DNA from: Yuukianura sp. NJ FZ-2021
Taxonomy: Eukaryota
Assembly: GCA_046563655.1 (NCBI GenBank)
Contig: CM102288.1
Location: forward strand, 5,208,001 to 5,272,000
DNA: 64,000 nt
Reading direction: 5' to 3'
Under the pieces are notes generated by a model. The model had not been told where the DNA came from. It saw only the letters and a list, made by a program, of their open reading frames with translations, and made no database searches. Of the stretch, positions 1-64,000 are shown piece by piece (within the stretch, counting starts at the first letter, position 1; every line of letters starts with the position of its first letter). Both the position numbers and the translations under genes were made by a program.

Positions 1-4
1 CGAT

Positions 5-2469
<2,465 letters not shown>

Positions 2470-2704
2470 AAAAATATCGGATATAGACATCTCACAGCAC
2501 AAATTTACGTTTTGCTAACTTCTTTTTGCAGAGTTAAAAATAGAAATTCTGTCAACATTTACATTTATACGTATGGTCGTGCTAACTTTTGCGTGTAAAT
2601 TACGCTAACTTTAAAAGTTATAACTATTGCTAGGGTAGTTAGAGTTCGTCCAGAAATCCGCCGTTGGTGTCATCGGGTTGTCCATTAAGCGTTCCGTTGA
2701 CCAC

Positions 2705-4998
2705 TCATTGACTATGTCCGGATGACAGAAAGAGCCATGTCCAGTAGACAATGTTGAAAATGACAAAGTTGAAAAAAAAGAACCCAAATGCGAATTGGTT
2801 TATGAGTTTGGCGGTTCGTTCAAAAGTTTGAGTAGCTTTTGTCCTAAACTCATCGATGGACTGCAGGGCTCTTCCGATTGGCTCAGCAGCCGAATTTTTC
2901 CCGCCATTTTGGCCAGTTTGATTTAGCGGCACTTCGCAAACCAATCTTTGCAATTCTTGTTGTCGTTTGCTAATTTTGTAATTTCGGAGCCACACGAAGA
3001 AAGCAAATTCCAGTAAGGTTGCAAACACTATGAAAATGCAGTACACCATCCAAATGTCAATGGCTCTACAAAAAAAAAGCAAAAGAAAAAAAAACTTTCA
3101 CAATTTTGAATTTTGAAAAAATTTTTGTTCAAACATCACAATGCTGGACGTACTTGACATAACTGACAACCGGAGTACTTTCTCTGACGGCGGAAAACAT
3201 TGCTGTCAGAGTCAACAGAGTCGTCATGGATATTCCTGGGAAATTTTGTAAAAAGCTAAATTTTGAAACTCAGTATAGAGATTTTCCCAAAATTTTATCT
3301 TGAACTTTCTTTTCGAAAAATTTGCTTACCTATTCTGGCTTCAATGAGTTCCTCTGGAATGAGAAAACTCAACCATGTGATGAAAACCAAAAATGCGGAA
3401 GGAATGTACGTCTGGAAATTATTTTTTTAGAAAATTTCAACTGAAATACTTCAAAATTTTATGTCATTGAAACCATTTTCTACCTGTAAAATGTGATACG
3501 TCATGCGCCGACGCATTGATAGTTGGATTTGGAGCACGTCAAAAATTGCATCTGCAGTATAAAAATAAAATATGAGCCATTTCTTTTTCAAAATTTAAAA
3601 AAAAAATCCTTTTGTACCATCGAGGTTGATGTCCTTGATTTTTTTCCTCCTTTGAGCAACGTAGCTTAACTTGAGGTCAAAGTTGTCATCAGAGTCCGTG
3701 TCAACCAAGTACGCCCCGGGCGGTGGATTCCAGCGCAAGTTCATTTTCGTTTCGTCATTTTGATCTTTCAAAAAATGCAAAAATTTCCCCATTTTACAAA
3801 AACTCGCAAAAAAAGGTACACAAATTGTAATACTTACAACTGCGAATATCAATAATACAGTGTTGAGTGTCCGCCGGGTAGTATTGGAAGTCCATGTTGC
3901 AATCCGTTTTCACCGAGGCTCTAAAATTTTGCAAATAAAAACTTCAAAATTTCAAAAACAAATTCTTCTCTCGAAAATGTAAAAAAAAATCCTGACCTTG
4001 TAGTGTAGACAATACTGGAAGTTCGTTTGATGACTCGCACTGTAACGGGACTCGATAGAAGTCCAGGTTTCCATACTTTCACAACTCGCTCTTAAGAAAA
4101 TAAACTTTAGGTTAACACTAGGTTAGCAAGATTAAAATTAAGTGAAAACGCAGTTAAAAGTAAGTTAAAACTGGGTTAAAACTACGTTAAAATCGCATTA
4201 CCAATGAATATGTCTGGTTTCCATAACTTTTCGAAATCGTCAAGCGGAAGTGGAACTCCGCCGAAAGTTCGAAAGAGAGTGGAAATATTTTCCCATTTCT
4301 CATCAAAGTAGTTTGGTTGCTCCGGAAGAAAGTCGTAGTCGTTCCAATGCACTACCAAGTCCATCTCAACCGTGATTTTCTAAAATTTCAAAAACAGAAT
4401 TTTGAAAAACAATTTTTTAAAAATTTTCTTCACACTTGATGAATACATACCTGATTTCCTTCGTCAATTTCGCGTATACTTTGAATTTGAATTGCGACAT
4501 CCACATCAACCTTCTCCTCTTCATCTTCATCTTCTTGACCTCCGTCGTCGTTAAAAGCAAAGGTCAAGTTTGCTCTAGCTGTTTCACTTTTTGCTTTTAC
4601 TACATCTGACTCTGGTCGTTGTGACGGTGGCGGTGGGCCCACCCTAGCCAAAGTTGAATTCGGATCTTGGTTTGGTGGGACTGGTAGTGGTGGGCCCATC
4701 GCTGGCCCCACCGCAGCAGGTGAGACAAAATCATCATCATCATCAAGTGACGGTATCGCACTGAACGGTACTCCACCACCACCTTAAATTTTTGTAACAT
4801 GCAACAAAAATTTAAAGTTTGAATTTTTTTTTAAATTTCAATGACGTCACCTTTATTTCCTTTTTTCCTTGAAGGAATTTTTAAATTGCTATAAGATTTT
4901 GGAATTACGAGGCCCTCATCTCCAGTTGCATCTTGAGCCAAAAGTGGAGCAACATTGAGCACCACCAAAAGCAAATAAACAATAGTTACTCCCTCCAT
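2705..4998 (-). CDS. Cys-loop ligand-gated ion channel subunit (GlyR/GluCl/pHCl-like scaffold), multi-exon
   Basis: Signal peptide MEGVTIVYLLLVVLNVAPLLA (ATG at 4998). Motifs IQSIREIDE and LWKPDIFI; Cys-loop CNMDFQYYPADTQHC (C-x13-C, ~3857-3901); TM1 TYIPSAFLVFITWLSF; TM2 RIGISMTTLLTLTAMF; SYVKAIDIW; TM3 FIVFATLLEFAF; TM4 FNFVIFNIVYW. Stop at 2705-2707. Confidence 0.93.
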
Positions 4999-6193
4999 TC
5001 CGAACAATTCCGTCAAACGACTTTACACACTTTACAAAAAAAAAAGTTTGTTTTAACTCTAATTAAAGTTTCAAAAACTGGTTTTGGCGGTGCAAAGAAC
5101 TTTTTCAGTTTCTAAATTTCTTTTGAGGTCATCGCACGTCACGTGAGATGCAATGCAGTTGGAAACAAGATGAAGATGAAGATGATACGTGATAAGTCGC
5201 TTCGTCTCGAAAACTGTTGAGGCGGAACTGAATGTAACGAAAGACGGCGATACAAACAAGACAAATTATCTGTCGTGGTTACTTTTTTGCGAAGTGTTTT
5301 TTTACAAAGTTGGCTCGTGCGGAAAGATTTTTGCTTAAGTTCGTTTTGGCAAAGGTCCACACATGATGATGACCACTTGATATGAAAATATTCACATTGT
5401 GGTGAGCTTTAATTAAGTCAGACACTAAGAAAAAAAGACACTCCGCTGACCAGAAAAAAGTTGTAGTCTTTTTCATAATGGTTTTGAGAGTCATGAAAGT
5501 AGTCAAAAAAAATTCCTGGAATTCTCATGATGCTAATGCAATTAAAGTTGCGTCAATTAGTTGCGCAATTTTTTCAGCCAAAAAAGTTTTAAATGAAAGT
5601 GTTAATTTACAAGCTACTTTTTTGTCAAGTTCATTTTTATTGACATTTTCATTATCAGAATCCAAAATTTTAGAAATGTTCGAATAGAGTCTAAATTTTT
5701 TCTCCAGTAAAGAACTGAAAGAACTGAACAAAGAATCTTACTCACACTAATCGTTTTCGCATAACATAGGACCTAAAATCTGTCTCATCTACTTACGAAA
5801 TTTGTTTCCAAAAATTTCATGCAGAAATTGAATTGCATTAGCCGTCTCCACTGTGTTGCGAGGTTTGCCTAATTTGAAAAAAAGCTAAATTGTTGACGCT
5901 TTTAGGCGTAAATCATTTTCCATGAATGTATTATGTGTATGCACAGAAAGGAGGTTTCATATTACCGACTGAGAAAAGAAATTAGAGTAAATATTTTTTT
6001 AAGGAGCCAAATTATAAATTCATTTCAGAAATTGAAAAAAAAGTACATAAATGGATTAGTTGAGGCCTTATTTCATATCACCTTAAAATGTTTCGGTCTC
6101 TTCACCGTAAGTTGTCGACAAAGTGTCAAATATTAGTTTTCGACACATAAAAAACTGTTTCTTTAGAACTTTTGAATTAGTACATTTTTGAAA

Positions 6194-7901
6194 ATGATGG
6201 ACGCAAGTATGTTAGACTGTTTTGTAGCGTACTTTGAATTTTGGTATCGACCTGGTATTTGTCCATCAAAACTCAAATTTAATCCAAACACAAAAGTTTG
6301 GGAAGCTACACGTAGTAGTCGCATACGCAAGGTAAAAGAAAATCAAATTTTTTAAAAGTTTTTTTTTTAAAACATTTTTGTGTCAAACTAGAATACTTAC
6401 ATAAAACCAACAACTAAAAAACTATTGAAAAACATTTGTTTGTTACACTGTAGGTTGTCAATGTCTATATCATTGTCATTCTATACCTCAGCATCAGTGC
6501 TGACGTCCGAATTTTGGATTCCAAGGAAAATATTCAAAAAGTTGGGACCCAACTACAATATTTTGAAAAAGTTTACCTGTTTGGAACGGGTTTTGAAGCT
6601 ATTTGCGTACTGACTTCTTTCTGGCGGAATGGAAATCATTTTGCAGATCTCGTCAACTACAGTCAAGTAGCGTCAGTTAAAGCTACTCTTGGAACTGCAC
6701 AAACCAAAAACGTAACAAAATATACAATAATTGTATGGAAAATTTTATATACTTTATTTAAGTTTTTCTGTATTTATATGTTTTATATATTTTACCGAGT
6801 CCACACCATATTCTAAAGCAATAATCTAAGCAAACGTGCTTGATTTTGGTATGCTTAGATGCACATTTTAAATTGAATTTGGTAAATTCGGTTTTCTAGG
6901 GAAAGCGCAACGTCTTCATTTTAATTTCAACCATGATGATTTTTCGACAAATGATAGAACCTCTGCGCTTTTTGGAAAAAAATTGTTGGAAATTTGATCT
7001 ATACTACGACAGAATGGCATGGTGGGGTCGCTCTTTGCTTTTTCTGGAATCAGTCAACCTTGGTACATGGACGGAGTACGGGAGACATCTTGGATTTGTC
7101 TTTGGATTTCTATCGGATGTTGTTCTATACTCATTCAGATCAGCCGGAGAAACGTTCATGGTGCTAGTTATAGTCCAACTACATCGACTGGTAGTAGATT
7201 TGCAAACTACAGCAAAAACGATGACTGCTCATGAAGTAAGTTAGTTCCAGATTTTAAATTAAGTCTTAAGTTGCAGAATTTAGTAGTGCTTTAATTTACG
7301 TAGGGAGTACAAGAGCTAAGAAAGTTCCGGACGATGGTTGAACTCGTGAACAATGCCACTGCATTACTGCTGTTTGGGCATATATTTGGAGGAATTCCGG
7401 CTTTGATGAAATGCATTCCTCAAGCGATCCAGCCAGACGGAATTATGGCGCACTTTTCAAGTGTCAGCTTTGCGGTGATTCCGACGCTGTTCTTGATCCT
7501 CGCGGCATGGTTCAAAGCCAAAGTAAGTCAAACTAACCTCACTATCTATCACGTCAAAAGCATCAGCTAACTTTGCTTAATTTTTTGTATTCTAAAACAC
7601 ACCGGTTAAGGTCGGGACTATTTTTCGTAAGTGGATCAGTGTACAAACCTTTGTGCAATTTGACCAAAACGATCTTTTGATGTTGTTGCACGACATTTCC
7701 TCTGACAACTATGTAATCAAACCAGTGGAATTTATCCATTTCGACTCATCGTTCCTTGGAGCTGTAAGAATAATTTTAATGAATTTAAATTGAATTTTTT
7801 CTAAGTTTTCTGAAAAATCAAACCTTTGTGTTTCTATCTAGCTCTTTGGATTGATCCTCACCTTCTCTGTTGTGATTATTCAGTTTGAAACACAAAAGTA
7901 G
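6194..7901 (+). CDS. Gustatory receptor (arthropod 7TM chemoreceptor, GR family), 6 exons
   Basis: Approximate exons 6194-6331, 6454-6711, 6900-7235, 7304-7522, 7611-7763 and 7842-7901 splice in frame through phase-0 introns. Several hydrophobic segments are present. The C-terminal LILTFSVVIIQF matches the GR TM7 motif T(Y/F)hhhhhQF, and phase-0 introns near the C-terminus are typical of GRs. Confidence 0.8.
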
Positions 7902-8432
7902 TCGGATTGCAAGTTAATCTGCGTTGACGTTTTGATGGTTTTTGTTAACAAAATTAATTTTCTTCAAATATTTTCAAAACTTCTCTTTAATTGTCTTCGT
8001 GTTAAAATCACTCTACGATCATTTTGCGTAATCTTTTGACGAAATTGTAAAGTGTAGGAAAAAGGAAGCACTTTTAGGGGAAATGAATTAAAGGTTTGAC
8101 ACTTCAGTGACGTTATATTTGAGCAAACATTGACAAATCAAAGCGGAGAAAGGAAATAATTTTAAGTACAAGAAGATAAGAGTGAAATAGAAGGTTACAG
8201 TGATACAATGGTTTCGTTTTTTTGCACTTACACTTCCAATTGGGATTTGTCATTGTCATTCGGGCACTCAGAGATTTGACGATAAATTTGATAAGAGGTA
8301 ATCGTTCCATATGTTATGCCAAATGTCATGTACATCTTCAGTTTCGAACGGAGAGTGACCTTGAGTGAGACAAAGTTCGTACTACCTAACTTTATACGAT
8401 TTAAGAGAATTGGAGAGTAAGAAAGGCGCGGA

Positions 8433-11400
8433 ATGTGGAACACGCTGGTGTTGCTTCCATTTTTCATTTCAATTGTTGTTTCCACCGGGGATTTACCGGA
8501 GGTCACTGTTTTGACGGGGACCGTCGGCAGACTTCATGACGGATTCATAAACTCTACAACACAAACAGTATTCTACTACGATCTCAGTACGATATTCAGC
8601 AAGTTCAACACGGATGTAAGTTAGCAATTCTGGAAACAAAAGTTCACCATTCCAATCAATAGAATTCAAAACTCTTTACAAAGTATTTCGCTTTCAAATA
8701 AATTTGCGTGATTTAGGATGCCAACGTGCGCGTGAGTGTTAGCGTGCAACCTTTTGCAGGGGACTGTCCAGTCCTGTTTAGTGTCCGTGAACGACGAGCG
8801 GTCTTATCCTGGGAACTCCCAATTGTAGAACAAGATCAAACTGGAAGGTAAGTCAATTGTTCATGTAGTACTATAAATGGATAAAATATTTCTTGCACTC
8901 CCCTCGAAAGTGGTGGATATATCCGGATTTTTTTGGTTTCTTCCGGATGAAACTCAATTTCGTCCATCGGAAACTGGATTTCATCCGGATTTATCCATTT
9001 ATCCAATGGATATATCCTGGACGAAATGCTAAAAATAAAGCGTATTGCCTACTGCTTTGTATCTCTTTAGTTTCGTTTCCTACTACTCCACTGAGCGGAC
9101 TCTTTGCTCAGAAGTGGGCAAAGGCGATTCGAACCAGGCGATTCAAATTGAAATCTCAACGTGCAGTGTGGATCCAATCAACTTCTTGGTCTCACTGACT
9201 GTCACCAACGACATAGTCATACGGTATGCACGTTAAACGTTAAACTAGCAATGAAAAAAGAAATTTCATTTCAGTGTGTCATTTGAGCTAAGCATTTCTT
9301 GGCAGCATTGACGACCCGCCCAGAAAAGTTGAGGTTTCACCGGTTGCTCCAGTGTACTACCGATACGATCCGCCCGAAACTGGAGACGACTCGGTACTGG
9401 TCAGTATTGACGATGTTTCTGGGGATGAGGATATCTGTGTCATTTTCTCCATCCAGCAACCACAAGTAACTGCAACAAAATGCAATCAGACATTAATTAG
9501 CTACCACAATAAGTGTTTCTTTGGACGAATTTTGGTTTCGTGTTCTGTTTTTCAAAATTCTGCTTTTTGTGCAGACACTAGTATTGTCTGCATAAAAATT
9601 TACAGAATTTTTAAAAATAGTACAGGAATTCACATTTTTACCGTTTTTGTCAAAAATGATTTCTATAAATGTCAACTTATTATACTTCATTCAGTGTCCA
9701 GTGCTGGATCAAGAGCAAAGTGTTCAATTCAGAGGATACTGGCAGAGTATGACCACGAAAGCGTCGATTCTGCTCAGGGTAAGTCAAACAATGTCTAATT
9801 TCGGTTGAAGTAAACCTGGACTCCCCGCCTGTACCCATCCATCCAAATTTTTGCACTGCTCTGCTTGTACCCACCCATTGTACCTATCCTATGAGTACAT
9901 TTGTTTGTTCCCACGAGAATCTAAAGCAATACTTTGGATTCATCCATTTCTTCCACTGGATATCCTGCCGAGGATAAAATGTCGAAAAAGTGGATATCCA
10001 GCAACACTGGGCTTCATGCATCATGCATTCTCCAAAGTCCGAGTTTTACCCGACATTTTGAATTTTAGCGGGATACTCATCCGAATGGGTTCTTCATTGT
10101 ACTCGTTGCCCTTACGAATGGAGAACGATGTTCCGAGATGTCGTCAATCACTGACTCAGCCTACACTCGCTTCAATGGTCTTGAGAAAAACGAAATGCTG
10201 GTGACAATTGAAAGAGTCATTGAGCCCGAGGACTATGTCACTCCAGTACTCGTCCCACTCGCCGTCATCTTCGGTCTCATTCTCCTCATATTCATCGTTT
10301 TTTCAATCTTTCAAAACATGTTACAAAGGTAGCCTCAGTGTATCAAGATAACCAACCAATTGCTGAATTTTTACATAATTTTAAAACAGTTTTGTCGAAT
10401 TCATACAGGATTAGTGATGCGTCAAGAGCAAACGTGTCGTTTATTTCGGATTTTCGAGCCGTGTCTAGATTCCAGTCTTGTCTTTGCTTGGAGGAGTTGA
10501 AGGAGCACAGCGCCGATACACTGCAACGCAAGTCCAACCGATACTTCCTGTCCGTCGTCACCATTGGAATCTTCTACTGCGTCCCTGTCATTCAACTCAT
10601 TTCAAATTATTTGAGAGTGAGATAATAATTGTTAGTGAAGATTTAATTGAATTAGACGCGAAGAATCTCAAATGTATTTGATTTGTAGGTACTCTATCGG
10701 ACTGGTGACTATGACTTGTGCTACTACAACTATCGATGTGCCCGTCCACTGGGCTACATTATGGACTTCAACCACATTTACTCCAACACAGGCTACGTCA
10801 TCTGCGGCATTGCTTTCATCGTCTTCGTCAGCCTCCGGCAGAGGAGCCTCGAGGCCGTTGACTTCCATCCAACGCCGCTAGATGTAAACGTAATCGCAGG
10901 AGATGGAGATGCCACTTTTGACAACACGGGAGTTCTTCGGAAAATACTTCCGAGGATATATGGAAACATTGCAAACGAATACGGTACGCTCCAGAATTAT
11001 GGAATTTACTACGCTCTCGGAGTTGCTATCATTCTGGAAGGCGTCCTTTCCTCAGCATATCACATATGTCCAAATCAATCCAATTTCCAATTTGGTAAGG
11101 CTTAAAATTGAACACAATTTCAACAGAGAAGCAAGATTTAGCAAGAAATATTTCAAAAAGCAAATTTTTATAACTTGCCCTATTTTTTTTTAGATACTTC
11201 TTTCATGTACGTCATTGCAGTTCTCGGAATCGTGAAAGTGTACCAGTTTAGGCATCCAATGTATCTCAGCGCGTGAGTTTAAACCGAACAGAGGCTTTCA
11301 TTTTGTATATATTTTGAACTTGTTTTTAACATTTTAGGAACATCACGTTCATTAGTTTGGCGTTTGTCGCGGCCTCTTCAGTGTTCGGTTTGTTATTTGA

Positions 11401-12263
11401 TAATTTAATTTTCAAAATCTGTTTTTCCGTTTTCTACTTCGTTGGACTTGTGATTCTGCTGATCTACATGTACCACGTAGGATTCACTGTGGATGCGAGT
11501 GAGTGAACTAAATTAGTTAAATCTTAAATTAATTCACAAGTGTCTAATTTGCAAACAATGACTTTGTAGATGGTGTCTTGGTCACAAGCTGGGTGGAGAT
11601 TTGCAAAGGGATTTTGCGAATTCGCACAATTTATGAGCGTCGCCCTTCCAATTCGTCCACTTTCGGTAGAATTCTATTCCCCGTCGTTGCACTCCTCATA
11701 AACATCACAATCATCGTCTGTCTCTGGACGGTCATGGTCAACAACAACTTTGCTACACAACTGCTAGCTATTTTTGTTACAAACTTTTCTGCATACGTTA
11801 TGTACTATGCGACCATGAAGGTACACACCGGAAATATGTCTTTTTTTCATTTTTTGATTTTTTTGAGAAATTTTTGAAACGAAGTGTTTTGTTTTTGTAG
11901 TTGGTGCATAGAGAATACAAATCAATGTTATGGATTCAGTTGCTGATTTACGGTATTCTGTCTCTCGGACTGTGGATTTTGTCGCTGTATTACTTTCAGC
12001 AAGCGCAGAGCTCCTGGGAAAAGTCGCCTGCGCAGTCGCGAGAGCTCAACGACGACTGTATCCTGTTTAGTTTCTATGACAACCATGATCTCTGGCACTT
12101 TACCTCCAGTGCTGCTCTTCTCACGTCATTCATGGTACTTTCAATTTTGAATTCAGTAGCTTTGTTATGTTAAAAATATTTGTCGTTTGCTTGGTTTCAG
12201 CTTCTGCTGACGATGGATGACGATTTGATTACAACGAAGCACGAAAACATCCCAGTTTTTTAA
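8433..12263 (+). CDS. sid-1-like: SID-1 transmembrane family protein (SIDT/SID-1-like; dsRNA- or lipid-transport related), multi-exon
   Basis: Signal peptide MWNTLVLLPFFISIVVS. Conserved motifs [78 protein letters not shown] and FYDNHDLWHF, and C-terminal LLTMDDDL...IPVF-stop (TAA 12261-12263). Confidence 0.96.
8876..9035. mobile_element. Degenerate fragment of the GGATATCC-rich MITE-like repeat, in a SID-1 intron
   Basis: GGATATATCCTGGACGAAATGCTAAAAA (~9008) resembles the reverse complement of the left part of the 18581 element. TTTCATCCGG blocks are shared. Confidence 0.5.
9945..10009. mobile_element. Terminal fragment of the same MITE-like family, in a SID-1 intron
   Basis: AAAAAGTGGATATCCAGCAACACTG (ending at 10009) is a near-exact reverse complement of CAGTGTTGCTGGATGTCCACTTTTT at 18581. 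Confidence 0.6.
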
Positions 12264-12931
12264 TTAGAATTTGTCCCAAGGACGTCAACGACTACACCAG
12301 ATGAGCCATATGAATTTTAACAATGTTTGTTACACAACGATTGAAAACCATGGCTTGCAGAATCAAAGCAGCACCACATTTTCGTTGTTATAAGTCTCTT
12401 TACTAATTGAATGTGATGACGCAAAAGTTCCAAACATGACGCAGAAGCAGGAAATCATGTAACGATTTTGTAAAAACCAATCTTGTTTCTGCAAACAGAA
12501 ATTTTGAAGTTGAATTTAAAATTTATCGTAAAGGGTTCGCTTGAAAGGAAAATTGAAGGAAGAGACGTGGGGCAGTGGATGTGTTTTGCACAAAAAAAAT
12601 TATTCAACAAAAGCATCGTTTAAATTTTTTTTGGGATTTTAGTTGAAATTTTAGCAATAAAAAGGAACTGATATTTTAAGCAGAATTTGAAAATAAAAAC
12701 TGTGAATGTCAATGTCGGATTGACTCCCAAACACATGTATGCAAATGATTTTTGAGGACTGAAATAGACGGAATTTTCAGTACACATTTGCTAGTGATTA
12801 ACCTAGTCTCCAAATAGCCATAGGCTCCTGAATTTATTCCGCCGTATGTCAAGATTAATTTGAACCAAATTTTTCCAAAAATTGAATCAAATTTGAACCG
12901 AATTTTTCCGAAACGTGAAACAAAGTCGGCC

Positions 12932-13537
12932 ATGCAATTCAAAACGTTGTTTTTCTTTTGCCTCATTTCGTCCACGGCATTTGAAGGAACCGCCGGTTTC
13001 TTTTTCGGACCAATCAACTTTTCCTTCGGACCATTCAACCCATTCAGCCTCGGGAGCACTGGCACTACCACTACGGGTACGACCACTGGCACCACTGTTA
13101 CGGGATGTGTTGCCGTCGTACCGCTCAGTAAGTGACTTTCGATACTTACGAACCTCTGATTTATTTTAAACAAAACGGCGCCTAAATTTAAGCTCTGATG
13201 TTTAGTTTTGAAGCTGATGGGATATAGACCGACTTGCAGCGGTTCCAGCGGCACTGCGACAACAACGACAACTGCGTCTACGACTTGTGCCCCGGAATGC
13301 TTGAAGTTCATCTGCGACACGGCTCCATACTGCAACCCTCCATACGCATCAGCCACTACATTCACGATGAAATGCTCAGATGGAGCTGCCCCACCCGTTG
13401 CCTCTAACCCCACCATCTCTCTTCCGTGCAACAACGTCCACAATCCAGCATGTACATCCGGAGCCCCCGGCTGCCCCTCCGACTGCCCAGCACCTAGCCC
13501 ACCCGCAGTCTTTCCTCCAACATCCAGTCTCTGTTGA
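12932..13537 (+). CDS. Secreted Thr/Pro/Cys-rich protein, paralog A (2 exons: 12932-13127, 13206-13537); family unknown
   Basis: Signal peptide MQFKTLFFFCLISSTAFEGTAG, a G/T-rich linker, a phase-1 GT-AG intron and 12 Cys in the mature part, ending in ...SLC-stop. Collinear with paralog B, with the same intron position. Confidence 0.88.
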
Positions 13538-14588
13538 GTGGAATTTGTCAACTTAATTTTTAAGTTAATCAACAGCCATTGAAATCGGGAATAATTTCAG
13601 AGCTAGAATCCAAAAGAAGGACAGCAGCCCAATAAATCAAAGTTGATTCTTGATCGAAGGCTAGATTAAGTAGCGAAATCTACTTTATGTTTGTATTCAT
13701 ATCTGTCTGTCTGTCTGTCCGGATTAATTATCTCAGATTTCATTCGATTTCATCCGAATTCCAGCTATCAACATATGTCATGACCCGGACCAGGCCACTG
13801 TATTAAATATTCTCCCGGTGGATCAACTGCTTCCGGGTCAAAGGTCAACTTTTTTTTCTCGTCCACAGCTAAGCTCCCCTATGACATACAATCGTTGACC
13901 ACTGTGAGCAACCATTTGTGATTACAGCACCATCTTTCACTATAGTTAAGGGTTACAAACGGATTTCTTGATGCCTCCTTCCGGGTCAACATTCAACTAC
14001 TTCTTTAGAAATTTTAACACTGCACTACGGTTGTCCATGATACACTGCGGCTCATCTCTCGCTACTTATTTATGTCCCAAGTTGACCAATTTGATTTAGA
14101 TATTTGGAAAAAATTGTATGAGGTGAATAATTAATTATTTGTGTCTTGGAGTGGGCAAAGTCTGACGCTCAAAAACATTACAATAGTTTTAAAAATGACA
14201 AACAGCGCCACATTTTGATTTCAATAAGCTAAATAATTTATGTCATTCTTAATAACTGCTTACCGGCCTGACGCACATCAGCTAAAAATGACGCAAGCAA
14301 CAATCAAATATGTAACGATTTTGGGAAAACAAACTTGTGGTTACATAAATTAGAATTAATGCTTTCAAAAGTTTGATTTGAGAAAGAAATTCATTAACTT
14401 TACATGAAAGTCGATCTGATATGATAACTCAGCTAAGGCAATTTATTCCCAGAACTTACACGGTCCACCGTAGCTTGGATACACAAAATTGTTTCCGACC
14501 ATGCATGGTCGGCCTGATAAATAAATTAGTATGAGTTTCACTACTTACAAGGCTTGAGACAAAGAGAGATGTGGTGGAAAAAACAATA

Positions 14589-14660
14589 GCAACCGAATGG
14601 GATTTGAACCCACGTCACTTCATTCCGGGGATATGCTCTCCACCATTCAGCTATCGGCTC
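14589..14660 (-). pseudogene. tRNA-like sequence (tRNA pseudogene or tRNA-derived SINE head)
   Basis: The minus strand reads GAGCCGA-TAGCTGAATGGTGGAGAGC-...-GTGGG TTCAAAT CCCAT-TCGGTTGC. It has an acceptor-like stem, an A-box/D-arm and a B-box/T-arm, but the anticodon arm pairs poorly, so no isotype is assigned. Confidence 0.65.
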
Positions 14661-15029
14661 CACACGAGGCTCCAACCCTATTTTATCGCTCAATTCGACG
14701 ATAATGCTGCTATAGTGGGAAAAGAAATGACAACGATGGATCAAAAGTCTTTACTGATACGCAGAAGTTGACGTTTCGGCAGATTTAAAAAACCGTGACG
14801 CGGGTGCTGGGATTTGCGTAATACTTTCCAAACACATTTATGTTAATGGGCATTGGGTAAAGATTAAAATAGAGGCAGGAGCGGGTTTCAGTACACATTT
14901 AGTGTTCAACCGAATTTTCAAATAGCCTCAGGCTCTTCCGCTACATCCGCCAAGGCTGATCAAACGTTGAAAACTTTGGCAAATTTTTTAGCAAAGTTGT
15001 GAAAAGTGCCCTAATTCCGCCAAGCAAAG

Positions 15030-15752
15030 ATGAAGTTTACGCTGGTTTTCGTTTGCCTTATCTCGTCGATGGCACTTCAAGGTACTACAGGCTTGTACTT
15101 CGGACCATTCACCATCCCGTGGGGAACTAGCTCCACCGGTGGATCCACCGGAGCTGGACTACTCTCACTATACCCCTTCGTTGGTTATGGTACCGGTACC
15201 ACTACCGGCACAGGTACCAGTACCGGTACTACCACTGGAACTGGAACTACGACCACTGGTACCGCCTGCGTTGAGGTCGTGCCACTCAGTAAGTCCGTTT
15301 CGCTAAAAACTTTTTTTTTTATGATACAAATATGAAGGAAATTTGCACGTCAAAGCACAATTTAGTTTGAACAAAACGGTGCTCTAAAGTATGTTTTGGC
15401 GTTCTTTTTAGTTCAAGCGTTGATGGGCTATAGACCGCCTTGCGACAGCACTGCCGCCGCTACAACGACCACCACAACCGCTGCCACCACTTGCCCACCC
15501 GAATGCTTAAAATTCGTGTGCGACACCGATCCGAACACCTTCTGCAACCCACCACGCGCAGCAGCCACGACATATACGCAGAAATGCGCCGATGGAAAAG
15601 TGGCCCCACCAGCTCCCGCTGACCCCACCATTTCTCTCCCATGCAACAACATACAAAATCCAGCATGTAAATCCGGAGCCCCCGGCTGCCCCGCCGACTG
15701 CCCAGCACCCAGCCCACCAGGAGTCTTCCCACCAACAGTCAGTCTCTGTTGA
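15030..15752 (+). CDS. Secreted Thr/Pro/Cys-rich protein, paralog B (2 exons: 15030-15288, 15412-15752); family unknown
   Basis: Signal peptide MKFTLVFVCLISSMALQGTTG and GTTTGTGT repeats. It has the same phase-1 intron and the same 12 mature Cys as paralog A, and shares PTISLPCNN, SGAPGCP and PAPSPP-VFPPT-SLC. Confidence 0.88.
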
Positions 15753-16554
15753 GAGCAGATTCCATTACAAAGGAATCAATTTCAATTACTAAATACCTCA
15801 CACAAAATTGGAAACTAATTTGAGCTGCTTATGAATTTGTAAATTTCACATACAGGAAGCAAGTTAAACCAGCCGCAGTTTAATAAATCGGAATTTTAAA
15901 TCCTGTTATTTATTTTCAATTGATTTCGTTGCACTTGCAACCAAAGTTCAAGTCTTGGCGTAAAGTTTCGCAATTGGTTACATAATAGATGTTGTTGGGG
16001 CCATGATATTTTCGAACGAATAGTCTCTTTTTCTCAGAATGTTCGAACAGGAAGTTCGGTAGTTTTACGTTTTGCCATTTTGCAAACGTTTTTAGAACGT
16101 TTGGAGAGAAAAGGAATGTTTTTTTAACACCAAAATGGTCTCCCCTTCCAATTTTTTCCGAATATTGACAAAAATTTTGTGTGTGTGATTTTTTTCCTAT
16201 TTTTGCTGCAAACGTTACAAAAACGTTTGAAACATGATAAAACGTGAAAGTGACAAAAAAATATTGTTTTTTGTTGAACATTTTGAGAAAACTTAGACAT
16301 TTTTCAGCAAAAGTTTCATGCCCCAAGCAACGACAATGTAAGGTAACCGCAAATCTAAACGACGCAGGGAATTGAGATTCACGTCTGTACTTTCAGACAT
16401 TTCAGAGGATTAGTTAGCTACTATGAAAGGCGACCAAAAGAGGTAAAGAAGGATATTGACAAGATAATTAAAAATTAATCTTTTTTACGTTTAGTATTTA
16501 GTAGTTTAATTAATTTGTAGTTAATTACACTGCTGAGTGAATTGTACCATCACC

Positions 16555-17789
16555 ATGCTTCAAGCCAACGTAAAGGCCATCGCGCTAGGCTTACCAACAA
16601 TCGTGTACAAAAGTCTCGAGCAGGTCTTGACAACACTCACAAAACCCAGCGTAAGACATGCAACGGCAGTAATTAATCGATGACGCTTTTAAGTTTTTAT
16701 ATTACAAGACAAGCCGCAGCCAGACGTTGGTTGCTTTACACTGGAGAGTATGTTGAAGTATTTTGTATCGTTTGTTTTAATTTGCGTCTCAATTGCATTT
16801 CCAGGTGCTGGAAAATGTGCCAGAGGTTCGGCGGATACTTACCATTGGAAGTCAGATGGGACTTATAAAAGCATCAGATGATGATTACAAACCGATTCAT
16901 CTAATTCCAAATCATCAGAGGCCCTCCGAATCTCCGTTTGTTGTGATTGAAGGCCTGGACGGATGTGGTCAGTCCTCCCCATTCGTACATCTCTCCGTAA
17001 CTGCTGGTTTCTTATTCTTCTTATTCATGTTGTCTCCTAATTTTAGGTAAAACAACCTTAACATCTCATGTCCAGCAAATAATGAAAATGAACCTGTTGG
17101 CCACTCCTCCTGCAAGTCTTAGAGAAGGCAATTTACGCGATGTCTTTGATGCGAAAGATGAATCTGTACGTCGTGCTTACTATTCATTTGGCAACTACGT
17201 AGCAGCTAAGGAAGTGCAGCAAAGCACCCTCCCCGTCATCATGGACAGGTAACGATAACTCGGACAATATGTATTCATAGTTAAAGTACATCACGACCTT
17301 GCTTTCTTAGGTACTGGCACAGTACTGCCGCTTACGCTGTTGCAAACGCAGCGCGTGGAACTTCGTTAGACGTTACAGTTAGCGATAAACCGTTTGAATT
17401 TGATCTCACCTGGCCAACTGACCTACTCAAACCAAATCTAGTCATTTTTCTAAACGTAAGCGAGGAAGAACGGATTCGACGTCACGAAACCAGGAGTGCT
17501 TATACAAATACTGTTGAAGAGCAAGCACTGGCTGCTGACAACAAGTTCCGAGAGAAGTATGTTCAAGTTAAACTAACGGCTAGACATTCACCTTTCATAA
17601 GCCGTGAATATAAAATATAGATGCTTAGATTTGTATGGTAATCCTTGTTTTCTTGCTTTCAGTTTGAGAAAATGCTACCGCTCCATTACTGGTGTTCCAT
17701 TCGAAGAAATAACAGTCGACTGCTCTTTAGAAGAAAGCAAATCAACCATCATTTCGCTTTTAAGAAAACGTTTCCACAGTTTACTATAG
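16555..17789 (+). CDS. CMPK2: UMP-CMP kinase 2-like (CMPK2; thymidylate-kinase fold), 5 exons, ~277 aa
   Basis: Exons 16555-16650, 16805-16967, 17047-17248, 17311-17556 and 17663-17789 splice in frame. P-loop VIEGLDGCGKTT, then LLATPP, RRAYYSFGNY, PVIMDRYWHSTAAYA and WPTDLLKPNLVIFLNVSEEERIRR, matching the diagnostic CMPK2 motifs (RRAFYSLGNY, DRYWHST, WPEDLLKPDL). Confidence 0.92.
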
Positions 17790-18580
17790 CACAAATTTTG
17801 TACAATAGTGCAAAATGAACTAACCAAAAAAAACTATATTCACTTGGCTCACGAGCCAAGTTTATCATTAGCACGTACTCTGATTCATTCATGCTAATTG
17901 AAAAAACACGTGAATTGAAAAATTCTTCAAAATAAAATATTGAACATTAAATTTACTTTACGACCTGTTACGTCCGATTTCACATTTGAAAATTAGTCTT
18001 TAAATGCAACCCATCGAGAAAACGTCGATTTTTGTAGAACCTCAAATACTAAATGGTACCTTGATATTACACTACTGTTAAACTGTTTCTAACAAAGTTT
18101 CTTGGAAAAAATCAAACGCGAAAAAAATAGCGCATAACGTGAGAAAGCAAATGCATCAGACAAATAATGTCCTTTTCTTTCGAGTAGAAAAAACTTCTTC
18201 CAGAAGTAGAACTTACAATAATTTATGGCCACTTTTATCACAGGATTTATGAGCCCACATTTCAAGCATCTGCCTCTGGAACTTCAACCTCAAAAAAAAA
18301 TAGTATGACTTTTTTAATCGATGTTTTTCTTTCTTCTTTCTTAGAATTACTCCAGTCAAGTTTCAAAATAACTGTTTTCATTCAAGCATTTCCAAAATTA
18401 AACATATACGTTGAATTAATTAAGTTGAGCGCGAAATGTGTGAGTCGCGTTTTCTATGGTAGGTAGGTCATTAGAGCGAAAACTAAAAACGCGAATTCGC
18501 GAATGTGGCAACAGCGCAACCATATGACATTAGGTTTCAAAAGTTAGGTTTTGAAAAGGTATGAGAGTTAAGGGTTCTCA

Positions 18581-18756
18581 CAGTGTTGCTGGATGTCCAC
18601 TTTTTTGACGTTTCGTCCAGTGGATATCTAGTGGATAATATATTTCATCCGGTTTTACCCGGAAGAAATGGCTGGATAAAATGGATAGAAATTGATACTT
18701 CCACCTAATTTGATGTAGATGGAGGAAATGTTTTATCCAACCAGCAAGCAACGCTG
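18581..18756. mobile_element. MITE-like element, ~176 bp
   Basis: Left end CAGTGTTGCT; right end AGCAACGCTG is an inverted match with 1 mismatch. Flanked by GGGTTCTCA (18572-18580) and GCGTTCTCA (18757-18765), an 8/9-identical target-site duplication. Related fragments occur at ~8.9 kb, ~10.0 kb and ~27.73 kb. Confidence 0.7.
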
Positions 18757-20569
18757 GCGTTCTCATGACCTTGAACAATTTCCTCGAACTTCTTGAGGTT
18801 TCTTTGCGTCTAGTTATGTTTTAACTAACCTTTTAGCTTTCTTGATTGGACAGAAGTTAAAAAGTTCAAACATTGTCATTACCTCTAATTTGGAAACTAA
18901 AGACTTTCCTTGTGGGAGTTCGAAATTTCCTATTTTTTGCCTGAAATGGACGTAATAATTTGAAAGTAGAGTTGTTCCTGTCTGATTACACTGAAGAAAG
19001 TACTTTTCCCTGAATTCCGTTCCAGACCATAGAACAAAAGAGAAAGTCAATTTGGTTCAACAGATGTGTAATGAATCATAACTTTCATTTGAAACTATGG
19101 AAGTTCTCTGTGTTCAAGTGTTACCATTTACTACTCTTCACGAGGGTAGGAAAAACACATTTTGTGGCCAAACCGAGACGGGATAAAGATTTAACACTTT
19201 CTCGGCTCCTTCAGCGTAGCTATGCGTTCTGGACGAAAAGAAGGAAATGTGCTTGTTTTCAGCGTAATATGAACCAAAACGTATTTTGAGTTCTCGTTCA
19301 ACCATTTTCAGTTCTCTAGCACCAGCAGCTACAGTTTGACCAGGAAAACCTCTTTTACTTCTCATGTCGGCTGAAGATGACTTATTTGGAGGTTGGTTTT
19401 AGGTTAGGCATAGCGTTGTTTGGACTCACTTTCTCTCTTTTCTCCTCTAAAGTGGTGCAGAAAACATTTATTTGATGACTTTCACTAATGCTCTCCACGC
19501 GAAGAGGTTCCGTAATATTGACTCTAATTTATACCCATCATCTCCTTCCAGCCCTTTGGACCTCACACAAATGCAGATCCTAACCGAATCCTTAAGTTTC
19601 TTGATCCTGATGCTGGGAAGCATCCTGATGCTGGAAAGTATTCTCATCCTGATGCAGGGAAGTATTCTGGTCTTAAGAGATGCGACGACCACCAAAACCA
19701 AATGTTCAAAGTTAGTCATGTACTTATGCTCACTATGCAACTCAGCCTCCGCTTAATTGTCTCTTGGCCATCACCACTTTGGATAACATACTTTCACTGC
19801 ATGCTCAAAATCCAAAATTACTCCATTTCCCACGTAATTTTAAGAAAGCAAGGACTGTAGCAGGTCATAACCGACAACCCAAAAAGCGATAATGGTAATA
19901 ACAGACAACCCAAACCCGACTAATGTCAATTGCCGAACTGTCAAAGTTTGTATCTTGTATGTAGAAGGCAGTTTTCAAATTGTTTTTAAAAAATTGTGTC
20001 TTAAAAATTAAGTTTTTCAATAAGTGTCGCAATGAAAGCGAAAAAAAGAGAAAGAAAGAAACCCGCCGTCTAACAAGAAACAAACTATAGATATTTTATT
20101 CCTTGAAGTGTAAGATGACAACTCGTTGTTTAAAAAATAATTTGAGTTATAATTAATTTCTAATTTAATTTTTTCAATCAATTTGAAAGGGAATGGATGA
20201 AGGAAACAAAAGAAAACCAAGTGAGAACTTTTCTCTCTCCAAAATTTTTTCTACACAAAAAAGAAAAGAAAGACTTCGAGAAATTAAAAAGGTGCCGAGG
20301 AAATATTAAAAGAAAGTTTTGGTGAAAAAGAGAAACGGCGATATGTTTCCAGGGTTCGAAGGCTGTAACTTACGTCCTGTAACTTACGTAACTTACGTAC
20401 GTAAGTTAGGTAATTTTCAGAGGGGTTGTAATTTTCGAAATTTTCATTCTTTTGAATTTTACGCGGGAGGGAGACAGCGTAGGAGTCAGGGGAGCGGGAG
20501 AAGTCCAAAATAACAAAAGAGCAGTGATTTACTGTAGGTTAGGTAGATGATTATTTTTTCGGTTTTTTC

Positions 20570-21202
20570 TCGAGCACACTGCTCGAGAAATACCAGGATA
20601 TTCTTCGAGCAGTCTGCTCGAGAAATACCAGGATAATTCTCGAGCAGTCTGCTCGAGAAATACCAGGATATTCTTCGAACAGTCTGCTCGAGAAATACCA
20701 GGATATTCTTCGAGCAGTCTGCTCGAGAAATACCAGGATAATTCTCGAGCAGTCTGCTCGAGAAATACCAGGATATTCTTCGAGCAGTCTGCTCGAGAAA
20801 TACCAGGATATTCTTCGAGCAGTCTGCTCGAGAAATACCAGGATAATTCTCGAGCAGTCTGCTCGAGAAATACCAGGATAATTCTCGAGCAGTCTGCTCG
20901 AGAAATACCAGGATAATTCTCGAGCAGTCTGCTCGAGAAATACCAGGATAATTCTCGAGCAGTCTGCTCGAGAAATACCAGGATATTCTTCGAGCAGTCT
21001 GCTCGAGAAATACCAGGATAATTCTCGAGCAGTCTGCTCGAGAAATACCAGGATATTCTTCGAGCAGTCTGCTCGAGAAATACCAGGATAATTCTCGAGC
21101 AGTCTGCTCGAGAAATACTAGGATATTCTTCGAGCAGTCTGCTCGAGAAATACCATGATAATTCTCGAGCAGTCTGCTCGAGAAATACCAGGATATTCTT
21201 CG
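20570..21202. repeat. Tandem array, 18 x 35-bp palindromic unit, inside the hAT element
   Basis: Unit CTCGAGAAATACCAGGATA(ATTC/TTCT)TCGAGCAGTCTG. AAATAC recurs every 35 bp from 20588 to 21183. The A-type junction contains the 23-bp dyad TTCTCGAGCAG-T-CTGCTCGAGAA. Confidence 0.97.
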
Positions 21203-21241
21203 TAGCTTTTCTTTCTGTTGTTTTAACTGGCTGTTATTGAA

Positions 21242-21442
21242 ATGCCACGAGTCAGAGATCCGATTTGGAACGATTTTGACCTTGAACCAAACCCGGGCAG
21301 TAAGATCCCCTGGGCAAATTGTAAGTTGTGTGATTGGAGACATGCAGGAATCCCGGACAGGATGAAATCACACTTACAGAAACATCAAAACGTTGGCAAA
21401 GACTCCGAATCAAATGGGCCAAGTACGTCATGTTCACTTTAA
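21242..21442 (+). CDS. BED zinc-finger ORF (N-terminus of a hAT transposase, truncated; 66 aa)
   Basis: MPRVRDPIWNDF...ANCKLC...RMKSHLQKH fits the BED pattern W-x2-F...C-x2-C...H-x3-H. It starts at ATG and lies between the hAT TIRs. Confidence 0.8.
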   Translation: MPRVRDPIWNDFDLEPNPGSKIPWANCKLCDWRHAGIPDRMKSHLQKHQNVGKDSESNGPSTSCSL

Positions 21443-22854
21443 TATTTTCAGAGTCAAATTCCTGCGAGCCTGAGGAAGTGTTAGATGTGATGGCAGTTGA
21501 ATAATTAGCGTTAAGTTTCTCGAAATATTTGTGTTAATTGCGTTAAGTGTGTTAGTTTAGTCTTAAAAAAAATATAGTAGTAAATATTGTCTACCGCAGT
21601 ATATTTCTATCAGGCCTTGGTTTGATTTTTAACGCAATTAGATAGTAGATATTAATAGTTTATGGTTTGGGGATGGGAGTGGGGTGCAGGTTTTTTGTTT
21701 GAAAATTGAAAATTACATGTTTTGAAAATTACAATCTTACGTAGATTACGTAAGTTACGATAATTACGTAAGTTACGTAGTTTTCGGCAAAAATACCGTA
21801 ATTTTCGAACCCTGTATGTTTCTTTCTTGCTTTTTTCTTCCTTTTTACAAAAGTTTGCAAAAGGTGAAGTTCTATGTGACAGAAAGCGTAAGACCAGCAC
21901 ATTTCTATACTGGTAGTTAAGCTAAGGTTGTGTGAGTTAGGTTTGGCTGGGCTAACCCAACCACTTCCCAGAAACTGGCTGCTAAACTGATTTGTATAAG
22001 GGAAAGTCCTGAATATGCAAACAAAAGGACAATGGAGCCAAATAGGAGCCAGAACAAAAGAAAGTAGTGAAACTAGTGAAAGCAGAGAAAATACTTTTTC
22101 TAAACACAACAAACACTCCTATTTACTCTTCCTTTAAAAAAAACAAAGGCAATCTTCCTAACAACTGTGCTTGGAGGAAGCACAAAACCACAATGAAGGA
22201 ACAAGAGTAAGGAAAAAAACAAATTAGAATTAAATTCCTACTCTGCGTTGAACTGCTATGCTGTTGAAAATGTCTCGAAAAAAGCAAGAAAGAAACCCAG
22301 AAAATTTTTTGCGTTTCGCAAACTCTGGATGTGTTCATGTTGTAATCGAAATAACATTAATAGTCTAACCATCCAAATATGTTAGCATACCAAATTCTAA
22401 TCAGACAAAATTTGGCAAATAGTTAACCAGGTACTGAATTACAGTACTAATATACGGAAAAAAAATTGGCTGCAAATAGACATCGTAAATCCGGTGGTGT
22501 CTCATGAAATCCTGATTTCGCATTTTTCCGGACTTTTAGCAACAAAATTCGGATTTTCGGTAACATGGTAACTCCCATAAGAAAATTTTCGATATCTTCA
22601 CAAGCAAGAAAACTTATGTTGCATACACCAGTATCCAAAAATCTTAATTGTGCGTAAGTTTGGGCTGAGCAGGAAACGTGGAACAGGGAAAAATATCTTC
22701 CTGTGTTCATTTTTGAAAAAAATATTTTTACCACTTCCTGGAGTTCATGAGGAAGTCTTGTCAATTTTTTACCTTCAAATGTTAAAGTAACAACAATATT
22801 TAGTTGAATTAGTTGATATTGAAGTCTCAGCACTTGGTGCAAGAAAAGTAAAAC

Positions 22855-23177
22855 ATGAACACAAAATTTTTCACGAGTTTGTTCGTTTTGTGGATAGCAG
22901 TAGCCATGATTCCTACAGGTAAAACACATCACATTTATGTGATAAAGTTTGAAATATTTGCAAAATTTCCATTTTGATTCCAATTTCTATGTTTTTTTTT
23001 TCAATAGAAACGGAAGCTGTTTCGGCTTGCAACAAAGTTTGCAACAGAGGTCAAGCCCATGTGAATCAGTGCTGTAAGGCTCACGGATACACTGGCGGGT
23101 CATGTAATCGTGGACGTGCTGAGTGCTACATTCTGGGATCAGGACCTGCTCCCCCTCCTCGCGGTCGGGGCAAATAA
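22855..23177 (+). CDS. Diapausin-like six-cysteine secreted peptide (2 exons: 22855-22918, 23008-23177; 77 aa)
   Basis: Spliced product MNTKFFTSLFVLWIAVAMIPTETEA-VSACNKVCNRGQAHVNQCCKAHGYTGGSCNRGRAECYILGSGPAPPPRGRGK. It has a signal peptide and C-x3-C-x9-CC-x9-C-x6-C with CC(K/R)AHG, as in beetle and moth diapausins. Confidence 0.85.
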
Positions 23178-26100
23178 AAATTTCAAAAAATTTTTAGTTT
23201 TCAAAAAATATGGAAAATTAAAAAAGTATTGCAAACAAACCAAACCGGCCGTTTTGGCCAAAACTTTCTTTTCCATTGTAGTTGTTTTATTATTATTTAT
23301 TTTCATTATACTGTCGACATTTCCAGTAGCTTTTGACATGTCGAAATTCGCCCATCACAAGACATCCAGTTAATTTCCGAAAAAGGGCTGTTTTTTTTTT
23401 ATTTTTTAAAAAAACAGAAGCGTTATGGCGTGCAGTGTCAACTCGATTGAAGATTTTCCACATCAAAAATCAATATCTCGTAGGATTCAAGTTCAAAGCT
23501 TCTGACAAGAACGACTTTCTCTGCGGTTTTCTCTGTCACCACATTTCAGTGACAGTGACATTTAACTTTAGGTTTAAGGTTTAGTATAAGTTAAGCTAAT
23601 GAAATGGAAGTTCAATGACTTTTGACCACTCATCTTCCAGAATTTCGAAATGTATAGGTCCATAATTGAGTTTTTTTTTTTACCTAAAATAAGAATTTTA
23701 CATTGAAAGTGTGTATTATTTGAATTCTAGTTTTTGGGTATTTTCATTCAATTTAGAAATTTTGTAGGGTTTAGTGCCAAGTTGAAACACAAAATGCTAT
23801 ATGTAAAACTGGGAATAATTTAGGAGTGAAAGTAACTTGTGTAGGAAGTAGTGAACAATTAATACAAGAAGAAATAGCCCATTTCAACAAAAGTACTAAA
23901 AAAATATATATAGTTTGTGGTTGAGCTGTCACGCAATGCAAATTTGGAATCTAGAACACACTCGTTTCTATTTCAAAATGAACAGTTTTAGCTGATTGTT
24001 GGCACTTGGCCAACGGCGTACTAATGTCCACTCACTCACATCCCATAACTTTTTAATGGCGCATTAGATCTAATTTTTAGTTTTGCGCCTAATTGATTTT
24101 CCTTATGGCGGATAACAAATTTCATAAATACTTTTCATGAAAGTGATCAATGACGTACATTTGCGATAAAATTATTTTTCAATAAGACAATTTGTACGAC
24201 TTTGTCAGTCTGTCCACATGGGCTACACTAAACAATTATGACGGAAGTTTAAATTTTGAACCAAAATGAGCAGTTTTCAATGTTTTGAAAGTGTATTCTT
24301 CAAAGAGTGTTTTTCAAAAGAGAGAGTGTTTTCTCTCAAATGCAAATCCGGGGCGTAGGAGCGTGTAGCAAAGTGGAGCTTTTGATTAAAAAGTCGCACG
24401 GTTTATTGTTGTGTGAACTCCAAATCTGAACAAGAGAGAGTAAACTGACAAAGATTTTGATAACTATCCCGAAAACAAAAAAGTAAACAGTGAAAAAAAT
24501 ATATTTGCACCTAAAGCAAAATAATACAATATTTTGTTTAATAAGTTTTATTGAAATTTTGCAATTGTAAAAATTAAATCTTGAGAAAATTGAAAAACTG
24601 TAAACAAAAAACTACTGCGTTCTGAAAATTTTGTCTTCTTTCTTGTTTGAATTTCTTCTTTTTAAGGGATCTTATTTAAAAAGAGCAAATAACCCAATTT
24701 CATCGAAAGTGTTCTCTACAAAGTAGGACTTTTCAATTTTTAGAACACAAAATTGAATTCTGGTTTTGCGGTAAAGGAACTAGAAAACGACAAAAAAAAG
24801 GAAGAGAATCATCGCGGGAGTGCGTCGCTTTTACCTGACGCTTCTGCTTCAGCGATTGAGCACAAGAAATCAGCGTCGTCTTCCTCGAGCGCTGCCGCCA
24901 TGTACAAGTTTTGAAAAAAGGAAGATTTTTGTGAAAAAAAATTTCTTTTGGATGTAGTGAAGAGGTAAATTGAATGATAAAAATCTGCGGCTGAAGAAGA
25001 CGAAGAAGAAGCCTTCCTTTGCTTACCTTTCGTCCTAACCTCCACTCCTTCCACTTTCTGCATCATCCCACTTTCACAGGTTTCCATTATTGCATTATTT
25101 ATTCGATTTTGGGAGCTTCCCACGACGAAGAAGCAGAAGAAAAGTTAGGTTAGGTGGATGAGAAAAAAACGGGTATTTTCGGTGGGAAAAAGTAGTTTCC
25201 CGGATGGCTCGGAGCTATTGACAGAACAGCCTTCTAATAGCACACCATCCAATTCTAAAAAAAACTGTCTCATTGGAGAACGGAAGCGGATGAGCCATGA
25301 TTCAATTTTTTTTAGTATGTCTCCGCTGTCTTAAAATAATAGTCGACAAAAGAAGAAACTACATTTTCAAATTCATAAATTCCAAACAAATTAGAAAAAA
25401 ATTTCTCCTAAAATTATAAAAATAAAAGTACTACCTCAATTTGCCAAAAAAAAAAACATACGTTTTTAGTCATAGAATAAACTTTTGCCATCCAGAGCAT
25501 TTTTTCTTTCACAGAAAAAAAAAGTTTTTCAAATGATCTGAAATTCACAATTCCACAGTAATTGCACAGACTTGATGTTGATGTTAAATAAAAATATTCT
25601 CGAAAATTTTGAACAACTTTGAAAATGACCCCCCGATTTTCTGCAACAGTTGTGCTAGAAGTGACGTAGTAAATTTTAACTTATTTCATTAGAATTTTGA
25701 GTTTTTAGCAATACTCAAAAAGTGATCACAAAAAAAAATCAAAATTTTGCGTAATTGTATCCAAGCAATTTCTAGTCTGCAGTTATTTTTTTAGTTCTTT
25801 TCTGCTCATGTACATGTTAGGTGTTACTTGAGTGCTACATTTTTCATGGAATCGCGGCGTATGGAGATGAAAGTGGGGCTACTGAACTGCACAGTGTGAC
25901 AGTGATAGGTATTAACTTGTCCATCACACGGTGTGCTTGTGGTGGACACAGTAGCCACTGTCACTTTGGTTTCCTGTTCCTTGGTCCTTTGTGTACTATG
26001 TGCATGTAAGTGAACGTCGAGGAATAAATGACATGACAAGGGAAAGCTGGAGCCCATCCGGAAAATACGAAACTGCCAACAAGATTTTCCAGTAAAACTT

Positions 26101-29100
26101 CCACAGGATTTTTCTGAGCAGCAGTGTCGGGTAGCAACGCCGCTGCTCCAGCGCTTCAAAAGTTCGCTTGAATGAAGAGAAGGGCCACTTCCCAACACGT
26201 TCTGGAGTAAAGCTCTTCAGTAAGAGTTCAACTCTGGCACAGAACGGAACTTACACTGACGTGAGCATCTCAAGCTGCTGGCAACGCAAAGTTTAAAGCA
26301 GGCGTGTGCGATACAGGCAACTGTTGAATTTGAAAAAACGAAAGAAAAAAATCCAAAATAGTTCATAGAATTATCCAATTTACAAGTGAGTTTTCTTGGT
26401 TTGAGTTTTGCAAATTTCGGCGATTGAATCGAAAGTTTTAAAAACACCTTAAATTTGTGTAACTGATTAAAATTTGGCAACAACGCAGAACTCACATTTT
26501 GTCCAAATTAGAAAATTCAAAAAAAAAGTCACTGTGATTTGCTAGCGAAAAGTTCAGAAACACGTCAAGCACTGAAAAATTAGTGATTTTTAAATGTATA
26601 ACTTTTGAGAAGAATATTACAGGTGAACGTTATTAAATTGAACACTGGGGTTTTTTTAGAAAAAATTAACAGTGAACGCTTTACATTCAAGTAAGTTTAC
26701 ATTACCTACATTCAAAATCTAGTCCAATTCTTCATTTTCAGTAATTTTTAATAATTATGAATAAGATTACTCAGGTCACCAAAATTTTTAAGAAACACAC
26801 TCCAGAATTCCGTTTTTTTTTCAGGTTTTGTTTAAAACAATTTGTGTGGCGATGTGATGTCAAAAGGAGCATAATGCGTGGCACAATTTCTTCATTTTAT
26901 TAAGCTTATTCCTTCAAAATAAAGTTGTAGAAGGTTAGGTTTGGTTAGGCTAAAATGAATTTGGGTTGTAAGTAATGTTGAGTTTGGGAAGGTATTGATT
27001 TTGAATTTAAATTTTTGGCCATGACCGTAGTTGAGGCGGAGGATTCTGGAAATTAATAACTTTGACTATGGCTTTTCTCAAATTTTTGGCACCTCCATCC
27101 CCGAATCTCAAAAACTTTTTCTTTTTAAGTCTTGAGTGGCGGAACAAGCCAATTGTTCCTACAACTCTCATCCATCTTACTACAAACTAAAATCCTCCCC
27201 AATTAATAATTCCTCCTCCACCCTCCCCACCCATCAAAGCCTATAAGTTAGGCTAGATTCAAGTTTGGGGTCACATTGGGAGAAAGTGACTAATTTGATG
27301 TGGCCCATCTCCTCTTGAGCACAAATTAATCAAGCCACACCACTCCGATTCATTTTCACGCCCACTTTTTCCCAAAACTAACCCAACCCTCAATTCTCAA
27401 TAACTTTCTCGTTTCAGCTAATGTTTAGGTTAGGCTCAACCTAATCGGATACACTTTGGAATAGGCAAACCTTAATCCCCTTCTTCTCCCATTGGCACAA
27501 AAACTATTACAACTATTTCCTTTTCCAAATGAAGCCATTATGAGATCCTAACAACCGCTGGAGGTGTTGGCCATTGGACAATACTAGAAAAGACATCATC
27601 ATTTCTCTTCCTTCTCTAAGCCAGCTTTCACTTTCATCTGCTATGGGTTAGGCTAAGCTTAACTATAAGTTAGGTAAGGCTTAACCATAGGCTAACCTAA
27701 CTTAAAAGCCAACAGAAAACAAAGGATGTTGGATATCCACTTTTTAGTCGTCACAAACACGAACGATCCTGCGATTAATTCCACTCTACTAAAATTTTAT
27801 CCAAAGACAACGCTTTTAAAAAAAAATGTAGTATTCGAAAACAAAAAAATACCCGATTTAAAAAAGTCCTTTAAAAAAATACTGATGTTTTAAAAAGTTG
27901 AAATTTGAAGTGAAGGATTAAAATCGATTTTTGGAATCCTTTTATTTACCGCGCTTTAACTTTTTAAGCTCCAGTTTGAATGGAATTCAAAATGGGTGAA
28001 TTCATGCAAATTTTGGTTTTGTTTGCAGTGAGCATTTGGTCAAACCTTTTCAGTTCAATTGGAACTTTGTGTGCGTTCCTGAAAGCCACAATAGAAGAGA
28101 GGATTGACTTGTTACAGACGTTGCTGGGTTCGTTAAAGCCCTTAATTAATTCCCGGCGGGACTACGCTAAACCCACGTCCCACCTCAACTGTCCCACATA
28201 TAGTCCACACGACATCGAATTATGTGGCTTCCTACACTATACGCCACCGCCCCAACTTTGTCTCGGATGAAACGTTAGTAAGTAATTCTGAAGAATTAAT
28301 TGCAATTTTTTTGCAATTTGCAACAAATTTTGAATTTGGATTATGGAAAAAGTAATTCAGAATTATGATTTCCTTGAATTATATTTTTCATTTCAGAAAG
28401 TATAATAGGATTAGATAAATTTTTTTGATGAATTCCTTATATAAAATTTCAAAATTTTGACTTTAGAAAACATCAAAGACCATTGGCAGCCTCCAAATAA
28501 AAGTCATAAAGTAAAATCGTAGCTGAAAATAGAGTTGACGTGGATTTGTGCTATTCAGAGTGAAAACATAACGTGCAGCGTGACACGGAAATTCAGGCTT
28601 AAAGTCAATACTAATTTGATTTAATTCGCTTCCTTTCATGTGCACTTCGAGCACTTAACTTCATTACCACGCACGTTTCTATCGTCTATTCTCACAGTAG
28701 TAAATCCATATTTACTAAAACTCTGCTACAAAAAGTCGAAATGAAGTTAATAAATTTAGTTGTTTGTTTTTTGCCGACTTTTCATTTATTTTTCATTTCA
28801 TTTTCATTTACTTTTTGTTAATTAAAAGCAATTTTTCAAAACAAGACAGGTAAAGTCAAGCGGAGGTAGAAAAAATCTTCAAAGAGATCACTCAGCCTCC
28901 ATTTGTCAAGATTTACAAAAGTTGTTCAAAGTTTTGAGCTGCATTGTCAAAAAATGTTTTTACAAACGACTTCAACAAAATATGAGTTTAGAATTCCTTT
29001 TTGAATTCCGTTTTGAAATTAGAGAGTAGCTGGGAAAATAAAAATAAAATGGAACGGGTCTCTTCATTTTTTTTCTCTCGACTTTCCCCGCAAGGTTAGG

Positions 29101-32100
29101 CGTTAGATAATTTTTGGCGCGCAAATGGAACCGCAAAAATTTCATATAAAATTTACATTAGTTTGCCGCGTTCTCTTTAGTTTGGTGTTGTGAGGAAAAG
29201 AATGTAAATTTGGGACAGTTTTCCTAAACGGAAAAATAAAAATCTGCTTTCTCTTTTCTCCATTCTTCTTCGCAGCCTAAACTTTTCCCTGGAGGACTTT
29301 ATTTTACTTTCTCCGCAACTGGTCTTAGTCAGTAGACGAGACAAGCATCGTGTCATCTTTTTTATTTTTGGAGGAAGCACGTTCCATCACAAGGCAGCAC
29401 AAAACTAACCAGAAAACTCCAACTTAGGAAAAAAACACTGAAAAAAAACAATACTGTGAAGGCTCTGCAGGTTACTTGCGTCTAGTGAAAAACAACCAGC
29501 ATGTCATAAGCGCTAAACCAAAACTGGCTAAACCGAAACGAGCTCTGAAAAATAAGAACTAAAAATAAAACTAACAGCAAAGAGAAGTTAATTAAAAGGA
29601 GTTAGACAAACAGTAGCAACCAAAATCAGAGGCAACCAAAACGGGTTAAAAAGTAAAACGGATAGTGCCAAAAGAGGTCACTCAAAAAGAGCCAATTTCA
29701 GAATACGCTAATTTAACATTTCAGCAGACGTGCTTGAAAAAGCGTTATTTGTTCAACTTATAGAATAAGCTGAGATTAAATTTGGACACGGTTGTTTTAA
29801 CTTGTTTAATCTAATTAAAAATTTTCAAGAATTTTCTTATTTAGCTCTTTTTGAATTAGCGCGTTTTGTATTAGCTATTTTTGAATGTTTTTCTTATGTG
29901 TTAAGCACTTTTGGGGACTATTTTTGTTGTTAGGTTTGGTGTAAAATTTTTTGGCGCCTTTTAATTCGCTACTTTTGGTTTAGGTCTTATGACATAAAAG
30001 ATAGCTAAAGTGGTTGCAGAGGGTTAAGCAGAACAATGAGAACAAAGACAGGAAGGATTTACCACTTTCACTTTTCCTGCCAAATTTCTGCGGATTTACT
30101 CCCGCTTTTTAGTATATTTCTTTGTGGAATCTTGAAAAACGGAATAGTTCGTCAAGATGCAAATTCTAGTGGAACAAGGATTCTGGCACTGAAACAAAGT
30201 AAAAGTTACGCAACCATTGAGCAGGTGAAAACGAACTGTGAAGGAAGAAAGTAGGCAAAAGCGTAGCATCTTCTAACTTATAACTTAAAAAGGCCTTACA
30301 TAATGCGAACCTAATGCTAACCAAACGCAACGAAGCCTCCAGGAAGAAGAAAGTTGTGAAACCCTGCTTTTCAACTTTTCCTCTCCCTTCTATATGTCTT
30401 TTCACTCGGAAAATCTTCCGGATTTCATTTATCCTTACAAATTGAAATTTTTTTTCGGGATTTCTTTTTAATAAAAAATGTATTCAAAAATTTGTTTGAT
30501 TTTAAATTCACTTTTGAGAACCTTTTAGAAAAGGTTTGTTACTAATAATTTGAAAAGAGGATAATAAGAAATTCTGAAATGGAATTACGCTTCGACTAGA
30601 AGCAAAAGGAAGTGTGCTGTCAAAGAAATGCGCAAAATCTTGTTCAAAATGAACTTGAGGTCAAAGACCACAGCGGCACACTTTTTGTTAGAAAAAGGAG
30701 TGATGCCTGTGTCATTGGAATGAGCTAGCGCCTAACTTCACGGTTCAAAAAGTACATTTTCTCGTGTCTTCTTACTTTCATCCTAAAGTGAAATTTCTTT
30801 GTCTGGGAGGCAAGAAGTGGTAGAGTAGAAGCGGGTTCAGAGAAGCTGGAAAGTACTAACTTTTCAAATAATTCCATTCAAATAACTTTTGAAACAATGT
30901 GTACATTATACTATTTGAGTTTGTTTCTTACCTCGTAAGATCCCCGAAACCAACAAACAATGAACAACTTGACGTACTTTGAAACTTCGCTTCAATTGAT
31001 TTAAATTCTAAACTTTCGCCAGAAACTCAAATTTTGAAGTTAGTGTACAAGTAATACGCAAACTTCACTTTTTGGTTATGAAAGCTTTCATGGGCTTTTG
31101 TTTAACTTAATATCTCGGCGGAAATATTTCCTAAATCTCGTGTTTCAAAAAATTTCTAAAATTATCTCCATTGCAATATTGCTTTATATCGAGTAATTTT
31201 TGATACAGATAGTTTGGGCAGCAACAATAAAAACCATGCTTATTTTAATTGTTTTTTTACTACAAGCAAAACCTTTTTTCTAGTGCATGTGTAAATTTCA
31301 AAATTTGACCAGAAAAGCAAAGTTTTCAAAGTTTCATTGAAAGGCAAGGTAAAAAGTTAGGGGCGAGAAACTATAGAAATTAATTTTTCAATTATAACTT
31401 TCAAAAAGCTTTCGATATCGAAACAAAAAGTTCGGGGTTTCAAAAAAAAAGTTTTACAAACTCAGCCAACTATTATGTATACATTGTATTTTTCATTTGG
31501 AGCAAAAAATGGTACAGAAATGTAGTAGCAAACTTTTTTCAACGTTTCCAATTTTTAGCATAAAGTTGTGATAGAAACTAAGAAAAAAAAACGATTTTCA
31601 AAAAGAAAAAAACAACGACAAAAAAGCGAATTTGGGAAAAATGCGAAGGTTCCATCAACCTCTTCTTTTTTTTTAAATTTCAAGATCCTCTGCATAGCAA
31701 TTTATTTTCTAAGGGTACCGTAAAGATTCTAACAGAAGCAGTTGGCGCTTATTCTTCAACTTGGATTCTGATCATGTCGTACAGTGCAATGGTAGGTTAC
31801 GTAGTGCTTTAGTCGTGGTGCTTTGTTAAATCAGTTCAAGCAAGTCAGCTGTACAAAAAGAACCTAGTTGGACTGGGCGCGTATTTTGAAGAAATTTTTA
31901 GAAGTTTTACGGTATTTTCTTGGTTGTTTGTGGTAGAATAACAAGATTGAGTCACACTACTATATGCTAAAGAAGCCTCTGTTTTCCCCTGATTCCCCAA
32001 TCTTGATTTCCCAGTGGCCTCTTGAGTCTCTTCTTCTTTTCCTTCATTGTCTTTCGTGTTTCCCGCCAATTCCAAAAACCTTGGCTTCTCCTTTATAAGG

Positions 32101-34066
32101 CGGCCACTGAACTTTCTCAACTTGCCCCATAATTGTAGGATGACCCAGGTCAAGTCGCGTGTCCACGAACAATTTAATATTTGAAGAAACACGATAAGGA
32201 AACGCAGAACCATAACTCCAACTTCCTAGAAAACAAGTCTATCACCACATAACTCCAACTTTCTACAACAAACTAGGCGGAATAGCACTGATGAAATGAA
32301 AACTAAGAAATTCTAAAAATTTTGAAAAAATGGAACAAAGAACAAGTTTTCTACAGCGGTGCCTTTTTAGAACGTTTTAGCATGCAAGGGCAGTGATTCA
32401 TCTTTTTCCTTGCCGTTCTTTAATCTACTTTGTCCTTTCACCAGAAGCATCTTAATTTCAATAAAGACGCCTAAAATATGCATAGAAAAAGCGGGAAAAA
32501 GTCCGTTTTCTAAAGAACTTTTTAAATTTTTCATCAAAATGATCTCGTTATCTTCTCATATTTTTCAATTTTTTGAAAATTAATTTCACAGAGAAGCGGT
32601 TAGCGTCGTACGTACCTCAAGATTAGGTTGGTCGTAGTTCACCGTCGTTAGGTTTTAAAAAAAGCGCCAAAACCTAACTTTAAAAAAGTAAAAACTTGGA
32701 GCCCTCATTTTCTGCGTTTGGAAGTTTTTTTGAAAATCTAAAGTTGTTAGCTTTTCATTACAGATTTGTTGAGGGTGTTGTAACTTTGGGAAAGAAGTCA
32801 TTTGGAGCAGTTTGGAAAAGTTGTAAAACAAGACTTCGTTTTTCCGTTTTCTGGGACAGAATCCAAGTCTTAATTTTCGAGACATGTTGAAACGACGGTT
32901 GAAAGTCTTTCAACTGGAAACTCAAAATCTGAAAACTTTCCCTCCTAAATTTCGAAATTACTGTAGCCATGCTGGTGAACTTTTTTTTTTCGTCCGAGGA
33001 CGTATCCATTGAAGTTTGTAGCATTTGTTTAGTAAATGAAATGCACTGGTAGTGTTGTGTAAGGATTAGCTTTCTTGGCTTCTCGTCTAAATCAAGGGCA
33101 CGGCCTTAAGGAAAAGCCTAAAAGCCTTTTAAAATACTACTTTAACCATTACACAAGAGAGAACAGCTGTCGGGACTCCTCAGTTTAGTGCAATACAAAA
33201 TTACTCAACATACTCAAATTGAATTTGGAAAAATAATACAATTATCTTCTTTCTTTTTTTTTAATTTTTTTGAGTCAATTTTTTTAATTAGTGAAACTTA
33301 ATTTTAGTAAGTCTGCTTTCATTTATTTTGAAACTGAATTCATTTTGAAATTTAAATTCATTTTGAGATTTGAATTCATTCACATTCATTGACTTGCTGA
33401 AATCAGATGTTTTCAAAATTGGCAAATCAGTTGACTTCAGGAAATCTAAAATGTGGCTCTTACTACTTTATTTGCGTTTTGATTTTATATAATACAACTT
33501 AACCAGTTTTTTTCAGTTTCAGTTTTTCTTTTGTTTTCTTCTTTTTCGTTTTTTTTCTGATTTTTTTCAGTTTTTTTTTTGCATTTTGTTATTTATTTTA
33601 TAACTTTTGTGGTCTAACTCATTTTTTAATTCAATTTCTTTGCTTTTAATTGCGTGTTGTGTTCCGTTTATTTTCTTTGAACAAACTGGTTTTAAGGTGT
33701 GTAAAGTTTTTTGTTTAGCGTTTCGTTGCTGAGCTATTTGGTTTGTATGAAAAGTAGAGCGAAGAGGAGGTATGGCTATTTTAGACTGTGCACTCATTTC
33801 TGTTCATCCTTTGCGATAGAGCGTGAACAGAAAATAGGTTAGAAGGAGCCTCCCTTTCCCGCTGAAGTCCAAATGGAATTCGAAATGACTTTTTATTCCT
33901 TTGTTTCCCCGCCACTTTCTCTTGCTGCCTCATTTCAAAGTCCCTTTTAGACACTCGCCAGAAACTGAAATCTAATTTCTACTTTCACCACCATTCTTCT
34001 TCCATCAAACTTTGGTTACTTAAACTGCAATTACAGAGAGAAAAAGAAGAAGAAACATTGCCAGAG

Positions 34067-34283
34067 TCAGCAAGAACCTCTGCATACAAATTAAGGTCAC
34101 CAAATCCCACTTCTTTTTTCATACACTACGTTTTCCAGTAGTTCTCGTATTAAAAATTAGAAAAAAGTGAAAGGTACTAAAGAATTGTGATTCTGGAATT
34201 TCAAAAAAGTCTTTTCGTGCTTCAAAAAATCTGATTTGGAAAGAATTTTAAAGCCTTCCTTCCCCTGACAACATGGGGAAATG
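34067..34283. repeat. Direct repeat, copy 1 (~215 bp)
   Basis: TCAGCAAGAACCTCTGCATACAAATTAAGGTCACC...CCTTCCTTCCCCTGACAA is near-identical to 35071-35300. Confidence 0.95.
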
Positions 34284-34438
34284 AATATTTTTTATTAAGT
34301 AGCAAAAGTTACTTTATGCATCGACCTTGTTTGTCTGTCTGTCTGTCTGTCAACACTTATTCTTTCAAAAGAAGTTGATCTATTTATATATTTTTATAGT
34401 TCATTTATTTACTATAATATGTATTTAACATAAATCAT

Positions 34439-34624
34439 TTAAGGACAAGAGTAGAGGCAGAATTCAAATTCACGGTTGCATCCCGTCAAATTGGATTTAC
34501 ATTTCTTCAACTGGTTTCGGCAAGACAATTGACATGTAGTCGTGGCCGCTTCAACGATATCCGGAAAAAGAGCAACCATTGCAACCGCCAGAATCAAAAT
34601 GGAAAAAATCCGAAGCATGAACAT
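34439..34624 (-). CDS. Small secreted six-cysteine peptide (61 aa), family not recognised
   Basis: MFMLRIFSILILAVAMVALFPDIVEA-ATTTCQLSCRNQLKKCKSNLTGCNREFEFCLYSCP: a clear signal peptide, then C-x3-C-x6-C-x6-C-x6-C-x3-C. AATAAA lies on the minus strand at 34404-34409, and a splice acceptor lies just upstream of the ATG. Confidence 0.78.
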   Translation of the reverse strand: MFMLRIFSILILAVAMVALFPDIVEAATTTCQLSCRNQLKKCKSNLTGCNREFEFCLYSCP

Positions 34625-35070
34625 TGCTCAACGTCTTCCGATTTCTAAAAATCAAACTCATAAGTAGGTAATCTGCTACCCAAATGAGTAATATTGTTAA
34701 CATAACTTGTAAAACTAACCTTGCTTATGTTATTAAACTTAACGCCTAATTTAACTGTGAGCGTAGTTTACATTTTCTGTACTAAACTTATAGTGCAAGA
34801 CTATAACACAGGTAATGTATATGTTGAGTAGCAATAATTTCCGAATTGATTTTATTATTCTCATAAAAATATAATATAGATGTGTAATAATTACCTTTTC
34901 GTTGTTCCTCGTTAGAAGTCCAATGAGAAACTGCGTAGTACTTTGAAGAAACACAAACACCTTAACCACAAAACCTGCTTTTAAGATTTTTACCTTCTTG
35001 ATTATTCCGTGTCCACTGCATGGTATATCACCATTCCGATTCCATTAGTTATATGTGAGCAGTTTATGAC

Positions 35071-35300
35071 TCAGCAAGAACCTCTGCATACAAATTAAGG
35101 TCACCAAATGCCACTTCTTTTTTCATATACTACGTTTTCCAGTAGTTCTCGTATTAAAAACTAGAAAAATGTGAAAGGTTACTAAAGAATTGTGATTCTG
35201 AAATTTCAAAAAATGTCTTTCCCGGCTTCAAAAAATCTGATTTGGAAAGAATTGTAAAGCCTTCCTTCCCCTGACAAGTTAATTTCCACATGAGGAAATG
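35071..35300. repeat. Direct repeat, copy 2 (~230 bp)
   Basis: Matches 34067-34283 with scattered substitutions and an indel of about 10 bp near the 3' end. Confidence 0.95.
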
Positions 35301-35875
35301 CAAAGTTTCCTCTTGATTGTGGCTTTCTCCTGCGCTTAAAGCGCGGGAAAGAGCTGGAATTCATTCCAACTTGTCTTCTGCTCCAATTAACACCTTACCT
35401 GAATAATTAAGCTTTCACCACCACATTACTGCTCTTCACAATTCATATCTCTGTAATATAATCGTACATTTGAAATGTTAAAACAGAAAAAGTGACTCCT
35501 ACTTTTTGTTCCCACTGATTTTTAAATCTTGGGGGCCAACTTATTTTTTTTACGTAGCTTGCTTAGATAAAAATATGAAATTTTTCTGAATTACAACTTT
35601 CTAAATGTTTTTAGACGCAGCAAAACGCAAGTAAAGCAACTCTGCTAAGTGACAATTTGCATTTGCAGTGAAGGAATTATCAAGAAGACAGTGACTGTGA
35701 AAGTGTAGATTAGGTTACACATTGTGATGTGATAAGTTTAAACTTTTTTGTGATTTGTGGGTAGTGTCGAAAGGTCACGCCGAGGTCAACTCCGTTTGGT
35801 TAACATAACTTGAGTTTCAGTTTTGAAAGTGTCGTGGCCTGAAGGAAATGGAACTTCGAGTATGCTACATTTGAC

Positions 35876-38800
35876 ATGGTCGTTCCGAACTTCCTGGAGT
35901 GGTCCTCATATCCAGAGCAATGGTGGTGGTGGTGTAATTTATTTGGGAAAACAAGTAGTGGTGCCAGTGGTCAAGACGCTCAGTTGGACATAACCTTATT
36001 TCTTACTGGAAAGTTGCCCAAGACCATTTGGACGATCTGGAGTAGTGAGGGAAGGGCAAGGTCAAAGTTCAGCCTAAGGAAATTGAAAGCATGGGCTCTT
36101 TCATTGACTGTACTGTTCAACCTGGTGGGCATTGCGTGGAGTAGCGACGGACCGACTACGAATCATGCCACTAGCCAAACTGTGACAACGAAGTACGGAT
36201 CTCTCCGCGGACTGCGACTTCAATTCACTTCCAGTTCGAACAAACATTTGGGTAAGCTGTAGTCATAGAAACATGCTCGGTAAAGATATCGAAACATTAG
36301 TAAAACATCCAATATTTTGGAAAACATGCAGTAAACATATTGGTACCACTATTTTATGAAAATTATGAAATATTTATCCCAACAGCGTTTTTGTGTTTAG
36401 TACATCCAATCCGCTGTGTACAACACAAATTCTCTCACAAAACTTTGAATGTTAAGGTTCACATCTACCTTTTCCATGAACCGAGTCCTTCCTTAAGGTA
36501 CATTAATTTAGTCTAACAAAACTTAACGTTTGAATTGAATTGTGGGTGATTTGTGGAGCTGAAGCTAGAAAAGATTGAATGAAATTCAGAAAAACCAGTT
36601 GAATTCAATATGTTATGAGCACAGAAGAACAAAAAAAAAACAAGAGAAATTGCGCGCTTTCCCTTTTCCTTTGGTTGAATTTAGAATATCAAGAGCAAGT
36701 TCAATTGACTAAAGCCTTGCACATCACGTTCGCTTGACAGGACTCGGCAGCAAAAGAAAGCAGCCCTTCAACTTCCTTTTTTCCCGCTTTTTTGAAAGTC
36801 TCTTCTTGTGAAGATGATGACATTCAAAGAAACATGATACTTTCCCCTCATCTCATCAGTTACAAGTGGTTTAAAAGGGTCCGCCTGTCTCGAAGTGGTT
36901 TCAATATGACTTTTTCAAAAAAATAGCATACAAGGGAGGGGGCCCTTGAGGGATCGGAGGAGATGGAGACTTGACTGCTAGAGGAAACTAGACGCCTTAA
37001 AGACCTTTTGCAACAGCTTTGAGCGCCCACGGAAGACTTCCTCTGAAAGAGACGCCGGAAATTCACTTTTTTCCCGCTCTTTTTTCTGTGGGGTTTTCAT
37101 TTTTATTTTTGAAATTGAAGAAAGGCTGAAGAGAAAAGCACAAAGAGAAAAGTGAAGATGGAAACACTTCAGGAGCCTTCTCAAAGCGAAGGAAGGGGAG
37201 GACCCTTCAACTAGTATATGAGGCCCTTTTATTCAGGAATGACTGATGAGCTATTCCATACAAAAAGTGGCACTATTCATTTCTTTTCCTTTTTTGTGTG
37301 TACAACTTGTGAGTATATGGGAATTTTTTTTTTTCAAATTTTGTAGTTTTAGGACATTTAAATTAGTATATGGCAGGCAGGGGGTCTTTTTAGATAGATT
37401 ACTTCCCTGTGGGTTGTTCTCACGAGTCGTGCGATTCGCAATTAATCGGAATTTTCATAAAACATATTTTAAATCTCCGAAATCAAGCAAATTTCGATTT
37501 TTTATCTGTCTGTCTGTCCGTCAGTTCAATCCAATTTCCGGACAGAATTTCAGCTTACTTTTCACAAAAGACTACCTATATAGTTTTCAATTCAAATGCC
37601 GTTTTTAAATTTTGTTTTACAAAAACTGAAAAGTAAACTCCCCACATAAATTCTTGTGGTTTTGTTTCAGCTGTTTCTAGTTTTGACTTGAGTGAAAGAA
37701 ATTCGGGAATTCTGAAAATCAACTTTCGCTACTTTGTTAATCACGTTATTTTGAAATTGGGTTTTGGCGACTTGAAATAGTTACTTTTGTTGGATTTCTT
37801 TTTTCTAGATGCAGTATCTGCCTACCTCGGAATTCCTTATGCATCTCCACCAATCAATGCATATCGATTCATGCCCCCCGTCGCCCCCCTCCCGTGGGGC
37901 CAAGGGGTTCGGCTTGCTGTGTCATATCCACCACCATGCCCCCAACGCTTTCCAGACATTTCCAATAGAACGAGAGCACTGGAAACGATGACGCTTCAGC
38001 GATTCCTACTTCTTCAACGGCTTATTCCTCATTTGGCCAATCAGAGTGAAGACTGCCTCTACCTCAACTTCTTCGTTCCAACTGTTCCAACAGGTGAATA
38101 TTCTAAAACAAGAATTTACATTTTCGCTTTTTTAACTTTTTTAAAGTTTGTTTTAATCAAAAACGAAGGTGCGTCTATTTGTTTCTCATTAGGAGGATTA
38201 GAAGTAAAGCTGCAGGAACATTTTTGAGCTCGAAGATTAGAATCTTAGCCTTCCAGAAAATTTACTCAGTTAAACATTTAGCCTTCCGTTGAAAGATTTT
38301 ATCTCGCTGGAAGGAAACTGCGGAGGCGGTTCCGGAACAGAACAAAGTCAAAATTGTTTCTTTTTCGAAACAACCTTACAGCGTACTTTTTTTCAAAACA
38401 GGTTTTATTTGAAGCTGTGATGACTCTTGAGTAGCTTAAAGTAGAGTTTAATTTTCAAAAACTAAAATAAGCCTATAACATTCTTTTTATTTTAGAAAAG
38501 AGTGGGAATTTCATTTGAAGTGTTGGGAACAAAAGGAAGTTGGAAGTATGGCTTTGACGCAACAAGAGAAAGTATATCGCTTTCTGTGAGCAAACAAAGG
38601 CAGAATGGAGGAAGCTTAGAGGGAAAATTGGGGGCAACCGGATAAGATCCGGGCATTTTGAAAAGAATCTGCACTCCGTACGCGGCTTTCTCCGTCGGAT
38701 TTCCTCCCAATTCCCTTTAGATTAACGACATTTTATTGAATTCTATTGACTTCCTGTGTCCTGCCCAACTCACTTGTCCTTTGTCCAGCTTAAGTCTTTG

Positions 38801-41800
38801 TGCAACAAAGTGAAAACGACGAAAGCAAAAATAGCAAACGCAATAACGGCAAAAACGTTATTACACAATGACAAAGAGATCGAAAATGATAATCCAACAG
38901 ACCAACACTATTGATACACAATAAAGAACAAAATGCTAACAAAGAGCCAATATATGTATTGGCCAATTGAAGATAAAATTAAGTTAATTAATTGATTAAA
39001 CTGTTGTTAGTCATTTCTGAATTTGTTTTGTTTGACTTTTCTGAATTCAGTTTTACCATGGCCAAGAATTTTTACGCTATTTTTAGTCGCGTTTATTCGA
39101 TTTGCCTTTTTTGTTGTCGACGTTTTGAACCTGGTCGACTTCTTAATTCCTAAAATTTTAGAGGAACGGGACAATAAGCTAACAAAAGACAAATACACTG
39201 TTAGATGTCGAAATAAAATTAGAGAATTTCCTCAATCACAATTTTACGTTTCCGTTTCAACCTTTTTGTTTCTAAATTTAGGAATTTCAAATTGTCAACA
39301 CAGTGTAAAGTAAAATAGGAGCAAATTAGGGTGCAAATTTTGATTTTCATAAAATATCAAATTTTGTGTTTGTGAATTTAATTGTTTTTACAACTGACTT
39401 CTGGGCTTCTTTTGTTAAAAAAATTAATTTGGAGTTCGACACGGGGAAAAGGTGTTTCTGACTTTTTGTTTCTAATTTAACTAAAAGTTTCGTTTAAAGG
39501 CAAAATGTTAGAACAAAAAAGTTTCCTACAAAGTGAAAGTTCAAGTTTACTTAAAAAGTGAGTTTTACTGAGAAAAAAACTTTCATTTTCAATTTAGAAA
39601 GAATTGGAACAGTTGCTTTCTCTTCCCTGCTTCTTCCTAAAACTCTTGAGTTTGAAGGATATTTAAATACCGAAGTGGAAAAGACAATAGGTTCTTGATC
39701 ATTGTAATTTTAATTGTGTTCTTAACAATTGAGTTCTCGGAAGAGAAAGTTAGAGTTTCCAGAAAAGGCTCCATTTTTTAAAAAGTCCTTCAAAGTCGCC
39801 TCAAGTACCTCCGCGTCCTAACTTTCCGAAGTTTCTTCCTGGCGAACTTGTGCAGCGGAAGCCTTGGGGGACAAAGTCTACGGAGTCTTCAATGGAGTTG
39901 TTCTGCACTGACAATGAAGCGATGAAACGCTTACGCTGCAGCGTTACAGACTGCTTCTCATTTCTGTGTAACCAAACCTTATGGCGGTAGTGCTGCAACA
40001 ACAATGTACAGGGAGGCTCAAAAATCAGAGGAAAAATAGAGGCTCACTTAAGTCCTTCTATACTACACAGGAGATTTATGAATTTAACAAGTTGTTCTAG
40101 CATGGTCTGTGTGCAGCTAAAGGCTTCCGAGTCAAGATTAAGTTCACGTTTTTCGAATTTTTGATTAAACGCACTGTACATCTTCCGTTTCCTGTTTTTG
40201 TGGGAAACTCATCATCCTGTCACCTCCAATATTAAGTTTCTGGTCTAATGCTGAGGAGCGACGACGTCCGTCTTAGAACTCCAAGCTCCAAACCTCCCGC
40301 TCAAAGCCATACTACACGAATTCCGTCTAACCTAACCGTTAGCCCTAAATCCTTAGGTGAAGTTGAATCCTTGAGTAACAGTGACACTTTTGGAGAAAGT
40401 GACATGACACTTCTTGACATTTCCAACGATTTCCAGAAAGTGTCAACGTAGGCTAATGGCCTTTTGATTATGATTAAGCTAGAGAGACAAAGGGAAAGTT
40501 AACTTCAAAATTACAATTCTCATTTTCACTTTTCTCTTTTGACTTTTTTTTGTTTTGCAGGAGAGGAGATTCGACCTGGTAGATTTCCAATTCTGTTTGT
40601 GATTACTGGAGAGTCGTGGGAGTGGGGCAGTGGAAACGAATTTGATGGCGGGATTTTGGCAACACTGGGAAATCATATCGTCGTTACCTTTAATTACCGT
40701 CTCGGTATCCTTGGTAAGTACATTTCAGTCTCTAACATAACATTACTGACTAACGTAACCTTAACCTAATCTTTCCTGGTAACATTAACCTACGATTTAC
40801 ACTACTACACTTACATTAATGTAGTATTAAATGACAACCATGATGGAAAATTAATCACATTAATTAGGCGTTAGCTCAATTCAGTTCTTAGATTAGGCTA
40901 GTCCATCTTAAAGTGCAACGTCTCGCCGAAAACGCATTTTCCATCAAAACTTTCACTTCCAGCGTCTCCCCAGGAGAAAAGTAATTAGTCACTCCGCTGA
41001 TTCCTTCTCAAAAGATGATTGACAGATCACCAACGGATAAAGTAGGAAAGTTACGCTACTCGTAGGCTTACTTTTACTTTGTGAACAAGGTAGGACTAAC
41101 TTGTAGTTAAGAGACAAGGTTGGCCTAACTTTCACTCGAGAGGCTTTAGCCTAACACCTATTTACGACAATTGTCAAATTTGAGTCTAATGTGTGACAAA
41201 TTCGGTCTAAACTTTTGAGTCCGAAAAATCACTTTTCCTACTAATAAATTGGTTGCAGTCGCAATAGAAAAGAGAAAGTTTTTCAGTGCACCTTGAGCAT
41301 ATAACATGAAAGAAAAAGTTAGGTTAAGGAGCAGGCTTTTGTTATGGTAGGTTACTACGCAATTGAACTTTGGAGGAACAGCTAGCAGTTAGGTTATGCT
41401 AGGTGACTTAGGATTTGTGCAACTTTGAGTTGTGATGGGAAGTCTAGAGAGAGAGTAAAGCGAGAAAATTTATGGGTGATAGAAAGGCTTACTTCTGCTC
41501 AAACTTGTATTTGAGACACACTTTCACCGTTTCACCACATTTGAACTTTTCTTCCGCTTTTTTCGCTCCTTTTCCCGCTTTTCTTCGCCTTTTCTAGTTT
41601 TTTTTTCTTTAGGAAAAGAAATGTGACCAGTTGCGTGAGAAATGGGTCCATCAGATTGAATTTATTGGACTTTGGGGTTCGGTGAATTATTTGATAGGAA
41701 AAAAAGAAATCGGGGATTTGTATGCCAAACGCTGTCGCTTTACCTACACCAAGAAATCTTTCTGTTTTCAATCTTCTGGTTTTAAAAAAAAACAAATTTT

Positions 41801-44800
41801 TTTTCAAAAAATGCCTTTCAAAAAACGTTTTTAAAAAACACCTTTAAAACAAGATGTTTAAACATAAAAAACTTGAATTATATTTTATATACGGCTGTTG
41901 ACTGAGATAGAAAGGTGAGTGAAAGTTTGAGCGAAAGCCGTCCGTGTTGTGTATGATTTGATTTTCCACTTGCACCGGAGGAACAAAGAAGAAGTGCAGG
42001 AAAATTGAGGTGGCGAGGAAGGTTAGGTTAAGTTTGGTGGCGTAACATGTCAGTGTCAGTAGAGTGCCATAACTACAAAGTTTCAACGAATACTCGTTCC
42101 AATGTGTCAGTTTCTATTTTATGTCAAAACGGCTGTAATTGACATCGACATGTGTGATTCGCCACTGTAAAACGTGCTACGACTTGACCAAAACAAACTT
42201 TTTTTTTCATTTTTTATAACTTATTTTAGTTTGATCTAAAGTTTTACCATTTTTAGTTTCGTATCATTTTTTTGAAGAATTTTTCTAAGGATGAGTCGTG
42301 TTTTCTAAAAAATCCAAATTGGAGTTTTATTTATTTCGATTAGAGTTAAGACCAAAGTGTTGATTTTTTTTTGTTTTTCTTTTGTAACTCGAGTAACACA
42401 TAAAACTTGATATCTTTTCTTGACGAAAAACCATTACTCATGCTATTTTGTGTTCTTGTCACATGTTTTGGTGTTATGCTGAGGTAAAAGTGTTAAGCAA
42501 ATATTTTCCACTCTGTTAACGCATACTTTGTAGTTTCAAGATATTGAAATACAGCGTATGTTTCAGTTGTAAGCCTTAAAATTTAAAACTAGCCCTCCAG
42601 TGACAAATGGGAACCCACATAAGGTAAACCGAACCAAAAACGTGGCAAATTCTCTTCGAAGTCTCAACCTCTCTATTTTTCTTCAAAATTTTTGTGTAGT
42701 TTGTCTAGTTTCTTCTTTTGAAAAACGTGCTGAAGATAGAAACGGGTGGGATGAGAGATGAAGTCTGACGGGAAAGGAGACAGGCAAAGAAAGTAAAGCT
42801 GCTGAAAGCCTTGCGTAAGAAGGAAAAGAAAGTTTTGTTGTTGGGAGCGGCACAAGTGAAAGTGAATTTCCATTATGGTGCATCCCGCACACACAGAAGA
42901 AGTGCTTAAGGACTCGCTGCAGTAAAAGCACCACACTTTTCGGTTAGGTTAGGCAGCCTAACACAAGTGTAAGCAGTGAAAGTGATACATGGTTTCATAT
43001 AAGAATTCTTTTGAGAAAAAGGAAAGGAGGGTTCATATGTTAATACTTTTTGCACTACACACCTTTCACAAAACTTTTTTTTTGAAAATCTCAAAATCTT
43101 CTTTGCTCTTTCGGTATTGATATTCGAAAAACGAAATTCGATTATCCTGCGTAGCAACGAAGCCCTCTGCAAAGAGGTTTTTTAAAATTGTGGATTTGGT
43201 TGGCAACCAGAGTGAAAGTAAAAAAGAAAGCAAAAATCTGGATTTTGAACTAAAAAAATTGTTTTTGAATTTTTGTGTGGTTTTGGATGTTGGAAAATAG
43301 ATAGAGGAAATTGGTAGGTTGTATTCAATTCTTAGGTCGTAAGTCGACTGTAATGGGAATGCGGCCTCCCCAAAATGCTTTTCCCTTACGCTCTTAGCCC
43401 TGATAAAGCCCATTTCTTTTCTACTCTAACCTAACCGCGACATTAACATTTCACAACACAGCTTTCCTCTTATGTAAGCCTTATTTTCATCCTGTCGCTT
43501 TTTTTATCCAGCACTCTTTTTTCTTGTCTTTGTGTGTGTGTGTGTGTTTTGTGGGTTCAGTAAGATTAGGTTCACTTGAATTCTTAAAACCTCTAGATCA
43601 TCATTTTTCCTTAAAATTAATTTTTACATGATCAAAGTTATACTAAACGGTGTGCCTTTTAGACACAATGTGAAAATTCAGCGTTTTGCTGATGTATGAA
43701 ACTAATTGTATTATGAATTGTATTTAATTATTAAATATTTATAAATATTAAATATTATGAATAAATTCATTTTATATTCTTGCAGGTTTTATGAAGACTA
43801 GTAATCAACAAGGAAACTTTGGTCTTCTGGATGTGATAGCCGCTCTTCACTATGTTAGAGAAAACGGAGATGCTTTTGGTGGAGATCGGAATCGAATAAC
43901 GCTTCTGGGCTACAAAACTGGAGCTGTCGTGGCCAACCTACTTCTTATTGCCCAAATTGCAAAAGGTTTGTCCAAAAATTTCAAAAAATTTAACCATATC
44001 AAACAAATTTTACAAAATTTTATTAGTTTTTACGACATCTAGCGGTAAATAGTGTGAGTTTTGAGTATTGTATAAGGTGTCATGAAATTGCAAACCAGCC
44101 GTACGATATCAATTTCAGGAGACTCCTAGGGGAAAGGGATTGGGTTTTGAGCCTAACATAACGTTAGGTTGGTTAGGTTAGGCGTGGTTAAGGTTAGGCT
44201 AGGCCAATTTGAGGTGAAGGAGAGGTCGATAACCTTTGGCAGGAAGATTGGAATTTGTGATCGACTTGAATTTTCTCCATTATGTTCGTGTGTCATTCCA
44301 TTGTCCTCGGTGCAAGTCTACTGGAACCTTTAGTTTCCAAGTCAAGGAATTTTCAATCTTTTTTCTCTCCCCGACTTTCTCCCAAGGTAAAAACAATTTT
44401 CTCATCTCTTCTACTCACAAGAACATGGTTCTGGCAGTTTTTTTTATTTTGTGTTATTGGAGCAATTGAATCAAAGAGAGACCAATTCCTTTCTTCCCTT
44501 TTTTGATTCCAGTAGAAATTGATCCAGATGAAAGTTAAGTGGTTTAATTAGAGTTGAAGAGAACAAAGAAAAAAAACTGGAAATAAAAAAATTGAGCGGT
44601 GGCATTTCGAGCTTACAAAAGTAGCGAGAGAAATGGTTGGACCTTTGACTCACGTCAGTTTTTACGCTGGTCGTTCAGTAGAAAAACTCCAATGTTTTTT
44701 TCAAATTAGATTGGTGCAGTTAGTATTTGGCAGTTGGTGCCAACCAGACAGACAGACAAATAATTTACACCATACAGTAGGGCTTTGGTTCTTAATAAAG

Positions 44801-47800
44801 TTAGGTTAAAAAAGCTCCATTTTTTTTTTAATTTTAAGGATTCCTCAGATCTCCTGCTGTTTTGTAAAGAAAAAGCGTACATTCTCACTATCACATTTTT
44901 TAATGTAAAACTTTGGAACTGGGGAATTAGTAAAACTCCACTCCAGCTCCAGTGTCACTGTCTTCCAGTAGAATAGCAGCTTCTTCGCTTTTTCCAAACT
45001 TTTGTAATCTCAGAAGAATAGAACTGGAGAAAGAAAAAGTAAAGAAAAAATCAAAAAAGTAGAAAAGTGGTGTACTAGTTGAAAAAGTTTGAAGAGCTTC
45101 TTCTCAAGTCTCTTTTTTCCTATTTCTGCAAGAACTCATGCTGGTAAGGATTCAAATTGGACCGAAAAGAGAAAAGTATCTAGGTGTCAAGTTTCACACT
45201 TTGGGAAAATCAACACTTTTTCGTACGTTAGCAAAGTTGAGATCATTACCTTAACGGTAGGGATTTGGAGAAGAAGAGAAAGTTGAAACCGTACGTTGGA
45301 ATCATTAGAGTTATTATGTTAACTCTATGACGAGAAAACAAAATTTGGCGCGAAATTTGAACCTTTTTGAATTTGGGATTCGTGAAACAATCGTAGATTT
45401 TTTGAAACTTCGCTAACGCTTCTCTTCCTTTTTGCGTAATAAAGGCATGGAGCGGGGATATAAAAGTAGCGAAAGAATGGACGTTTGATTCGAAAGTAAA
45501 GTCTGAAGGTCGAGTTAACAAATTTTTTGAAGATATAGGATGTACCAGTTTTCTATAATATTAATTAGGTTAGATTTGTCGACTTAACTCTTTAACTCTA
45601 TGTTAGTTGAGTTTGATAAACTTTGACCTTTGACCCTACAGGAGTTGCTGCCTAAACGCTAAAAAATTATTGTACACTGATCACTTGATGGGCAATAGTG
45701 ATAACAGATGAATTCAGAACCGCATGAGAACCAATAAAGATAAAGCGGACCGTTAGGCAGACAGTCGGACAGACAGACAATGTCGAAGAATCAACCACAT
45801 TTTTGTATATAAAAACAATAATACGTTTTTTTCATAATTCCGTTTTTTATTGTTTCAGACTTATTTCAACGCGCAATTCTCATAAGTGGATCAGTCCTGA
45901 GCCCTTGGGCCCTTCAACGACGTCCCGAAGAAATAGCACTCCAAGTTTCAAATCATTTGGGGTGTAAGGGGGTTTTGCCGCTCAATCATCCAGAAAGTGA
46001 CCTTGCTCCGTGTCTCCGTCGTAAACCGCTGGCTGACCTCCTCAGTTTTGTGCCTGAGTCTCCTCGTTTTCTTTCACCATTTGCTCCCTACGTTGATAAT
46101 AATCTACTACGCTCTCCACGTCTTATGATGGAGGGATCCGGTAGTGGTCACCCTCTCCCAGGCCTCGTCAGTGGCACTCCAGGGATATTCAATGACCAGT
46201 TTAAGCGATCTCAACTCATGCTCATTTTCACTTCGAGTGAAGGTGTCCATGAACTGAATGATCGAGAAGTGCGCCATGGATTTGAAGCTGATCATCGAGA
46301 TCGGCTCCTCCGGACACTCGTGCGAAATGTCTTCAACTATCATCAGCAAGAGATTTTTTCGATTGTTAGAAACGAGTATACTGACTGGGAGAGACCGATT
46401 TTGCATCCAATTCCGTTGCGTGATGCGACTGTGGAGGCTCTCGGAGACTGTTTAGCTATTGCTCCAATTCTGCAGTTGGCCATGACCCACTCCAGAATTC
46501 TGGATGCCCGAAGTACGTACCTTCTACACTTTGCGCATGTCTCCAAAGATGTGGAAGGAACGCCCTACGAGGTGAGATAATTTTTTCAGTTAGGGTAGTC
46601 AGTGTGAAATTAAATTGCATTTACATATATGTGCCATAAGGATTTTTGAGTTTTACACGACAATCTAAACTTCACAACAATTCAAAATTTGTTTCACCTT
46701 GCAACCGAATGCAACTGATGTAAGCCATGGTTTACATGACATTATGTAATTTGCCAACACGTTTAAGTTTATTGACGGTTTCAAAAAATTTAACTCAAAG
46801 TAAAAAAATTTTATTGAAAGTTGAGCCGAAAAGAATTGAGAAATTGGAGTGACAGGGTCATTGACCATTTTTTGAAATTGTGGCCATTACAAGGGCCCTT
46901 GAGCACAAGGGACTTTAGGATGTAGGGGCCCCTTAAGGTGCATCTAGGATTTTTATGACTCTTTCTGTAATCCAAGATTTGTGCTGAGTGAGCTTGGAGA
47001 AAGGCTCGACGGAACAAAGTCAATAAATAAGAAAAGAGGCACTTTGTATTATAATGAGAGTACTTTCCTTCATGTAGATCCATTCGGACCAGCTTCAATG
47101 GCTTCCGTCTCACCAGAAACGACAAGGAACATTTCAAATTTGAAATAGATTTTTATTTAAACTCTCAAAATGATGCTACAAATTTAGATTCTGCAACAGT
47201 GTTAGGTTAGGTTATGGCTACTTTTATGTAAAATCTGCTACAAATGTTCGATTGAGCTACAACCTATTTTTTTTCCAGTCGAAATTTTTCCGTTTCAACC
47301 AAAATTTTTATGCTCCAACCTACATTTCCAACTGGAACCTGCTAAATTTTAGGTGTAGCGTGGATGTTAGGCGCGAACATTAGGTTCAGTAGTGAGTGTG
47401 GGTGGGGTGAATGAGGTGAGAATTATAATGGGGAGATGTGGGGGTAGAGTGATTTAATGTGAACTTTGAAAGAGAAAGTGACTTTTGTTCTTGTTGGAAC
47501 TGGGAGAAAGTGGAGATCAATTAGGCCATGTGTCTTCTTCACTTCCCTAGGCACAAGGTACAACTTTAGGTTAGGTTTACGTAAGGTTAGGTTAGCCTAA
47601 CTTCCTACTTCACTTTCTTGTTCTACTTGTCTTAAAAAAGAACAGAACAGACGTAGAATTGGAACAGACTGGAGCCTAACATTTTATCAACAGTGTCAGT
47701 TTCCTCCAACATCTTCCAGATTTTACTCATTTTTTCCAAACTTCTAAGCCCTTCAGAGGTCAATTTACTAAATTAAAAAGGGAATCAAATCGAGGTCACA

Positions 47801-50800
47801 AAGGAGAAAGTCAGATTAGAGCAAAAGTGCTGTCGAGTCCCTTGTGCCAAATTTTTTTTGCATTTACAAAAAAATTGCAACTCTGCAAATTTTTTCTTGC
47901 TTTTTTTCTGATCCTGCCAATCGAATTCGCCAAGTCACAATTTGACCTGGCAATGTCAAGGTTAAACTTTTTTTTTGTTCGAACTTTCAAAAAAGTAGCA
48001 AGATTGAACGGAACATTATGTTTTCGTGTGAAATGCACAAATTTCGTGAGTTTGAGCGAAACAATCTCCCGAATTGAAAAACCTCGTTAAGGTTCTGTTC
48101 TAAAATTCCGGGTTTTTAGAAAACAAGAGTTTTGCATGTTGCGTGTCTATTTGGTTTTCAAGAATTTTGGCGGAAACACAGCCTTGCTTTTGGCAAAGAG
48201 AGTTCCATGTTGTGTGTTTATCTTTTGAGTTTAATTTTCCTTGAGGCTAGAAAGTGCATAGCCCTTTGATGAGCAGCTCCTGGGGTCCAGTAAAGTGAAA
48301 GCAGATGAATTTTAATGATGGGCACTATGCGAGTAGTTCCAACTTTCAGCACTCCACTTCCACTTAATCACTTCTAATCTTCTTAAAACCCAGGCTAAAC
48401 CTATCTACTTTACCAAATTAAATACTGCTCCACTCACCTGTTCATACGTTTCCACTTGATTCAATTTCTATTCAATCTAAAAGTCATCCTTCATTTTACT
48501 AATTTTGAAAACGTTTTAAACTTTTTAAACATCAAGAAAGCTTTAAACAGAAAAGAAAGAAATTAAGCTAAAAAGGAAAAAAAATATGGCATGAGAGCGT
48601 AATTTTACTTAAAGAGAAAATTCAGTAAATCTAATATTTAACTTCCTATTAGAATTAAAAATTGTAACTTCTTTTTATTATTGTTGTTCTAGAGGCTTGG
48701 AAGTCTGGAAGGTGACGTGGTGCCTTATGCAATGGGTCTCCCTGCCACTTCTGGAGCGTCGTCTGTTGCCGGGAGTCCCTTGACCCTTGAGGGTCCCTCG
48801 ACTTCTCCCTGGAGTGCCCTTGGTAACTTCAGTAAGCAGGATGCCGTTGTGTCCGAGACGCTCATTCACTACTTGTCTAATTTCGTCCATTCCGGGTAAG
48901 TTTTTCCATGGATCCTGCTTTCTTCCAATTTCTTTGATCTTGAAGAAGTAGAGTCTGAGTAGATGAGATGATGAAGGGAGGAGAGATGAGAGGTGATGCG
49001 TGGGCTAAGTGGGTCAGTTCCCTCGTTACCCTCATTGACTCTTACAAAAAGTTCGTCAATCTCCTTAATGGAACTGGGCTTTATTAAAAAGGATGAGAAA
49101 CCATATGCCTCCAGTTCTGTGGTCTCTCTAAAGAGAAAGTGTCGTGGAGCAGAGTGACTAGTCTTGTGGAAATGTCTCAGGAGGCATCGAACTGTCCAAC
49201 ATCGTTGGATCAATCGATTTTGATGAGAAACCACAGAAGGAGCTAAAAAAGAAGTAAAAGGCGACTTTCTCTTTCTTAATAAGACGAGAACCAAGAGATC
49301 ATCGCCTCTTCTTGCCATCTAATATCACTATCACAGCATCTTCTTCATGGCTCAATGAAGACGGCCAAGTATTACTTCAAAACATAAAGCAAAAAACACG
49401 AAATTCTCACAAAACTAGTGTAGAGTATACTTTACTTTACTTTCCCTCTGCTTTCCTAGAAACCATTTCTGCAAATTGCTACAAATTGTTAAAAAAAAAG
49501 CGGAAAGGCTTAAGTCTATAGACTTTCCACTATTTTTTTCAGAAACATATATGTTTCTCAGGAATGGTCGATAATACAATCCATACGACGGTTTATTCTG
49601 CGTTTCTTTTATACAGACAGACGGACAGACAGACACACCAGAAAACATAAAGTAGCGATCTATTTTTCCTACTTAATAAATATCAAATATGTTTACTTTT
49701 TTTTAATTGTAGGGATCCTAATTCAAATGAGTTTGCATCGAATGAGTGGAACGTTGGAACCGGGAATTCCCGGGAAAAAGTTCGTGTCAGATCCCTTCTA
49801 TGGGAGCCCTTTGAACCCAACTCCCAAATTCATCTGAATATCGGGGTCAAACCGAAACTCAAAAATCACTACCGAGGTCACAAGTTGGCTCTGTGGCTCA
49901 ACCTCATTCCACAGATTCATGTTCCGGGTGGAAGTGACGTGTCGCCCGGTCATCACACGTTTACAGACCACAGCTCCAGTTTATATATTGGTAATGTCAA
50001 GTGGAAAACCTTTTTGCATTAAAAAAGAGTTATTGCATTTTATCAAATTATTCCAGTTTTCTCTAAAATTGTGACTAGCTCATAAATTATTTGTCGTTTT
50101 CCAGGGCCTGTCCGACAGCTCTACCCGCTTTCATTTGGTGACCAAATTCCGGGCATCGGAACACACACTTATCCACTCGTTACACGCGGTGGCACGAGTT
50201 CAACAACTCCGTTGACCCCGTCATCCCCATCGACAGACTGTATCGAACCGTCTACTGAGTCTTCTCCGTCATTCTCCAAAGGAATGTGAGTGACACAACA
50301 ACCTCCTAATTTAATTGTAGACATTTTGTGAATTCAAACCTTGTCGGCCTGTCCACTTCGCGGTCTGGCTCCATGTCCCACTTGTTTGAGTCTTCAGAGT
50401 ACTCGAACTGTCTAGAGCCAGTTGTGATGTGAAAATCTGAAATGGACTCAATTACTGTCCAACATGTCTAGTTTCTAAAATTTTATTTTTGTCTTATTTG
50501 GCGGGAAACAGAGGTTTGACGGCCCTGGACCTTGACGAAGCCATTGGACTCAACCTAGATGGACTTGGAAGTAGGGACAAAGGGACCATTCCGGAATACG
50601 ACTACACTACAGCCCTTACAGTGACATTGACTGTAGGCGTATGTCTCATTCTACTCAATCTCATCGTTTTTTCTGCCATTATGTGTCATCGCAAGAGGGG
50701 ACTTGGTGGACAATTGTCTGTGTCAAGTGGGTCACCAGGAAGTGGGCGCATGGGTGGAACTCCGCTCAAAACATACAACAATCAGGTGAGCCCATTTTTC

Positions 50801-53800
50801 ATTTATGAACAAGAATGCTTATTCGCATGCTCACTGGTATGAGGGGAGATAATAATATAAAAAATATATGGTATATATTTATAAAAAATATATAGTATAT
50901 ATTTATAAAAAATATATAGTATATATTTATAAAAAATATATAGTATATATTTATAAAAAATATATAGTATATATTTATAAAAAATATATAGTATATATTT
51001 ATAAAAGAAATATATAGTATATATTTATAAAAAATATATAGTATATATTTATAAAAGAAATATATAGTATATATTTATAAAAAATATATAGTATATATTT
51101 ATAAAAAATATATAGTATATATTTATAAAAAATATATAGTATATATTTATAAAAAATATATAGTATATATTTATAAAAAATATATAGTATATATTTATAA
51201 AAAATATATAGTATATATTTATAAAAAATATATAGTATATATTTATAAAAAAATATATGGTATATATTTATAAAAAATATATAGTATATATTTATAAAAA
51301 AAATATATGGTATATATTTATAAAAAATATATAGTATATTTATAATTCATCAAGAAAATACATCTGGAATAGCGTTTTTGCTATTCCAGATGTGTGGAAT
51401 TTGACACATCAGGAAATCCAGATGTAAATCTGGCGAGGAATATTGCGGGTTTTCTCCCCTCATACACTGGGACTACGCCTCAGGCAACTTCAATCAAGAG
51501 CTAGAAAGTTTGTATACAAGGAAATCTGAAAAAAGTGATTTGTTTTTTAAGTGCATCATTTATATTTTATTACATATTTTATGTATATTTTTATATAACA
51601 AGTTCAATTAGTTTATTATTTATTTTTAAATATCTTGTGTACATATGCTGTAATGGAGGAATTGTGCTATTCGCTGCTTGTTCCTTTCTCATACTTAACT
51701 GGAATTTATGAATTGTGGCAACTTGGTTTCTAAGAACAAGGAAAATGAAAGCGCTCACCAACTTCCTACGGCCCCTCATCGACTTTCATTTCTAAACCTG
51801 CGGTTATGGTTGCAGAATCTACGTTCTAAAGATTACTTTACATAAGTTGGTCAAAACCAAAACTGCAAAGCGGCGATACACTCAAATTCCTCATGCACCG
51901 CAACGTAGGAAAAAAAACTGTTGAAAATGCACCTTGAGCGGGATTTGAACGCACTTCTCACTCATCGCAAAAGATACTTTGGTCCTTTGAGCTATTGATT
52001 ATCGAAGTGACGTTTATAAAAGTCACACAAATTTGGAAGTTGAACTATTTGTTGTTGATTGGTTCGTTGTTGATCAACTGCGTCAAGGTCCATAATGCTG
52101 TTGGATTGGAATTTGTAGCTGAAGGGAAGATGTAAGATAGTTCTATTTATGGAGGGAAAATGTAAATAACGCACAAGTGAAAGTTAGATTAGACTCGGAG
52201 TGTCTTAATTCTTAACTAGGAGAGGGAAAGCATAGAAGAGAGCATGCGTAGTTAACATGAACATGCCAGGAGGCAGTCGGAAAGAAAATGTTGAATGTTC
52301 CTGAATGTTTATGTGGAAAATGTTAAACCGTTAAAAGGACGACACGAAGGGAAACTGTAGCGGAGTGTTGCAGCAGAAGGTGAAAGTTGAAAGCGTTTAT
52401 TATTTATGAGACCAAGAGTTTGTTCCAAGTTGACTTTTGCTATTGGAATGTCTCCGGAGGAAGCTGCAGTGGCACCGTTTCCACGCTGGCTAAGGAAATT
52501 CGCGAGTCCTGTTTCGCTGAAAAGCATTCCATGAATAATCTAACCCCAAATTTATTCCAAAGTTGATTTCGGTAGACTTTTTCCTTTCTTCACTACAGCT
52601 TTGGCTTCCACGCTTTTCCTGTTTTTTTTTTCTAAACGTTTACATAAACATGGGTTTGTTCTCTACTTTTGATGGCAGGAAGAAAACTAAAAATCACATC
52701 CTTTTTCGTTTTTGAATAAAAAGCGGAAATAAAAACAACAAACTTTCTCTTTTGACTTTCCCTGATTGACGAACTCTGCAATTTTTTATTCATTTTTTTT
52801 ATTTTTCCTTTTTTGATTTCTTTTTCTCCTACAAAATTTGAGTTTCTTTTCAAATTTCAAATGGTTATCCATTTGGCCCAAAAAAAATTTGGTCCACGAC
52901 CAATTTTTGAAAGATTTTAAATAAAACCCGGAGTCATTTGACCATATTGAAAATGAAAATTGTGGTTGAGCTATGATTTCCTTTGGGAAAATAGTTGAAA
53001 ACGGGCTGGTTTTGGTCCAGTAGTTGGTTGAAATAATTCGAAGAATGCCAAATCCATATTTATTGCCCAATGGACCATCACTTTCACTTTTCCCTCTGCT
53101 TTCTCCAGAGACTAATCGTAATGAATGACCTCCCAATCATCATCATAATTCTTCTTCAACCTAACTTTTGTCTTCAGAATAACCTAACATAGCAAGACTC
53201 TAAGTGATGAAAGTAGAAATGCGTAGAAAGTGCACTTTCTCCGCAGGGAAAATGAATATTAAAGAGGTGAAGCGAAACTGAATTTTTTCGTAAGGCTGGA
53301 AAAAGCTGAATTTTTTTTATAGGACTGGAAAAAAACTTGAGAAGAACAGTTTTTCAATTTTGAATTTTTGAAAAGAATTTTTTCGTTTTTGTACAATTTA
53401 TAGGAAGATTTCAAATGGATGAGTTCCTGCTCACCCGGGCATGGCGGTCTGTTCGGAAGTCCAGAGCGGGAGGCTTTTGGGGGCGGGGAGATGGACGGCC
53501 AATCAGGATGCCGGATTCCAATGAATCAGTTTTCGGCGGGAGAATTCGGAGGGGGATCGACATTTTTAAGAAGATCGTCATGTGACATGCATTCGCATCT
53601 CCCTCCAACCTCAATGGACCAAAACCTGTCACCATGTTCAGGAAATCTGCATTTCCTAAAAGCTGATTACTGTTGCGCAACTCAACAAACCGTCCAAGCC
53701 CAACTGCCCAACTGCATCAATCATCAGTATCATCAAATTCCTATTCCTGGACCTGACGAAGGTTATTCCATTGACATTGAATCTGGACCACACGTTCAAT

Positions 53801-54250
53801 ATGGATCGCTGCCACCGGGCGCGTCCATCCGGCTTTACATGAACCGAAGTGCGACAGGTACGACCAGAGGCAACTTTGATTGAAAGTTGTGATGATCATG
53901 GATGTGATAAGAGATTTTAATGCTTTTCAGGTGACGAAGAGATGCAGAATCTAGAGCCCATTTCCACTTTGCCCCGAAACATTCCGACTCCATTGTATAC
54001 AAATACTAACAGTCGACGACGAAACAGCGAAGGACGCCGCCAATTGGGTGACGCTGGAATTTCAGCTGTTCAGAGCCCTCCAAGTTCCAGTTCCGGAACG
54101 ACGTCACTCTCCACGCCAAATACGGGATCCAATGCAAGTCCAAACGCCGGAAATACAACGCTTGTGAGTGCCCTCAAGCGGCACAGTTCCGGCGGAACGC
54201 CAAATTCAACAATCAAAAAACGAGTTCAAATCCAAGAGATTTCCGTTTAA
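35876..54250 (+). CDS. Nlg: Neuroligin (non-catalytic cholinesterase-like adhesion protein), 11 coding exons
   Basis: Approximate exons 35876-36251, 37809-38093, 40561-40713, 43786-43965, 45859-46571, 48693-48895, 49713-49990, 50105-50285, 50512-50785, 53404-53857 and 53931-54250. Motifs YLGIPYASPP, QSEDCLYLN, FNYRLGILGF, GNFGLLD, a Ser-less elbow GYKTG, RNEYTDWERP, KNHYRGHKLALWLNLIP and TM YTTALTVTLTVGVCLILLNLIVF. It ends in the PDZ-type motif KKRVQIQEISV typical of arthropod neuroligins. Confidence 0.95.
50857..51344. repeat. AT-rich minisatellite, ~20 x 24-bp unit ATAAAAAATATATAGTATATATTT, in a neuroligin intron
   Basis: Directly visible, with small variations in A-run length. Confidence 0.95.
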
Positions 54251-57200
54251 GCAAGGTCCGGTAACGTACAACACCATTTTTCAATTTTTGAAATTTTGAA
54301 AACAAAGAAGAACTCTGAATACGATTAGGAAGTTTTTCCTCATGATCTGTGAAAATTCAATTTTCCGTGATAAAAATGATCGTTTTTGTTTACTCCCTGT
54401 TTAATTCTGGTAAGAATAAAAACATCGACTGTTTTTGTGATCTAGTGACACTGCACTTTCTCTTTGGAATGCCAATATTTTGTTGAAAACGTTCAGAGTA
54501 TTTGAGTTGTCCGTGAAAATAGTTTATAGTCCTACACCGGTGGACGACATTGTTTCTGTACGCCGTAACTCTTTTACTGGAGAGAATGAGAAATGATCCA
54601 TCAAGAAACAATTTATGACTCTCCTGCCTACCCTCAATTTCTGTGACGTTTAAACGTGCCTAAGCCTAACCTAAACGCTACGACTGTTCGTCCCAGTGGA
54701 GAAAGTAAAGTTTCACTTTCACTTTTACTACCAAAGAAACCCTGACTTTAGAGAAAAAAAGAACAATGGATTGGAGACAATTCAATTTAATCGCCAGAAA
54801 GTGATTCCAAAGTACTCACAAATCCTAAATCAAAAAGCAACTTCACCTGAACCGGTAGGTTTTGCTTGATTTTTTTCAACAAAATTTCCGAAAATTAATC
54901 CGATCTTTGAAAAGTCAAAACGGCTATACGATTTTTTAATTTTAATTTTTAGCCAGCGAGAGCTACATTGTGAATTTGCGTTGTATGTCTGACCGTCACT
55001 CTGTCCTTTATTGATTAAAGACCTCAGAAACGGATAGAAATTTAATCAGTTTTCTCATGAAAATTTCATGTTTTTTTCGAAAGGAAAAAACGGTACTGTT
55101 TCAATTAAAAATTTTTTGAAATTTGAATTTCCTTGGTCCTAATGTATTGTCTCGTTTTTTTTAAATAGAAAGCTACAGTAACAATGGAGAAGCGAAAGAT
55201 TCGGTATTTTTGATTAAATAGTAAAAACATGCGTTTGCGTTTTGGTTACAAAAGAGAAACTTTTTTGGGCAAGAAGAAGTTATGATCGAAACAAATCATT
55301 TTTATTACGGTGAATCATACTATAAAATATAAGTATGCGACTGGAATAGGATTCAAAGACGTGACTTGGGAAAAGTTTCTAATTTTTTTTCTGTTTTTAA
55401 CAAATTTTGAAATTTGAAAACACGGCAGTTTTGTTGTTTGTTTTCTCAGGTTTCAATTTTTGTCTACCCCAAATATTTTCTCTTCTGTTTGTCTTGTTTT
55501 CAGAATCGAATTTTCTCCTTTCACTTTTTTCTGTTCATATGAGAAAATATGTGAACTTTTTTCTCTTTCTGTCTTTTCTGGCAGTTGGCTGCCGCTGCAA
55601 AAGTTAGGTTTACAAAATCTACGTTGGGTTTTCTGTTGTTAACTTTTGTGGTTAGGTTTGGTATAGTGTTGGGGCCGTTCTATTAGTTCCGCTTGACTTT
55701 CCATGTCACGTTTCCTCGACCGGGTTCCAGTTTCAAAAGACAAAGTTTGGCTGAGCCCAACTGCCGCCTTACTTTCAGTTAGGTTCCCTGTGCGGTGACT
55801 GATGTTAATGCACTACTCCAATGTCAGTTTACTCTGGCTGACCATTAGGTTCTGGAGGAGGACTTTCTGGAAAGGGGACTTGGACCAGTTTAGTTTTTAG
55901 ATTCCGAGAATCCAGGCTCTCCTATTTGTTTACTAATCTCTTTCATGTCCAGAAAGTCCATGTGGATCCTCTGACATAGTCTCTCTGTCTCATCTATCTT
56001 CATTAAAATGGCTCATCCGATGCAATGCCCCATGCGTTCCGCCCTTTGAGTCTAAAAAGATTTTCTTCAACGAGCCAAAAAGTCAAAAATAGGCTAACCA
56101 GAATCGATTTTCAAACTTTGGCGCCGTTACTTCTTTTAAGGCTTTCACTCGATCGAGTGAAAGCATATTTAAGGAAATATCGGTATTTCTTTTTGACAAA
56201 ATTTTTAGTCATCTGGAAAAAATCTGAAATTCTCATAAATATATTGGGATTTGGCAATGTTGTCTGATGCGTAAAGCCGCACGATTTTTCAATAAAACTC
56301 GTTTTTTGCAGTTTACATGGTAGAACCTATGCTAAATTTTTTTTTTTTTTGAAACTTTTGCAGTTTTTTTCAAATTCCCAATAAAGCCACATGCGCAGTG
56401 GGTTAAAGAATTTCTTTATTGGAGAGAGTCCGTTTCACTTAGAATTCCTTTGGCGAAAGTAAGTGTAAAAGTCCATTTCTCACTTTTATGAACCTCATCA
56501 GTGTTTTTCTGGAGAGAAAGAAGCTGATTTTGAGGTTAAGTGGCATAAATTCACAAAAAAGGCTATCACTACTTTTAGTTCTTTTAGCCTAAAAGCCTAT
56601 CAGTGCTTTCTGTGTTAGCCAAAAAGCCTATCAGCTTTCTATTTGAGTCTACCAAGGACAATGGGCATTGGTTTTCTTTTACTTTGGCCAACAGATGCCC
56701 AGTGCTTTCTGCTTGGAATACTAAGTATTTAGACTTTCTCTTTTTTGAAAACTCCCGCTTTTGGAATTCTGGATTTCCTGTTTCCAGGTTAGAAAATAAA
56801 GGTATCCGGAAAAGCAATTTGTAAAGTCAATCTGTGACCGTATATAGCCAGTTTTAAAGCCAATTCCAAACCCATTTTGTGTGTAATTAGTGAATGTAAT
56901 TTGTAATTTGCAAAACTTTTGGAGGTTTTGGTCCTCGTTTTCGGCTAACATCAAAATTTAAAGTTTGCACAAATCTGCACAAAAGAGTGATTTTCATAAA
57001 TGACAACAATTTCAAGCAGTTTTAGTAAATGGACACTTATCTAACCTAGAACACACGTAGATTCTTTTCACAAAAGCGAAAAGTTTAGTCAGAAACTGTT
57101 TATGGCTTCATGGTCGCAATGATTTGGTTGAAGTGGTTTTTGCAAAACAGAATCATAAGTGTTTTACACACTTTTTTTTTCGCAAAGTGACTCACAGTCA

Positions 57201-57466
57201 GTCATTACTCCAACATGAAATTGCCAAATCAGCTGTTAATACATGTCCCGGCATTACAGAACCGCCTTTGAATCAGTTCGGCAAACTAAAATTTCTTTCT
57301 AAAAAAAAATGTGGTAATATGTTTCTTTTTTCAATTTTAGTCACTACAATTTGATTTTGCAGCGATTAAAGCAAAGGAGGCTTTCAGTTCTTCGAGTACC
57401 TTTTTTCTAAACCAAATTTAGATTTGAAAAAGAAGTTTATTTTTGTCAAAAGAATTTCAAAGCATC

Positions 57467-59210
57467 ATGTTTTGGACTATACTTTTGATTTTGGTTGGAA
57501 CAACGCTCGCACTACCAGTTGTATTCATCTTGTACATTCGACATATCCAGGGGCGTCCTTACTGGCAAACCCGAGGAGTTCCTGTTCTCAAGCCACCACA
57601 GACAGGTAATAACCAGACCTGCCAAAAATATTATCCAAAAACGAGGCGAAATATTTAAGTATTTTATTGATTTTAAAATTTCACAGGTACCCTCAGTGAG
57701 AGACTTAAGGCTCCCTTCCATGAACCCGACTTTCAGCTCTACCGTCAAATGAAACTGGACAAAATCTCCGTTAGTGGAATCATGGAACTCGGAAGTCCCG
57801 CGCTTTTCATCACAGATCCCGATCTCATCAAGGCCATTCTAGTCAAGGACTTTGACCACTTTGTCAACCGCCCAAATTTGAATGTGGGAGACGGTGACCC
57901 CTACTTCCACAAGATCCTGTTCAATGCTGAAGGATCGGAGTGGAAGGACTTAAGGGTCACCATGACCCCTACGTTCACTTCGGCCAAGATTCGACGCATG
58001 TTCTCCATTTTCCAGGATTCAGCATCTCAAATGGTCAAATACTGGAACGAAACCATCGATTCAAACTGCGGGGTCGTCAACGCCCAAGATGCCACTGGAA
58101 AGTTTACGCTCAACGTAATTGCTGCTGCTGCATTCGGTTATGAAAGCCGGGTATTTTCGGATCCGAATTCCCTGTTTACTATAATGAGTCGCCGCATTAC
58201 TGATGCTTTGGCGGCAAGTAGATTGACGATGGTCAAGTTCATGCTGCTGGTTTTCGCGCCGTCGATTTTCAACTTCTTCCGCATGTCCGTTCTGGATCCA
58301 ATTGCAATTGACTTTTTCGTGAGCTTGACCAGAAAAGCAATCTCGGAGAGAGAAAGAAATGAAGCGGCAAGACGAGACGACTTTTTGCAGTTGATGATTG
58401 ACGCCAAAAATGATTGTCTGACTAACGAGAGTGAAGAAGGTGAAGGTCAAAGGTCAAGTAAAGATCAAAAGTCAGATGAAGGTCAAAGGTCAACAAAACT
58501 TACAGATGACCTCATCTTAGCTCAGTGTATTCTGTTCTTCAATGCTGGATTCGACACAGTCCAAGCTTTGCTGGATTTCTGTTTATACGAACTCGCAATT
58601 AATCCTGACGTTCAGCAAAAATTATTTGAAGAGTTGGATTCTGCTGCTGGACCAAAATCCGGAAATATAAAATCTCTGAATTATGAAATCATATCATCTC
58701 TGCCGTATTTGGACATGGTCGTGTCAGGTAACACTTTTTATAACAAATTAATTAATATATAATTAATTGATTCATATTATATTTTTTACAGAAACTTTGA
58801 GAAAGTACCCGCCAGCATTTCGCTTAACCCGAAAGTGCACTGTAGACTACACTCTGCCCAAAACCGACTTAAATATTGTCAAGGGAACCGGAATTGTCAT
58901 TCCCGTGATGCCGATACACTATGATCCGGAAATCTATGCCGAACCGAACCGATTCATTCCGGAACGGTTTTCGGGTGAAGAGAAAGCCAATCGCCATCCA
59001 GCTCACTACCTCCCGTTCGGGATTGGTCAACGCGCATGTATCGCCAATCGATTTGCATTGGTCGAAGGGAAAGTGGCCATCGCTGCGGCGGTGCTCAACT
59101 TCCGGTTTGAACCGACCGCTAGAACAACAATTCCTATGCAATTTCTCCGCAGTCTTTCAGGACTCAAGCCACAAGATGGAATTTGGCTAAAAGTTACCAA
59201 GCGAAACTAA
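57467..59210 (+). CDS. Cytochrome P450, CYP3 clan (CYP6/CYP9-like), 3 exons (57467-57605, 57687-58727, 58792-59210)
   Basis: N-terminal membrane anchor, DPDLIKAILVKDFDHFVNR, C-helix WKDLR-TMTPTFTSAKIR, I-helix AGFDT, K-helix ETLRKYPP, PERF and the heme motif PFGIGQRACIA. Confidence 0.96.
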
Positions 59211-59710
59211 AAAAAAGTGTTTAAAGTAATTATATTGATAACTAATGCAATTACTTGATATAGTTACAGTAATTATAATAATTCAAGTGGTTACAGTAAT
59301 TGATGTAAGCATTTCCATAAATGAATTATCTTTGAAATGAATTGAAGTGTTTCCTTTTATAGTAATTTTGTAAATTTTTAGTGTGTGACTAACCTGCCAA
59401 TTTTTTTTTGTTGGATTCGTAATCAGGATAATACAAAGTTAAATTTCGCGAATTTTTTCTGCTTGAAAAACGATTCTGCATTGCTTCTGTTTGTTTTGAT
59501 TGCGCACCCACCATAACCTTAAAATTTTGCATTACTTGCTCTTTTCATTTTGGCAGTTTTTCAAAAAACGAAAAACTTTTTGCGCTAATTTTATTTATAG
59601 CTCATTTCCAAATCAAGACTTGGCCCAGTTCTGCCACTTTTTTCTTACTCTTGATTCGCAAAAAGTTTTTCAACCTCTGCTGCCTCTTTGAACTTTCCAT
59701 TTCCGACAGG

Positions 59711-62700
59711 ATGGACAGCCAGTCTGCATTGGGAATCGATGCTTTTGAAAAATTTGCAAGTGCAAAAAGTTGCGAATCCATTCTTGACAAGTTTGCAAAT
59801 TTGTGCGAAATTCTCGAACTTGAACCAACAAATTGTCCACAGTTTTTTGGAAAGTTGAAGGTAAGTCAGCTTTTTTTAAATAAAAATTTAATATTTCAAA
59901 GAGAGATTCTTTTTTTTATTAATTAACATATTTTATTATTAATTTATATTTTTATGTTAATATAATTTTTGATCGTGGTTTATTGTTCGACAGGAAACGT
60001 TGACCTCGACTGACCTCAGAGAACTTTTTGCCAAGTTCGATCGGCGGCTGAACTCCAAAGCTTACAGTAATGGCCGAGCATGCGCAGACTCCAATGTGCT
60101 TGTCATTGGAGCCGGACCGTGCGGCTTACGCTTCGCAATTGAAGCACAATTGTTGGGAGCACGCGTCGTTGTTATTGAAAAACGCTCTGGATTTACCCGT
60201 AACAATGTCCTTCATCTTTGGCCGTTTGTTTTGACTGACCTGCGTGACCTTGGGGTCAAACGGTTTTGTCCAAAATTCTGTCCGGGTTCAATCGATCACG
60301 TGAGTATTGCCCAACTGCAGTGCATTCTACTCAAGATTGCTCTCACCCTGGGCGTAGAAGTTTTCACCGAAATTGAGTTCCTAAGTCTGATAGAACCAGA
60401 GGTCACGGAGGTCAATGACCCCGAAGAGGTCAAGGTTAAACGAGGCGGTTGGAGAGCTGCCACCACCGCTGCGGCAGACCATCCTCTAAACTTTTTTGAA
60501 TTCGACGTTGTGATTGGTGCAGACGGGAGGCAAAATGTTTTGCCCGGATTCAGAAGAAAAGAGCTAAGAGCAAAACTGGCCATAGCAATAACAGCCAACT
60601 TTGTCAACAGAAGAAGTGCAGCGGAGGTCAAAGTTCAAGAGATCAGTGGAGTCAGTTCCATTTTTCGCCAAGCTCTGTTTCAAAATTTGGCGGAAGAAAC
60701 TGGAATTGATCTTGAGAATATCGTTTACTACAAGGATGACACCCACTATTTTGTCATGACGGCTAAGAAACAGAGTCTTTTGCTTAAAGGAGTGCTTAGA
60801 GAGAACTTTGCTGATACGGATGACCTCTTAGCACCGGAGAACATTGATTTTGAAGCTCTAGAAGCTTATACATTAGAAGCTGTTCGGTATGTCACGGAAG
60901 ATGGACTGCCCAATCTTGATCTGGCAATGAATCACCAAGGAAAACCGGATTTGGCTATTTTCGATTTCACGAAAATGTATGCTGCTGAAAATTCGTGTCG
61001 CGTTATGGAGCGAAACGGGGGCCGACTTTTACTCGGACTTGTCGGAGACAGTTTGTTGGAGGTTGGTATAAAAAACTTCAAAAATATGATTTTTTTTTTG
61101 TTAAATTTTTTGGAAACTTTTTTGTAGCGTTTTTCTAAGTTATTTCAAACGTGTGAATTTGAAATTAGTTTTATTTCGCTGTTCTTTGTGCTAATTCTGC
61201 CGGGGATTTTGATTTCAGCCGTTTTGGCCAACGGGTTCCGGTTGTGCCCGCGGATTTTTGAGCGCTCTAGATGCAGCATGGATGATTCGAAGTTGGGCGC
61301 GTGGTGAAGACGTTCTGGACGTTTTGGCTGAAAGGGAGACGATTTACCGCCTTTTGGCTCAAACGACACACGACAATTTGAATAAAGACTACAAATCATA
61401 CACAGTGGATCCAACGACACGCTATCCCAACTTGGTCACAGGAACTGTCCAGCCATGTCAAGTTTTGTTTTTGTACGACGCCAACGCCTCGGGCGATGCA
61501 AAACTTACGTCTCAACGTAGTCTTCCAACAGCTCCCAAACCTAAAGGTCAACAGAGGTCATTGAAATTGGGAACTTCAGAAGTCAAGCGGTCGCCTAGTC
61601 CTCGAGGCCACTCTCAACATCTTAACGGATCCAGTTCACCCAAACCTATTCAGAGAGGTAACGAAAAAAAATCAAACATTTTCATAAACTTTTCTGTTTT
61701 TTCAATTTGAATAAATTTTTCCTGCCAACACAATTTTTTTTTTGAATTTGAATGTTGCCTGTATTCGTAGCCTCCAGACAAGAGAAGCAGTGGTTGGACA
61801 TTGACTTTTTGGTGGACTGGCTGCGCATGACCCTTGACCCCTACGCTATCCAAGTGTCTGGTATCCATGACATTTTTGTGCGGGGTGATGTGCTGTGTGG
61901 TCTCATCCATGCATTTCGCCCTGATCTCATTCCACAATATCCGTTTCCACCAGAAATTGAAGATGGAATTGACGTCTCGGATCTCGCGGCATTTCGAAAT
62001 CAAATTGCATTTGATTTTCTAAATGACGAATACGACTTGCCTTATGTAAGAAAACTCGTACCCAATTTTTCCAAGTCATTTTAAACAAAGTAAACTTTTA
62101 ACTTTAAACAAACAAACAATTTTATTAAACTTCCACTTCTTTTCTACTCAAAATTATTTGTTAACAGTTCTTCAAACTTCAGAAATTGTTATTCTTGTGT
62201 CTTTCGTTTAGATCGTGAGTGGATACGATTCGGTGCAGTACACGATGACGCATTTGCAAGACCTGGTTCAATACTTATTTCAAGTCTACTCAATATTTAC
62301 CAACTCCCACCAGAGGAATTTGGTAATTGTGTCAAAATATTAACAATTTAGTTAGTTACAAAAATTCTCAAATTTTTTAAAAATATCTGATATTTGTCAT
62401 TCACTTTTTATATAGTCATTTGAGAGCCAAAAGCCCGCGAGAAAACTTGTACGATCTGCAACCTTCAGCACAAATGATTCTCACGGACATTTTGGTAGAA
62501 CAAAATTTTGATTATACCCTACAATTAACTCTGTTCGTTATGATTTTTTAAAAATTGCTTTTCAAAATGAAATTCAGTTTTTAAAAAATACATGAGAGAG
62601 TCTCAATGATAGTGAATAAATGCTTTGTTGTTCTCCAGGATCAACTCGAACTGGTCACTGCATTCGAAATTTACAACAAAAGTTCCAGGGTCTAAGCTTT

Positions 62701-63679
62701 AGTCCTTCGGAGTCCAGAGAAGAGCGCTGCACAAGAAGACGAGATGCAGAGAGGTCAAAAGCCAAAGTAATGCAGTTCATGTCGTCTGTTCAACAGCGCA
62801 GGAGTGAAGCCGAGAAAGAAGCGAATGACGCTCGGAGAGACCGAGTTGTCAAAAGTATCCGAGCGGTTCACGTGACACAACCGGAGTCAAATTCAGTCAG
62901 CCGATCAGCGTCGACTTCAACGAAAGACAGCGACGATTTTTTCAACGAATACAACATGAGACTATGGCGACAATCAGTGCCAACTATGGAGGAACGAATG
63001 GGCAAACTCCAAAATGCTTTTGCAACTCCGTTAACGGTAACTCCAGAAACTTCTCAATATTTCAAAAAAAAAAATTTTTTTTTTGTTCGTAATTTTGGTA
63101 AAAAGAAAGTTTTCAAAATTTCCATTTCAGAGCGCCAGTTCGGACAAAGAGGGAAAGAAAAGCCTGAAGAGAGCCAAGTCCTGTGCTGGAGTGACCCCAC
63201 GAGGAATAGCCGCTGCAAAGGTCAACACGAAAGACTGGGTTCAGCAAGTCATTGCTCAAAAATTTCCAGACGCGCCAGTACTCCAAACTTTTAAAGTTTC
63301 CGATAAGATTGCCCAGGAGGCAGAGGTGGATGAAATTTTGGAAAATCCTCAATATAGTGACCCGCCTGTTACAACAGAAGCTTTTCCTGAAACAATCGAA
63401 GCGATTAATAGTAACGTTGTGATTGATGACGTCACGTGCGATAACGACTACATAATTCTGGGCCGTGTCCCAGAACGCGTATTTTACTGTGCCCAGACAG
63501 AAAATAATTTCGAAAATGAAAGTGGACGTGAAACTGGAGCTGATTTCTGTGGAAACCCGTCAATAAAAATTCAAGAAACCCCGCCCATTGAATTTGACGA
63601 AAACGATGAAGATTTACTGGAAATTCTGGATCCTGAGGACCTTGACCACCTCGAAGCGTGGGCTGGAAAGTACCTGTAG
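59711..63679 (+). CDS. Mical: MICAL-family flavoprotein monooxygenase (MO + CH domain; no LIM or bMERB domain), 8 exons
   Basis: FAD motif VIGAGPCGLR, FTRNNVLHLWPF, AKLAIAITANFVN, IDLENIVYYKDDTHYFVMTAKKQSLL and [22 protein letters not shown]. CH-like GDVLCGLIHAFRPDLI. Approximate exons 59711-59860, 59994-61061, 61219-61657, 61771-62045, 62212-62323, 62417-62494, 62639-63036 and 63131-63679. AATAAA at ~63845. Confidence 0.93.
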
Positions 63680-64000
63680 AAAGCAATTTCAAAGACGAAT
63701 TTCAAAATTATTAAACTGTCGAATAGGTACTTTTCAAAATTTTAAAAGTTTTTAACCTTTTTTCTCTAAACCAAGCTGTGGTGGCTAATATTGATGTCCA
63801 ATTTTTTTTGTATTAAAAAATTGAAACACTAAAAATTAGAATATAAATAAACAAAATTTACAAACCAGATAAAATTGTTGAAGCGTATTCAAAAGCAGTC
63901 GTGTATCAACCGGGTTTATTTTTGGTAATGCCTAAAACAAATTTCACTCAACTATGGCATGCCGCAACTCATCTTCATTGCTAACATATTATGCACTAAA

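What the first reader, a model, noticed from the sequence alone, without database searches (positions are those of the whole stretch)
20350..21814. Young hAT element carrying an 18 x 35-bp palindromic array in front of a lone BED zinc finger
Seen: perfect TIRs, a perfect 8-bp TSD, subterminal TTACGTAA repeats, a homogeneous ~630-bp array of dyads (TTCTCGAGCAG-T-CTGCTCGAGAA) and, ~40 bp after it, an ATG-initiated 66-aa BED-finger ORF with no catalytic domain. Established: hAT transposases make 8-bp TSDs and use an N-terminal BED finger to bind subterminal repeats. Internally deleted P-element derivatives (KP type) can encode DNA-binding repressors. Inference: this may be a mobile unit pairing a small DNA-binding protein with a multi-operator or hairpin array. 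It could act as a transposase decoy or repressor, a chromatin-binding platform, or a source of hairpin small RNAs, rather than as simple debris.
Basis: partly seen in the sequence, partly recalled or inferred. Interest (0 to 1): 0.72.

Follow-up and report, generated by a model that had tools for sequence, protein, structure and literature searches.

The report
Recently moved broken hAT transposon
This is a small, defective cut-and-paste (hAT) jumping gene that inserted recently in an animal genome, keeping only the front tenth of its enzyme gene and carrying an internal block of 18 short palindromic repeats; it is a fairly ordinary kind of element.

Summary
Window 20350-21814 is a 1465-bp element. 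It has perfect 11-bp inverted ends (CAGGGTTCGAA), a perfect 8-bp target duplication (TATGTTTC) and TTACGT-rich subterminal repeats. Inside are an 18.1 x 35-bp array and, 42 bp after it, a 66-aa ORF.

Public reads show an unoccupied allele of this site in the sample that best holds the window, and in a second organism. The insertion is therefore recent and polymorphic.

The ORF is a BED-type finger. Pfam misses it. It matches proteins that carry Pfam zf-BED, and the five best fold matches are ZBED domains. Its residues 1-46 align with the N-termini of 622-631-aa DUF659-type hAT transposases, and it stops in the linker, so about a tenth of the enzyme remains.

A metagenome relative with the same inverted ends (L002) has a frameshifted finger and no array. 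Another relative (L001) has the finger as exon 1 of a transposase.

The array is probably carried by the family and not private to this copy. Its unit resembles the element's right-end terminal sequence (post hoc test).

Verdict: a Ds-like deletion derivative carrying a central minisatellite. The decoy, repressor and hairpin-RNA ideas remain untested. The scan's earlier notes hold no look-alike DNA.

The parts
20342..20349 (.). Left copy of the 8-bp target-site duplication, TATGTTTC
   Evidence: The empty-site contigs keep a single copy.
20350..20360 (+). Left terminal inverted repeat, CAGGGTTCGAA (11 bp, perfect)
   Evidence: The same ends occur in relative L002.
20363..20412 (.). 5' subterminal repeats: CTGTAACTTACGT x2, then the palindromic AACTTACGTACGTAAGTT
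   Evidence: period 14, 1.9 copies, 100%. One search places ACTTACGT at 20368, 20382, 20391 and 20399.
20413..20566 (.). 5' unique non-coding region
   Evidence: Family contigs cover 20439-20591 with 1 other letter and a 14-nt gap (records 3 and 18).
20567..21199 (.). Array of 18.1 x 35 bp. Core dyad TCGAGCAG-T-CTGCTCGA, spacer ATACCAGGATA(A/T). Two interspersed unit variants.
   Evidence: All 25 listed of the 67 inverted-repeat pairs lie within 20555-21202, arms up to 309 nt, 76-79% complementary. As RNA it would fold at -383 kcal/mol, z -27.
21242..21442 (+). 66-aa ORF: the N-terminal BED-type finger of a hAT transposase. Zinc ligands C27, C30, H44, H48. Truncated in the linker.
21443..21736 (.). 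3' non-coding region. The abundant family variant differs most here, and other deletion forms join here (joint 21306>21584; loose end before 21584).
21737..21779 (.). 3' subterminal TTACGTAA-type repeats
   Evidence: period 9, 4.8 copies. One search places TTACGT at 21737, 21746, 21748, 21764, 21766 and 21773.
21804..21814 (-). Right terminal inverted repeat, CAGGGTTCGAA
21815..21822 (.). Right copy of the target-site duplication, TATGTTTC

Best explanation
This is a non-autonomous, internally deleted member of a hAT transposon family on the DUF659-bearing branch, in an animal genome. Earlier notes call the genome springtail-like.

What it keeps: both ends needed for transposition (the 11-bp inverted ends plus TTACGT-rich subterminal repeats), the 5' non-coding region with a family-borne 35-bp minisatellite, and the first about 60 codons of the transposase gene (the BED finger). 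The rest of the gene, about 560 codons in full-length relatives, is gone.

How it moves: it cannot move itself. A full-length family member elsewhere in the genome supplies the transposase. That enzyme recognises the ends, cuts the element out, and pastes it in with an 8-bp duplication.

This copy inserted recently. One haplotype of the sample carries it and the other haplotype still has the intact target.

The array is most simply a tandem amplification of a right-end-like terminal sequence. Slippage or unequal exchange between palindromic units would keep it homogeneous. The 66-aa ORF is the remnant of exon 1 running to the first stop after the breakpoint.

Shown here: structure, homology, polymorphism, multi-copy status.
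Inferred: trans-mobilisation, origin of the array, and that the ORF and array have no function of their own.
For: 1. hAT hallmarks are present.
2. Empty-site contigs join 20349 to the downstream flank. In X1 and X2, 17 letters lie between the two sides of the joint. I read them against as identical to window 21823-21839. They have 1 contig each, depth 124 and 31.7. X5 (another organism) shows the same kind of joint at depth 5.9.
3. Element-body contigs have depths of 2638-4715 in X1, against 91-135 for single-haplotype flank contigs. In X5 the figures are 59-233 against about 6. This fits tens of copies, though the tool warns that depth is not a copy number.
4. ORF residues 1-46 align to residues 1-46 of P0025 (622 aa), P0028 (627 aa) and P0026 (631 aa). 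These were found independently through L001's transposase body. P0026 and P0028 carry PF04937 (DUF659), P0025 has no precomputed Pfam domain, and PF05699 occurs in other hits of the same search. The window ORF stops in the linker before their conserved 'II.TS...IA.FFYATNTPF' block.
5. In L001 the finger (49% identical; the first 20 nt from the ATG are the same) is exon 1, followed by a GT..AG intron and a hAT transposase body.
6. L002 is an 892-bp element with the same ends. It has its own palindromic subterminal repeats, a frameshifted finger and no array.
7. Other deletion forms of the family exist in the reads (joint 21306>21584; loose ends at 21567 and 21584).
8. Non-autonomous DNA transposons with central or TIR-derived tandem repeats are a documented class (PMC9659126, passages read; Tetris PMC4079207, listing and abstract start).
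Against: - The autonomous partner was not found. No genome is held and nothing related lies in the window.
- The ORF is intact from ATG to stop in the abundant family contigs of both organisms. It shows 1 and 2 substitutions over 201 nt and no listed indel (42 substitution rows and 24 indel rows were not shown). The 3' non-coding part differs by about 4% plus indels. This could mean constraint on the ORF. However, the 5' non-coding region is equally conserved (1 other letter in about 150-200 nt), so the contrast is not specific to the ORF.
- The array is family-wide, highly homogeneous and sits 42 bp before the ATG.
- The array unit resembles the right-end terminal sequence, a plausible protein-binding site.
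- Neither expression nor binding could be examined.
Confidence: 0.8

Rival explanations
1. KP-like repressor. The 66-aa BED peptide is made and competes with the full transposase for its binding sites at the element ends (the TTACGT-rich subterminal repeats). This would damp transposition of the family.
For: - The ORF runs intact from ATG to stop and folds confidently as a finger (pLDDT about 90 over residues 11-40).
- It is intact in the abundant contigs of two organisms.
- In Hermes the isolated BED domain binds subterminal repeats next to the TIR, two domains binding cooperatively on a quasi-palindrome (PMC10368747, passages read).
- The subterminal repeats here are palindromic (AACTTACGTACGTAAGTT).
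- KP-type repressors are established for P elements (PMC4938643, listing and abstract start only).
Against: - There is no evidence of transcription or translation.
- The peptide has no region beyond the finger for dimerisation.
- Relative L002 lets its finger decay.
- The ORF end coincides with the point where relatives read on, as expected of an accidental truncation.
- Too few substitutions are available to test for selection.
Confidence: 0.08
2. Binding array or decoy. The 18 units are pseudo-ends that bind the transposase or its BED finger. They would either soak it up, or recruit it and favour this derivative's own mobilisation.
For: - The unit (spacer plus outer arm) matches the about 21 bp just inside the right tip. 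Against the window's own right end the score is 19, reached by 0.3% of about 2000 random window 30-mers.
- Against L002's right end 18 of 21 columns match, score 25, reached by none of about 2000.
- An unbiased scan put the best local match at that terminus in both elements.
- In Hermes the BED site lies at positions 11-27 of the left end.
- The array appears to be carried by the family.
Against: - The likeness test was made after seeing the alignment, and 8 comparisons were run.
- In the first, unbiased scan the scores were not above shuffles: 55 of 200 and 46 of 200 shuffles reached them.
- The unit has no likeness to the left end (fractions 0.10-0.77) and none to the TTACGT subterminal repeats.
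- The tip letters differ (GCAG against CCCTG).
- L002 transposed, or at least persists, without any array.
- Binding is untested.
Confidence: 0.07
3. Promoter or enhancer monomers. The array belongs to the 5' control region of the parent element's transposase gene, as repeated transcription-factor sites. It is simply inherited by the deletion derivative together with exon 1.
For: - Position: the array ends 42 bp before the ATG, inside the 5' non-coding region.
- The left junction is shared by the abundant family variant.
- TE 5' UTR-borne tandem repeats are listed among known cases (En/Spm-like Atenspm 5' UTR, table in PMC9659126).
Against: - No full-length element was seen, so it is unknown whether the parent has the array.
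- L001 has no tandem array in the 268 bp before its ATG.
- No promoter test for animals is available here.
Confidence: 0.12
4. Hairpin-RNA source. Read-through or own transcription of the array gives a long imperfect hairpin that is processed into small RNAs against the family.
For: As RNA the 687-nt stretch folds at -383 kcal/mol against -195 +/- 7 for shuffles (z -27). Arms of about 300 nt are 76-79% complementary.
Against: - Such folding follows mechanically from any tandem array of palindromic units.
- Perfect paired stretches are only 8-11 bp, short for Dicer products.
- Small RNAs from the array would target only the array, not the transposase.
Confidence: 0.03

Closest known systems
Ds-type internally deleted derivatives of Ac (hAT superfamily)
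   Same: - TIR-bounded with an 8-bp target duplication.
- An 11-bp TIR beginning CAGGG. Ac's own TIR is recalled, not tested here.
- Subterminal repeats.
- Retains the 5' part of the transposase gene and loses the catalytic part.
- Depends on an autonomous partner.
- A series of different deletion forms exists.
   Different: - It is an animal element of the DUF659-bearing branch.
- It carries a 633-bp palindromic minisatellite.
- Its partner is not identified.
Non-autonomous DNA transposons with central or TIR-derived tandem repeats (DINE-1 central tandem repeats, oyster CgHINE Helentrons, Xenopus miDNA4 MITE, Drosophila virilis Tetris)
   Same: - A homogeneous tandem array rides inside a TIR-bounded non-autonomous element and spreads with it.
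- The unit is possibly derived from the element's own terminal sequence, as in Tetris and Xmix (PMC9659126, passages and table; PMC4079207, listing).
   Different: - Those cases are Helitron/Helentron, Tc1-mariner or foldback elements. I found no hAT example in the passages read.
- The unit here is short (35 bp) and itself a dyad.
- Whether free-standing satellite arrays of it exist could not be checked.
Hermes transposase BED domain and its subterminal repeats
   Same: - An N-terminal BED finger.
- Short repeats clustered in the terminal about 50-100 bp, partly in palindromic pairs next to the TIR. In Hermes these bind two BED domains cooperatively (PMC10368747).
- The window's subterminal palindrome AACTTACGTACGTAAGTT even contains AAGT on both strands, the Hermes BED core motif.
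   Different: - The finger here is only distantly related.
- Its target is unknown.
- This is a lone finger without the rest of the enzyme.
KP element of the Drosophila P family
   Same: An internal deletion leaves an ORF for the N-terminal DNA-binding domain only.
   Different: - A different superfamily (THAP finger, P element).
- KP's protein is about 200 aa with a dimerisation region (recalled). This ORF is 66 aa with the finger alone.
- No expression or repression data exist here.

Membership tests
hAT superfamily (as a non-autonomous member) | 8-bp target-site duplication | tested here: met
   TATGTTTC on both sides, 8 of 8. The empty allele holds one copy.
hAT superfamily (as a non-autonomous member) | Short terminal inverted repeats | tested here: met
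   11 of 11 bp, CAGGGTTCGAA. Shared with L002.
hAT superfamily (as a non-autonomous member) | Coding remnant homologous to a hAT transposase (BED + RNase-H-like core + hAT C-terminal dimerisation domain in full-length relatives) | tested here: met
   ORF residues 1-46 align to residues 1-46 of 622-631-aa proteins (P0025, P0028, P0026); P0026 and P0028 carry PF04937. PF05699 occurs in other hits of the same search. The phmmer E-values refer to a 72-sequence set (31.4, 25.9 and 24.0 bits).
hAT superfamily (as a non-autonomous member) | Own catalytic domain | tested here: not met
   Nothing coding lies after residue 66. This is expected for a non-autonomous member.
hAT superfamily (as a non-autonomous member) | Mobilised by an autonomous partner with matching ends | not testable with these tools
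No genome is held.
zf-BED (Pfam PF02892) | Match to the Pfam model at the gathering score | tested here: not met
   No family at E<=10. L001's exon 1 also gives none.
zf-BED (Pfam PF02892) | C-x2-C ... H-x3-5-H/C zinc ligands preceded by conserved aromatic residues | tested here: met
   W9, F12, C27, C30 and H44 are invariant or nearly so in 11 sequences. H48 aligns with H or C in the relatives.
zf-BED (Pfam PF02892) | Sequence homology to proteins that do pass the Pfam model | tested here: met
   - P0006: E 3.1e-6 among 1.84 billion, matched at residues 1-49, where Pfam zf-BED scores 1.4e-8.
- P0009: E 4.4e-5, with 6 zf-BED domains plus a hAT dimerisation domain.
zf-BED (Pfam PF02892) | BED fold | tested here: inconclusive
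   - Model pLDDT is 78.5.
- The five best Foldseek PDB matches are ZBED2, ZBED3 (three times) and ZBED1, but at E 0.075-0.25. None reaches 0.001.
- The Atlas nearest clusters carry zf-BED on 22-48% of members, score 0.95-0.96.
KP-type repressor-encoding deletion derivative | Internal deletion leaves an open frame for the DNA-binding domain | tested here: met
KP-type repressor-encoding deletion derivative | The truncated protein is expressed and represses transposition | not testable with these tools
   No RNA run was listed.
TE-borne central tandem repeats (satDNA seeds) | Tandem array inside a TIR-bounded non-autonomous element | tested here: met
TE-borne central tandem repeats (satDNA seeds) | Array carried by many copies of the family | tested here: inconclusive
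   - The left-junction contig 20439-20591 has depth 3865 in X1, like the body contigs (2638-4715). In X5 it has depth 59 against 216-233.
- Bins at the two ends of the array reach 82,000-166,000 in X1.
- These are contig depths, which the tool says are not copy numbers.
TE-borne central tandem repeats (satDNA seeds) | Free-standing satellite arrays of the same unit | not testable with these tools
   No genome is held. The unit gave 0 exact matches in genome contigs and viral contigs.

The most novel reading that the evidence does not exclude
The element is a self-contained mobile 'finger plus operator' unit. The 66-aa BED peptide is expressed and binds the 18 right-end-like dyads, and the true ends, of its own family. 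The derivative would then either titrate the autonomous transposase (a hAT counterpart of KP with a built-in sponge) or hoard it to out-compete its parent.
Probability: 0.07. Interest if true: 0.65.

Novelty: new member of a known kind. Interest (0 to 1): 0.3.

Why it matters
- It shows that a hAT family is active now, or was very recently, in this animal lineage. One insertion is caught as present on one haplotype and absent on the other.
- It gives a clean case of a short palindromic minisatellite being spread by a DNA transposon, one known route to new satellite DNA.
- If the finger and the right-end-like array did interact, it would be a compact natural system for studying how BED fingers read transposon ends and how defective copies tame or exploit their parents. 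Nothing here shows that.

Tried and rejected
- Whole-genome search: no genome is held. Copies, the partner element and dN/dS could not be examined.
- Word-indexed protein searches of the ORF found nothing: 'longer' and 'near'.
- Earlier-notes look-ups by sequence all returned no look-alike stretch: 5' end, ORF DNA, array, ORF protein.
- RNA: no RNA holder was listed among the 6 runs. Nothing can be said on expression or small RNAs.
- Exact array unit: 0 matches in genome contigs and 0 in viral contigs.
- Finger alignment A1: no pattern match in viral contigs.
- Array middle bins (20710-21033) show low depth. The short repeat contigs fit many places (299 of 444 laid in X1), so this is a placement effect and no finding.
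- The 285-aa minus-strand ORF across the array and the 121-aa plus-strand one gave a scatter of unrelated Pfam names. Each had 0 stretches passing on its own. I rejected them as repeat artefacts: the 35-bp unit has no stop in any minus-strand frame.
- A 29-nt GT...AG interval (21423-21451) behind the finger could be a fused donor and acceptor. It is too short to be an intron, and the frame behind it matches nothing. I left it as an idea.
- Unit against the rest of the element, L001 and L002 in an unbiased local-alignment scan: scores were not above shuffles, with 46 to 158 of 200 shuffles reaching them. Only the later, targeted test on terminal 30-mers stood out.
- L002's flanking 8-mers (GTCCATTG and GTTGAAAT) are not a duplication. 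Its insertion history is unclear.
- Rfam found no RNA family in the element.
Full report
**What is there**

Window 20350-21814 is a 1465-bp unit.
- It begins with CAGGGTTCGAA and ends with the exact reverse complement. These are the only two matches to that 11-mer in the window at up to one mismatch. The bare count is not unusual: 25 of 100 shuffles give two or more.
- What is unusual is the setting. The two copies are inverted, 1.4 kb apart, and flanked by the identical 8-mer TATGTTTC at 20342-20349 and 21815-21822.
- Inside each end lies a cluster of TTACGT-type repeats. ACTTACGT (either strand) occurs 7 times in 64 kb, 6 of them within the two terminal 100 bp. TTACGTAA occurs 4 times, 3 of them in the element. 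Tandem Repeats Finder reports short arrays at 20363-20389 and 21737-21779.

**The array**

- It spans 20567-21199: period 35, 18.1 copies, 94% matches.
- Nine of 18 units carry the perfect dyad TTCTCGAGCAG-T-CTGCTCGAGAA.
- Eight carry TCTTCGA(G/A)CAG on the left, which shortens the perfect arms to 8 bp in seven of them. The eighth (20672) also has a G>A mismatch in its left arm.
- The first unit has a different centre.
- The two variants are interspersed, with runs of alternating units. This is what unequal exchange in a minisatellite gives.
- Because the unit is a palindrome, the whole array is self-complementary. Arms reach 309 nt at 76-79% complementarity.
- As RNA it would fold far below shuffles: -383 kcal/mol against -195, z -27. 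This follows mechanically from the repeat and is no evidence of an RNA function.
- ORFs across the array on either strand give only scattered Pfam names with no stretch passing on its own. They are artefacts of a unit without stop codons.

**The ORF**

The ORF runs 21242-21442 (+), 66 aa, starting 42 bp after the array.
- Pfam finds nothing at E<=10, and two word-indexed searches found nothing.
- A full HMMER pass over 1.84 billion representatives found 13 proteins at E<=0.001. Most are 62-131-aa products on short contigs that begin with the same MPRxKDPIW.
- Two of the 13 are informative: P0006 (E 3.1e-6), which Pfam calls zf-BED at 1.4e-8 on the matched residues, and P0009 (E 4.4e-5), which has six zf-BED domains and a hAT dimerisation domain.
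- In an 11-sequence alignment M1, P2, D6, W9, A25, C27, K28, C30, G36 and H44 are invariant. With H48 this gives a C-x2-C...H-x3-H site preceded by W..F, the BED pattern.
- An AlphaFold model on that alignment has pLDDT 78.5, about 90 over residues 11-40.
- Its five best Foldseek matches in the PDB are the BED domains of ZBED2, ZBED3 (three entries) and ZBED1. Their E-values are only 0.075-0.25, and none reaches 0.001.
- The ESM Atlas places the ORF next to clusters carrying zf-BED on 22-48% of members, score 0.95-0.96.
- I accept 'BED-type finger' with the proviso that the curated model does not reach it.

**Whose finger it is**

A scan of metagenome contigs with the alignment returned two loci.

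L001 (49% identical):
- It starts with the same 20 nucleotides from the ATG.
- It reads through the finger, has a GT...AG intron, and continues into a hAT transposase body. That body is itself damaged by a frameshift and a stop. Pfam gives it only weak DUF659 hits.
- That body found 57 longer proteins, most with DUF659 (PF04937) and many with the hAT dimerisation domain (PF05699). They come from beetles, butterflies, frogs and a sea cucumber, among unnamed sources.
- Among those independently found proteins, the window ORF's residues 1-46 align with residues 1-46 of P0025 (622 aa, 31.4 bits), P0028 (627 aa) and P0026 (631 aa) (E-values there refer to a 72-sequence set).
- In the alignment the window ORF stops in the low-complexity linker, a few residues after a shared P-S-T-S. 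The relatives go on to 'II.TS...IA.FFYATNTPF'.
- The ORF is therefore about the first tenth of a DUF659-branch hAT transposase. Nothing recognisable follows it.

L002 (39% identical):
- It is an 892-bp element with the same ends: CAGGGTTCGAG and CAGGGTTCGAA.
- It has its own palindromic subterminal repeats, GATATATATC.
- Its finger is broken by a frameshift and it has no internal array.
- A related small element thus exists without the array and lets the finger decay.

**Age and copy number**

No genome is held, so I used public runs. Six runs from three studies hold part of the stretch, and none is on record as RNA. All four runs laid are contigs.

Empty site:
- In X1 and X2 (one sample, possibly the source of the window), one contig each joins 20349 to the downstream flank. 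In my reading, the 17 letters between are identical to window 21823-21839.
- The net loss of 1475 bp equals the element (1465) plus one duplication copy (8) plus a 2-letter difference.
- This is the empty site with a single TATGTTTC and no footprint. It has depth 124 in X1, where the flank bins sum to 171-321 and flank variants split about half and half (for example 20189: 128 of 262).
- X5, another organism from another study, shows the same empty site (depth 5.9).
- The insertion is therefore polymorphic, and in the sample that best holds the window it looks heterozygous.

Multi-copy status:
- Element-body contigs have depths of 2638-4715 in X1 against 91-135 for single-haplotype flank contigs. 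In X5 the figures are 59-233 against about 6.
- Loose ends at 20349/20350 and at 21815 show other flanks.
- The family is multi-copy in both organisms. The tool warns that contig depth is not a copy number, so 'tens of copies' is only an order of magnitude.

Array in the family:
- A contig across the left array junction (20439-20591) has body-like depth in X1 (3865) and lower depth in X5 (59).
- Bins at the two ends of the array reach 82,000-166,000 in X1.
- This fits an array carried by most copies. It is not proof.

Other forms and ORF state:
- Other deletion forms exist: joint 21306>21584 in X2, and loose ends before 21567 and 21584 in X1.
- The abundant variant differs from this copy by 1 substitution in the 201-nt ORF (2 in X5; both are amino-acid changes in the tail) and by 1 letter plus a 14-nt gap in the 5' region.
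- It differs by about 4% plus several indels in 21443-21805.
- Because the 5' non-coding part is as conserved as the ORF, this is not evidence of selection on the ORF. The counts are too small for dN/dS, and 42 substitution rows and 24 indel rows were not shown.

**Origin of the array**

- An unbiased local alignment of two units against the rest of the element and against all of L002 put the best match at the 3' terminus in both. The scores were not above shuffles: 55 of 200 and 46 of 200 reached them.
- A targeted test, made after seeing this, compared the unit with the terminal 30-mers against about 2000 random 30-mers of the window.

| Terminal 30-mer | Score | Share of random 30-mers reaching it |
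|---|---|---|
| Window right end | 19 | 0.3% |
| L002 right end | 25 (18 of 21 columns) | none |
| Left ends | 10-14 | 10-77% |

- Eight comparisons were run.
- I take this as a moderately supported lead that the unit is an amplified right-end-like sequence.
- Tandem repeats derived from TIRs or lying centrally in non-autonomous DNA transposons are documented. Examples are Tetris, Xmix/Xstir, DINE-1, CgHINE and miDNA4 (PMC9659126, passages and table read; PMC4079207, listing and abstract start).

**How it most likely works**

The element is a Ds-like passenger.
- A full-length family member supplies a transposase. By analogy with Hermes, its BED finger reads short, partly palindromic repeats next to the TIR. 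In Hermes two BED domains bind a quasi-palindrome at left-end positions 11-27 (PMC10368747, passages read).
- The enzyme cuts at the CAGGG tips and inserts the element with an 8-bp duplication.
- The subterminal palindromes differ between this element (ACTTACGTAAGT type) and L002 (GATATATATC), while the tips are the same. This fits fingers that diverged together with their subterminal sites. That is inference.
- The array and the 66-aa ORF are, on present evidence, cargo and remnant.

**Rivals**

- KP-like competitor peptide: 0.08.
- Pseudo-end binding array, as sponge or recruiter: 0.07.
- Inherited promoter or enhancer monomers: 0.12.
- Hairpin-RNA source: 0.03.

None could be tested. No RNA run was listed, the tools offer no protein-DNA test, and the parent element is unseen.

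**Comparison and novelty**

- It passes the hAT tests that a non-autonomous copy can pass: 8-bp duplication, short TIRs, subterminal repeats and a transposase-derived remnant.
- It fails only the Pfam threshold for zf-BED.
- It is a new family member of two known kinds at once: a deletion derivative, and a transposon carrying tandem repeats.
- The combination of a lone finger ORF 42 bp behind an array of end-like dyads is neat, but each part has an ordinary explanation.
It is a candidate partner, and I could not check it.
- Earlier notes call the genome springtail-like. Here I can only say it is an animal genome. SID-1, carboxylesterase, P450, Mical and thymidylate-kinase exons lie in the window. 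The relative L001 ends in arthropod-type (TTAGG)n repeats.

**Verdict**

The 'young hAT' reading is confirmed and strengthened by the empty allele. The functional-module reading is unsupported but not excluded. Interest 0.3.

Noticed in passing
window 19900-20349 and 21823-22300: The sample holding the window has two quite different haplotypes around the insertion. One flank contig has 31 other letters and 12 gaps over 359 bp. Another has 7 other letters and 8 gaps over 220 bp, beside identical contigs of similar depth.
   Followed up: partly
window 20777-20916 compared with 21790-21809 and L002 1024-1044: The array unit resembles the about 21 bp just inside the right tip of this TIR family, more so in L002 (18 of 21 columns) than in the window's own end. 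It has no likeness to the left ends.
   Followed up: partly
window 21423-21451: Directly behind the finger there is a GTACGT...TTTTCAG interval of only 29 nt. It looks like a splice donor fused to an acceptor, perhaps the scar of a deletion between two introns. The frame behind it (SNSCEPEEVLDVMAVE, then a stop) matches nothing.
   Followed up: no
L001 1538-1782: The metagenome relative's damaged transposase gene runs into eight TTAGG-type (arthropod telomere-like) repeats. Two other short tandem-repeat families follow (TGTGACATGTCACAAAA-type and AGTTGCAA-type).
   Followed up: no
L002 159-1050: An 892-bp non-autonomous element with the same CAGGGTTCGA ends. It has GATATATATC palindromic subterminal repeats, a frameshifted finger, and flanking 8-mers that do not match each other.
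   Followed up: partly
X5 joint 21067>20349: In the second organism one contig (depth 22) runs from an array half-dyad (...TCGAGCAG) straight into a base and the element's 5' end. This is possibly a copy inserted into another copy's array, or another arrangement of array and end.
   Followed up: no
window 10224-11877 (+): Exons of a SID-1-type dsRNA channel gene (Pfam SID-1_RNA_chan, best E 7e-36).
   Followed up: no
window 1460-2050, 37781-38227, 45822-46580 (+): Several carboxylesterase-family exons, suggesting two or three neighbouring esterase genes. A P450 (57677-58762) and a Mical-like monooxygenase (59973-61127) lie further on.
   Followed up: no
window 14589-14660 (-): Rfam calls a tRNA just above threshold (31.4 bits against 29), but ARAGORN finds no tRNA in the window. 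It may be a tRNA-derived repeat or a pseudogene.
   Followed up: no
window 19604-19668: Short 18- and 24-bp tandem repeats inside overlapping open frames about 700 bp upstream of the insertion. No Pfam family.
   Followed up: no
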